Assembly: GCA_001179505.1 (NCBI GenBank)
Contig: CDMY01000274.1
Location: forward strand, 1-64,000
DNA length: 64,000 nt
DNA from: Vitrella brassicaformis CCMP3155
Taxonomy: Eukaryota; Protista; Chromerida
Direction of reading: 5' to 3'
Below are positions 1 through 64,000 of this stretch, piece after piece (position 1 is the first letter of the stretch; every line of letters starts with the position of its first letter). A model generated the notes under the pieces. That model searched no databases. It worked only from the letters and a program-made list of their open reading frames with translations, and was not told the origin of the DNA. The translations under genes were made by a program, and so were the position numbers.

Positions 1-3000
1 TCTGAAGGCGGTGGCACCCGAGGCCGTTGCCGAAGTCCCCATTCAGATCCCCATGCCGAGCTTCGAGTCGAAATTCATAGGCTGCCCCCCCGGCACCTTT
101 AATGATGGTCGGTCGGTTGAACAAGCAAGACCTGCAGCGAAGGCTGGCAACTCACGCCGATTGATTGACGGTTGTGTTCTCTCTCTCTCTCTCTCTCTCC
201 GTGTGTGTGTGTGTGTGTGTGTTATGTATGCAGGGCTGGAGTGCAGAAACTGCTCCGCCAACACCTTCTCGGACACGACAAATGCCACTCGGTGCGAGTT
301 CTGCCCTCCCGGTATGAAAGGCCTCCAGAGACACGGATGGTCCCCCTTTGCATAAATGGCTTTCACACACTCGCCGCGTGCATGTATGTATGCGTCCAGG
401 CCAAGGTCAGCCACTGGAGGGCCAGACATCGTGCGAAGTCTGCCCGGTTGGGTATTTCAACCGCCCACGAGGAGCAACAACAGGTGTGACAGGCGTGTGC
501 TTTTGCACAGACAGAGTCGCTAGAGCATGTTCGCGGCCTTTGCCCTTCTTTCCCTTCCTGGGGACTGATGTTCGACAGGAGTTGGAGCAAATGATGATAA
601 CGGCGAAGGCGGCTGCAGACCTTGCGAAGTAGGAGAGTTTTCGAATCAACCGGGGACAGGGATATGCGAAAAGTGCCCTCAAGGCACCTATCAGGTGGGT
701 GGCTAGGTGGCCACGGCCCTTAGCTAGCTCGATTGTTCCGAGGAGTGGTAGCGACAGTCAATTATACCTTTTTGAATAAGTACGTATTCTGATGTGTGTC
801 ATACTTCTGCCGTATGTGCATGTGTGTGAAAATTCACTTTCTGCAGGATGAGGAGGGACAGAAGCAGTGCAAGCCATGTGGATACACGGAGACGACCAAG
901 GAGACGGGGGTCAGGTCCAAAGACGGCTGCTTGTGCAGAGCAAATTACTACCGCACGGAAATCTCTCGCCGTGCCCCGAACTCGACTGCGGCATTCGTCC
1001 GGGGAAAATGCGAAAAGTGCATCGAAGGTCTCACCTGCGAAGGTACTTAGTCGGCCAAAAGCTGGGCTAGCTCAGGATACTGATACTGAATATGATCAGA
1101 TCGCAACACGCTAACTTCTTCTGCCGTTCACGCTGTGACGTACAGGGATCCGTGACGATTTCGTGGATGATTTTGTGGTTGATGTCGGTTACTGGGTGCC
1201 ACGAGTGGAGAACGGTGAGCCCCGAACGCGGCTGGAGGTGTATCGATGTCTCCCAGCGAGATCCTGTCCGGGACAGCAGCCGGGGAGCTGCGTTGAACAC
1301 AGACGTGGTGCGGTATCCATAGCATACATAGCATGTCGCGCATATACTGAACATGAAAAAACAAGTAACTCACCCACCGATGTGCTTGTGCATGTCCGAT
1401 GGGGTTGCAGGATTCGTGTGTGGCCGCTGCAGAGAGGGCTATTTCCCCAACATATCTGCTCGACACAGGTGCGCGGCGCACAGACCATCAGCTCGTGAGT
1501 CACTCAGGCAGCGGCCGCGCCTACACGCGATATGCTCGTGGGCAGTAATCACGACCATTTGTCGCTCGTTGCCAGTCAATAAACGGGTCCATCCACTCGT
1601 GTTGATTCGTGTGTTGGTATTTGTCCACCCGTGGGCTGATCGATTTATGCATATAATATCTCTATCTGGCTGGGTGCAGGTGTCAGCGATGCAGCGACGA
1701 CCGCGTGGGCCCTGTGCTTTTTCTTGTCGTGGTCATCGTTGGCGTGGCGGCCCTCTTCATGTGGATCGTCAACAGTCCCAGGTTCCGAGGCGCCGAGTTT
1801 CCCGCCTTCCTGGTAGTCTTCACGCAGCAGGTGGCCGTCATTCCTACCTTCAACATCAACCTCCCCTCCGGCCTCTCGCGCACCTTCGACGGTATGAGCT
1901 TCTTCTTCGTCGTGTCGCCCAACTTTGGCCTCTCGTGTCTCGGCCTCAATGACTTCGAGCAGCAGCAGGGCATGATCCTCTGTGTCCCGCTGCTTGTCAT
2001 TCTCTCGTTCATCCTCTGCTGGGCTCTCTCACAGGTAAAAACTTGCTCGCACTGTCCATCGCACAGACAATCGGCTGGCAGGCATCGACGCATCGATTTC
2101 CTTCCTCTTCCTGTGCTGTGCCATGCTTCTCTCCCTGTCTCTGCACCAAGATCGTGCCCTATGTCTCGCCGACAGGGCAGATTCAGTTGCTCCGATACTA
2201 CAACACAGAGATCACTCTGAAAGCACTCAAATGGAACACGGTCGGTAATCCTGCGGCCACTCACGCACGGCACGCGACTCATCTAACAGCTGCCTGTCTT
2301 CGGGCTGTGCTGTGGTGTTTGTTTGCTCATTCAGGTGCCGGCCTCCATAGTAAACCTCCTGTACACTTTCCTCATCGCCATCGCCAAGATCGCCTTTGTG
2401 CCCTTCGACTGCTATCAAGTGACTGACCAGCCGCCACGATGGCTCTGCTTTCCCTCTCTTCGTTCATGTCTATCGTCATGTATGTCGTGTGCATGTGTGG
2501 ATCCTTTAGCATCCCAACGGCCAGTGGAGCGTCCGGGAGTACCCCTACATTCTGTGCTACAACGACGGCGCCGCCCGATGGAAGCGCTTCAGCGACCTGA
2601 GCCTTGCGGGCTTCTTCTTCTACACGTTTCTGGCGTTCGGTGTTGTCATCCGGTTTGCATGGCTCTTCCCCAAAAAGAGGGAGAACCCAGGTCAGCGAGC
2701 GGGCGAGGGCGTGAATGGGTGAGTGGATGAATGGAGATGTGACGGGTAGCCTGTTCTGTCTGTGTCCACACAGCGTTCATTGCTGTGTACGAGAACCTGA
2801 TCGACAAGTACTCGACGGACAAGATTTGGTGGATAGGCGTCTGGATGTCCCGCAATCTGCTCATCGCTCTCGGCACCGCCATTCTGCCGAACCTCGGCCT
2901 GTACCAGATTGCCTTCTCGTCGGGCGTCGTTGTCACATACCTCGTACTCGTGGTGGGTGGGCAAGCGAGCGAGGAGGCAATCCTTCGTTCGTCTACTCCA

Positions 3001-4761
3001 CCTTCGATGATCGATGATCGATTGATTGATTGCTGGCCGCCCTGTCCCCTCTTGTCTGTCCCTTTGTGTGTCAGCAAGTGTATCATCCCTGGAAGCGGCA
3101 GACGGACGTCTACATGGACCGGTGGCTCAACATATTCTTTCTGCACATCCTCTCCATCTGTGCGCTCCACGTCGACCCCACTGAGGCCAACCACAAGAGC
3201 GATGCCGAGCTTGTCCTTGGTTAGTTTGTTGCAGAGGCTGTTGACTGATTGATTGATTGGTCGATTTGTCTGCAGTGATTGTAGTCTTGCTGGACGCCGC
3301 CTTCATTGTGGGCTCCATCCTCACAACAATCGTGAGTGAGACCCCAAAAAAGCCGCCCTTCTCCTTGTTCTCGATCACCCCATCACTCATTTATTGATTC
3401 ATTCGTTTTGCTCCATGAGCATATGGCTGTCCGTATATGTGTGTGTGTGTGAATGCAGCGCGTTCCCAAGCGGAAGATGGGCCACTATTCGCATGTGCTG
3501 CCATTCAGGATCACCGGCACAGATGGAGGCACATTTGAAGAAGCCAATAAGCCAGCCGGTGACCGGCCCGGGACAGCCACCGACAAACAGCAGCTGGCGT
3601 CGTCCACCAGCCGACCAGACGTGTTCCTCAACCAGAACAGCGTCTTCAATGTCATCATGAGCGCTCTCTCCCAGGCCTCCGGCTACTCAACGGAGCGCAG
3701 GGATGGACCCAAGATCGACCAACATGCCAGAAAAGACCAAACCGATCCTCTTCCGGGCGCCAAGCAGCGAACTACGCCTCCCGCCGCTCTTGACGAAGAC
3801 AAGTCTCATGAGGCACCAGACGCTGGGAGGCACGAGCCTCCTCAGCCAAATCCCAGGCAAGACACCACAGTGCAGCCAGACTTCGGCCTGACTGCTGCAG
3901 AGGACGACATGTTCAGTCCCTCAGAGCTCGGTCTGTCTCCCGACGACTTTGCCCCCGACATTTTGGCGGGCTCCCTGTCCTCAGCTTGCGATAAGGCACT
4001 GGAAGAGGAGAATGCAGCGGAGGTGATTCAGCTGAGCCGGATGCACACAGCAAGGGCATCGATACGCAGCCGCTTCTCCCTCACACCCGCCCCACCGGTG
4101 TCAGACCTCTTCCTCTCGCGCCAGCCGCACGAGCGCCTCCAGGACCACCATGCCACGAGCCCGGCAGCTGACAGTGATGTGCGAGCAGAGGGTGACGTTC
4201 TTGATGCGGCCTCTTCGCCCTCGCCGATCCCCTTCCACATGACTCTGCCCAAGAGGAGACAAAGCTCTTCCTCAGGTACGTACGCAGCCAAAGCACAGAA
4301 AACGGGGAGACATGAATGAATGAATGAATGAATGAATGGAGAGAGACCTAAGCATAGCATGAGCCGGTCATCTGTCTGCATTGCCTGCAGGCGGTGATCG
4401 TGGAGGGGGGACTGTGTCCGAGACACCGATCGACAAATGGACGCCGAAGAAGGCCATCAGTACCTTCACACCCCAGCTCACGGCGCATGGTGATGAGACC
4501 CATAGGGACATGCAGTTCAGTGAAATGTTCTCCCCCGAAATGGAGAATGCTCTCGATGCCTCGTGTGCGGCGGCCTTCGGGGGCGACAATACCATCAACG
4601 AGATGCTCTCACAGTCATCCCTCTTCGTGCACGCCCCCGGCGGGACACCAAGGAGCGCTATCACAACCTTTGGCCGCCTCAGATCCAGCAACGACAACAA
4701 GGATCGGCTCGACAAGAGCACCCTGCACTCAGTGCAGGAGGAAGAACAGGAACACGACTGA
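1..4761 (+). CDS. Cysteine-repeat (GCC2/GCC3, ephrin-receptor-like CxxCxxG) multi-pass membrane protein, CRMP-like; multi-exon, 5' end outside window
   Basis: Exons joined over GT-AG introns give CPPGTFNDG|LECRNCSANTFSD..CEFCPPG|QGQPLEGQTSCEVCPVGYFN..|GCRPCEVGEFSNQPGTGICEKCPQGTYQ|DEEGQKQCKPC. About 9 hydrophobic segments follow (GPVLFLVVVIVGVAALFMWIV ... WWIGVWMSRNLLIALG..YQIAFSSGVVVTYLVLV ... VYHPW), then a low-complexity tail (ORFs 3453-4277, 4391-4761) ending at TGA 4759-4761. Confidence 0.7.
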
Positions 4762-5394
4762 CTAATGATATCGATCTCTGCATCTACACGCACATATATA
4801 CACTCAGTCAAACCCCATCCACTAGGCCCTGCCTGTCTGCCTGTCTGCCCGTCTGCCCAGTCTTTCGTTGTGGCCAGAAGGCAAGGGCTGCTTGCGATGT
4901 GTGTCCGTCTGTGTTTGTCTCTGCGCATACATCTGTGTGCCTGCTGTGTCATCGGCTTATGAGGGTTCGTCATGTGCCGGGACGCGCGGATTGACGCCTC
5001 CCGACGAACCGTCTTGATGAGCACACGCTTGTTGCTCATATGATGTGTGTGTTGGTCTGTCTGTCTGGTGTCTCTGCTCTTCGTCCAGTTCCCCATGGTC
5101 GACGCTATGTCGTCACATGCCGTCGCACGGTGACCGCATGAATGGATAGACACCAATGTACATATATGAACCGTGTGGGCCGGCTGCGTGTTCCAGTCAG
5201 GCTTTTGCCCAGCTGTGTGGCTGCTCTATGTGACGGACGGGCTGATTGTTTGTAGATGAGGTGTGGAAGCACGCCCCGTCCGTGTAGACCCCATCAGTAT
5301 GCACGTGTACATGGTCAGTTGTATTGATTCATTCGATCATTCGTAGCATGCATGATCGAATGTGTGTAGTCCATCGATACATATATCGCTGGCT

Positions 5395-5558
5395 TAGATA
5401 CCTTACCTAGCAACACACTGGTGAGACACGCGTCTGTAGGAAGGGTTGGGTGGCGGATGGTAGACCATATATCTCTTCTGGTGACCTGGCTGGCCGCACA
5501 CTGACTGACAGACTGACTGACTGACCGACTGACTGACTCGTTTGTCGATGGCCATGTA
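5395..5558 (+). repeat. Orphan copy of the 3' flank of the family gene ending at 22478 (continues at 6903-6928 after the insertion)
   Basis: tagataccttacctagcaacacactggtgag..ggtggcggatggtaga..ttctggtgacctggct..ccgcacactgactgac..tcgtttgtcgatggccatgt matches the reverse complement of ~22325-22480. Confidence 0.8.
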
Positions 5559-6902
5559 ACACGTTCTCACGAGAAACAGACTCCTTCTCATTGAAACAGA
5601 CTCGAGAATAGCCAGGGAGTGAATGAATGAGTCAACGAATGAGTCATTCACTCCACTGTGAGACTCTGAGACCTCTTTGCAATGGTGAATGGATGAATGA
5701 ATGATATCGATTGAGTGATTGGCCATCATTTTGTAGACAGCGTGTCGAATGCTTCCATGTGTTCGTACCTGGCCATAGCAGCCCAAAGAGCGAGAATGAG
5801 TCGGTGGTCGCCTGGTCCACACATGCATGTCTCCCGTTAACGTTAATTAACATTGAGAATGGCCATGCAGTGAATGAATGAGCGAATGAACGAATGAGTG
5901 AATGAATGATTCACTCTTGGACTCTTTGCAATGATGAATGGATGAATGGATGAATTAATTGATTGATTGATTGATTGCATGCATATGGATAATTGATTGA
6001 AATGATGAATCACGCTTGGCCGCCACATGCGACACACGTGCACAGGAGCTCTTCCTTGAGCTCTCCTATTGTACATAAGTGATGATCAGTCCGACACTAC
6101 CACTCCCATTGTACATCAGTATACACATGTACATATACCTCTACTAGCCCTTGACGAAACCGCATGTATGTACTTATGGTATGTACAGGTAAGGTATGGC
6201 AGGTATGCTACCCGTATACATGTGTATGAACCCTTTCGTCATTCGCCGGACCGGCAAATGACGAAAACCACGTCCGCCTCCCCTGCCTTCCATTCAGTCA
6301 TGTGTAGGCTTACCCATGCTTTTGAGTGTCAGATCGGCCTCCCGGCGGACCGCCTGTCGTCATCGGGTCCTACCCAAACCCGAATTCAAAAGCCGTGAGT
6401 ATCGGTACATTTGGGCCCGACCTTTATGTATACAGAATCCATACATGTACATTTTCGTGACGCGCGGCACCACTAGCTTTACGTGAGACACATGATTGCT
6501 TGTTGCTTGGTGCTTGTTGCTTGTTGTGCGTGTGCGTGTGTGTGAGTGTAAGTGATATCGGTGGGTGGATGGATAGATGAATGGACCGGTGCGAGCGTTG
6601 GTGATGCATGTCAACATTCATCCATTCATTCATTCGTTCTGTGTGTGGGTGTGAGTTGCCTTGGACTGCCTGTTGAAGCACATGCATCGCATTCATTGTG
6701 ATGATTCACGGAGAGGCTGCGGAGAGGCATGTGGTGCTTGGTTGTCTGTGTCGGTCGGGCGGTTGATTGCCCTCATGCGTCAATATTCATATCGTTTTGT
6801 CCCCCCACTCAATCGTTGACTCATTCGTTGACTCATTCATTCACTCTGGCTATTCTCGAGTCTGTTTCAATGAGAAGGAGTCTGTTTCTCGTGAGAACGT
6901 GT
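5559..6902. mobile_element. Non-autonomous TIR element (MITE-like), ~1344 bp, ~85-90 bp terminal inverted repeats, TA target-site duplication
   Basis: The left end acacgttctcacgagaaacagactccttctcattgaaacagactcgagaatagccag..gagtgaatgaatgagtcaacgaatgagtca (from 5559) is the reverse complement of ~6815-6902. TA flanks both sides (5557-5558, 6903-6904). No transposase ORF is seen inside. Confidence 0.75.
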
Positions 6903-7049
6903 TATGTGTCTGTCTGTTTGGCACCTTTGTATTGTCTGTGCCGGAAGCGCACCCGTACACGTGTGTTTGTGTGGTGTGCACGTCTGACTGTCGGCCTTCC
7001 CTCCCTGCCTGCCTGTCTGCCTGCCTGACTTCCTGCTTGTCTGTCTCCC

Positions 7050-7195
7050 GTGGCTTTTACTTATTCTTGTGTGGCTCCAACGGCGGCATGATTGACTTGA
7101 TGGCGGCAGACCACCGCACATATACGTCGAGACAGCCTCTTAAAGCATCTGTTGAACGGTATCGGCATGCAATGCAGACAAAGCACCTTCCGTGG
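7050..7195 (+). repeat. Dispersed repeat, ~140 bp, homologous to 22146-22305
   Basis: gtggctttt..ttcttgtgtggctccaac ggcggcatgattgacttgatggcggcagacc..agacagcctctta..tctgttgaacggtatcggcatgcaatgcagacaaag occurs at both loci. The 22 kb copy has an extra ~21 nt after ctccaac. Confidence 0.85.
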
Positions 7196-8014
7196 CTTCG
7201 TTCCCTCCTTTGTCTTGCCTTTGTCTTGCCTTTATCCCTCTCCGTCTACAGTCCGGACCGCGTAAGTGGGTCAGTACATAGCTGGCCCACTTACGCGTCT
7301 GACCCGCTTATGCGTACGTACAGAGCTGACCCACTTATTTTCCAGCGGCTTTTGGAGTGATATCTCGCTGTGAATGAATCACAGGAGCCTCTCAGAAGCC
7401 CGTTGACTCTTTTTTTCTCGCTCAAAGTCACTCAAAACGACGAAAACCGTCTGTTCTCTCATTCATTCAATCTGATTCAATCAGTCCTTGGATGGCTGCG
7501 AGAGCCCTTGCATGTCTCCGGATGTTTGATTCATCGTTGATCTCCACACACGCCACGCAAAGTGATGCAGCGTGAGTGATTTTGCAAGAAGATTCGTCAT
7601 TGACACATGCACTTGGCGTCATCAACCGTGTCTGATGGGCCATGACGGCACAAAAGGCATGAACAGCAGGCATCACAGCAAGCAAATCACACAAATCATG
7701 CCGCCCCGCCGCCTGCAGCGTGAATGCATCAGTCGAAATGATCATCAAATCGCGTCGCTCGCGCGGTGGGTGGATGGATGGATGGGTGGGTGGGTGGGTG
7801 AGCCGTTGGGTGTAAGGGGAGGGGAGCGAAAGGCAGGGGAGGGAGACTGGCCGGTGACATCAGCCCCGCACAAAGGTGTGGGCTGGATGAATGTCATCAG
7901 ATGCCACACATACACCCATGCAGGTTGGTACCAACCCCTATATGTACACACGCAGCCAGGGAGGCAGGCAGCCAGGCAGGCGGACAGACAAGTGGCCAGG
8001 GTCTGATCGATCGC

Positions 8015-11000
8015 TCATCCTGCCCGTGTGCTGTGCCTTGCTGCATTGGCCAGCACATGTCTGGCCGCCCGCTGCCCCGACAGCCAGGCGCCCGTCACAC
8101 ACTGGTGGCCCTCGCGGGACGTCGCCTCACCTACCACCATCACCAATCAGGACATTCAACACCCTCCAGGCCACCTAGCTCGCCTGTGGCATGGGCTGCC
8201 TGCCTTGTGGTACCTGCTAGGGTGAGGTGTCCGTCGTATTCGGGCGACGACAGCTCCACAATGTCGGCCTCATCAGAACCCTGCACCAGTGACACATGAA
8301 TCCGGGTATCTCTCTCGGCGTCTGTGTGACACTGTGTGACCTACCTTTGCGATGTAGCTGTAGCTGCCGAGTGCCTCTGGTTCGGTGTCCCAGTGGGTGA
8401 CCTTCCAGTCCAACAGACGGGGCAACACATCTACGCCTTCACCCTTTAGATGTGCACACATAAAGAACACTGACGCACACATGCACACCTGAGCACGGCT
8501 CTTTGTGGTTGTGTTGGTGTGGTGTGTTGTGGGTACCAGGTGTTGCTGCAGGTGCTTGAACATGGCGCGAAGCACATCCAAACACTCGTCAACCACCTGA
8601 TCGGCGGACGCCAACACACACAGAGAAGACTTAGCTGAGAGAAGTACGGGCCACCCGTCCGTGTATCCCTGCCCACCGACCGACGGACGGACCTGTTTGT
8701 CGTCTTTGCCGCCGTATCCGATGGACAGCGGGGGGTACACTTGCACACACAGAGTGCCGCGCTTCCCTGCACACACGCACACGAAGACACACACAATGCC
8801 ACACACAGATGGATGGTCGGATGGATGAATGGATGGACACACCGGCCTCCCCTGTCAGCCAGCACACCGTATGGGTGTAGGTTGAGTATCTGCATGGGAT
8901 AGTCGGCCTTTGTGGTGGCGATGTTGACACGGCTGCCGTACTCACGCCAGAAGGGGTGCTCACTATTACCACTGCCATGGTCGGTGCGGCCTCCTCCGCG
9001 TGTGGTAGCGAACCGCAGGAAGATCTTGTTGTGTGTGCCCATCCCCAGCCGCCCGATGGACGCCCGCTTGGCCGCTGACAAAGGTGGATCGAACCTCACC
9101 AAACTGACACACACATATGCAGAGAGGCGTGGCAGGACGGCTGCAAATTGCAGCACAGGGTGAGGTGGGTCTTTACCTTCTCTGCAGTGTGTCGCTTTGG
9201 TCGATTTGGTGTTGTCTGCTGTGGCACTTGAGAGAGGCCTGCAGCACGCCGAGCGGCAGAGCGGCCACCACATACCGACAACGATAGACCTGGCACACAC
9301 ACACACACACACACACAGTCCATCCATCGACGCGTTCGGCTGTCCTCTGTCCGTTCCTCCCTCCCCTCTCACCTTCTTCGACGATTGTGAGGCGGGGGCC
9401 AGGGTGATCTCCATCTGGCCGTGCCTTCTGTCGGCGTGGTACGCCACTCTCGACACACGACAGCCGTAATGCACCTCACCACCTCCCTCCGCGATCTCGC
9501 CAAGCAGGGGCTCGATGACGAGCTTGCCGTACCCATTGGCTACCAGCCAATCGCTGCGTGTGTTGTTGGCCTCGTCCATGTCAGGCACTCGGTGGACAGC
9601 GAGAGAGCCGCTTGGCGGCGGCTTGTGGGCTTCGTCCAGGAGGTTGTCAGAGTGCTCCCGTAGGTACGCGTCTCGGTCGCTGGCGAGGAGGGCACTCTTG
9701 TCTGTGGCGGTGAGGCGCCTGGCGTGTTTGTCGCGGGCGCCTTGCGTGTCCGAGCCGAAGCGGTCCTGCCAGTCCACTGTACTGGTGGTGCCTGGGTGAC
9801 GACAACCGTGGCGTGCTGAACCCATCCGTCACACCCACCCAGCACACACACACAGACACAGAAAGAGGGAAAACGGTGAGCCATCTGTCGGTGGCTTTGC
9901 CTGTCTATCAGGTGGTCTGTCTTACCGTCCAGGTCGGCTGGCGTCGCGCACCTGCCCCACGAGCGCATCTTCATCTTGTCGATGATCCGCTCATCCATTT
10001 CATCCCAGTCGCCCGCGCCCCCGTAGCCCAGCCGCTGACGCACCACAGGCAGGTACTTGCGGAAGACACTCTCCAGGTCCGCCGCATTGTCGGCCATAGC
10101 CAAGCCACACGAGATGTCGCTGTGGTAGCTCCGGGCGCCTCTGTTTCTCTGACGGGCGGACGCGATGGCCTTGTCGCAGTCCATTGGCTGAGCATCCTCA
10201 CTGACACCAGCCTCCCCTCCGTGTGCCGGCTGCTGGTGCTGCTGCTGATGCTGCCCTTCCGACGCCCCCAAAGGCTGAGCGATGCCCCTTGAATCCGCGT
10301 TATCGTGCTGAGAAGCCTCCTTGTGTTGCTCTAGGTGCGCCATTGCCTGCCGCAGGCTGTCGCGGATGCCGGCGCGGGTGAATGGGCGCCTGACCAACCC
10401 GATGACAGCGTCGCCTAGCTTCCAACCGAGGTCCTTCCGCATGTAGGTCTTGTGCAAGGTCAGGGTGGGGTGGCCGTGTCGCTCCAGCTCCTCTCGGGCG
10501 AACTGCACCGCCCACTCGGTGTCCATCATCAGGTTTGGACCGTCATCGACGCTGTCCTCGCCAGCATCTCCCGGCTGCATGTCGACATCCATGGGCTCGG
10601 ACCTCTCAGCAGCAGCAGCAGCAGCAACAGCAACAGCAGCAGCAGCCTGGCTGCCACCACCATCGGCCCTGCGGTTGCACACCTGTCGACTGTCGGCCTC
10701 GTCAGAGAGGAACATGGAGTCCCGAAAGACGACGGCCAGCTGGACGCTCCGACGGAGGGAGGCAGGGGTCCATGGCCGTTCGACGGTCACGTAGAATCTG
10801 TGTTTGCCGGTGCTGAGGACGAATGTGAAGGACCACCGAATGACCTGGGCGTCAGGCCTCGAATTTGGTGAAATGCACGATGCTCGACCGCCCTCCGAGG
10901 CACGAATGGCCGACATCTCCTCCTGCAGAAACGCCAGCGCATTCTGGAAATCCAGCTTGTCGGCCTTCTTGTCCGACCCTTCGGCGTCCTTTCCCTCCCT

Positions 11001-14000
11001 CAGCTGGTCACGATACACCAACGCTGCCTTCAGGGAAGCCCGGACGCTGCGAAGGGTGAATGGCTTGGGCATCCGCAGTCTCCGCTCCTCCCCATCGCCA
11101 CCAGCGCTCTTCGGGAAGCGGATGACCCAATCCAGCTCACCCGGCCCGGACTTGGGGGGCCTGCCTGTGATTCCTGGCTTCTTTGGGGGAGGCGGGGCGA
11201 CCTTGCGCACTGACAGGAAGGTCGGGCGGCCCGGTGTCGCATCGCGGAGTCTCTCCAGCTCCTCGTTGGCTGCTTTCTTGGCCTCCTCCTGAGTCAGGGG
11301 CCGGTCTTGGCTGTCGTCGGCACGGAGCGCGAGTGCTGCCTGCAGGTCCCGTCGCATGGATTCCCTCGTCAGCGGGGGCCGCACTGGATGGGAAAGATGC
11401 ACAGGCGGCCTCTCCCCCCAACCAGGCAAATCGACAGTGGATGACAGGCCCGGGAGCGACCTGCCGGCCTTGGACTCGTCGGTGGTGACTCCACCTCGAC
11501 GCTGCCGATTTTTGCGGAGCAGCTGGCGCTCGTCTCGGCACACTGCAGGAGTCTCATGGATACTCATGGACACGTCGTCCCCTCCATCGACAGAAGGAGC
11601 AGCAGCAGGCGCGCACCCACTGCCCGCTTCATCGACGCCCTCGGCCGGCTCACCAAGTGCCGGCTGGCCGTCTCCACCGCCTCCCTGGTGACCACCGGTA
11701 TCAGTACCATCATGCTGTCTCTTCTCTTTTGACGTCATGGTGGAAGGGGCGTCGCGCTGTGCTGCAGGAGAACGAGATGGGGATGTATTGCGCCTGCTGG
11801 CGGCCTTGGTGGGTCGGCTGGTGTTGTCTGGGCCGCTGTTGTCTGCTTCTCGTGCCTCGGCCTCGCCCCTGCGTCTGATTTTGTCTCGGTGTGCGATGGC
11901 GGTGGCGAGGTTGTTGCGGATGGAATTGAGGCACCACGGCTCGTAGATGGTGAAGTCCTTGGTGGTCCGCTGGCCGCTGTTGTAGACCTGCACCCGCAGA
12001 TACAGCACCCGCGCCGCGTTGTGGAGGAGAATGATGGACACAGGCTGCCCGGTCGAGGTCCGCAACCGCTGCAGCTCCGCCTGAGTGATGGATATCGTCT
12101 TCTCCCGAGACAGCACCTCCTCGCCATCTCTCGAGGCATACTGCGGCAACAGCTGCTCGCTGATCTCCCTGCGCCTCTGGTCGTCGTCAGACCCCTCGCT
12201 GCTGAGCTCGCGTGCTGCTACAGCCGACGCCCTCTTGGCTTTGGCCTTTCTCCTGGCGCCCTGCCGCCTCTTGCTGCCGTTGCGCCTCTTGCGTCCACCA
12301 GCCGGTGGGCTGTGCTGCTGCCCTTCGTCGGTGTTGGAGCCGTCTTTGCTCTTGGCGGCCTTCTCGGCGGCGTGGCGGCTGAGCATGGCCTGGCGGTGGT
12401 CGAGTGCCTTCTCGAGGGCTGCACGGATGGACTGCTGGGTGAATGCCCATGGCGGCACGTTGACCGTCTTGCGGTCTCGGTGACCATCGCGCACCATGTC
12501 AATGCTCCAGAGGAAGGACTCCTTGCCTGTGGGGACCACAAGGGACATGTTCCTGAGCCGCCCCTGACGAGCCAGCTCCTGCCGAGCGAATGCCACCGCT
12601 TCGCTGCGGGTCATGCTGCCGTTGCGGCCGTCGTCTGATGGATTGTTGGAATGGCCCTCCTCGGGGACCTGGCTGCTGTGGTGGTTGCCGCTCCTGCTGC
12701 TGCTGTCCTCACTCATTTCGCCGCTGCCGTCGTCGCTACTGTTGTCATGGAACTGCCGGCGGGATTGACGCTTGGAGCGGCTCCGGCTGCGGGACCCCTG
12801 CCGTGTGGCGATGGCATGCCGACGGGCGATCATGGCCTCGCGGTTGGCCATGGCCTCACGCAAAGACTCGCGGACCGACTGCGCCGTCCACGGGGGTGAG
12901 ACCGACAGCGTCTTGCTGAGCCGCTCGGTGCCCCTGGCCAAGTGGACCGTCAACCTGAATGCCTCCCTGCTGCTGGGCACTTCCAGCCACAGATTCTTGG
13001 GCCTGCCATGACGATCCAACTCCGCACGAGCAAATGCGATGGCCTCCTCGCGTGTCATGGTGCCGTCAGCCCCATTGCCCTCCTCCCCCTCCTCCCTGCC
13101 CTGGATGTCGCCGTCGTCCATCTCGTCCTCATCCTTTGCGAGTGACTCGACATTGTCCCCCTCGGATGAACGACGCCGCTTCTTGCCCGCAGCTGCTGGC
13201 TTCTCCTCTGCAGAAGCTGGCGGTGGGGGGGGCTGTGGCGTGCGNNNNNNNNNNNNNNNNNNNNNNNNNNNNNNNNNNNNNNNNNNNNNNNNNNNNNNNN
13301 NNNNNNNNNNNNNNNNNNNNNNNNNNNNNNNNNNNNNNNNNNNNNNNNNNNNNNNNNNNNNNNNNNNNNNNNNNNNNNNNNNNNNNNNNNNNNNNNNNNN
13401 NNNNNNNNNNNNNNNNNNNNNNNNNNNNNNNNNNNNNNNNNNNNNNNNNNNNNNNNNNNNNNNNNNNNNNNNNNNNNNNNNNNNNNNNNNNNNNNNNNNN
13501 NNNNNNNNNNNNNNNNNNNNNNNNNNNNNNNNNNNNNNNNNNNNGCCAGGCCGCAGCTGATGTCGCTGTGGTAGACATCAGGCAGCGGCAGCACTGACGT
13601 CACGGTGGCCGGGGCGTCCCGCTGTGCTGCAGGGGGACGAGATGGGGATTTATTGCGCGTGCTGGCGGCCTTGGTGGGTCGGCTGGTGTTGTCTGGGCCG
13701 CTGTTGTCTGCTTCTCGTGCCTCGGCCTCGCCCCTGCGTCTGATTTTGTCTCGGTGTGCGATGGCGGTGGCGAGGTTGTTGCGGATGGAATTGAGGCACC
13801 ACGGCTCGTAGATGGTGAAGTCCTTGGTGGTCCGCTGGCCGCTGTTGTAGACCTGCACCCGCAGATACAGCACCCGCGCCGCGTTGTGGAGGAGAATGAT
13901 GGACACAGGCTGCCCGGTCGACGTCCGCAGCCGCTGCAGCTCCGCCTGAGTGATGGATATCGTCTTCTCCCGAGACAGCACCTCCTCGCCATCTCTCGAG

Positions 14001-17000
14001 GCATACTGCGGCAACAGCTGCTCGCTGATCTCCTTGCGCCTCTGGTCGTCGTCAGACCCCTCGCTGCTGAGGTCGCGTGCTGCTACAGCCGACGCCCCCT
14101 TGGCTTTGGCCTTTCTACTGGCGCCCTGCCGCTTCTTGCTGCCGTTGCGCCTCTTGCGTCCGCTGGCCGATGGGCTGTACAGCTGCCCTTCGTCGCTGTT
14201 GGAGCCGTCTTTGCTCTTGGCGGCCGTCTGAGCGACGTGGCGGCTGAGCATGGCCTGGCGGTGGCCGAGTGCCCTCTCGAGGGCTGCACGGATGGACTGC
14301 TGGGTGAAAGGGGGCGGCACGTTGACCGTCTTGCGGTCTCGGTGGCCATCGCGCACCATGTCAATGCTCCAGAGGAAGGACTTCTTGCTTGTGGGGACCA
14401 CAAGGGACGTGTTGGTGAGCCGCCCCTGACGAGCCAGCTCCTGCCGAGCGAAGGCCACCGCTTCGCTGCGGGTCATGCTGCCGTTGCGGCCGTCGGCTGA
14501 TGAATTGTCATGGCCCTCCTCGGGGCCCTCGCTGCTGTGGTTGTTGCCGTTCCTGCTGCTTTCCTCACTCATCCTGCCGCTGCCGTCGTCATCGGACTCG
14601 AAGGGCTTTGGGCTACTGCGGTCATGGAACTGCCGGCGGGATGGACGCTTGGAGCGGCTCCGGCTGCGGGACCCCTGCCGTGTGGCGATGGCGTGCCGAC
14701 GGGCGATCATGGCCTCGCGGTTGGCCATGGCCTCACGCAAAGACTCCCGGACCGACTCCGCCGTCCACGGGGGTGAGACCGACAGCGTCTTGTTGAAGCG
14801 GTCCTTGCCCTTGACGAAGTTGACCGTCCACCTGAAGGCCGCCCTGCTGTTGGGCACCTCCAGCCACAGGTTCTTGGGCCTGCCGTGACGATCCAACTCC
14901 GCACGGGCAAATGCGATGGCCTCCCTGCGCGTCATGGTGCCGTCAGCCCCCTTGTCCTCCTCCCCCTCCTCCCTGCCCTGGATGTCGCCGTCGTCCATCT
15001 CGTCCTCATCCATTGCCAGTGACTCGACATTGTCTCCCTCCGTTGGACGACGTCGCTTCTTGCCCGCAGCTGCTGGCCTCTCTGCAGCGGCACCAGCATC
15101 GGCGGCAGGTGGACATGAGTTGGGGGCGAGGGGGGCCGGTGGTGGGTCCGACATGGCAAGGATGGTGCTGCTGCCGGCAAGGAGAGGGGATGCATCTGGC
15201 GGTGGGGGCGGCTGTGGCGTGCGACCAGCGCTCCCGGCAAGGGGTGTCTTGTTGCTGCTGTTCTGCTTTGGCGGCTCGCTGCTTGGGTCGCCCAAGGGCT
15301 CGCCGATGGAACCGCGGCGCGACCCCTCCCTGTTGACGGTCTCGGCCGACCGCACGACGTCATCCCGGTAGGCGATGGCCTTCTTGAGGCTGGCACGGAT
15401 GGATGCTGCACTCCACGGCGGTTGGATCTCGAGGTGCTTGGCGTGCCGCTTGCCCTTGCCCATCTTGACATCGACGAACCAGTCGACTCGCTTCCTGTCC
15501 TTGCCAGCAGAGACCGAGATCAGCAGGGGCCGGGTCTCGGACTCACGCAGACGCTGCAGCTCCCGACGACACAGTGCGATCGCATCGGCCATCGACAGCG
15601 GCTCATCCTTGTCGCCGTCATTGCAGCCCATGTCGACGTCCTCTGTCTGCTCGCGGGGCTGCGGAGCGGGAGGGGGAGGCGGAGGCGGCGACTCGCTGCG
15701 ACCGCCGCTCGATGACGGTGACCTGCTGGGTTTGGCGGAGCGCGACATGGGTTCTTCGAAGTCCTCGTCATCCTGGAGGGCCATCAGCTGGTCCCTGTTT
15801 GCGACGGCCTCGCGGAAGGACTCCTTGACGCCCCTCGGCGTGTAGGGCCTCGGCACACGCTTGCCCTTCTGCGCGCCGCCCGCACTCCGCGGCATCCGTA
15901 TGAGCCACCTGAACACGGAACACGACAACAGACAGGCCAATGCATTCATTAAGGGGTCCATGTACATGTCATGTATGTGGCCAGCAAAGCCTTTGTCCTG
16001 CTCTGCTTACTCGAGGCCTCGTTTGTCTACGTTGGTCTTCCGCAGCGACACGTAAGATGGGCCGCCACCGTTTTCGTCCCGCAGGCGGGCGACCTCCTGC
16101 TCTGCCAGGCGCATGGCCTCGTCCACGTTGAGCTGCCGGTCCTCCCGATCCCCATGGTCGTCGATGTCCATGGCATTGCTGTCCGCATCCTGCCCCCCAT
16201 CCACTGACCCCTCGAGTGTGCCGCCCTTTGCCACCTGGCGGCGCTTCTTGACCCGCGGCTGGCGAGACCCATCATCCGACAACACGGGAGAGGGGCCGTG
16301 TCCCACCTTGCTGAGGGCGTGCTTGAGGCTGGCGCGGATCCGGTGAGCCGTGTAGGGCTCGTCGATGCGGACGAAGTGCGTCTCTGCCTCGGCATCGTCG
16401 GTCATGATCTCCCAGAAGAGGCTCCTCTTGCCCTGCTGGCTGGTGGCGATGTGCAGCGAGACGGGCAGGGGGTCCTCCCCTGTCTGCTGTGCCATCCGCT
16501 CCAGCTGCTGCTCGCACACCTCTATGGCCCCGTCGGTGGACAGGACGTTGCTGTTGGTGCTCTTCCTGCTGGGGGCGCTGCTGGCGGCGTCTGCCTCATC
16601 CTCGACGCATCCCAGGTCGAAGTCCCGCTTGGTGTTGCGCTTGGTCGGCCGCCGCTGCGGCAGCTGGCTCACCGCCTCATTGCTCTGGCTCACCGCGACC
16701 AGGTGACGCATGGTGTCGCGGTGAGAAAGAGCACTCTGCAGGGCCTCGTGCACCGAGTGGACGCTGTGCGGCTCGCACAGCTTGAAGCTCTTCTGCCGCT
16801 GGGCCACCACCACCCTGAAGGCCATCTTCTTGGCGTGGAAGTTGATGCTCGTCGACTGCTTGGGGACAAAGGCCTTGAGCCGAGTTGACAGCCGCTGTGC
16901 CAACGCTATGGCAGCGTCGCGGGAGAGGGCTGTTGTGCCTGGCGCGTGGCGTGGGCTGATGGTGGTCTGGCCGTCATGCCCTGCCACCATGTCCTTGTGG

Positions 17001-20000
17001 GCGCCAAGGCTGTCTGCCCGCCGCTCTCCCGAATGTGTGCTGGCCGGCGGTGCCTCCCCCATATGGACACCATCCGCACACCGATGGCCAGCATCACACA
17101 CCACACCGTTGGCAGCCCGGCCAGCACTAATGTGCTCCCGCATCGCCAGACACACCTCCACCGCCACACGGACGCCATCCAACGTGGGAGGCGCGATGGA
17201 CACCAGCTCGCGACGGCTGTTGGGGCCCTCAGAGTCGGGGGTGACGTACAACTGGCGAGTGGTCGAGTCGAAGCCGATGAGAGGGGGCGAGTGGGTCTCT
17301 GTTGATTGCGGCAGGTGGTTGAGGGCGTCCACACATGCCCGCTCCAGCTCCTGGGGTGTGAGTGCAGGAAGGGGCGGCTGGGGGGGAGGCGACGCAGCTG
17401 CACAGAACCCAAGACACACACACGGCAAAAGTGTAAGTAAGCAGGTGTTGGAGGGGGGGGGTTCCTGTACTTGGGTTACCGATGAAGGCGCTGGATGCGG
17501 TGGAAGAGGCGGCAACAATGCCACGGCCCCTCTCGGTGGATGTGCTATGCTGGTATTGCTGCGGCTGTGAGTCCATTGAGGCCATGGCATGGTCGAGCAG
17601 ACCGCCTTCTGCTGGCCGCCCCCCTCCGTGGCTGCCCTCCTCCCAGCTCATGCTGTCCGTCTTGTCCACGGCTTCCCCACCCGCACCACTGATGTGCCCA
17701 TCGTCCTTGGCTGCAGCCGGCACTGCCTCTACACGTCGGCTCGCGGCCGCCCTGTCCCTGTTGCGCATGTACTTGGTCACGTACGCCCTGACGCCGTTGA
17801 CGGAGCGGGAGGGGATCTCCCGCTGGATGGCCTCCCAGTCAGGGCCCAGCTTGTCGAACAAGGCCCACACACGCCGACGCTCACCCTCGCTCCACGAGTT
17901 GCTCGACCCACGCCACTTGATCGACTCGCGCAGCTTGCGGCGTGCCTCGACGGCCCGCTGCAGCGTCGCCCGCACGCCCTCGACCGTCCTGGGCTCGATG
18001 AGGATGCGCTGAGTGGCAGCGCCCGTCATGGACACGCAAATTTTGTTGCAGTCTTTGCTCAGGTGGATGTGGAGCGGCTCGCCCGGCTGGCTGCTCTGAC
18101 GAAGCTTGTCCAGCTCGGCCCCGCAGACGGCCGACAGGGCCGCTGGGGACAGCTCCTCGGATGGCGATGGCGAGGCAGACGTGGGAGGTGGGTGGGCTTC
18201 GGCGTGTGGGAGTGAAGGGTGTGAGGGCTGTGAAGTGCGGCCGCCACTGCGTGAGGGCGGGCGCGCCTTGCGCTTGGCCGGTCGGCTACGGGGGGCTGAT
18301 GGGGGGCTGGGGCTGGGGGAGGGCGGACGCAAGATGAGAGCTGACGATTTTGGAGCGCCCCCACAGAACAGAGCACTTGTAAGTTTCGCTGCCTTGCTGT
18401 GGTTGTTGGCGTGTGTGTCTTACCGAGTAGGTGTGCGATCTCATCTTTGTGTTGTTTCCATTGCAGTATCTCGTGACGCCGGGTGGTCTCGGGGGCAGCA
18501 GCACTGCCAGTGGCAGCGGATGGCTCGTTGGGGCGGTGGTGGTGGTGGTGTGGGTCATCGGGTGTGCACACCCGTCCGGTGGTGTGTTGGCTGCCGATGG
18601 CGAGGTCGTACTGTCTGTGCATCAGGGTGGGGGGTGTCTGCTGCCACAGGGGATGCTTCTGACACGGATTGAACTCGTGACGAGCTGAACACACATTCAC
18701 CACACACACACACACACACACACAGGCAGGCAGGCAGGCAGGCATAGAGACGATGAGGGCCAACATGCCTCTGTGGTCATGTATTTTGGCACCTACGCAC
18801 CTCTCTGTTTGATCTCTTGTACGACTGCCCTGAAGACCAGGTCACACTTGGCCACCTTGACGGGGTCCACACGCGTCCCGCTGCCCACATCCATGAAGGT
18901 GGCGGTGTCGCACGGCTCGCTCACGCCCTCCCGTCCAGGCACCCAGGCCAACCTGTGGCCCTGCTTGACGGCCAGCGTCATCAGCACATTGCTATCATGG
19001 TCGGCCGCGCCACACCCGTGGATGTAGTTGGCCCCCAACTCTACCATCACGCAATCCTCCTTGGCTGCTGCTGCTCCTGCACCAGCACCAGCACCAGCGG
19101 CACCAGTGGATGCTGCTTGGTCAGCGGAGGATGCGCTGGCCTGCAATGGGTGCGTGTGCGTGGGTGTGCCGGCGAGTGTGTGTGATCGGATGCGGCCGCC
19201 GGCCTGGTCACGGGCCTCGAAGACGGCGATGCGCAGGTTGGCAGCCAAACAGTCGCGGGCCGCCACCAAACCTGCGGGAGGCACGCAAGGATGGAAGGAA
19301 AAAGTCATGCACGTCGGATGATGCACGTCTGGTGCTCCCTCCCTCCCTCTTGTAAACCGCCCTCCCCCCACCCACCAGCAGTGCCGGCTCCAATGACAAT
19401 CACATCGTAGTCACACGGAGCACTCGAGGCGCCACTGCCTCCTCCTCCTCCTCCTCCCATGGCCGCTCTCACCGCCCGTCGCCTCTTGCTTTCTTGTGCG
19501 CGTGATCGGCTGCCCTGTGTGGGTGTCTGTGCGTGTGGGGCGAGGAACAGCTGCCGCAGGTGTTGGTCCATGCAGGACGGGCGGAGGGCGTCACGGTTGA
19601 AGGCAATGCAGCTCGCCTCCTGACAGACAGACACAGTCAGCCAGTGATATAATGGATCAACCAACAGTCGCACCAGGGAAGGGCGAGATGTGGGTGTGGG
19701 TGTAAGGGCGAGATGTGGGTGTGGGTGTTTCTGTGTGTTAACTATGTGTGTCGGTTCCTTACTGACCCGTGGCCCAAAGAACCGCACACACTCTAGGTCG
19801 TGACGCCTGCAGGCGTCATCGAATGTCGGGTACGGCCTGACACACAACACAACACAACACAACACAAGACAACACAGGACAGGACAGGACAGGCGAGGTT
19901 CCTTCTCTTCTTTCCTCCCATAGATCTGTGTGTGTCACCCACCCATAGATGTTTTCGTATCCGTTGATGAGTAGGCGGGCCCAGAAACCGTCGTGCTCGA

Positions 20001-20198
20001 CGTCATACAGAATGCGCCAGTCTGCTTAAAGGCAAACAAGCACACCACACACACAAAGACGATATGGACAGGCAACGACCACCACACCGCTGGCATCAAT
20101 GACTCCCCCTGGCACCTGCGTGTGGGACGGGAACATGTCCAGACACGACGCCTATCTGCTTCAGCAACTGACGAAGAGCTGCTAACGCCTCTGGGGGA

Positions 20199-20236
<38 letters not shown>

Positions 20237-20591
20237 CGACCAACCGACATGCACAGACATGAACACATCCACATGCCCCCGCCAACCACCCTCCCTTCCT
20301 CCCTCCCTCCCTCCTTCCACCTCTCCTTCAGCGCACCTCACCTTGGCGGGTCGATGGCATTCTATCTGGAGTTGTCGCAACCACCATCCTTGGATCCTCC
20401 GTTGCCTGGCGGTCGGTCTCCCCTCCACCCCCTGCTGCTGCTGCTGCCGCTACCGCTGCCGGGCGGCTCTCGTATGCATCGCGCTGCTCGTGTGTCTGAC
20501 AACCTCCTACATGACCACGGGCCGATAGATAGATGGGCGCGATGGACGCGCCAGTGGTGCAACCAGCCGGGCCGTCCATCGACTCATCCAT
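8015..20591 (-). CDS. Flavin-containing amine oxidase (LSD1/polyamine-oxidase-like), split by a huge insert of AP2-like repeats and a SANT/Myb domain, with an N-terminal AP2-like domain; multi-exon; possibly two tandem paralogs separated by the gap
   Basis: The FAD motif DVIVIGAGTAG|LVAARDC..VFEARDQAGGRIRS..VELGANYIHG lies at ~19410-19020. The C-terminal half lies at ~10130-8015: DWLVANGYGKL, VRFDPPLSAAKRASIGRLGMGTHNKIFLRF, WKVTHWDTEPEALGSYSYIAK, HLTLAG|EATSREGHQCVTGAWLSGQRAARHVL, then TGA at 8015-8017. Start is MDESMDG at 20591. Confidence 0.8.
11725..15225 (-). repeat. Tandem duplication of ~1.5-1.6 kb (13595-15225 vs 11725-13244) flanking an assembly gap
   Basis: Both copies encode the same three repeat units (MTR(R/E)EAIAFARAELDRHGRPKNLW.., MTRSEAVAFARQELARQGRL.., LSREKTISITQAELQRLRTSTGQ..). 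They are near-identical over the third unit and more diverged over the first two. Confidence 0.9.
13245..13544. other. Assembly gap (300 N)
   Basis: N run. All four gaps in the window are exactly 300 N, so this is a placeholder size. Confidence 0.99.
17735..17900 (-). other. SANT/Myb-like domain inside the amine oxidase insert
   Basis: WSEGERRRVWALFDKLGPDWEAIQREIPSRSVNGVRAYVTKY fits the Myb/SANT pattern W(T/S)xEE..L......G.dW..I...lp.Rs....r. Confidence 0.75.
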
Positions 20592-20793
20592 GGGGAATCA
20601 GCAAGATCACACCACGACAGAGGGCCAACTCAGGTGGCGTGCGATTGTCAGCCCGCCCATCTCCTTGATTCAAAAGCTCGCACCAACGTAAAAACGGAGG
20701 AGGCGGATCTGGAACAGGTGTCAGCACTGTGACCCTGGACAACACTCCTGAGCCAAGTAGTGAATCTCCCTTCATCCATCCCCGCACAATGGC

Positions 20794-21708
20794 ATGATGG
20801 CATTGCTGCTGCGTCGGCTGCCCTGCTCGTCCCCCTCCCTTCTTGGACACACCGCACGCCGCCCTTTGGCTCCTCTCCATTGCCGCTTCTCGTCAACAGC
20901 GAGTGAGGCTGGTCAATCCAGCAGCCAAAGCACCGGCTTGCTGGTGTCTGTCAGCAAGAGTAAGGACAGCACCATCAGCGTCATCTCACTGCAGCGGCCA
21001 GAGGCCAAGAACGCCATCAGCAGCGCCTTGCTATACGACCTGAGCAATGCAGTCGAGTCGGTGCGCCACGACGAGCAGACGCGGGCCGTCATCGTCCGCA
21101 GCCGAGTGCCGCGTGTCTTTTGCGCCGGCGCCGACCTCAAGGAGCGCGCCAAGATGAGTGAGAGCGACGCCCGTGTGTTTGTGTCGAAGCTGCGCGCGTC
21201 CATGACGGCCATCGACCGGCTGCCGCAGCCCACCATTGCCTGCATCGACGGGGTGGCCCTCGGCGGTGGCCTCGAGCTGGCGCTGGCCTGCGACTTCCGC
21301 ATCGCCAGCCCATCGGCCGTTGTCGGCCTCCCTGAGACCTCGCTGGCTATCATTCCTGGTGCAGGAGGGACACAGCGGCTGCCGAGGCTGGTGGGGCTGC
21401 AGCGGGCCAAGTTCCTCATCTTGACGGCTCAGCGGCTCAAGGGATCCGACGCGCTTACCTGGGGCATGGTGGACTTCGTCACTGGCGAGAACGACCACTG
21501 GCTTGTCGACCCAAACGACAGCAGTAAGGGCGATCAAGGGGCGTCTGGGGCGATGACCGAGTTCGACGCCATGTTTGAGAGTGAGAGGGCCGACGAGTGG
21601 CCCGCCGTGTGCGCGGGGATTCGGCTCGCCAAGATGATATCTGCGCAGGTGTGGCATGACAGCACGTAGAAGCCAAGATGGATGACCTTGATCAATCAGG
21701 CGGGCCGG

Positions 21709-21741
<33 letters not shown>

Positions 21742-21947
21742 GCCTGGGTCTGGGTCTGTCTGCCTGTAAGGGTCCTGTGGCGATCCGTGCCGCCAAGCGG
21801 GCGCTGAATGAGGGCATGCAGACGGACCTGGAGACCGGCATGGACGTCGAGAGGGGCGCGTATGACCAAGTGCTCGACACTCACGACCGAATCGAGGCAC
21901 TCAACGCCTTCAGAGAGAAGAGGAAACCGCATTTCACCGGCAAATGA
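20794..21947 (+). CDS. AUH: Enoyl-CoA hydratase/isomerase, methylglutaconyl-CoA hydratase (AUH)-like, with probable mitochondrial transit peptide; one intron ~21649-21768
   Basis: LQRPEAKNAIS, FCAGADLKER, PTIACIDGVALGGGLELALACDFRIA, GLPETSLAIIPGAGGTQRLPRLVG; second exon GPVAIRAAKRALNEG..DRIEALNAFREKRKPHFTGK*. The N-terminus is R/S/L-rich. Confidence 0.9.
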
Positions 21948-22477
21948 CGTTGGTTGGTCGATGTGTGAAGTCAGTCAGGCGGTGCTCTCCTCGTATTTAG
22001 CCCCGATGACATGTACGGTCGATGTCCCAAAGGTGGTCTGTCGGCTGTGATGTCTGCTTCGGCATTGTGTTTGCCAGATGGGTGTTCGCTCAGAAAACGG
22101 GGGTGTGTTTGTCAGAGAGATAAGAATATAGTTTGCCTGCCTCCCGTGGCTTTGACTTGTTCTTGTGTGGCTCCAACACCGATGTATGTATCATGAACGG
22201 CGGCATGATTGACTTGATGGCGGCAGACCGCCGGACACCTACTTACGTCCAGACAGCCTCTTAGAGCGTCTGTTGAACGGTATCGGCATGCAATGCAGAC
22301 AAAGGTGCCAAACAGACAGGCACACACATAGCCACCGACAAACGAATCAGTCAGTCAGTGTGCGGGAGCCAGGTCACCAGAAGATATGTGTGCTCTACCA
22401 TCCGCCACCTACACACGCGTAGAGCCCCCTCGCTCAGCCTCCCGTGTGCCTCACCAGTGTGTTGCTATGTAAGGCAT

Positions 22478-24291
22478 CTATCCGAGCACTGCCCGCTCCA
22501 GCCCATATTTGGTCAGCAGAGGTCGGGCGGCCGCCACAGCAACTGGGAAGCGCTCGATGCGCGTGTTGCCCTCAATCGGCGCCTCGGTCGTGTAGAGATA
22601 GATGAGGCCATAGGTCAGCAGCAGGTAGGCCACCATGGTGTCGGTTGCCTTGGTGCCCTTGAGGATGACGAGTCGCTCGCGGCCGTCATCTCCCTGGCCT
22701 GGCTGCCAATCCATGTAGTCGATGGTCTTGTGGCCGTCGATGGGCTCCCTCAGCAGAGACAGATAGCGAGTGGTGTCAAGGCCGGCATAAGCATACAGCA
22801 CCCGCCTCCTCTCCATCCCCTCTTGACGACACCAGTACCTCAGGACCATCCACTTGACGAATGCCGTGAAGGATCGAAAGAGCCAGCCCAAGCAGCGGAC
22901 GGGCGGGTCGGCGGCATCGTAAATGGAGCAGTAGGGATGGGTGGGGGGCAGATCGGTGAGGGGGACCGTCGTGAATTTGGTAGATCGGATCCTGTAACGC
23001 TGTTCCGTCACACCACCATCGCCCTGCTGTCCCCCCTGATCGCTGCCCGCTGTGCCCTCTCCGGCACTCGCGTCGCCGCCCCCACCGCCATCCTCATTCA
23101 TCTCATCGCCATTGTCGCTGTCTCGGTCACTGCTGCCCTCATCCTCATCACTCTCCTGATCGCTGTCGTGATCTCCGTCCACCTGCCGCAGCTCTAAGCT
23201 GGTCCCTTGGTAGCTGAGCATGTGGCCGAATGTGCTGTAGATGGCTAATGCGGCCGGCATCTGATGAAAGTCGCTCTTGCTGGCCATCATGGTGGCCATC
23301 CAGTCAGCCGACAGCCGCAGGGGCAGTGCCTTGATGAGCTTGTAGATGGCCGCCACACAAATGAAGTCCGCCATCTCCTGCCACACGTGACCTCCCTGCT
23401 CGACCACATAGGCGCATTTGCTGTAGTACTGGAATGACGGCCGATAGATGTCGATGAGGCCGCTGAGGTGGTTGCTGCCGAGCGAGCCGCCGATGCGCTT
23501 GAGCATGAAGGCCTCGTTGATGAGTTGTGTGCCGTAGTGCGTGTTGGCTGCCCGCGCCGGGCTAATGGCCACGTCGACAGGGAGGTAGCCCACCACACCG
23601 TCACAGAACACATCGGGCGGCAGCCGGTTGGCCGTCACGTCAACGGCATTGTCTGGTTGGTAGGGGGGAGGGGGCGGGGCGGCAGAGATGTGGTGGGCCA
23701 TAGTCTGAATGGCAGCCGAGAGGGTCGACACGCTCGACTTGACAGATGACCACTCATGGGCAATGACGGACGCCTGAAGCCATCACACAGAGGATAAGGC
23801 GGGATGTGTTGAGCCGCCCCTCTCACTGTGTCTGTGTGACTCACCTGGTCGTTGGTAATGGACGGCATTATCAACGGGTCGGCGGCCGACTGCTGAAGGA
23901 GTGAGTGAATGGCCGCAAGCCGACCACACACATCGCCCGACCCGACACACACAGGGGGCGACGCCTGCACACACACGACGAACAGCGGCACACTCAGTGA
24001 CACTCAGCCATTGACGCAGTGGCGTGTGGTGCCACACTGCCTGCCTCACCGATGCTGCCTGACTGTGCCCCTCCTGCTGCTGGTGGTGGTGGTGGTGAGC
24101 GGCTGTCCCATTCATCGCACCGACGCCTGTGCACCAAACACACACACATGATCGTCCGTTGTCTGTCTGTCTGTCTGTCTGTCTGTCAGCCGTGTGTGTG
24201 TGTGTGAGATCTCACCAGCATCCCCAGCGGCACGGCCGTCGACACGGTGGCGCTTCGCGTCACCTCCACCACAGTCAGCAGACGAAGACAT
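22478..24291 (-). CDS. Lineage-expanded family protein with F-box-like motif, copy 1 (spliced N-terminus, acidic insert)
   Basis: ORF 22478-23731: LPPDVFCDGVVGYLPVDVA..RIGGSLGSNHLSGLID..YVVEQGGHVWQEMADFICVAAIYKL..YTTEAPIEGNTRIERFPVAVAAARPLLTKYGLERAVLG. It is homologous to three other loci in the window. The upstream small exons starting MSSSADCG (24291) are tentative. Confidence 0.7.
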
Positions 24292-24724
24292 GTCTGCTGC
24301 GCACAGGCCTGTGACACATATAAAAATGGGCAGCTGATGATTGCACGACAGTGATGGTCCTCCCATCTTGCGCACATGCGTCATTGCCGCCTCACCTCCT
24401 TGCGATACGATGCAAATCCGACGCGAAGCAGCTGCAGGCACAGAGCTCGACACTCTGAGGAAGACGCGCACGACACTCATCCAGCACACTCCCAGACTGA
24501 AAGGGCGCCTTTTGCAGCGCGCCTTGTCTTAATGCTCACCTCTTGGTTCGGTCAGCCGAGGCTCTCGCAAAATCACTCGGCTTTCTTCATCGCTGATTTG
24601 CAGATGGCATCCCGCAGCCTGCCATGCCTCATCCAGAGTGCGGGAACCCTTCTTCTTTTCTCCTCCTTGTTGCGAGCTCAAGCTCGCAACGGGAGAATCT
24701 CGGCCGGGAAGCTGGCCCCCGGCC

Positions 24725-25024
24725 NNNNNNNNNNNNNNNNNNNNNNNNNNNNNNNNNNNNNNNNNNNNNNNNNNNNNNNNNNNNNNNNNNNNNNNNNNNN
24801 NNNNNNNNNNNNNNNNNNNNNNNNNNNNNNNNNNNNNNNNNNNNNNNNNNNNNNNNNNNNNNNNNNNNNNNNNNNNNNNNNNNNNNNNNNNNNNNNNNNN
24901 NNNNNNNNNNNNNNNNNNNNNNNNNNNNNNNNNNNNNNNNNNNNNNNNNNNNNNNNNNNNNNNNNNNNNNNNNNNNNNNNNNNNNNNNNNNNNNNNNNNN
25001 NNNNNNNNNNNNNNNNNNNNNNNN
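24725..25024. other. Assembly gap (300 N)
   Basis: N run. Confidence 0.99.
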
Positions 25025-25257
25025 CCCCCCTGTTTCGTTCCCCTTTTCTTTCTCGACCTGTCGTTAAACTTTTCATTGGGGTGTGTTAACGTTTGTCACC
25101 CCCTGGCCCCTCGCACGGCAAAACCGCTGCGAGGTTTCTGCAAACGAAGCGAGGGCGTGCGAAGCCTGAGAGGCCTTGCTGCTGGAGCCCCTCCAGGTTC
25201 TGAGCGCCTGTCTTTGACTTCCGGCCCCCTTGAGCCACAGCTCTCTCTTTTGAACTG

Positions 25258-28200
25258 ATGGGGGTTCCCTGGCTCTTTGTCATCTCCCTTTTCTGCCTCA
25301 CTGCCGGCGTTCCAGCCTGCCCCGCCCTCGATGCATGGCCACCGCTGGCCGAAAAGTCCCTCTCTGTGGTGGGTCCCCCCCGGAGCACCGAGAAAGCGCT
25401 ACAGTGTGTGTTTCTGTGTCTGTGCGTCTTTGCGCAGGGATCCTACAACTTCAAGAGCGTTACGTCGGAGTCTTCTCTGGCGTGGGTCGCCAATGGCGTC
25501 ACTTCATCCATCAGTATCAACAATGGGGATGCCACGATTGCGATGGGGCAGGAGCAGGCCGCATATTTCGACATGGACTTTGATGAGGCAGGTAAGTGCC
25601 GCTCTCGTCCTCAGATACCCATACAGCAACACGATGTGCGCTTTCTCTGTGTGCAGGGCTGCCTCTTGACGCCATCGGAGCCCTTGACGTCAACGTGACA
25701 TTGTCACAGGTGAATTTGCCAAGTGTGCCAGCAAACCCGAGTTTCTTCGGCGACATCAAGCCCAACGGATTCGAGCTGATTAAAATCCAGGTTTGACTGA
25801 GGCACATTCACGCCAGCGGGCTGCGTCATCACTTTTGCTGTCCTGGTCTTTGGTCTTTGCCACAAAGGGCCCCAACAATGCTCGTGTCGGCTCGCTGGTC
25901 GTCTTCCGCGAACAGGGCGTCTTGAAGGGAGTAATCACCTACACCGACGGCAACGACAATTACATCCAATTGACAGATGAGACATTCCCTCTGGCTGACG
26001 ACGGCAAGGAGCACGAATACATCCTCGGCGCGCCAACCATCAGCAACAGCGACGGGACCGGCCGCATCTTCTTGTGCGAAGATGGCGTCACCCTCATAGA
26101 GAAGAACAATCTCAACATTGTCACCACCGTCGTCACTGTGATTCGAGTCGGCTATTCCCTGTGGGGTCAGCACACGAGCGGCAGCCTCATCCTTCATCAC
26201 CTGAAGTACCTCGTCCCTCAGCTGCCAGACCTTTACGTCACCGCACAGACAGGAGACGACGCAAACGATGGAACCACACCTGCCAGCCCTCTCGCGACAG
26301 CGGTCCGAGCTGCAGAGATGGCACGAGCCGGAACCACAGTCCACCTTGCAGAAGGTACTTATCGTGGCCCTCTGAAGCTGAGGGGAAACGGCCGCCCGTG
26401 GAAGGGGATAAAAGTCGTCGGGGAGAACAACAAAACGGCAATCGTCGGCTCTCTGCGAGCTGACTCGCTGCAATGGAGCGTCCATGAGGGTAACATATAC
26501 AAGGCGGACGTCAGCGGAGTGTACGGCTCTTGGAAACTGACGAAATCGCCGCGGATAGTGTGCGAGGTCGACAGTGCAATACCCGGTGTGTGTCGGCAGC
26601 GTTACTATATTGCTCGCGCCCCCAACTACTACGAGCCGGGCCCTCCATATGAATATAAGCACATCCAATATTGGTGGGGCGGCACACAGCCTGGAGGCTT
26701 GGGTTGCGTTATCATTCCTTTGATGTCGGCAGGTATATGGCCGACGGAGGGGCTGGCGTGCCTTCCTGTACCCCGGCGCCACCTGGCCGGAACAGGTGGT
26801 GCGACGAAGGTGAGAGTGAGAGTAGGGCGATTATCTACATATTCCATCGATCCATGTTTCTTGACGTGTCCATCCTTGTCTTTGTCATTCAGACTTGTGG
26901 TCGTATACGGAGCTTACCGACGTTGGCCACTTTCCTGATGACGGCGAAGGCCAGTTTTCCATCCCACCTCCCGGCATCCAACCGGCAGCGAACTTGAAGA
27001 CACTCCCGCATCTGAAGGGCGCCAAAATTTTCATCAACGACGGGAGGTCTGGGTTTTGGACGAAGCGCTTCGAAGTGGCCACACACAATCGGCAGGCTGG
27101 CAAACTCACCATCAACGAGAATTTCTTGTGCCGCGACCCTGCACTCATCTGCATCCGAGCCTACGCCCAGTACTTCGTCTATGACAAGTTGAACCTTCTG
27201 GACAGTCCTGGGGAGTATTGGTTTGACGAAGCCAACCAGAGGCTCTACATGTGGAAGAACGACGGAGTGGACTGGTCTGAGATCGAGATAATGGGCGACG
27301 TGGACTCAAGCGATGAGGCGACAGGCATCGACCTCTCGGGAAAGTCGTTTGTCACTATTGATGGCGTTCGTGTCGCTTTCTTCCGGAGAGGCGTCATCGA
27401 GTCTGGCAAGGTAGGATGCACATGCCATGTACGCACTTGCGACTGATTCATTCATCTATCAATATCCACCTTTCTTCTCTTCAGGAAGGTGACCCCCTCT
27501 CACAGCATGTGACGCTGACAAACTGCCACTTTCATGCCATTTCCGAGGATGGCATCCGCCTTTTCCGCACTCTCGACAGCAATGTTCCAGGGCGAAAAAC
27601 ACAGTTGTGGACCATCACCAACAACGTGTTCTCCGAAATAGACGAATTTGCTATTTGGTCCAGTCCAAACTTCTTGCAAACAGACGGAAGGTCAGTCAAT
27701 CCTCTTGGCGCTGCACGGCGTGCAAGCGGAAAAACAACTGTGTCTTCTTTTCACTGATGTGCGTGCTTGCATGCTGATGCAGCTCGGAACAAGGGCGAGA
27801 CCCAACCACTGCTGATGTCAGTATACGAGACTTCTACGTGGCCCACAACTACTTCACCCGCATCAGCTTCCACTACAAGAACCCAGTCACTCAAAGGATG
27901 TTCGGTCCCGCAGCCGTCTCATTCATGGCTGCGACGAATATCACGTTCGTGCACAACGTGATAGAATACGTTGGTATGGTGCAAGACATGCACACAATGT
28001 GACAAAGCTCATGCTTGTTGTGCCGTGTCTTGTTCTTCTGCGTGCAGGCGGCTATGCGCTTTCGATGCGCTACGTAAAACATGGATCGGACGGAACCCCG
28101 TACGCTGCTGCCGATGATGTCAGATACGGTGACAATCTGGCCGCCTGGAACGAAATGCGCATGGCTTCGCTGGTCAAGGCCGACAGTGGGATAATAGCGG

Positions 28201-31200
28201 TCTCTGGGGCAAAACCTTTCAACACGCTCTTCTATGAGGTCAGCTGAGACACAGTGACGATTCGCCTGATGCCTTTGATTTTTACTCATGGTTCCAATGG
28301 ATTGCCTTCAGAACCACATGGACAATACATTTGCTTGGACAGGGACGGGCAGCAGGAAAGACAGCCCGATGGGTACGTAAGCCGTCCGGTGCGCCTTTGC
28401 ACATGAATCCGTGCATTTACTGTGATATGCATATGTGCAGGTGCGGGAAGTGGCATGTATCAAGAGTGGATCGCCGGGGTCAGCCTCATATGTCACGAAA
28501 AGGAATGGGGCTGGCTCATCCTGGGCTGTCCATGATTGCAGGGCGTATACTTTCGTAACGTGGTGTGGAACGTTGTGGTAAGTGAGGAAGCCATGGCTGC
28601 AACTCATCCATAATTACGTGCCTTTGTGTCAACAGGAAAAGGCCTTCACCTACCATTGCAGTGAAGAGATGGAATGCCATGTCATCTTTCTGAACAACAT
28701 GCTTGCCCGGTAAGGGCATGTCGGACTGAGACACGCTCTCAAATTACGACTTCGGTATGAATTCTGTGCTGCAGAGCCAGAAGGTGTGTGAAACAAGACG
28801 AGCGTCAGCAGAGCACTCCAGCAAAATCATTCACATTGCACAACAACCTTTTCGTCTCCTGCTCGGAAGCCACGGATTTCGACCGCCCAGACGGCGCTCC
28901 TTTCCCCAGAGAGTGGTTCGATGTCGACTACAACATGTACTACGATATCAAGTATGAGGACGGCTCTCCCGGATTGGTGCTGCATCTGGAACACGGCCCC
29001 AATTCTGATAGACAGGAATTCACATACAGCACCCTGTCAGACCTGTCGGCTGCATCAAGCGGAACCTGGCTCGAGGAGTGGGAGGCACATGGATCCGACA
29101 CGGCCTATATCGGGCACCTTTACAGACAACAGAACCTGCCACCACATACTAACAACGTCAACACTGCTCCATACCTGTCTTACGACAAAAAGTGGTTCAA
29201 ACCTCAACCTGCCCAGGTGCGAGACAAAGAAGGCTCTCTCTACATTTGCACTTCCCTTTTCCTTGACTGTCAATGCTTCAGAAAAGTGCGAGTAACCCCT
29301 CGTTCCCCGCCGAGCTGGAGCGTCTTCTGCGTCGCTATGACATTTGTGTGCCCATGGCGGAGGACGAAACGACGCTCACGGCCGGACCGTACTCGTCAGG
29401 CGAGGACAAATGCTTCAAGGGCATCGGAAAGCTGGGTGGTGCCCCTAACCTTGGAGAGAGCGCGTTCTGCCCGATCATAGCGAGCAAATGGCCAGCCTCC
29501 GGACAAACGATCATGTTTGGCGAGTACTCTTTCGATGATGACCCTACGACTTGGAAACTTCGCGGTGCCACGTCCAAGATCGATGTCGACAGTGGGAGGG
29601 CCGATATAAGACTCGTCGCGGGACAGCAGGCGTACATGGATCTCGACTTCACCAACACGGCCGACATGAGCTATGCAGCCGTGGTCCTCACCGTCAGATG
29701 GTCCAAGATGCAACTGACCCCCGTGGCCGGCACAAATTTCTTCAATGACATTAAGCCGAGGGGATTCGAGCTCGTGCAATGGAATGAGGCCTCATCGATT
29801 TCCTTCACGAAGGCTCTCGCATTCGTCGTGTACCGCGACCAGTCGGGTGCTCTTCGTGGCCTGATTGGTTACAACAAGCCCGGAGGCTTTGAGGCGCTGG
29901 TTGACGACAGTTTCCTGCTACCGGACAATGACCAATCTCACACGTATGCCATTGGCTACGCGCTGCCGACGGGAGACATCTTTGTATGCGAAGACGGTGT
30001 CACTGTTTTCTCTAAGACCGGACTCAATATCTGGCCCTCGACGGTGAGACGTCTCCGAGTGGGTTATGTGTGGGGGGCAGACGAGACCATCGGCGGCAAG
30101 GTCATCCTCGACTCGGTTGGCCTGATGTTGCCTGCAACGTCCCCACTGCCATACCCCTGTCCCTTCCTCGCCAGCATATGGACTTCCGACCAAACGACCA
30201 CCTTTGGCCAGTATACCTTTGATGACGAGCCCACGACTTGGGTATTCGGCGGCACTACGGCCAACATCGTCCGGACGAACGGCAGGGCCGAGATCAGCCT
30301 CGTTGCGGGTGACGAGGCGTACATGGATCTCGACTTCGCCAACACGGCCGACATGAGCTATGCCGCTGTGGTTCTCACCGTCAAATGGTCTGAGATGCAG
30401 CTGACCCCCGTGGCCGGCACAAATTTCCATGGCGACTTCAAACCAAGCGCCTTCGAGCTCATGCGCATGGATGACGCCGGATCGACTTACGATAGAGTGG
30501 CGGGCTTGCTCGTGTATCGCGACCAATCGGGCGCTCTCCGTGGCCTCATTGGGTTCCAATCAGATGTCTACAAGCCGCTGCTTGACGACACTTTCCCGCT
30601 CAAAGATGACTCCGAGCCTCACACTTACGTGATAGGCTACGCGCTGCCAACGGGAAGCATCTTTGTCTACGAGGATGGCAACATGGTCTTTGAAAGGAGA
30701 GGGCTCCTCATCTGGCCAACGACCGTGCGACGCGTGCGGGTAGGGCACGCCACCTGGGCAGACCAGTCCATCGGCGGCAAGCTCGTCCTCGAGTCGATTG
30801 GCCTGATGGTTCCTGCAACGTCCCCACTGCCATACCCCTGTCCGTCTCTGGGCAGCAAGTGGCCATTGTCCGGGCAGAAGACCATTTTCGGCCAGTATAC
30901 CTTCGGTGAGGAGCCCACGATGTGGACATTCGGCGGCACTGCCGCCAACATTGTTCAGACGAACGGCAGGGCCGAGATCACTCTCGCTGCGGCAGACGAG
31001 GCATACACGCAACTCGACTTCGCCAACACGGCCGACATGAGCTATGCAGCCGTCGCTCTCACCGTCAGATGGTCGGAAATGCAGCTCACCCCCGCGGCCG
31101 GCACCAATTTCTGGAACCACATCAAGGAAAGGGGCTTCGAGCTTGTGCAATTGAATGCAGCGTCACCGGGCTTTCCCAAGGTCGTCTCGTTCGTTGTCTA

Positions 31201-32263
31201 CCGTAACCAGTCGGGCGCTCTCCGTGGCCTGATTGGCTATAACAACGTCGATGGCTTTGATGCACTAACTTCCGACACGTTTCTGCTCGAGGATGACGTC
31301 CGCCCCCACACTTACGTAGTCGGGTATTCGTTGCCAACGGGAGACATCTTTGTCTACGAAGATGGCAACATGGTCCTCGACAAGACGGGGCTCGCCATTT
31401 CGCCTTCGACGGTGAGGCGCATACGAGTCGGACATCCACAATGGGGAGATGAGGTCATCGGCGGCAAGCTCGTCCTCGAGTCCGTGGGCCTGTTGCTGCC
31501 TGCATCGTCCCCTCCGCCCCTCCCATGTCCGTGTTTCCGGACCAAGTGGCCATCATTCAACGAAATGAGCAACTTCGGCCAGTACACCTTCGACGAGGAT
31601 CCCACGACGTGGACATTCGGCGGCACCCTGGACCACATCGTCCGGACGAACAGCAGAGCAGAGATCACTCTCGCTGCGGCAGACGAGGCCTTCATGCAGT
31701 TCGACTTCGCCGATATGGCAGACACGAGCTATGGGGCCATTGTTTTCACCGTCAGATGGTCGGAAATGCAGCTCACTCCCGTGGTCGGCACGAATTTCCA
31801 CACTGACATCAAGCCGAGGGGCTTCGAGTTTGTGCGCATGTTCGAGCTTGGGTCAACCTTCGCAAGGACCCTTTCATTCACCGTGTATCGCGACCAGTCG
31901 GGCACTCTCCGCGGCATCATCGGCTTCACTGAGGGCGACCCGATGGGACCCTTCGAGTCCAGTACCTACAAAGCGCTGGACGGTGATTCCTTCCCCCTCA
32001 TTGACGACTCCAAGCCCCACACGTATGCCCTTGGCTACGCGCTGTCCACGGGAGACATCTTCGTGTGCGAGGATGGCGCCACAATCTTCGACAAGACCGG
32101 GCTGACCATCTGGCCATCGTCGGTCAAGCGCGTGAAGCTGGGCCACGTGACCTGGGCAGACGAGGCCGTTGGGGGCAAAGTGCTGGTCGAGTCGGTGGGC
32201 TTCTTCGTCCCGCAGTCTGCACAGTGCGCCGATGGTACATGTGCTGACCCTTCCCGCATCTAG
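25258..32263 (+). CDS. Secreted right-handed beta-helix (DUF1565/pectate-lyase-like, GH141-like motifs) protein with one N-terminal and four C-terminal copies of a ~228-aa beta-rich module; multi-exon
   Basis: Signal peptide MGVPWLFVISLFCLTAG. Beta-helix-family motifs: LYVTAQTGDDANDGTTPASPLATAVRAAEMARAGTTVHLAEGTY, YYIARAPN, YFVYDKLNLLDSPGEYWFDEANQRLYMW, and repeats VTLTNCHF/WTITNNVF/ITFVHNVI. Intron 29217-29280 joins KWFKPQPAQ|KSASN in frame to the ~3 kb last exon. Confidence 0.75.
29460..32215 (+). repeat. Four tandem coding repeats, period ~685 bp (~228 aa)
   Basis: Units start at about 29460, 30155, 30838 and 31526. Each reads CP..(S)KWP....FGQYTFD.(D/E)PTTW.FGG..GRAEI.L.A.DEAY..LDF.NTADMSYAAV.LTVRWSEMQLTPVAGTNF..DIKP.GFE..VYRDQSGALRG.IG..HTY..GYALPTGDIFV.EDG..GGK..LESVGL. 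Confidence 0.95.
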
Positions 32264-33155
32264 TCTCATAGTAGTCTGTTCCTGCGCCAAGTAGTCGCAT
32301 TTTACTGTTGTAGCTGTACTCCTCTGCTTCCTTCTCCGCGTAGCTCTGGCTGGTTACTTAAAGGTAGATATTGTTTGCTCTTCTTTCCATCGGTAGCCCG
32401 CGAACGCGCAAACCCGTCGTGGGCATGCCCGGATGCCGTCGCTTTTCGTGTTGCTGAATAGGCTTAATGACGTGCCTCATAATGCTCCCTGGGGGCGACG
32501 GTGGGTGTGTCAGGCGGTGCGGCGCACTCATTTGAACGTGCCTGGCCATCTTAGTTTCAGACTGTGTGTTCGTTCTTTCCACGATGTTGAGTGGGTCAGA
32601 CAATTCGCCGTTGCTCAGAGAGACACGACGCCTTTCCACTCCCTTGATGGCCGAGATCAGTTGGTCGAATGAGTGGCGTTGGTCCCTGATTGATTCCTAG
32701 CTGCCTCAATGCGTCCACGACCCTCCCTCCCTCCCTCACCGCCAAACACTCATCGCCCACAATCAAAATACTATCCCTTTGTCTCCCACTCCCCTCCCCT
32801 CCCCTCCCCTCTCGAGTCCAGTGATTGTGCGTGGTGACTTCAATTGGCAGGCCGATAGTAAGTGTCTTCGCAAAAGGCAGGCAGACAAACGGGAAAAGGT
32901 GGACGGACGGACACACAGAGGGAGGGAGGGAGGGAGGGAGGGAGGGGGGGGGGGCAAGTCCAGTGAGTAGGAGGCGTGTGCGTTGTCGGCTCACTTTGGC
33001 ATGGCCGACACACGCGCAAACAGAGACCCATCATTGGACGGCCGCAGAAAGAATCAACCAATCAACCTAGAAAAAGAAAAGGCAGCCAGTCAGTCGGGCC
33101 CCCTAGAGAGAGAATGGTGGCTTATCGATTACTCTTTCTGATCGCGCGTGTCTGC

Positions 33156-34040
33156 TCAGCGGCAGCACTGGATCATGCCTGCACACAACACAACACAACA
33201 CAACACAACACCACACCACCACACACAAGAGAGAGAGAGACAGAACAGATGACCACAGGCGAGACACGGCTGTCTGTGCGTGTTTCCGTGTGTGTGGGTA
33301 GGTTTGCTGACTGCCTTACCGGGTGCGGCCTGGATGGCTTCAGGGAACGGCATACCCCCGGCGGGCAGGTGGATGTGCCGGCCATGTGGCTGGATGGGCG
33401 GCTGGACGGGCGGCGACGGCTCGAGGACAGGAACAGAATGCTGGACGGGCGGCGACGGCTCGAGGACAGGAACAGAATGCGTCATCTGCATGAGACACGC
33501 ACGCACACACGAGAGACATGACGCGGCCCCATCCACGCGACGCGCATGTGTGTCTGTCGGTGCTTACGGTCATGACGGGAGGAGGAGGTGTCATCGCAGG
33601 CCCCTTGTAGCCGCACTGCTCAGGCGTCAGCTTGTGCGCGCGCATCTGGCACGTTAACACACACACAGAAACATACACAGAGCCGTGTATCGCCGTGTAT
33701 GTATCTTCGTCCGTCCGTGTGTGTGTGTGTGTGTCTCATGGATAGACTACGATTTCGAGCTGCTCCTGTGTGGGGATCCATCCGGCGGGTGGTCCGTCCA
33801 GTATGGTCTCGATGAGCTCCCCGACCTTCTCAGGCGGGCCGCACCACGTCTGCCCGTCGCGCATCATGTGAGGGGGCGGCAGCACACCCGGATAGATGAT
33901 CGCCCCCTCGGGGTATTGCGGGCCAGTCGTCTCAACACGAGCCTCAATGGTCGTCGGAGCTGAACCACACACATACAGACGCGGACGGACAGACAGGTGG
34001 CCGTGTGGGCGCGGTCTCTGAGTGTGTCTGGTCAGGCTCG

Positions 34041-34071
<31 letters not shown>

Positions 34072-35139
34072 CTGAGGCCGACCCTCTCCAGGCGGCAGTG
34101 GGATGGGTTCGCTCAGCATCTTGAACTGGTTGAGGTCCACACCACGGGCGGCGAACAGCTCCACCAGCTGAGCGTGCGTGATGGGGAATCCTGCAGCAGA
34201 CACACAAATTGTGTGTGCGTGTGTGTGTGTCTGTTGTGCCGACCTACCTGGAGGGATGTCGATCGTGACGTTGCATTTGATGACCGGGACGACGACGAAG
34301 TTGGTGGGGCCCGGGGGCAGCATCTTGGTCGTGCGGTGGGGGAGCGTCTGCACACGCGCCACACGCCACACCCGACACATTCACATGAGACATTGAGACA
34401 GGGAGGGAGGGAGCGTTAGCTCCGCACATGTGTGTGTCTGTGTGTGTGTCTTTGCTGACAGACTGACCACGGGGTATTTGTTGTACTTATATTCGTAGAC
34501 GGGCACCTCATAGGGCCTCTCAATGTCCTTGTACCTGCACACACACATTGCACACCCATGACACCAGCACCGACAATCCTTCTCTCTGTGCATGTGTGTG
34601 TGAGGGTGTGTGCATCGAGCATTATTGCCTCACGTGATATAAGGCACCTCACGGTCGATCACCTCCTCGCTGCCCACGGCCAATACACGCACACACACAC
34701 ACACACACACGCACGCAGACAGACGAAGAGGGAGAGAGAACATTGCAGGGCCCGTGGGTGTGTGCGTGCATTTGTGTGTGTGATTGTTGACGTCCCCACC
34801 GCTCCACCACCACCTCCTTCCACACAGGAACCACAGGGCCGGGCACAGGCACATCGCGGAACTGCACGAGGGAGGGAGGGACACACAGAGAGAAACATGA
34901 CCATGGAAGGATGGATGGATCGACGGATGGATGGACGGATGGTGGACGAAGTGGCTGGCTGACCTGCTCCTGGACGATGTATTTGGGGACCTCCTTGACG
35001 ACTTGGACGGGCACGTCGACGTACTGGGGCACGGGCATCTTCTCCACGCGCTCGATGGTCTTAACCTCCACCTTGGGCACGTACTTGATCACCGGCACTC
35101 TGACCTGAGATGGAAACATATGGACGATGGACAAATCTG

Positions 35140-35174
<35 letters not shown>

Positions 35175-36334
35175 TGTGTGTGCATGTGTTGGTTACGTCA
35201 ACAGGCACTGCTCTGGGCACCTCTTTCACCACCTCCACCACATGAGGCACCTGCATGTGGACACGCATAAGGAGACGCATGTGTGTGTGGTGGGTGGGAG
35301 GAGGGCATGTTGACGTGTGTGGCGTGTTGGTGTACCTCGACGACTTTGTCCTTGTACTCGACGACGGGGACCTCCTGGACGCGCTCGACCGTCTTGACCA
35401 CCGTCTTGGGTACCACACGCTCCTGCACCAACAGCAGACACGCACAGAGAGAGAGAGAGAGAGGGAGGAAAGGCAGGAGAGACACGGATTAATGGGATTT
35501 GTCCGTCCCTGTCTCTTTCTCTGTGTGTGTGAGGCTGTGAGGCTTACGATGGTCTTGACTTCGACTTTGGGGACATACTTGTTCACCACCTGCACCTGTG
35601 GCACCTGCACCATACGAAGACACACACGAAGTCTGTCTCGATGTCGATGTGGGTATGTGATGTGTCTTTTCTGTTCTGGTTGGCCTGCCTACCTCGACGA
35701 CTCTGTCGACGTGCTGCACGACTGGCACCTCCACCTTGCGCTCGATCCACGAGTGGCTGAGCTCCGGGACGTACTTGACCACCTCATGCACCTCCTGCTT
35801 GGGGACGATCTTCTGCGTGTAAACAGGCACCTGACGCTCGGCCACAACGTCCTCGTAGTGCACGTCGCTGTAGACGGGCACCTCCACCTCAACCTGACGG
35901 ATGGATGGATGGACAACACACACAATGAAGGACACACAGCAGGCGCAGTCGATGCCCTCCCTCCTTGCTGCCCGGTCGGCCCCCGTTGGCATTCACTCAC
36001 TCACTCGTCGAGTCCCTGTCTGCACTTGGCCGGCGGGTGCGGTGGTGCGGCCGAGGCGGACCAGCTGAGAGTACGTCAGGTCGCCCTCACCACCTGCATG
36101 CGATAAACACAAGACATGACGACATAACACACATCCCCGCAGCCCCATTTCCCCCACCACCAGCCTTTCCCCCTGTGTGCGCCCCTTCCCCCGTTCCCCT
36201 CGCTCTCACTCACCTTGCTGCCCCTGCTGCCCCTGTCCAAGGGCGTCACGGACGCTTACGGGCTGTCCGGCTGAGGGGCTGGCCTGCGCGAAGGCCGCCG
36301 CCAGAGGGGAGCCGGAGGGGGCCGGGCTACTCAT
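33156..36334 (-). CDS. Alveolin/articulin-like (IMC-type) V/P/E/K-rich cytoskeletal protein; multi-exon; C-terminal QCCR
   Basis: Exons VEVEVPVYSDVHYEDVVAERQVPVYTQKIVPKQEVHEVVKYVPE.., VPQVQVVNKYVPKVEVKTI, VPHVVEVVKEVPRAVPVDV, VRVPVIKYVPKVEVKTIERVEKMPVPQYVDVPVQVVKEVPKY are typical of alveolins. Start is MSSPAPSG at 36334; the last exon reads MIQCCR*. Confidence 0.8.
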
Positions 36335-36415
36335 GATGAAATCGATGGGGTGGGGCGGAGATGTAATACGTTGACAGACGAAGAGGAGTAACACACGCGC
36401 AAAGGGGAGGGGCTG

Positions 36416-39400
36416 ATGGGGGAACAGAGGTCTCGAAACGCCTCAACTTTGAGCTCGCAAGATCGCTCTCCGCGAGAAGGTGCGGATATGGGCACGTCGG
36501 GAAGAGGCGCAGACAGCGGCGGTGAATGGGTAGCGGCGTCGGAGCTAGATCGTGTGCTGGCAGACTACGAGACCCTCCGGGCGCAGACCTCCCAGCACGT
36601 TGAGGACCTCAGGAGGCGCCAGAACGCCCTCCTGGAGGCCGCATGGGCCGACTGCGAACAGCTCAAGCAAACTCTGCAAGGTGCACTCATCAACCGACCA
36701 AACCCGCACAGGCGATGAATGTCATCTATGCGTCTGTGTGTTTGTGTGCATGTGTCGTGGCAGATGAGCGCATTGCCGCGGAGAGCAAGGCGGCCCTCAT
36801 CGAGTCGCTGCGCCACGAGATCATGCGGCTGCGGACGACCACCCGAGATCTGCATATGGAGGGCAGTGGCAGCCCTTCACCACGACCATCACGCCCAGCA
36901 GCTGCACGAGCGCGAAGCCTCTCGCCGTCAGAGAGGCGGCGCGGCGTTGGGGTGGTGGGTGAGGAGAGGGACTATGAGCAGATGAAGGAGGACCTGTCGG
37001 CCATGATCCGGCTGAATGGCGAGTGGATGGGGAAGCTGCTGCGGCTGGGCGCCGTGGTGCAGTGCTACCAGCAGTGGACGCAGGACATCAGGTGAATGAA
37101 AACTCGCGGGATGGATGGATGGATTCATGGATGGATGGATGGATGGATGGATCTGTGAATTAATGTGTGTGCGTTGGTTTGTTGGTTTGGTTCTCGACCA
37201 GGCAGCAGGTGTGGTCTCTCCACTGCCTCCTCACCCAGCAGGCGTCCATCTTCACCCACCCAGATGATGGCGAAGACGACGACGATGAAGGACCAGACCT
37301 TAGCGGCTCCCCCCCGCGCCCTTCCTCGCCATGTCGGTCGGCCCCCCTCCCCTCCTCACCTGTGTCCATCTTGCCGCTCGCCGAGCCATCACGCTCACTC
37401 TCCCCCTCTATGGAGAGGCCCCGAGCAGCACAACGGCAAGGCGAGACGGAGAGGGAGAGGGAGAGGGAGAGGCGGGCATTCAATCCGCTGGAGGACCTCG
37501 AGCATCAGCCAGGTGGGTGGCGCGTCAAGGCGGATACGGTGTGATGACGTCACGTGTGGATGTGTGTGTGTGTGTGTGTGTGTAGATCCGACACCTGATG
37601 TTGCGAGGGGTGTGGCGGAGATCTTACACACCATTAGGGCATGCAGAGACGGTGGGGACTGCAGTGGGGAGGGGCAGTGGGGAGGATGCGCTCAACTTGA
37701 TGCACGCAGCGCTGGTTTGATTTGGTGTGTGGTGCTGTGCTGTGTCTTGTGTGTTGTGTGTCAGGTCTTCAGCGATTGGGTGAGAGGTACCAGGCGGCAT
37801 ATCTAGAGGCCACAGACAACTCACAAGTAAAGGCACACACACTACAAACCAACACCCAACACCTCATTGTGTGCCTGCCCTGCACAGGCCCATTCCAGAG
37901 CGTCAAACGCGCTCATGATGCACCACTGCCTCTCGCGCATCGTCGACAGACACACGGCCACCCATCGAAGAGATGCACTCGGGCGGCTGCTCGCCTGTCG
38001 CGACGCACACCGCACTCAGCAGAGGCGGCAGGCGCGCGACCACCGCAACACGGCCGCTGCCCTGCGGATGGCGCAGCGGGGCGTCATGAGGCGAGCCTGG
38101 CGCACCTGGATGGCCGCAAGGGCGACACACGGACGGCAGAGGGACGCTATGAGACGAATGGGTGAGCAGCCGACCACACGACGACGACACCGATCCACAC
38201 GCGCACAGGCACTGTGTGTTGTGTGTGTGCAGGTACATGGCTGTTGCATCGTCGCGTCACTCATGCCTTCTGCGTGTGGCGTTTGGCGGTGCTGCGGGTG
38301 GCACAGGGAGAGGGCGTCCAGGAGAGGGCCGCTGTGCGACGGACCGAGGGGATGCGGCTCGTCAGACACCTAGTGCGCAACAGAGAGGAGAGGACACTGC
38401 GGCTGGTGAGGGGACACAATGTCAGTCAGTCACAACTTGGCTAGGTAGGTACCAATTTATATGTTCATCGATCAGGCGTTCGAGCATTGGTTCCGCTGCA
38501 CCCTCCTGCAGAAGTTCGACAGGTAAGTCAAAAAAGTCAGCCACACACATACACAACACAACACAACACAAGGCATCACCTTCGCTCCACTCTCTCATCT
38601 CATTCCCCGTTCTGTGTCGTGTCAGGCTGTTCACGTCCTTCAGCGCCATCCGCCTCATCCACGCCATCACAAACGCCACCAAACGCGCCGCCGCACGCTC
38701 AGGCACCGCAGCCATCGACGCCATGCGCAGGAGGGCCGCAATGCACCGAGCAGCAGCCGCGACAGCTGAGGGGCAGATGGCCCGGGAGCAGCAGGCGGGC
38801 AGGGCGCATCTGCGGGCGGTGAAGGGCCGGGTGTTCCGGGCCTGGAGGCAAGTGTTTGTCGCGATAAGGAGGAGGCAGCGGGAGCAGTTGATGAGGATCG
38901 GTCGGTGAGAGAAGAAGTCAATCCGTTGACGCATTCATTTGGGGGCGTCGTGTGGTGTGTTGTGTGCGCAGGTGGTTTGTTGTGCCGGGCGGTTCTGCGC
39001 GGTGCCATTCATCGAATGGCTTCTGGTGCCCATAGAGTGGAGAGCGCGGAGTCCGCAGACCGCCTGCGGGCGGCGCGGCAGCGTGACGGTGCCCGGCTGC
39101 TGTTTGGGAGCATCCAGCGCATCCACCATGACACCGTCAGACAGGTGAGGTGACGCCAAAAGACATCTGTCTGTTCTCTTGTGTGTTGTGTGTGCTGTGT
39201 TGTCTGTCTGCTCATGATATGGTGCCTGACCTCTCCTGTCTGTGTCTTTATCGCAGATCCTTCAGCTCAGCAGACGTCAGCTACTCCGAGAGAAGAGAGC
39301 CAAAAGGTTCCCACACACATACACACATACACGATTCGCACCATCCCTCTCTCCCTCTCCCTCTGCCCCTGTCTCTTTGTCCCTCAGTCTCTCCGCCCTC

Positions 39401-40319
39401 CTTCACGCGGCCTACCTCTCCCGCACCCGCGCAGCCCTCCAAGCGCTCCACCTGCACATGTCGCGGCGCAGGAATGCATCCCTAGTCTCGATGGACCGCC
39501 GGATGAGCCTCACAGAGGGGCAGCGAGCGGCCAGGGCGTGGCGAGTGGCGGCGCTGAGGCGGGCCTTCGGTGGCTGGGTGGAGGCGGTGCACAGGGGCAG
39601 ACGGCAGAGAGACAAAATCCGCAAAATCGGTGGGAAAAAAACAGAGAGAGAGAGAGAGGTGGCGCGAGAGTGTGTGTTTGTGTGTGTGTGTGTGGTGCAG
39701 TTGGTGTGTTGTATCGGCGTGTTGTGCGTGACGGGTTCCGGCGATGGGTGGCGGCTGCTCGGTGCGTGGGGGCGCAGCGGGCTGGGCTGACGCGGCTGTG
39801 CCGGCAGACGCTCATACGGATGCACCAGTCGAGGATGGAACAGGTTATAGCAAATGGTGTCACAGACGTGCTCGAATGAATGCATATGTCTCTTCCTCCT
39901 ACGCAGGCCTTCACCGCCCTCAGGACACACGCGCAACGAGCCCATCTCAGCAACAGGTACCTACACTCATCCATCCATCCATCCATCCATTGTTTGGCCT
40001 CCCCCCTTCTGTCCATCCCGTCAGGCTCATCCGCATGGCCCGCACCACGTCAGCGTGTCGCCAGCTCGCCCACACCCTCACAGCCATCTCGCGGCACCGG
40101 CTGGTGGCCCCCGCATGGGCACACATCAAGACACACGTCATGGCGCACAGACGGGCGCACCGGGCGGCGGGGAAGCACCGTGTTCGTGTGGCGAAGCGGG
40201 CCGTGTGGTCGGCATGGCTGAGATACCTCTCCCTCACACACGCGCAGAAAGCCCAGCTGACACGATTGCGTACGCAGATATGGAGAGTGACACGCTTAGG
40301 TGTTTATGCGTCTCTGTTC

Positions 40320-40354
<35 letters not shown>

Positions 40355-41633
40355 TGTGTGTGCAGACAATGTCTGTGTGCGTCGGCTGCTGCGAGTGGGG
40401 ATGGGAGGCATGACGACGGCAGCACGTGCGCGTGAGGCGCAGGTGCTGCATGAGCACGTGGCCGTTGGGAGGAGGGCGCGTGGCGGGGAGAGGCTGGCCA
40501 ATTTGCTGCGGCAGCGCTACAGGACACGACTGCTGCAGGTGGGTGACCGAGGGCTCCAGACGGACCTGGACAGAATGGCTCGTTCGCTTGTTCCCTTTCT
40601 GTCCGCAGGCCATCTCTCAGTGGCAAGAAGCGTCCAGGTACCCATCCACACGCACACAAACCGCACACAGCCGTCCATCCACTTGTGTGTATGATACCAG
40701 GACTGCCCTCCACGCCCACACCGCCCGACTCGTCGACAGGGTGGCCCGCATGGGCGTCAACGTGAGCGGCCGGGTGGCCATGGACCGACAAAGGGCGCTC
40801 GCCCGCGAGACCTTCATCGCATGGCGGGACCACACTCGGCTCACTCGGCAGAGGAGACAGGCCCTCGAACGGCTGGGTGAGCCGACCATGCCAGCCTCGA
40901 CCTCTCCGTCTGACTGACTGGATGCACCCGTGAGTGGATGTGTTGTGTTGTGTTGTGTGCAGGTCGTGTGTGTCGCCGCGTGTTGCACCGGGCCTGGTGG
41001 GGCTTCCGTGCCAATGGGTACGGGTGTCTGGCGGGCCGGCTGACCTCTCGTGTCGCGGCCGTCCTGCACGAGGCGCAGGCCAAGGACACAATGGTGCGGC
41101 GGGGGATGGCTGTGAGGGCACTGTCGCAGGCAATCATGAGATGCAGACGGAATATCACACGAGCGGTGCGTGGGGTCGATATGCACACACTGCACTGCAC
41201 ACCGTACCCAGACAGGTGAGCGTGGGCAAGTGGTTGGTTGTGTGTGTGCGTGTGCCTCTCCTCAGAGTTTTGACGTCTGGTACACGCAGCGCCTCCGCAT
41301 CAGCATGCTCACGTAAGCCTAACTGCGGGCAGGACGGTCGAGAAATTGCCGTGTGGTGTGCCTGATTTGTCAAACAGGCAAGGCGAGTTGCTGGTGCGCC
41401 TGGGTGCGGACATGCAGACGTGGCAGCAGCGGGCCTCCGACGCAGAGAGGGCGCTGCAGGAGAGCCTCCCCATCGCACAGGCCATCCACTCTCTCGCACA
41501 GCCCACATTGCCGGCGGCAGATGATGATACTGATGGTGGTGGTGGACACATAGTAGCACTGCGTGAGGGGCGGCCTCCCTCGCCCCCTCCCCCGGCAGGC
41601 CGCCCAGGCGGCCGTGTAGAATACGTGCACTGA
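36416..41633 (+). CDS. Coiled-coil protein with Sfi1-like (centrin-binding-type) Trp repeats; multi-exon
   Basis: N-terminal coiled coil, then R/A/L-rich helical exons with periodic Trp motifs: MRRAWRTWMAAR, GRVFRAWRQVF, LRRAFGGWVEAV, VRDGFRRWVAA, KRAVWSAWLRYL, RETFIAWRDHT, VLHRAWWGFRA. Stop at 41631-41633. Confidence 0.5.
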
Positions 41634-41914
41634 GAGAGAGAGAGAGATTCTGTGTTGGGTGTGTCGATACGTGAGTGAGTGCGAGACAGCAAGACGCAAC
41701 CAACGCGCTGTTTTGGATAAAACTGCATGAGACGCAAGGAACTGCATGTACAGTGGATGCATCTCACGCAGGTCAGCTAACCCAGCTTGAAGCTCTTTTT
41801 TGAGGAAAGCAGCCGTGTTTTGGTGACGTCAAGGCTGCCTTTGTCGATAGAGGCTCATTTGATCCACCCGCCGTCACTCACCAGTCCGGCACTTCTTTCA
41901 TCTGGTGCGTGACG

Positions 41915-44159
41915 ATGGAAGGCGATGGCAAGCAGACGGCTCTTGTGATGCGCGAATCGGTCGGCCGCACTCACTGCATCGCTCTGTGCTGTCATCTGGC
42001 GCACATGCCCGTCTGTCTGTCTGTGATTGTTTGCTTCACTCACTCAGACGTTTGGCGTCGGCCTCGATGAGCTTCAGCGACGCATCGATGACATCCACAC
42101 ACACATCACACAGGTCACACACACACACAGACAGAGGAGGAGAGAGAGAGATGTTGCAGCCCGCTGTGTTGGTGTGGGTCATGTGTGCACATGTCAGATA
42201 TCACGTGAGGCCTCAGAGGTGCAGGAGCTCTTCAACACGACAATCGCAGCACAGGTCAACCACACGCCAGCACACGACAGCACAGCGCAACCCATCAAGC
42301 TGACGTCACTCTGTGCCTCATGATTGTGTGTCTGTGCGATTGGTTCAGACGCCTCTGGTCAGTCAGGATTGGCCTGGCGTGTTTGCGGCTCTCTCGTCGG
42401 CTGCCGAAGGTCTGCGTGTGATTCGAGAGGGCGTCAAGGGCACCTGTCGGCCCGTCGGCTGGGCAGCGCCGAAGAAATCGGCCAACATCGCCTCAGCTGA
42501 CGGACTACTGCCGCCCGATGTGGTGTGGCGTCGCGACATCTACCCGATGCTGTCAGTGTGTGAGGCTGTCTGCTCGGCCCGCCCCACCAGCAAGACATAC
42601 GGCACTCAGGTCGTCGACGAGACCTTCATGCTCGCGCGCATTGACAAAGACCTCGCCCGCCACTCGCTCACGNNNNNNNNNNNNNNNNNNNNNNNNNNNN
42701 NNNNNNNNNNNNNNNNNNNNNNNNNNNNNNNNNNNNNNNNNNNNNNNNNNNNNNNNNNNNNNNNNNNNNNNNNNNNNNNNNNNNNNNNNNNNNNNNNNNN
42801 NNNNNNNNNNNNNNNNNNNNNNNNNNNNNNNNNNNNNNNNNNNNNNNNNNNNNNNNNNNNNNNNNNNNNNNNNNNNNNNNNNNNNNNNNNNNNNNNNNNN
42901 NNNNNNNNNNNNNNNNNNNNNNNNNNNNNNNNNNNNNNNNNNNNNNNNNNNNNNNNNNNNNNNNNNNNNNNNCGCCCGCCACTCGCTCACGGGACTCATT
43001 GACATACAGCGGCCCACCACACCCACACCACCAGCAGCAGACACCGACCCCCTCCCCCCCTTCCCCGCCCCCCAGACACACACACAGCCCACCAGCGATC
43101 CCCCCACGCCAGCCGACCGTATCCGGCGGTTTCGCTATCTGTCGGCGTGCGCCTATGTGCTTGAGCAGGGAGGTGGGGTGTGGCAGGAGATGGCCGACTT
43201 CATTCGTGTGGCGGCCATCTACAAGCTGACGGGCGATGGTCTGCCTCTGGTGCTGTCGCCTCAGTGGATGGCCGACCACCTGGCCACCAAGGCGGCCTTC
43301 GATGAGCTGCCTCTCGCCCTGGCTATCTACAACACATTCGGACACTTGCTCAGCTACCAGGGGACCACCTTAGAGCTGCGGCGGGTGGATGACGATACCG
43401 ATGACAGCGATCAGGACAGCGACAGTGATGGCGACGATGAGGACATGGAGGGGGCAGGCAGTGATCAAGATGAGGACATGAACGAGCAGGGGGATGAGGA
43501 GGGATCTGACGAGGAGGGTGCAGAGGACCGCTCAGTCTGGAGCGAGCCAGAGGGGCAGCATGGCGCCGGAGAGGAGGTCGAGGGAGAGGCTGCGGGGGGC
43601 GACAGAGGGCAGCCTGGCGGTGGCGGTGGTGATGTGACGAGACAGCGCTACAGGATCGGCGATATGGACTTCACGACGGTCCCCCTCACTGACCTGCCCC
43701 CCACCCATCCCTGTCGTCGCACATACACCCCAGACGACCCGCCCATTGGCTGGATTTACTTTCTCTGCCGACCCTTCACGGCATTCATCGAGTGGATGGT
43801 CCTGGCGCAGTGGTGTCGTCAGGAAGGGCGTTGAGAAGAAGCGGGTGCTGTATGCTGATGTCGGCCTTGACGACACTCGCTATCTGTCCCTGCTGACGGA
43901 GCCCATCGAGGGCCACAAGACCATCGACCATATGGATCAGCAGGGACAAGGTAGCCGCCGGCGATACATCATCCTCAAGGGCACCGAGGCAACCGACACC
44001 ATTGTGGCCCACCTGTGGCTGGTCGATGGCTCCATCTACCTCTACACGACCGAGGCGCCGATTGAGGGCAACACGGCCATCGAGCGCTTCCCAGTTGCTG
44101 TGGCGGCCGCCCGACCTCTGCTGACCAAATATGGGCTGGAGCGGGCAGTTCTCGGATAG
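41915..44159 (+). pseudogene. Lineage-expanded F-box-like family, copy 2; +1 frameshift near 43828 (pseudogene or sequencing error)
   Basis: LLPPDVVWRRDIYPML..RIDKDLARHSLT|GLIDIQRP..YVLEQGGGVWQEMADFIRVAAIYKL. CAG GAA GGG CGT TGA stops the frame, while the homologous GVEKKRVLYADVG..YTTEAPIEGNTAIERFPVAVAAARPLLTKYGLERAVLG* continues in another frame to 44159. The start at 41915 is tentative. Confidence 0.7.
42673..42972. other. Assembly gap (300 N), probably spurious
   Basis: The 19-mer cgcccgccactcgctcacg is present on both sides of the gap. Confidence 0.9.
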
Positions 44160-45088
44160 ATGTCTCACATGACGATATGCTGGTGAGGCACATGGGGTCT
44201 GTGTGAGGGAGAGAGCACACGTGAGACGGCCATGCGATTTCATGTGTGCTGTGGTGAGTTAATTGCTGCAGGTGTTGGCGGATCTGGAGAGGGCAAGCCA
44301 TGGCATGCAGCTGATGGTACATGGCGGGCAGACGGAGTGTATGACTCGAACGTGTGATGGTCATGCGGATGGATGCGCGCGATAGAAGGTTTTGCTGTCG
44401 TGTCATGGTGGCCGTGCTGTCGTGCTTTTGTCGGCTGCACATGAGGCGACGAGGCAGGGGAGGCCAACAGAGACCTCGTGACTCGTGGTGGCTGACTGAC
44501 AGACAGATGCGTGTGTGTGGCTGACATGCCCACTCACTCTCGCCTATGTCAATTTTGAAGAGAGGCATTGATGTGTGGACACAAGCAGCAGATGGGATGG
44601 CACAAGGGTCTGTCTCTTAGTTACGTCCACACACACACACATCCATACACACACACATGGCTCTCTCTCTACAGCCAAAAAAGGCAGGCAGCCTCAATCA
44701 AGGGGACGGCTCATACGTGGCAGGCATTCATAGCGTCCGTCCATGGCATTCAGTCGTGACGGACAGACAGACAGACAAAAACGCTGAGTGCTCCCTAGCT
44801 GCGCTCATCTCATCCGGCCATCGGCAGGTAGACAGGTACACACACACCGATCAGTGAGTGAGAAATGAAATACTGACAGCATACACACCGCCCTACTATC
44901 CATCCATCCATCCATCGACCTTTTTTCTATCGGTCGGTCTCACTCACTTTACACACACCGTTTAATGCACCACACACCGCTTCCGTCTTAAACCCGAAAG
45001 CCGACAGTCAGCCACGCAGACAGCCACGCATTGGGAAGGGCGATGGGGCGATGGACGGGTGCTATGACATCATCGCTGGCTAGCGTGG

Positions 45089-46555
45089 TTAGTTGAAGAG
45101 CATCTTACGGATGGCGGGCTTGCAGTCTTCGACCACCAGCTTCAGGCGGGCGTCCTGCATGACCACACACACAGACACGCAGACCCACACAAATGCATTC
45201 ATGTGTGTATGCCCGTTCCCTCCGCTGGCTGGCTGACCAGTGTGTTGTCGACGACGATCTTGCCGCCGTGCGTCAGCAGCAGCACACCGCCAGCACTGAA
45301 TCAATGACATAGCGGAGCAGGATTCATCTGAGTGCTTCCCACCCTCCCTTGCCGACTGACTCACTGACTGACTGACCATGTCTTTCCCTCTATGGGCCCG
45401 CCAGTGGGTGCTGGAGGCAGGTATGTCTGCACACACACACATGGACGTGCCGGCCGTGCAGTGATTGTTGTGGGCTGTTCGTCCGTCCGGCACTCACCTT
45501 GGAGTCGAGTGTCAGGTTGACCTTCTTGCCGACCTTGGCCGTGTACTGCTCGGCCGCCTGCACGACAGAGACAACGACGACACGCACACACACACGACAT
45601 CCCAGGCATGAGATGCATCCATTTTGGTGTGTGTGTGTGTGTGTAGGTACCTTTTCCAGGACTTGGTGTGACTTGATGACGGCCTCGTCCTCTTTGCGGC
45701 ACCGAATCATCACAGTGTCCTCCAGCAAACGATACAATCCCTGAATGGATTGCAAACATGGGGGCACAGCTCACATGGGTGGATGAGTGGACACCATGCA
45801 GTGGCAATCAGCGTACGTACCTGGACGATGAGGCTGCTGAGGAGCGGCGCGTACGAGTCCTTGTTCTTGGATATGGACGCCAGCACGTCCTCCACCTCCT
45901 TGTTCAGGTTGTCCATGATCTGACACACCACCACAAGCAGCACTCGTGAAATCGCCATATGGGCTCGTGTGTGTGTCACCCATTTATCCACTCACCTTGG
46001 CCCTCGCATCCATGACCTTCATGCGCGCAGCACCCAACGCCTTGGACGACTTGCTGCACACACACACACACACAGACAGACGAAGAGGGGCCGCGTGCGC
46101 CTCCGTGTGTCTCTCTTTGCCCATGTGTGTTGTGTATGTGTGTACATTTTCTTGTCGACTTCGAGCTGTTTGAGTTTCTTGTCATAGTCCTCGATGATGC
46201 GTTTCTTCTCGAGCTGTACGGTCTTGCCCTTCTGGATGTTGAACTCCTCCTCGGCCTTGACCACAATCTCCTGCGCCTTCTCGTACGCCTCCTGCTCGAT
46301 GAACTTAATCATCTGCTCTATCTGACGCTGGGCCTCCGCGTCGTCCTACACACACACACACACACACACGCGTAGCACAACCACACACGCAGAAAAGGAG
46401 AGAGAAGGCGGTCGTCGCTGCTGGTGGCATTTTCACAGCTGCTTCGGGCAGTGAGTGTTGCTGGTGTGTCTGTCTGCTTTGTCTGTCCTCTGCATCTGCC
46501 ACTCTCTCCTCCAATGTGCGCCGTCCTGAGGTGGTTGCCTGATCTTTCGTACCAT
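45089..46555 (-). CDS. ATP6V1E: V-type proton ATPase subunit E; multi-exon, first exon is ATG only
   Basis: ATG|gtacg intron..ag|DDAEAQRQIEQMIKFIEQEAYEKAQEIVVKAEEEFNIQK, SSKALGAARMKVMDAR, YAPLLSSLIVQ|GLYRLLEDTVMIRCRKED, GGVLL..GKIVVDNTL|DARLKLVVEDCKPAIRKMLFN*. Confidence 0.93.
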
Positions 46556-46680
46556 GGTGTGAATCGAAGATGTGCTGAACGGGCTCAACGAAGGAGGGGA
46601 AACAGGTGACCCGGCTCACGATTTGCTTCTTGAGCACTCGGGGCGCGAGCTTTTCTTCTGTTCGGCCATCAGAATCCGCC

Positions 46681-49600
46681 ATGGGAGTTTCGGCTTCTTC
46701 CCACGAGCTGCCTGCTTCCTCAGCGTGCCTCGGAGCGCACGTGACTGGCCCCACAGCTTCTGGCCCTCTTTTGTCCGGCAGCGACCTCACCAGCCGCTAC
46801 TCTCTCTCTGTCAATGAGCCAACCGACTATGTCAACGAGGCCGCCGAGGCGCAGGCACGTGCGCTTGCACAAGGGCCCAGCAGCAGCAGCAGCAGAAGTA
46901 AGAGGCAGCGAACCGTCACTGTGGATGTTGGCGTGCGGAAGGTCTCGCTGCCCATGTGCGCCGAGGTGGTCTGCAAGCACGTTCAGGGCCTCATGCACGT
47001 CAGGCTGGCCAGCAGTGTCGTCAACAAGGTGGAGACTCTGCACGTGCCCGCGGCATCTGAAGCGGACGAACCATCCACTACGTCGCCGCACCAGCCAGTC
47101 TATCGGAAACGGCGGAGCTCGATCATTTCCATTGCAAACTCACTGCAGTCACTCGCTGCGGGTGCGCCGCCCAATCAGAGAGGCGTCACGGAGGGCGGTG
47201 GCGTCTCAGAGGAAAAGGCGTGGCTGTCTCGTCTCGGTTTCCTCGTTCGCCAGAGCGTCAGGAGCGACCCCCATGTTGAGCTGGATATCTTGTTCCCACA
47301 CTGCTCTGTGGCACTCTCGCCTTCATTGTTATCGGATGGCGAGCGTGCGGCACTTGCCAGGGGCTTTACAGCACGGAAGGACAAGAAGTCGTCGCAATAT
47401 GTCCGTCAAGTGGTTTTCGCCGCTCGATTCTGTGCCCAGCTACATTTGCCCAAGACACAGCAGCTGCAGCAGCCTCAGCCTCATGGAATGGTGCCCGGCT
47501 CGTCGTCGCCTGAAGCGCACGCCCCTCCCGTTGCCCCCTCTGGACGTCTGCTCCGCTCTGCCTCTTCCGTGACCGATTTCACCGACTCCCTTGCCCGCCT
47601 AGCTTACAGAAGACCGTCCACAGTGACGCAAACCAGCCAGGCGACCGACACGACAGACGCCACACATGACCCTATCGTCTACGTGCGCATGATACGAGAC
47701 GGCAGTGACCGGCAGGAGGACAGCAATGGGGTGGAAAGCATGCCTCTCTCGGCATTTCTGCAGCGGATCGAGAATTGGGCGGCCGCCTGTGGGCATCGGG
47801 CGTGGGAGGGGCTGGGAGAGAGCAGAAGAGCCCCGCGTGAGATGGAAGGAGTAGAGTGGAAGGCTAGTCTGCGGAAAGAGGTGGCCAGGTGGGAAGGCGG
47901 GCGGGAGGGAGATGACTACTGGGTGCCGCTTGTGCACTTGGATGCGCTCCTGCCAGCCGAGAGGCAACGGGTAGGTACATGACGGACGGAAACACTCTCC
48001 CCCTTGCATGCGATTACGTATGTATCTGTCGGCGTGTGCGCGTTACCCCAGCTGTACTACACCCAAGAGCTGCAGATCGCCAGGCGCACCAAGCGATGGA
48101 CACGTAAGTTGACATGTGCGTCATTTTCTGCAGCAAACAAGCAGCCTCTTATGCGGCCCATCTGACCAATACACATTGCAGGTGCACTGCGATGTCTCTC
48201 CCGCATCTTCGACGCCCAGACCACCCGGCCGACGTCACAGCAGCGTCAGGACCTCATAATGAGCTTCAACGCTCTCATACACACGACCAAGAGAAGGCTC
48301 CAGGGCGGACTCATATCGCAGGATGAGTTTCGACGACGCGTGCGTGGGATCAGCGAGAGGGTGCTGCAGCTGATTGACCAGTACCTGCTGCCGGACGATC
48401 GGCACGCCCTCGACATAGCCTACTCGCCGCCACACAAGAGAGACGTCCGTGAGACGTCCTGCGCACCAGATGTGAGCACAGGCATTGTCCCTCTCCCTTT
48501 GCTTGCAGGCGTTGGGTGAGGCGCTGGTCATGTGTCTCAAGGGCGATGTGTACTATCACCTGCTCAAGTACTGCTCCTCTCAGTCTGGTGCTGGGAAGAG
48601 AGCAAAGGACGGTGCGTCGCTTGTGGATGCCCCTTCTGCTGCCAGTGAGGAGCTCGAGACTCCGTCAGCAGAGTAAGTGAATCGGCAACACGCACATTCC
48701 TTTTTATTTGGCGGGAACGTCGAACCTTTCTTTTCACTTCTCTCTCCCTTTTAGCGTCCAAAACTTTTCGCGTTGGTATCTTCCCAGCCGGCACTGCCCT
48801 CCCTCTGGCAGCCTGCAGCGATCCACACCGACGCAAGACGCGTCATCAGTATCAGACACCGCTACACGAAGCCGGCAGAGGGCACGACGCCTCTTCAAGT
48901 AAGGGGCCGCATTGCAATGCATCGAGTGGTACAGAGACATGAAGCTGACTTCACCCCATTATCCTTTTCCCTCCAACAGATCTCGTTCTCATTCCATCGA
49001 TGAGGAGGGGGATTGGCTGCGGGAGGGGGAGCGGGCATACGGACGGGCACTGGAGGTGAGTGATGCATCACCCGTGCACACACAGAGAGGCAGACGAGAA
49101 GTTGTCCCGACGGTTTTTGCTGCAGGCGGCTCGCTCGTTAGATGTGGACGTCGTGGGTGAGGGCCCTCTCTCGCTGCATCTGCACTTCGTCTATAAGTGG
49201 GCCAGGCTGTTGGTCGATCTGAGAGCGGAGTACGCCAAAGCACTCGATGCCCTCCAAGACGCTCTGGTCAGCTATCGCCATGTGTTTTGCGTGTCCTGCG
49301 TTGTCGATGAAAATCTCTGCCATCAAATCAATGCAGATGACCATTCGTGCCAAAGAGTACACAGCCTCCCTGCCTCCACACCTGATCAAGGCCCTCACAC
49401 ACGCGTTCTACCCATCAGCAGGCCTAGCATCCCAGCAGCCGGCCCCGCCCATCGATCCGTGTCTCCACCTGCCCCCGTTCTCAAGGACAAGCACCACACA
49501 TCAGTCGTCGAGTGATGCCTCTGATGCGGCCTACCTCGTCCAATGTGATGCGGCGTTTGTCTATGGTGGGGGTGATGATGATGAGGGAGGCGAGAGCGAT

Positions 49601-51184
49601 GACGAGCTGGCGTCTGTGTGTGAGGTGGCGGATGAGAGGGGGCAGCAGGGGCAGAGGCACGTGGCTGTGGGCGGTGTGCTGGTCAAGAAAATAAGGAACA
49701 AGGTCGAGAAGTACTGCGTCTTCCTTCGGACAATCATGTATGTGTGATGTAGGCCAGCGACACTGCAGTGAATCATGCAGCTGCTTTTGGTCTCTGCCGT
49801 GTCCATCATCCACAGCACCATTGTGGATCTCCACTTTGAGGAGGCTGCGTTGAAGGAGTACTATCGACAGGAGGGTCAGACCTTACTGCTCGAAAACCAT
49901 GTAAGCCACACGAGAGAAACCATCGGCGTTCCACCATATATGGCTGCTGTCTCTGTCTGACAGATGAAGCGTGCTCTTCGCCGATCGAGCAGCACCCTCA
50001 CACATGCAGTGTCTCCCGCCGTCTCCCCCACCGCCTCAAGACGCCCCTCGCTCCTCAAAGCGCTCTCAACGATGTCTCTTTCAGTGCCCAGGGACTGTAT
50101 CGGCATCCGAGACAAGCAAAGAGTCGGCGAGAGCGACGGCGACGTCGATCTGCATCGCGGCGAGAGCATAGACATCGACCCCTCAGGGCCGCAGAAGACT
50201 GGAAGGGGACAGGGAAGGGGGAGTACGTCCTCTCTGCTGTCGAGTGTGTCGTTGACGGGAGACGACGCGAATCTCAATCCGCTGCAGCAAGAGATTTTAT
50301 TGGAGAGGCTGAAGGTTGCCGTCCACCACAAGCAGCAGCCTGCTTCACCCGGCGGCCTGCATGATGACATGGACAGCCGTCGCAGCTCCATCGCGTCGAG
50401 CGCCGCTGCGATGAGGAGACACGGCAGCAGTGACGGTATGGCGAGGCTGCAGTTGCCCGCACACTCGATGTGGGTCAAGGGAGGTAGGCAATGAAGAAGC
50501 GACACCGAAACACGACACACATTTCTCTGTTGCAGGCCAGCGCATGTCTTGGCGTGTGTACCGCACATCTGTCCTGACGGTGCCGCCTAGCGCCTTGCAC
50601 CCACAGCCGGTCGCCTTCACAGACAAGGTGAGATGAGATTGACACACAGACGGAGCAAGTGACCGATGACGCCTACCTCACCATGCCCTGCGTGTGCCAT
50701 TCAGGACCTGCGCCAGCTGATTGACTCGAGCGGCGGCCTCCTCAAGTAACTCACACCTGCACGTTGACGCGGCAGACAGCTGCATTGCCTTGTCCTTCAC
50801 GATGCAGGGGCGTGACAGTGCTCTCCCAGCTGCCGTACCCGCAGCACCTGCACGATCAGCACACACACTCCATCCCAGAGAACCTCGCTGTGGCCATCGA
50901 CATGACGGCAGTCGAGTCGGCAGATGAAGACCAACGGCACCACCAGCAAGATGAACACCAACGGCACCACCAGCACAGCCCGTATCATCATGACATGTCT
51001 CGCAGCAGTACCATGCCTGTGGCGGAGAGGGAGGGAGCAGGGCCTGGCAGTGCTGGCCGTGGCGCGAGGGTGAGAAGGATGTCGACGGATTCATGTGTCT
51101 CCCTGAATGTGTGTGTCTGGATGTCGCTTGCCGTGCGTGCAGCGTGATTCTCTGCAGACGATATACGAGGGTCCGGAGCACTAA
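46681..51184 (+). CDS. Large multi-exon hypothetical protein
   Basis: Long first exon (ORF 46606-47982), then ordered-looking exons bounded by GT/AG (DLIMSFNALIHTTKRRLQGG.., ALGEALVMCLKGDVYYHLLKY.., KIRNKVEKYCVFLRTIM, LHFEEAALKEYYRQEG). No family recognised, and the 3' end is uncertain. Confidence 0.45.
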
Positions 51185-51861
51185 CTACCGTGAAGTCACG
51201 AAGCGGCCAAGCAGTCGGGCGTGCAGCGTAGAAAGACAAAGTCGGACAGACAACGAGACACACAGAGGCCAACCCGGAGTAGCCGGGAGAAGGGTAGCGA
51301 CAATCACATTCCGTCTTTTGATCCCATTGAGGGAGGCAGGGACATAAGTGCCCGTGTTTGCGCAGAGGTGCTGCTCATTTGTCATATATATACTTTATGC
51401 ATGAAACACACGTGCCATGCAATATTGCATGACGACAATATTGCATGTCATATATATTCTTCATGTGCATTAATATTAATCAGACGGCACATTTATGTGC
51501 GTACATGTCTCATTGCAAATTATATGCGTTGGACCTTAATTGGTGAAAAGCGACCTCATTTACTTGCGCCTCAGCACTCTATGGCCAAGATAGATACACA
51601 AATGTGCAATCACTTGCTCTCACTTCTTTTCTTCTTGACGGCGAACGAAAAACACCGAGCATGGGCCAGAGAGGAAGGCAGGCACATCATATACAGCTAG
51701 CGCCACAGACACTGGTGGACCATTCGACTTGTGTGACTGCTAAATACCCACAAAACTACAAACAGCATAGCATCACCATACACGACACAGACGAGAAAGA
51801 CGAAAAAGACGAAAAATGTTTGATGCTCGGACGGACCCCCCCCCCCCCCCCCCCCCCCCCC

Positions 51862-52161
51862 NNNNNNNNNNNNNNNNNNNNNNNNNNNNNNNNNNNNNNN
51901 NNNNNNNNNNNNNNNNNNNNNNNNNNNNNNNNNNNNNNNNNNNNNNNNNNNNNNNNNNNNNNNNNNNNNNNNNNNNNNNNNNNNNNNNNNNNNNNNNNNN
52001 NNNNNNNNNNNNNNNNNNNNNNNNNNNNNNNNNNNNNNNNNNNNNNNNNNNNNNNNNNNNNNNNNNNNNNNNNNNNNNNNNNNNNNNNNNNNNNNNNNNN
52101 NNNNNNNNNNNNNNNNNNNNNNNNNNNNNNNNNNNNNNNNNNNNNNNNNNNNNNNNNNNNN
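51862..52161. other. Assembly gap (300 N) flanked by poly-C tracts
   Basis: N run with ~26 C on the left and ~20 C on the right. Confidence 0.99.
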
Positions 52162-52303
52162 GGCCCCCCCCCCCCCCCCCCCGGCTCCCCCCTTCCTCTC
52201 TACCTCTATCTCTCTTGTGGAAAGAGGGCCTAGTACATACAAAACCTCCATGCCCATAGATCAACCATCGGACCAGCACACTCGCTCGCGATCGTTCACA
52301 TCA

Positions 52304-54238
52304 CTACAGGCCGTTCACCTGTTCCTCAGGACACGTCTCCTGGCCTGACTCATCGCAACCTGGACCAGCGAAGCGGGTGCCGTACGCGCGAGTGTCGAGT
52401 CCGATCTGCACACAGTCAATCAGATGAAGCATTTCTTTCAGCTCAATGGCTCCTTCTTCTTCCAGCCTGCCTTGTGCTTACAGGGTAGGATCCTTCAAGC
52501 TTGACAATGTCATCGCTTGTGGTTAGTTCAGGAAATGCAGGGCCTCTAGCCTACGATACACAAGCACACAGAGAAGGAATGAGCGGCAGGCGCTGTACTT
52601 GTATACGTGCGTGGTGGTGCTCGTCACTCGATGGATCGATTCCTTCTCCTGCTTACCAGGAGTGTGGCAACGGCGTCTATGTCTCCCGCTCTCAGTGCGT
52701 CGACGAGGGTGTCCTCTCCCTCAGCCGGCAGCTCTACGAGGACGAGCCCTGGAGCGACTTCTGCCAACGCAGGGATGAAGCAACACCCACCACAGACGCC
52801 GATCGTCTTCCTGCGTCGATCAGCCGAAGATGTACATGTGGATACGTATAGCACGATGGATGCGGACATCAAATGCGTGTGCTCACCCGTCCAAAGCCGT
52901 CGAGTCTTCGTCCAAGTTGACGTCTTCCAACTCAGAGCCTTCCAGCACCCACACACCGATGTCGTTGACAACGCTGCACAGGCACATACACACACAGCGA
53001 TGAAAAGCAGACCGATTCAACCGACTGACTGATGAATACTTGAAGATCTCGCAAGTATAGTCCACGGACAGTTCGCGCTCCGGAGTCACCTGATGCGGAC
53101 AAAGACGGAGAGATTGGCGGATGAAGAGCCTACGAGCCAGCTCCATTAACCGAAAAAGTCATCAATGCGTCAACAGTGCCCGCGTTGAGAGCATCCCGGA
53201 ATTGCAAGAAAAAGTCTTCGGAGTTGTCTTGTGTGACACACAAATCACATGACATCAGATGACATCGACACACATCGACACACTCTGTGCGTGGATCGAG
53301 CGGCTGGCTGGTAGGTTGGCTGGCCCGCCGGCTGACCATCTCTCTTCCTTACCTATGATGACGTATTCGGGCTCGATCTCGATGTCGTACTCCTGATGGA
53401 TGCCAAACAAAGACAGACCACGAGAGCCCCGGCCACGCAAATAGGCATTTGGCAAAGAGATTGGTCGAGGAGTCGCCCTCCCTACGTACTGTACCTTGGA
53501 TAGCTCCGCAAGCACTAGGTCGGTGATCTCCCTTTGGAACCCGGACACACTGCCTGGGTTCCCCTCGCTGGGTCGATCTTCCACGTCGCCACCAAGAATA
53601 GACTGACCGATCTTCAGGACACGTGTGTCCAGCACCTGCACTCACACCGATCATTCGGAGGCACGACGCGTGGACAGACAGCGCAAACATGTCACTCACT
53701 CACGGTTTGTAGTCTCCTTACCCTCTTAAAAGTGCCCTCTGCGTCTTCCTTGTCAGGGAATTCAGCTTCGCAAGCCGAGAACTCGACTGTTGTGACCAAA
53801 GGAAAAGCCGTCTTCAGCAGCTCGGAGTACTCATCTGTATCACGCACCTGCGTGCCCAAGAGATAGACAACGACAGTCTGACATAGAATGGTCGTCGCGA
53901 TCGAGGCACCACACACCACGTGAACTCACGATTTCGACGGCGGCGCTGAGGGCTGCGTTCAGCTGCAGGTCTCCCTCGTCGCCCGCGCAGGGTGCGGGCG
54001 GTGGTGGCGTGGTCACATTATCCGGCTTGCTGGGGAAGATCTCGTCACGGATGTCATCAATGATGTCATCAATGATGTCCTTGATGCTGTCGACGAGCTC
54101 GTCCGGAGTCTGGAGGAACTCAGCAAAACTGGGAAGATCCGGCAACTCGTCATCAGCGGTGGCCGCCACCAGCCAAGACGAGGTCGAGAGAACAGAGATC
54201 AGAGAGGCGAACAACAACATCAACGCGGACAGCCGCAT
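52304..54238 (-). CDS. Secreted protein with a periplasmic solute-binding family 3 (HisJ/GlnH, iGluR ligand-binding-like) domain; ~7 exons
   Basis: Signal peptide MRLSALMLLFASLISVLSTSSWLVAATA. Spliced motifs in SBP_bac_3 order: PGSVSGFQREITDLVLAEL; EDFFLQFRDALNAGTVDALMTFS|VTPERELSVDYT; KTIGVCGG..LVLVELPAEGEDTLVDALRAGDIDAV. Ends ..CPEEQVNGL* at 52304. Confidence 0.6.
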
Positions 54239-54814
54239 GCTTGCCTTCCACAAGGTGGCAGGGATGGACGGTGGGAGGGATGAGGGAGGGAGGTATGCTT
54301 GCTGTACGCGTGTGCAGGCTTTAACAGCCAACCGTTGCATGCACCGTTACTGGCCGGCCAGGATCAGCTGAATACCTCCATGTGTTGGACATGTGTGTAA
54401 GTACTGATAGCTAGTAATGTGTGCATCGATGACGTGAAATCGTGCTCCACTGACCTCAGAGGTCACCACACCCATGCTTCAACTTCATGACGCCGACATG
54501 CATCAACAGCAGACCAACTGGCCCGCTCCATCCTTGCATCAACATGACAACCAACCACAGCCGTGACATCAACATGACATCAGCCAAGCAAGCAACCAAC
54601 CCGTACTGACACCTCATGATTCATCCGTTCATCGCATTCGATTGGGATGAAAAAATACGATGGATGGATGCATCACTGGCATCGCATCACGGTAGACAGA
54701 GAGCCTTCAATATCATGTCCATACACCGCTGCCTGTCGCGCAGCCAGCTTTTGTCTACCGCACACCGCAGACCCCTAAAGACATCTTCACATCCCTTTGC
54801 GCATCGCCGACAAA

Positions 54815-55926
54815 TCACACCCACACCATACCCCGATCGATGACGTCACTCTGCAGGTCAAATCGCTTCAGAACACTGCGCCATAAGGGCGCTGACACCG
54901 GGAAACGCTCATCGAGGGACGCAGGCGCGTCAGCAGCAGCCGACTCGGTCGTTAACAGGCCGATGCCCCCCACCCCAGCAGCACAAAGGCAGCGACTGTG
55001 TCACTGGGGCGAAAGCCGCTCACGACCACACGACGGGCGGACCGTGGATCCGCTTGATTTAGGTCTCCGCCGTCACAGCGATGGTCAGCTGTGATGCCCA
55101 TGTGCTCGGGGATGTCGCCGGCTGTCAGCAGCCTCAGATAACAGGGGTCGTCACAACCGATGGATCCCCACAACACCTCCTTCTCTCCCACTCCCTCCTG
55201 ATCAGACCACCATATCAGAACCATCCACGTGAGGAATGACGTGAAGGAGCGAAGGAGCCAGACGTAGTCCCGGACGACGGGGTCGCTCTTCTTGTATGTG
55301 CTGCGGTAGGGATGGTCGGCGGGCAGCTCGCCCAACGGCACCACAAGAAACGACCAATCGCCGATGCGATACTCTCCGTTGGCGGCTCGCCGCAGCGCCA
55401 GGCTCTGTCCTCTGTGCGTCAGTTGATGTCCGATCAGCCGATAGATGGCGATAGCTAGCGGCAGCGAATCAAAGGCCGACTTGCTGTGCAGCTGAGCCAC
55501 TGACAGCACCAGGGGCAGCCCATTGGGGGTCAGCCGATAAATGGCGGCCAGCCGGACAGCCATGTCCATCAGACGCCACTCACTGCCGCCCTGCTCCAGC
55601 ACAAATAGGCATCGCACCAAGTAGCCGAAGCGCGTCAGCCGTCGGCCGGCGAGCCGTCTTGCGCACGCCCTCAGCCGCTGCAAGCAGCCCAGAATCATGT
55701 CGATAAGGCCGCCAGGCTGATTGGGAGAGGGCGTGGTGCGGTCGACGTCGATAAGGCCAGTGAGTCCATGGCGGCTGAGGAGGGCGTCAATGCGCTGCAG
55801 AAGCAACTCAGCCGTGATCACCGCTGCGTGTGATCTGCCGGTGGCTCGAGCGGCAACAAGCTCACAGACGGGAAGGCACGGCAGCACAACGCTGCGCCAC
55901 AGCTCAGCAGGCACCGAACCACTCAT
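54815..55926 (-). pseudogene. Lineage-expanded F-box-like family, copy 3, intronless; -1 frameshift in a G6 run at ~54966-54971
   Basis: MSGSVPAELWRSVVLPCLPVCELVAAR..RIDALLSRHGLTGLIDVDR..VLEQGGSEWRLMDMAVRLAAIYRL. The ORF stops at 54952. Adding one G gives LLGWGGIGLLTTE..LDERFPV..LKRFDLQSDVIDRGMVWV* (stop 54815), matching copy 4's SVGHGDVGLYTTE..LDARFPV..LRRFNLENGVISRG. Confidence 0.75.
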
Positions 55927-56116
55927 CAGCAGCGATGGCCTTGACGCCTCAATCAAACTCCATACAGCCGGGGAATGAAGATGACGCACAGATGTAGCGC
56001 TGCCCAGTGCCGACAGATGGTTGACGAAAAGGGAGAGATGACGGCGCTCCTCCCCTGGTTCTGAGCTAGGGCTGAGAGCGCACAACAGATTTCCAACAGC
56101 AAGTACGCGGTCACCG

Positions 56117-57157
56117 ATGGCTGATGCGGTGCCTGTGGAGGTCTGGCGGGAGTGTGTGTTGTCATACCTGGCAGTGACAGACGTGGTTTGTGCCCTGCGC
56201 AACAGCTGTCGTGCCGTGGGGAGCTCTGTGGTGACGCCTGCCGTACTCGTGGGTCGCATCAACGCCTCCCTTACCCGCCACTCACTCGTCGGCCTTATTG
56301 ATATCGACCGCACTTCCCCCATGGCTCCTGCATTCGACAGTCTGGTGCGGTCCTGCTATGTGCTGGAGCAGGGCGATAGAGAGTGGCGTGTGATCGGCAT
56401 CTTCATTCGGCTGGCCGCCATCTATCGGCTGACCCCCGATGGGCTGCCCCTGGTGCTGTCAGTGGCTCACCTACACAGCAAGTCGGCCTTTGATTCGCTG
56501 CCGCTAGCTATAGCCATCTATCGGCTGATCGGACATCAGCTGACGCACAGAGGACAGCGCCTGGCGCTCCAGCAGGCCGCCAACGGAGAGTATCAGATTG
56601 CGCGGGTTCCTGGCACATTCCGTGTGGTGTCTTACGCTGAGCTGCCGGCCAATCACCGCTACGCTGAGGGGTACCAGAGGACTGATCCTGTCATCCGCCG
56701 ACCACAAATGGGAGGGTGGCTGTACTCCTCGTTTTCAGCGTTTCTCCTGAACTGCCTGGTGACAGTATGGCATCGACAGAATGGGGTGACAGAGAGGATG
56801 GTGGTATCGGGATTTGTCGGCCGTCAAGACAGCCGGTATGTCTCGCTGCTCACTGGTAGTGTTGCTGAAGAGGAGGGCATCGTAGTGGACTCGCGCGTCG
56901 ATGGCGGCAACGTCAACTGGGATCATGTGACCGACTCGCGTGTCATTATCATCGGTGGGTATCGGGCCGGCGATGCTGTTGCTGCCTCCGTGTCGGTGGG
57001 CCACGGCGATGTCGGTCTGTATACGACAGAGATGCTCGCCGGTGCATCGGCTCCGTTGGACGCCCGTTTCCCCGTGCTGATGGATCGAGCCCGTAGGTTG
57101 CTGAGACGGTTCAATCTGGAGAATGGCGTTATTAGTCGTGGTACTGTGATGGCTTGA
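56117..57157 (+). CDS. Lineage-expanded F-box-like family, copy 4, intronless, intact (346 aa)
   Basis: MADAVPVEVWRECVLSYLAVTDVVCALRNSCR..RINASLTRHSLVGLIDIDR..YVLEQGDREWRVIGIFIRLAAIYRL; head-to-head with copy 3. Confidence 0.8.
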   Translation: MADAVPVEVWRECVLSYLAVTDVVCALRNSCRAVGSSVVTPAVLVGRINASLTRHSLVGLIDIDRTSPMAPAFDSLVRSCYVLEQGDREWRVIGIFIRLAAIYRLTPDGLPLVLSVAHLHSKSAFDSLPLAIAIYRLIGHQLTHRGQRLALQQAANGEYQIARVPGTFRVVSYAELPANHRYAEGYQRTDPVIRRPQMGGWLYSSFSAFLLNCLVTVWHRQNGVTERMVVSGFVGRQDSRYVSLLTGSVAEEEGIVVDSRVDGGNVNWDHVTDSRVIIIGGYRAGDAVAASVSVGHGDVGLYTTEMLAGASAPLDARFPVLMDRARRLLRRFNLENGVISRGTVMA

Positions 57158-57544
57158 TTGTCCTGACTGTTTGTCGTGCTGACGGCGAGAGAGGGGGATA
57201 CCATGTTGTCGATATGGGAGGCTGGTTGGAAGTGAGCAAGACGTCTGTAGCTTGATGAGGGTGGTATTTGTAGGTTGTGGCACTGGTATCGGCTTGATAT
57301 GATGCATCCATGGACATGATGGCATTTGGCTTCAATCGTTGCCATGGACGTTCAATCAAAATCTTCATCCGTCAATCGTTTCAACGCACCCACATGCCTA
57401 CACACACGAACGCGCAACAAACAGGCACATACATACAGGCACTGTACAAAATCACAAATCCCTACTGAAAAAACTGCATTCCTTCCACACATGCTGTCAA
57501 GGAAACTTGCACCGTAAAGGTCCAAACACAGGTCCCTGATTGAG

Positions 57545-60500
57545 TTAGTCCTTCTGCTTCTTCTGCACTGCCGAAGTTGCCTCTTTCCTGTGCGCCAGCC
57601 GCTGTCTCAGATGCCATTTGATCAACACACATATCCGCAGAGCACATGACAGCGGCAGAAAATCAAAACCGGCATGGAGCACGGTTTGAGCAAACAGCAG
57701 CGGATCAAAGCGCAGATGGCTCTCATCCTCGACGGCCATCTTCTCCTGTCCATCGGCAGTAGTGGCCTTGCCCTTTCTCGCCCGAAGCGACCTGCGGCAG
57801 AGGTCAGCCATCTCATGGTCGCAGAGACACACGTTTGGGCCGATGATTCGATCGAGCATCCACTTGAGTTTGCTGAAAGGGACCTCCATCTCCTCTTCCC
57901 AGTCCTCGTACACGATTGTCATTGTCTTGGCGCCCGCCTCTTTGGCTGTGCGGCTTCGCTTTGGCTTCTTGGTGGCTGTCTTGGCTCTGCGCAGCGAGGG
58001 CTTCGATGCCTTGAGGGGCTTGTCCGCAGCAGAACTGCTGCTGGCCAGTAGGTGTATCGGCTGCTCTGCTGTCTCCCTCTCCGGCCGCTGGGCAGTCGCC
58101 GTGATGTGTGCCGCATATCCCCGATACCAACGGCAGAAGAAGCTGCAATGCTCGTCTTCCCATCTGGTGAGCTCCTCACACAGGGCGTGGCAAAGCATGT
58201 CCAGGTCAATCCATTCGAGTGACTTCTTGGTGAGGGCCTTCATCTTGGGCCCCCCACCACCGCCCCCCTTGCCAGAACCGCTGCCCTTCTTCTTTTGCGC
58301 TGGACCTTTCTTCGCCTGTGGTGAGGATGGCTTGCTCCTCTTGATAGTGTCCAGCATCCTCTTGACCACGTCCTCCGACTTGATCTTTGTCTCACTACTC
58401 TCGGTGTGATCGCCGTCGTCTGTGTCTCCCCTTGTGACAATCTCCTCCTTCATTTCCCACAGGCGAACGAACAGCCGACGCCTGTACTGGGCGAGATTGA
58501 AGGGACGCACTTGCCGCAGCGCCTTGAAAACCTCCAACTGGGGGAACTGAATAGTCTTCATGGCCTCATTTGTCCCGCCACACATTGCCCGAAGAGGGGA
58601 TGGCCTCAGCAGTGCCTCACAGACTGCTCCCATCCAGGAGGCGTCCCGCGCAGACACGGGGACCTTGAGCAGCTTTGAGGGCGCTGACGCGACGACAATA
58701 GCCCCCAAAGAAACAAAGAAACGGTCGGCCGCTGTGTGCAAGACAGACCGCGACACATCAGCCTGCGACGGAAAGAGACATCATGGATTCACGGAGCTGC
58801 TTGTCTTGATTTCTCACTTGGCAGAGGCTCATGAAGAAAGGCACTCGCGCGAAAGGAACACTGTCATTCCCGTTGTTTGCAACACCATGACACGAAGATA
58901 GAAACGATCCCAGTCGATGTTTGAGGCCCGACAGAGAGAAGGTGCCGGTGACGAAATCGGGGAAAGGCAGCGAAGGGTGAGTGCTCATCTCTCTGGGGGC
59001 ACGGCGCTTTGCGGTAGTGATCCCCTGCTGCTGGCCGGCTGCCGACTGAGAGTCGGTGAGGGACTGAGCTATCTGTAAGCGGCCGACCTTGGGGGCTTTG
59101 TACACATCAGCCAGCTTGTGGCAATAGACCTCTAGAACAATCCGATCCAGCTCTGAAGGAAAGCGAAGGGACGCTGCTGTGGAGTACTTCGGTTGTGTCT
59201 CTTCTTGTTACAGACCCTGGCGGCTGAGTGAGGGGTCGGCCTCTGCGAGTGCGAGAGCCAGCAATCAGAGACATATGAAGCATGTCATCTCTTGGCCGCG
59301 CTTCTTTACTTTCTGTCCGAATGGGGAAAAACGGGTCCAGACTCGATCTGTCAAAACCGGGCACTGAAGACTTGGGCACGGCCCACTCGATGGGGGCGGC
59401 CAACGCCGGCACACGACCCACATCATGCTGCAAACAGACGGAAAGGCTATTCGAGCTGTTCGAGTCAGTCAGTCGGCCCATATTAGACCCACTTGTGTTG
59501 AGGTGGTCTGGATCATACTCTTTGGTATGGGCGTCTGTGTGTGGGTCTCACTCCTGTCGGGCACTACTCTGCAGAAGGGAGACATGCATGTCTATGCAGG
59601 AACGAACGCACTTGCCGTCACGTTCTTAGTTGTCATTCACCTGAAGTCTTTGAAATTGTGTGGCAGCATCTGTGCAAGCCTCTGGGAGAAAAAGGCATGC
59701 TCAAACGGTGACCGAAGGTTGAAAGTCGCCCTTTTAAGATTATGCGCACCTGCATGCACTCGGTCAGTCCAATGTTGTTCCGGACGTTCCTCATCAGTCG
59801 TTTCAGCTGTCTGTCACTCTCATTCATCCGTATCCGCGCCACATCAGGATAGCTGTAGAGCCATCGCTTCACCAACTCAGCATTCTCTTCCTCGCCCTCC
59901 TCAACCTCAGCCGACTCTGTCGCACTCGACGACTCGCTCTCAAATTCTCCAGTCCTTTTCTGCTTGATGCGCCTCTTGCGCCGTTCTGCCTTGGCATTGG
60001 CTGCCCATGTGGATTCCTTCCTCTCGGTGCTCTTGAGCAGGTGGAGGCTCTCGCTGACACTGGCAACGATTGTCTCGAAAAAGGGCATCACTGCGGAAAG
60101 CGGAGATGATCGATGATCAGCAGGATTATGCGAGAAAAATGAATGTACAAGCGAGGTGTGACTACCTTCTGAGTCGAGGTCGGCGACAAGTCTCTGTGCC
60201 CTTCTGGCTGACTCGCAGTACTGCTGGACCTTCGCCTTTTCCTCAGGCGTGAGAGAGTACCGTTTTGTCGGCGTCGGGGTCTGTTTGCTGGAAGACGACG
60301 CATCCGCCCCACGTCCCCGGCCTACATAGCACAGACACAATCAAGCATATGAGCAAGATTCAGGCGTTGGTCCCGTGTCTGACCACTAATCTTCCTCCCG
60401 AAGGCTGAAGTGATGTTCAGTAGCTTCCATCTGGGGCTCACATCCTGCTGAGCTTCCAAGGCAGCAGCAGGAGGCTGAGCGACACTCTGCCGTCTCGATC

Positions 60501-60708
60501 CTCGTCTTGGCTCGGTTGTACGTGTGCTGCCTGCATCTGCAGTGTCTGGTGCACGATGGCCGCCGATTGGCAGCACCTTTGCGCCCTGAAGTTGAGGCCG
60601 TGTGAAGAGGCTGCCCTTCGTGCCATCGCGGTGCTCCGGCGTCAGTCGTGGGCAAATGGAGAAAGCATTAGAGGGCGAAAGAGCAGCAGATTTAGCCTCT
60701 AACCACAT
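57545..60708 (-). CDS. Multi-exon hypothetical protein (K/E/S-rich, helical)
   Basis: Long same-strand ORFs 57545-58756, 59107-59481, 59633-60340 and 60322-60834, separated by intron-like spacers. No family recognised. The 5' end is uncertain and overlaps the HslU relic in antisense. Confidence 0.4.
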
Positions 60709-62270
60709 ATGGCGGAGAGTTCCGAGGCGAGAAAAAGGCGAGACGGCGAGACGGGGGCTTCTAAGCAAGTTTTTCTGTTTTTTTTTTTCCAGAACATCGC
60801 CGTCGGCAAGCCCTCCCTGCTTATGATCGCACATATGGACTCAAGGGGTGAAGATGACTGCCCCATTCAACAACATGTTCAACCCATGGGGTCATGCTGG
60901 AGAACACGTGCGGCCTCCCGTCCTCACCCCACCTCGTCAGGCTTCCAGGGCGCCCCCTCTTCACCTACGGCACAGCCCGTGACGAGGACGCACGCCAACG
61001 AGGGGTTATTCATCTGCGGTGGTCAGCGAGAAAGATCCATTCGCTATGATGGGCACTGCGAGAAAGATGCATTCACCCCTCCTCTCGCAGGATGGGCCCG
61101 CTTACGTCCCCCAAAGGACGGCAGGATACAGTATACATGAAGAGAATATCATCGCCGAATACATCATCACGCCAACTTCGTTGCACAAAGTACGCGTCGC
61201 CACTCTCATGCATCAAATGGCTTTATTTTCCCTTTCTCTGTTGCATCAGACCGGGCGCGAGCCCCTTTGTCAGCCTTTTCCCACGTCAAGAGAATGGCCT
61301 GTTTGAATGTCGAGAAAAACGCAATTGTCTTCATCGATGAGATCGACACAACATGCAACAAAAGGGTCAGCAGGCAACCTAGCGGTGGTTCTGTACACTT
61401 TCTCTATGTGGTGTTGATTCCCTCAGGGAGAGCGAGATTCAGGGTTGGACATCTCACGCGAGGGCGTACAGCACGAACTCCTGCTGCTGATTGGCGGCAA
61501 GGACGTACGGACATCTGGCGGTAAGCGGCTGACCGACAGTGCACACCAGAACACGCAATATATTGTTTATTGGGGCATTCAGGGACAGTCAGCACACGCA
61601 ATATATTGTTTATTGGAGCTGGGGCGTTCCACAAAGTTCAGCCAGAAGACATGAGCACGGCCGGTTTCAAACCCAGGTCAAGCTGCACGCCTTAACGGTG
61701 GATGATCTCTACAGCATTCTCAAGTGCCCCAAGGCGAATATCCTGGAAGGGCAAAAACGTATATACACACTGACACTCCAGCACATGCATGTGCTTTGGT
61801 TTGTCTGTCTCCTTGCCTCTCTCGGCGTGTGCTGTCTATGTGTATTTCAGGTCTGTTGAGACAAGACGGAGTCACCGTTGAGTTTGAGGAGCAAGCAATT
61901 TGGGAGATGGCCAAGAGGAAGCACGAACGGCCAAGGTGAATATATGTATTGCCTGCTACTTGCAGTTGCCCACAAGGCAAACCAAGCAACAGGGGCGAGG
62001 AGAGCACCGGCGCCCGGCGACTGCAGACAGTTGTCAACAGGTTAGCAGAAGTCATGTCACTGACTTAAGCCATGATACTGATCATGATGATCAGAGTGAT
62101 GGCGGACGCCCAGTTTGACGCACCTAACATGCTCCATCCAGGCGACCAGTATGCGGCAGGCAAAACAAGTATTTTATATTCTCGTTCATTGCTGATTTGA
62201 TCATGCTTTAGTGTGGTGATAAATGTGGAGGAGGTCCGAGAAAAGTTTCCCGAGTTGGCCGATTCGCCGT
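60630..62270 (+). pseudogene. hslU: Decayed HslU (ClpY) AAA+ ATPase
   Basis: Collinear HslU-like blocks in changing frames: ERAADLASNHIWRR (AKRAVAIALRNRWRR), KPSLLMI (no intact Walker A read), AIVFIDEID (Walker B), ISREGVQHELLLLIGG, TRNILFIGAGAFHKVQPEDM, GRFQTQVKLHALTVDDLYSILKCP, LLRQDGVTVEFEEQAIWEMA, ESTGARRLQTVVNRL, FDAP, VVINVEEVREK. Confidence 0.7.
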
Positions 62271-63091
62271 GATATGTACGAGAAGCCTGCGCTTATGGTC
62301 GTGATGTGGTGCTCTTCACTGTTTGGGTGCAGGTCCGGTTGCATGCCTCTCGCCGGCTGCAACAGCGAGTGCCGCGGGCGCACGTGGAAGTGCGAGAAGC
62401 GGGCAGTGTGACAGCAACAGCGACACATTCTGAGTCCACGTTCCCCTCGACGCTCACATCACTCTATGCCAACGCCCACCCGCTCCTTGACGGCGAGACA
62501 GGAGTACTCGAGGCGGCGATGAAGGATGGCCCGATGGGGGGGCAGTAATGGTGGCCGGTGGGGATCGCTGCCTACATTTTATATTCCGCTGTCCTTTCTC
62601 TGCTGAGTTCGTTCAAGTGAGTATGAGGATACATGTTCACGTGGATGCATCCATCTACACCATCTCTCTTTCCCTGAAGGGCTTCGTTGCTGAGGACCGG
62701 CGACTTCAAGGCTCACCGCGTTGCTGCAATTGAGCTCCATGCCGAAACCACCGACGTCAGTCTGTTCCAGGTTGACGACAGTCCCTCGAACCCCACGTCG
62801 CTGCTCAGAAGACGATCTCGACGACACGCTCATACCCAGCCACTACCTAGAGGCCCTGGGCGTGCATCGGTTCCTCGCGGCGTGTGCGAAAGCCCACGAG
62901 CCTGACGGCCAAGACCTGTTCCACGGCGGGGGCACTGGGCAACGGGAGAGACAGCAGGGGAGGTCGTCACGGCCTTTGAGCAGACCGGAAAGGCGGCTGA
63001 GCAGGTCATCGAGGCGTGTCTGTCACTAACGGGACACCTGGCTGGTGACTTATCTGATATACACACGATAGTCACAATCTATTCATCCTGT

Positions 63092-63122
<31 letters not shown>

Positions 63123-64000
63123 CCACAGGCTCGATGCCGTGTTCCAGCGGGGGGCATTCGAGCGCCTGGGACGGGCCCCACGAGTCGCCGGGGTGCCTGT
63201 CATATCAGCCAGCCAACGGGCACTGCACCGGCTGCTGCATCCCAGGATGAACGCCGACACGATGGCCAAACAAGCCAAGGAGGCGCAGTATGAAATATCG
63301 TGGGCGTGAGAGGTGACCGAGGGAACGAACAACACTGAGAGCACCAAGCATGCCATTAGGCCATCATACACTGGTCTTTGCCTTCGCTTGGCTGGTCTCC
63401 CTTCAGCTATCCAGGAGGAGAACGCTCGGGAGGCTCAGGGAGGGGACATAGAGAGGGAGTTTCTCCCCATCCATACACACATGTCTGGATGTGTGTGTGC
63501 ATGCGTGTTGCGTGTGTGTATGGTACTATGGGTTCGTTTGTTCAGGCCATCGCCATGCTGGAGAAAGAAGGTGCAGAAGCTCCCGGCTGCCACGCATGTC
63601 GCCAGCGTGGGTGACCAGGTGTGGGATCTCATACCGACGGATGAGATCAAACGGTAGGTGGGGAGCGGAGCCCACAGAGGCACGGAGAGAGAGGGGACAC
63701 GAGATGCGTTCATTACTCGACCTTTCTGCAGACGCCGGCCAGACATGTCTGTGTGTAAGATACGGGTGCAGCGGCCACTGGAAGTGACACATTTCCTCAA
63801 TGTGAGCGACCAAACCCAACACACACACACACGTGCAGACACACTCTAGCACTACTGTGGAAATGAATACATATGTGTCTCTCCGTTGTCCGTTCATATT
63901 GCTTCATGCAGCAACTGCCGCCTCAAGGAAGCCATCCCCGCCACCCCAAGGTTGACAACAGACGCCCCCCCACATCGACGAAATCAAACGGTAGGTGGGG

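What the first reader, a model, noticed from the sequence alone, without database searches (positions are those of the whole stretch)
8015..20591. Amine oxidase/LSD1-like enzyme carrying its own array of DNA-binding-like modules
All FAD and catalytic motifs I can check look intact: GAGTAG, ELGANYIHG, the lysine in GMGTHNKIFLRF (equivalent to LSD1 GFGNLNKVVLCF), GSYSY and GEAT..VTGAWLSG. The two halves are separated by ~8.5 kb encoding ~14 repeat modules and a SANT/Myb domain, and an AP2-like domain is at the N-terminus. Canonical LSD1 has a SWIRM domain and recruits SANT via CoREST on its Tower insert (established). I see no SWIRM here; SANT and putative DNA-reading modules are fused in cis within the oxidase. 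Inference: a self-targeting chromatin demethylase, and the best candidate for an undescribed system in this window.
Basis: partly seen in the sequence, partly recalled or inferred. Interest (0 to 1): 0.88.

Follow-up and report, generated by a model that had tools for sequence, protein, structure and literature searches.

The report
Amine oxidase split by AP2-fold modules
In the alga Vitrella brassicaformis, a flavin amine oxidase really does carry a Myb domain and a string of AP2-shaped, probably DNA-binding, modules inside its catalytic domain, but the 14-module gene seen here is two related genes wrongly joined at an assembly gap.

Summary
The window is Vitrella brassicaformis scaffold CDMY01000274.1.

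**What holds.**

**The gap.** The letters on the two sides of 13245-13544 are not continuous.
- The right side (13545 upward) overlaps the end of another contig, CDMY01000772.1, by 158 bases at 100% identity.
- That contig carries its own complete C-terminal oxidase half, a stop codon and different downstream genes.
- Contigs from four public runs show the same joint.

**The two genes.**
- Gene A is my reconstruction: 2,414 aa, 9 modules plus Myb in the insert.
- Gene B is only a 3' fragment (13244 down to 8015): 7 modules plus the C-terminal oxidase half.
- The annotated 3,446-aa protein is a chimera of the two.

**The modules.** They fold confidently (pLDDT 91). Their strands-plus-helix core matches AP2 and integrase-arm DNA-binding domains. 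No Pfam AP2 match was found, and the only relative among 1.84 billion proteins is a second Vitrella protein.

**The oxidase.** It is a divergent PF01593 member. There is no SWIRM domain, and kinship with LSD1/LSD2 rather than polyamine or monoamine oxidases is not settled.

A chromatin-tethered demethylase is plausible but inferred. No transcript evidence was obtained. The scan holds at least 8 unchecked notes of similar fusions elsewhere in this genome.

The parts
20342..20387 (-). Gene A exon 1; start codon at 20387
   Evidence: The annotated gene ends at 20387. The donor is GTGAGG.
20116..20190 (-). Gene A exon 2; N-terminal helix of the candidate N-terminal module (M0)
   Evidence: GT-AG splice model with an open frame.
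19943..20024 (-). Gene A exon 3; the strand part of the AP2-like N-terminal domain (DWRILYDVEHDGFWARLLINGYENIYG)
   Evidence: No Pfam AP2 match after splicing. hhalign against the module profile is marginal: score 17, against a shuffle maximum of 12.8.
19767..19836 (-). Gene A exon 4; the helix part of the AP2-like N-terminal domain (PYPTFDDACRRHDLECVRFFGPR)
19376..19619 (-). Gene A exon 5; low-complexity linker with KRRR, then DYDVIVIGAGTAG (GxGxxG)
18801..19271 (-). Gene A exon 6; N-terminal FAD-binding part of the oxidase (EARDQAGGRI, ELGANYIHG)
   Evidence: Pfam Amino_oxidase 1.8e-8 and NAD_binding_8 3.3e-8.
18424..18684 (-). Gene A exon 7; bridging exon with no recognised domain
   Evidence: This is the only acceptor that keeps the frame. 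No Pfam match.
17480..18295 (-). Gene A exon 8; module M1 (17919-18152) and the Myb/SANT repeat (about 17745-17924)
   Evidence: Pfam Myb_DNA-binding 24.7 bits. PDB c-Myb repeat R3 at 4e-6. Module alignment.
16011..17397 (-). Gene A exon 9; modules M2 (17129-17362), M3 (16709-16927), M4 (16304-16543) and the first half of M5
13545..15908 (-). Gene A exon 10, cut by the gap. It holds the second half of M5, M6 (15356-15598), M7 (14708-14935), M8 (14249-14476), M9 (13742-13978), and the first residues of the C-terminal oxidase half (VYHSDISCGLA at 13545-13576). It continues on contig CDMY01000772.1.
   Evidence: L004:1-158 is 100% identical to 13702-13545. The joint is seen in 4 runs. The M6 model has pLDDT 91.
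13245..13544 (.). Assembly gap (300 N) that wrongly joins gene A (right) to gene B (left)
9924..13244 (-). Gene B, one open exon whose 5' end is missing. It holds M7' (12831-13058), M8' (12384-12614), M9' (11877-12113), a degenerate M10 (11322-11543), M11 (11001-11297), M12 (10713-10955), M13 (10323-10526), and the start of the C-terminal oxidase half (SYHSDISCGLA from 10130).
   Evidence: A single open frame from 13244 to 9924. Modules. 11730-13244 is 92% identical to 13595-15223.
8015..9923 (-). Gene B C-terminal oxidase exons (at least 7). They carry DWLVANGY (9529-9552), the lysine of GMGTHNKIFLRF (about 9025-9027), GSYSY (8354-8368), GEAT..VTGAWLSG (8075-8131) and the stop codon (8015-8017).
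   Evidence: tblastn of P0122 maps every exon. Pfam Amino_oxidase. DNA is 78-88% identical to gene A's copy.

Best explanation
**Structure.** The locus holds parts of two paralogous Vitrella genes, fused by a scaffolding error at the gap.

Gene A runs from window 20387 to 13545 and then onto contig CDMY01000772.1. My spliced reconstruction is 2,414 aa, made up of:
- a small AP2-like helix–strands–helix domain;
- the FAD-binding N-terminal part of a flavin amine oxidase;
- a roughly 1,600-residue insert;
- the C-terminal oxidase half.

The insert holds nine modules of about 75 residues, one Myb/SANT repeat, several KRRR-type basic patches and low-complexity linkers. Each module is an AP2/integrase-arm type three-stranded sheet plus helix, preceded by an extra helix.

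Gene B is seen only from its seventh-module equivalent onward (13244 to 8015). It has seven modules in the same position and its own intact C-terminal oxidase half.

**Likely function (inferred, not shown).**
- A nuclear, chromatin- or DNA-tethered FAD amine oxidase.
- The mostly basic AP2-fold modules and the Myb repeat place the enzyme on nucleic acid or nucleosomes.
- The oxidase then removes methyl groups from lysines (LSD-type chemistry) or oxidises another chromatin-bound amine.
- The built-in readers would take the role that SWIRM and Tower–CoREST play for LSD1.

**Confidence by part.** Two genes and the chimera, about 0.9. AP2-type fold of the modules, about 0.75. Chromatin-directed demethylase function, about 0.35.
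For: **Organism and annotation.** The neighbouring gene is 100% identical to a V. brassicaformis CCMP3155 protein. The annotated product is 3,446 aa and ends at 20387.

**Chimera.**
- A 92% duplication abuts both gap edges.
- The coding frames are out of register across the gap.
- The joint 10098->13545 appears in 4 of 4 runs, including an environmental metagenome. Both variants at 10038 and 10068 have about equal depth: 34.8 of 76.8, 10.4 of 31.9 and 5.38 of 10.5.
- P0122 begins with the last 53 residues before the gap and continues to a stop codon. Different genes follow it.

**Gene model.** Ten exons, all GT-AG, with no internal stop. In both paralogues the modules and the start of the C-terminal oxidase half share one exon.

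**Oxidase.**
- Pfam Amino_oxidase at 92 bits on P0122, and N-terminal-half matches.
- The catalytic lysine is invariant in 45 of 45 homologues.
- A-versus-B dN/dS is about 0.25 on conserved exon parts.

**Modules.**
- Alignment. AF2 pLDDT 91, topology H-E-E-E-H.
- ESM Atlas shape search: the top rows are AP2 (PF00847), HNH_3 and integrase-arm clusters, TM 0.5-0.6, rmsd 2.0-3.1 Å over residues 17-87.
- AFDB clusters: four entries with A0A0G4 accessions, three of them named AP2/ERF, TM 0.66-0.83. I take these for chromerid proteins from the accession series, which is my own knowledge; the tool gave no organism.
- Swiss-Prot: XisA, XisC and integrase N-terminal domains.
- 7 of 9 modules have pI 9.4-11.6.

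**Myb repeat.**

**LSD resemblance.** The best PDB sequence match is LSD2 at 9e-14. The best fold matches are LSD1 at Z 30 and LSD2 at Z 28.8.
Against: - No transcript evidence. The two probable RNA runs hold only 0.05 of the sampled words. The laid runs were assembled contigs of unrecorded kind, and nothing marks them as RNA.
- No Pfam AP2 match for the modules or for the N-terminal domain.
- VIA-align against the PDB gives only generic helix–sheet matches with Z below 7. Foldseek against the PDB is not significant.
- No SWIRM domain.
- The oxidase is no closer to LSD than to other amine oxidases. Bacterial monoamine oxidases score 69 bits. Atlas feature hits are polyamine/spermine-oxidase-like. 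The Z gap between LSD and polyamine/monoamine oxidases is about 3, on a model that lacks the N-terminal half and has mean pLDDT 70.
- The tyrosine equivalent to LSD1 Y761 is Gly-His in both paralogues.
- dN/dS across the duplicated module segment is 0.64.
- Gene B's 5' end is unknown.
Confidence: 0.55

Rival explanations
1. A metabolic polyamine or monoamine oxidase. The long insert would be a lineage-specific spacer or protein-interaction region with no role in reading DNA or chromatin.
For: The closest sequence matches in the large database are bacterial flavin monoamine oxidases. Atlas feature matches are fungal and chordate polyamine/spermine-oxidase-like clusters. PAOX, SMOX and Fms1 match by sequence at 1e-10 to 1e-7. 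There is no SWIRM domain. The module segment is under relaxed constraint, with dN/dS 0.64.
Against: The Myb/SANT repeat, the KRRR-type patches and the mostly basic AP2-fold modules point to the nucleus and to nucleic acid. LSD1 and LSD2 are the top fold matches.
Confidence: 0.25
2. The modules bind RNA or proteins rather than DNA. Helix–3 strands–helix is also the topology of dsRNA-binding domains and of type III secretion chaperone-like domains.
For: The top Foldseek PDB row is a dsRNA-binding motif, at E 0.18. A DRBM protein appears in the AFDB clusters. VIA-align's top rows are type III secretion chaperones at Z 5-6.5. Modules M2 and M4 are acidic.
Against: Those matches have TM 0.2-0.35 or a generic Z below 8. 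Clusters labelled AP2 or integrase-arm give TM 0.5-0.83 with rmsd 2-3 Å.
Confidence: 0.15
3. It is one gene after all. The duplication would be a real internal tandem repeat, and contig CDMY01000772.1 would be redundant or mis-assembled.
For: The scaffold and the public annotation join the two sides into one 3,446-aa product. The duplicated blocks are only 92% alike, so both exist in the genome.
Against: - The sequence beyond 13545 runs in frame through a full C-terminal oxidase half to a stop codon, followed by about 10 kb of unrelated genes in the stretch fetched.
- Four runs carry that joint.
- The two C-terminal halves differ with dS about 0.3 and have different 3' ends.
- The frames do not match across the gap.
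Confidence: 0.04
4. One or both copies are unexpressed, decaying duplicates, and the architecture has no present function.
For: The two probable RNA runs hold almost none of the sequence. No transcript contig was found in JGI collections. The region is rich in paralogous variants (loose ends).
Against: There is no stop or frameshift across 2,414 codons of gene A, nor across gene B's 1,107-codon exon and its C-terminal exons. dN/dS is below 1 in both compared segments. The joint is also present in an environmental population (run X11).
Confidence: 0.1

Closest known systems
LSD1/KDM1A and LSD2/KDM1B (FAD-dependent histone lysine demethylases)
   Same: Both have the flavin amine oxidase fold with the conserved catalytic lysine. 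LSD2 is the best solved-structure match by sequence, and LSD1 and LSD2 are the best by predicted fold. Both have a large insertion in the oxidase domain in the region between the FAD subdomain and the substrate-subdomain helices. Both have a SANT/Myb-type domain working with the enzyme; LSD1 gets its SANT domains in trans from CoREST, bound to the Tower (domain bounds from PMC6320820).
   Different: There is no SWIRM domain, no Zn-CW, and no two-helix Tower. The insert is about 1,600 residues of AP2-fold modules, and in my alignment it appears to sit one helix upstream of the Tower site. The tyrosine equivalent to LSD1 Y761 is Gly-His. Sequence similarity to LSD is no higher than to polyamine or monoamine oxidases.
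Polyamine, spermine and bacterial flavin monoamine oxidases (PF01593)
   Same: The Pfam family is the same, and bit scores are similar or higher. The predicted fold matches at Z 26-27.
   Different: In the proteins I aligned, those enzymes are compact, about 450-500 residues, with no insert at this point and no DNA-binding-type domains. That this holds for the family as a whole is my own knowledge.
AP2/ERF and ApiAP2 DNA-binding domains, and the arm-type DNA-binding domains of tyrosine integrases
   Same: All share a three-stranded antiparallel sheet packed on a C-terminal helix. A conserved Trp sits in strand 2, and most modules are basic.
   Different: The Pfam AP2 model does not detect them. 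They carry an extra N-terminal helix. They occur as 7-9 tandem copies inside an enzyme. Among 1.84 billion representative proteins, the profile finds only one other protein, the Vitrella module-only protein P0121.
c-Myb R3 / SANT repeats
   Same: A single repeat matches Pfam Myb_DNA-binding at its gathering threshold, and matches c-Myb repeat R3 in the PDB.
   Different: It is a single repeat embedded between modules M1 and M2 of an oxidase insert. Whether it is a Myb-type (DNA) or SANT-type (histone tail) repeat was not resolved.

Membership tests
Flavin amine oxidase (Pfam PF01593) | N-terminal dinucleotide-binding motif (GxGxxG ... EA.d..GGR) | tested here: met
   DYDVIVIGAGTAG|LVAARDCL...VFEARDQAGGRI. 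Pfam NAD_binding_8 3.3e-8 and Amino_oxidase 1.8e-8.
Flavin amine oxidase (Pfam PF01593) | C-terminal substrate and FAD parts match the family profile above its gathering score | tested here: met
   P0122 (gene A) scores 92.1 bits against a cutoff of 19.8, covering profile positions 185-443. All of gene B's exons map to it.
Flavin amine oxidase (Pfam PF01593) | Conserved active-site lysine (LSD1 K661 equivalent) | tested here: met
   K335 of P0122 is invariant in 45 of 45 aligned homologues. It is also present in gene B (GMGTHNKIFLRF).
Flavin amine oxidase (Pfam PF01593) | Aromatic residue before Pro in the C-terminal GEAT..[YF]P.TV.GA motif (LSD1 Y761) | tested here: not met
   Both paralogues read SREGHQCVTGA. 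The homologues have Y (21) or H (10) followed by P (23) at these columns. The functional consequence is unknown.
LSD1/LSD2 histone demethylases | SWIRM domain directly N-terminal to the oxidase domain | tested here: not met
   No SWIRM match in the ORFs and exon translations scanned. Exons 1-3 were scanned only as part of the spliced 68-residue peptide. Only about 60 low-complexity residues lie between the N-terminal helix–strands–helix domain and GxGxxG.
LSD1/LSD2 histone demethylases | Oxidase domain groups with LSD rather than with polyamine or monoamine oxidases | tested here: inconclusive
   By PDB sequence: LSD2 54 bits, PAOX 44, LSD1 29. By fold: LSD1 Z 30, LSD2 28.8, monoamine oxidase 27.2, PAOX 26.8. 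Against this, bacterial monoamine oxidases score 69 bits and the Atlas features are polyamine/spermine-oxidase-like. No phylogeny could be built because the reference sequences were not obtainable.
LSD1/LSD2 histone demethylases | Tower coiled coil (LSD1 residues 416-515) or Zn-CW finger (LSD2) | tested here: not met
   The insert consists of globular helix–3 strands–helix modules and linkers. No zinc-finger match was found. The insertion point is near the Tower site but not shown to be at it (domain bounds from PMC6320820).
LSD1/LSD2 histone demethylases | Demethylates methylated histone lysines | not testable with these tools
   This needs an enzyme assay.
AP2/ERF DNA-binding domain (PF00847) | Match to the family's sequence profile | tested here: not met
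   No AP2 match at E up to 10 for four modules, for P0121, or for the spliced N-terminal peptide.
AP2/ERF DNA-binding domain (PF00847) | Three-stranded sheet plus C-terminal helix fold | tested here: met
   The AF2 model has pLDDT 91 and topology H-E-E-E-H. The nearest Atlas shapes are AP2, HNH_3 and integrase-arm clusters, TM 0.5-0.6, rmsd 2.0-3.1 Å. AFDB entries named AP2/ERF match at TM 0.66-0.83.
AP2/ERF DNA-binding domain (PF00847) | Binds double-stranded DNA through the sheet | not testable with these tools
   Support is indirect only: a conserved Trp in strand 2 and basic pI in 7 of 9 modules.
Myb/SANT repeat (PF00249) | Profile match at the gathering score | tested here: met
   24.7 bits against a cutoff of 24.4 on the exact exon 8 translation. 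c-Myb repeat R3 in the PDB at E 4.3e-6.

The most novel reading that the evidence does not exclude
Vitrella has evolved a family of amine oxidases that aim themselves. Arrays of AP2-fold DNA readers and a Myb/SANT repeat are built into the catalytic domain and replace the SWIRM and Tower–CoREST apparatus of LSD1. One polypeptide would then read DNA sequence or chromatin and demethylate histones there: a transcription factor and an eraser enzyme in one protein, with module number changing quickly between paralogues.
Probability: 0.25. Interest if true: 0.8.

Novelty: new variant of a known kind. Interest (0 to 1): 0.55.

Why it matters
**If the function holds.** Histone demethylases of the LSD type are normally brought to their targets by partner proteins. 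An oxidase that carries many AP2-fold modules and a Myb repeat inside its own catalytic domain would be a direct, testable case of an eraser enzyme fused to sequence readers. It would sit in the closest free-living relatives of apicomplexan parasites, whose gene regulation is dominated by AP2 factors.

**The modules.** They are a confidently folded, apparently lineage-restricted offshoot of the AP2/integrase-arm fold.

**Practical point.** The public 3,446-aa protein model for this locus is a chimera. It should not be used for domain counts, phylogeny or structure work.

Tried and rejected
- **Annotated protein not retrieved.** The 3,446-aa model could not be fetched. The length window of the search for homologous proteins excluded it, and the representatives search did not return it. 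I built the gene A model by hand instead.
- **Metagenome and transcript scans.** An exact 31-mer at the gap edge and the YHSD exon as a protein query both found nothing.
- **PDB sequence searches with single short exons.** These gave nothing useful.
- **N-terminal AP2-like domain.**
  - Pfam on the spliced 68-residue peptide found nothing.
  - hhalign against the module profile was marginal.
  - It could not be folded, because spliced sequences are not accepted by the structure tool.
- **Transcript proof.**
  - The second run search lists only two probable RNA runs, each holding 0.05 of the words.
- **Mapping the insert onto LSD1's Tower through the P0122 model.**
  - The tool reports only overall ranges.
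  - The N-terminal 210 residues of the model have low confidence.
  - An alignment with 10 homologues places the junction after the helix that follows the FAD-subdomain beta-meander.
- **Allelic-haplotype explanation for the duplication.** Rejected. The 3' flanks are unrelated, dS reaches 0.3, and both forms have equal depth in the three runs labelled with the culture organism.
- **Search for gene B's 5' part.** tblastn of gene A against the whole window found no further copy. Look-ups in the scan's notes by sequence were blank.


Full report
**Where we are.** The gene next door on the plus strand (20794-21669) is 100% identical to an enoyl-CoA hydratase of Vitrella brassicaformis CCMP3155. 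The window is the first 64 kb of scaffold CDMY01000274.1 of assembly GCA_001179505.1. There, one minus-strand gene ending at 20387 is annotated with a 3,446-aa product carrying Amino_oxidase and NAD_binding_8 matches. GC content is 60-66% across the locus. Introns are short and rich in TG/CA repeats.

**The observation.**
- Pfam finds Amino_oxidase and NAD_binding_8 in the exon at 18801-19271 and Amino_oxidase in the C-terminal exons.
- The Myb/SANT call holds. It scores 24.7 bits against a gathering score of 24.4 on the exact exon translation, and the best PDB matches are c-Myb repeat R3 at E 4e-6.
- The repeat modules are real. I located 13 distinct copies of 68-99 residues plus three near-identical duplicates, with 34% mean column identity and a shared pattern.

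**The gap.** This was to be tested first, and it changes the picture.
- All four gaps in the window are exactly 300 N, so I take the length for a placeholder.
- The 1.5 kb left of the gap (11730-13244) is a 92% copy of 13595-15223 on the right.
- The module reading frames on the two sides are one base out of register.
- The last 32 bases before the gap on the right (13545-13576) encode VYHSDISCGLA. This peptide recurs at 10097-10130 with many synonymous differences.
- I laid contigs of four public runs on 10000-15400. Three runs carry the label of the culture organism and one is a marine sediment metagenome. Every run has a contig that joins 13545 to a variant of 10098-10000.
- At the two diagnostic positions (10038 and 10068) both variants are present at about equal depth: 34.8 of 76.8, 10.4 of 31.9 and 5.38 of 10.5. 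Only the gene A-type variant was seen in the metagenome run.
- The source of that variant turned up in a protein search. P0122 is a 528-aa 'partial' Vitrella protein at the end of contig CDMY01000772.1.
- P0122's first 53 residues are identical to the translation of 13702-13544, and the DNA overlap of 158 bases is 100% identical.
- P0122 then continues through a complete C-terminal oxidase half to a stop codon. A Peptidase_C1 gene, an AMP-binding gene and a ketosynthase gene follow it. None of these resembles anything in the window.

**What the gap result means.** There are two genes.
- Gene A's 5' two-thirds lie at 20387-13545, and its 3' end lies on the other contig.
- Gene B is seen only from 13244 down to its stop codon at 8015.
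- The two C-terminal halves are 78-88% identical in DNA, introns included. They have dS about 0.30 and dN/dS about 0.25 over the conserved exon parts, an estimate biased downward by how I chose the columns.
- The duplicated module block has dS 0.09 and dN/dS 0.64.
- Gene B's 5' part is not in this window.

**Gene A model.**
- Reading the splice sites by eye and checking by script gives ten exons in the window. All have GT-AG borders and together contain no stop codon.
- Joined to P0122, this gives 2,414 residues: an N-terminal domain (about 16-100); a low-complexity stretch with KRRR; GxGxxG at 165-173; the N-terminal oxidase part to 329; an insert at 330-1921; and the C-terminal oxidase half at 1922-2414.
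- The insert carries module M1, the Myb repeat, and modules M2 to M9, separated by Ser/Pro/Gly/Ala-rich linkers of 55-158 residues with further KKRR-type patches.
- In both paralogues the last modules and the first 60-70 residues of the C-terminal oxidase half lie in one uninterrupted exon. The array therefore cannot be a separate gene on that side.
- On the N-terminal side the link depends on two introns that I could not verify with RNA. The two probable RNA runs hold only 5% of the sampled words.

**The modules.**
- An AlphaFold model of M6, built with 18 sister modules as its alignment, is confident: pLDDT 91, pTM 0.80, topology helix–strand–strand–strand–helix.
- Foldseek against solved structures gives nothing significant. 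VIA-align gives only generic two-layer matches with Z below 7.
- Three libraries of predicted structures agree on what the strands-plus-helix core resembles:
  - ESM Atlas shape search: the first rows are clusters carrying PF00847 (AP2) or the AP2-associated HNH_3, and tyrosine-integrase arm-type DNA-binding domains, at TM 0.5-0.6 and rmsd 2.0-3.1 Å over residues 17-87.
  - AFDB clusters: four entries with A0A0G4 accessions match at TM 0.66-0.83 over the whole module, three of them named AP2/ERF. I take these for chromerid proteins from the accession series; the tool gave no organism.
  - Swiss-Prot: the top matches are the N-terminal domains of XisA, XisC and phage integrases.
- A language-model feature search also lists an AP2-bearing set, but weakly.
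- Against this, the Pfam AP2 model does not see the modules, nor the spliced N-terminal domain.
- A profile of the modules, searched against 1.84 billion representative proteins, finds one protein only: P0121. This is a 1,652-aa Vitrella protein on another contig with six modules and no oxidase.
- I therefore call the module a lineage-restricted derivative of the AP2/integrase-arm fold with an added N-terminal helix.
- Seven of gene A's nine modules are basic, and a Trp in the second strand is widely conserved. DNA binding is inferred, not shown.
- The N-terminal domain has the same predicted order of elements and an AP2-like sequence pattern, but its similarity to the module profile is marginal.

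**The oxidase.**
- It belongs to PF01593: 92 bits on the C-terminal half. The catalytic lysine is conserved in all 45 aligned homologues.
- It has no close relative outside Vitrella. The best hits in a database of 5.8 billion sequences are bacterial flavin monoamine oxidases at 69 bits and 25-32% identity, and the only protein named LSD-like scores E 1.8e-4.
- Among solved structures the order by sequence is LSD2 (9e-14), PAOX and SMOX (1e-10), Fms1 (7e-8), LSD1 (4e-6).
- A model of P0122 (mean pLDDT 70, good from residue 210 on) aligns best with LSD1 (Z 30) and LSD2 (Z 28.8). A bacterial monoamine oxidase (27.2), PAOX (26.8) and maize PAO (26.7) follow closely.
- Atlas features point to fungal and chordate polyamine/spermine-oxidase-like clusters.
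- No SWIRM domain, Zn-CW or coiled-coil Tower is present. These are the features that define LSD1 and LSD2 (PMC6320820).
- In the C-terminal FAD motif, the aromatic residue equivalent to LSD1 Y761 is replaced by Gly-His in both paralogues.
- In an alignment with ten homologues, the module insert falls after the helix that follows the FAD-subdomain beta-meander. A second, roughly 95-residue insert follows a little later.
- From my own reading of the LSD1 sequence, the module insert is near the Tower site, probably one helix upstream of it. Exact equivalence is not shown.

**Interpretation.**
- Firmly shown: two paralogues, a mis-joined scaffold, an oxidase interrupted by AP2-fold modules and a Myb repeat, and no SWIRM.
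- Inferred: the nucleic-acid-type domains, the basic patches and the (slightly) LSD-leaning fold suggest a nuclear enzyme that tethers itself to DNA or chromatin and oxidises a chromatin-bound amine, most attractively methyl-lysine.
- Still open: a polyamine or monoamine substrate, RNA or protein binding by the modules, and poor expression.

**Context.**
- The scan's own notes list at least eight other loci in this genome described as AP2 domains fused to LSD1/PAO-type oxidases, one of them with an insert 'at about the Tower position'. I could not check them. If they are right, this is a gene family rather than a one-off.
- I found no paper describing such a fusion in the searchable library, including the chromerid genome paper, which does not mention demethylases or amine oxidases.

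**Limits.**
- The laid runs are assembled contigs, not raw reads, and their kind is not on record.
- No RNA evidence was obtained.
- Spliced sequences could not be sent to the structure tool.
- No LSD or PAO reference set was available for a tree.

Noticed in passing
L003:249-6621 (contig CDMY01000649.1), protein P0121: A second Vitrella protein (1,652 aa) carries six or seven tandem copies of the same helix–3 strands–helix module, in a more AP2-like sequence variant, with acidic linkers, no oxidase and no significant Pfam domain (best E 7.7e-4, below cutoff). It is the only relative of the modules found among 1.84 billion representative proteins.
   Followed up: partly
window 11311-11560 and 8811-8840: In run X6, a contig matches 11311-11560 exactly and then continues with 30 bases identical to 8811-8840, a CCATCC-rich intron stretch. 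Runs X1 and X5 have contigs that run straight through 11560. This may mark a further copy of the M10 region, or a repeat-mediated variant.
   Followed up: partly
window 11609-11611, 12709, 11102, 14950: Contigs in runs X5 and X11 run off into more than 250 bases that match nothing in the window or in the fetched loci. This hints at additional paralogous copies or strain variants of the module array.
   Followed up: partly
window 13245-13544, 24725-25024, 42673-42972, 51862-52161: All four gaps are exactly 300 N, so I take the lengths for placeholders. After the mis-join found at the first gap, the other three joins in this scaffold deserve the same check.
   Followed up: no
window 20388-20793: Gene A and the enoyl-CoA / methylglutaconyl-CoA hydratase gene are divergently oriented, with about 400 bases between their start codons. 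This may be a shared bidirectional promoter.
   Followed up: no
L004:3124-11173: Downstream of gene A's true 3' end lie a Peptidase_C1 gene, an AMP-binding gene and a ketoacyl-synthase/PP-binding gene. This may be a small polyketide or fatty-acid cluster.
   Followed up: no
run X11 (marine sediment metagenome), joint 10098->13545: An environmental metagenome carries the gene A-type junction and parts of the array at 96-100% identity. I infer that near-identical Vitrella-like organisms occur in marine sediment samples.
   Followed up: no
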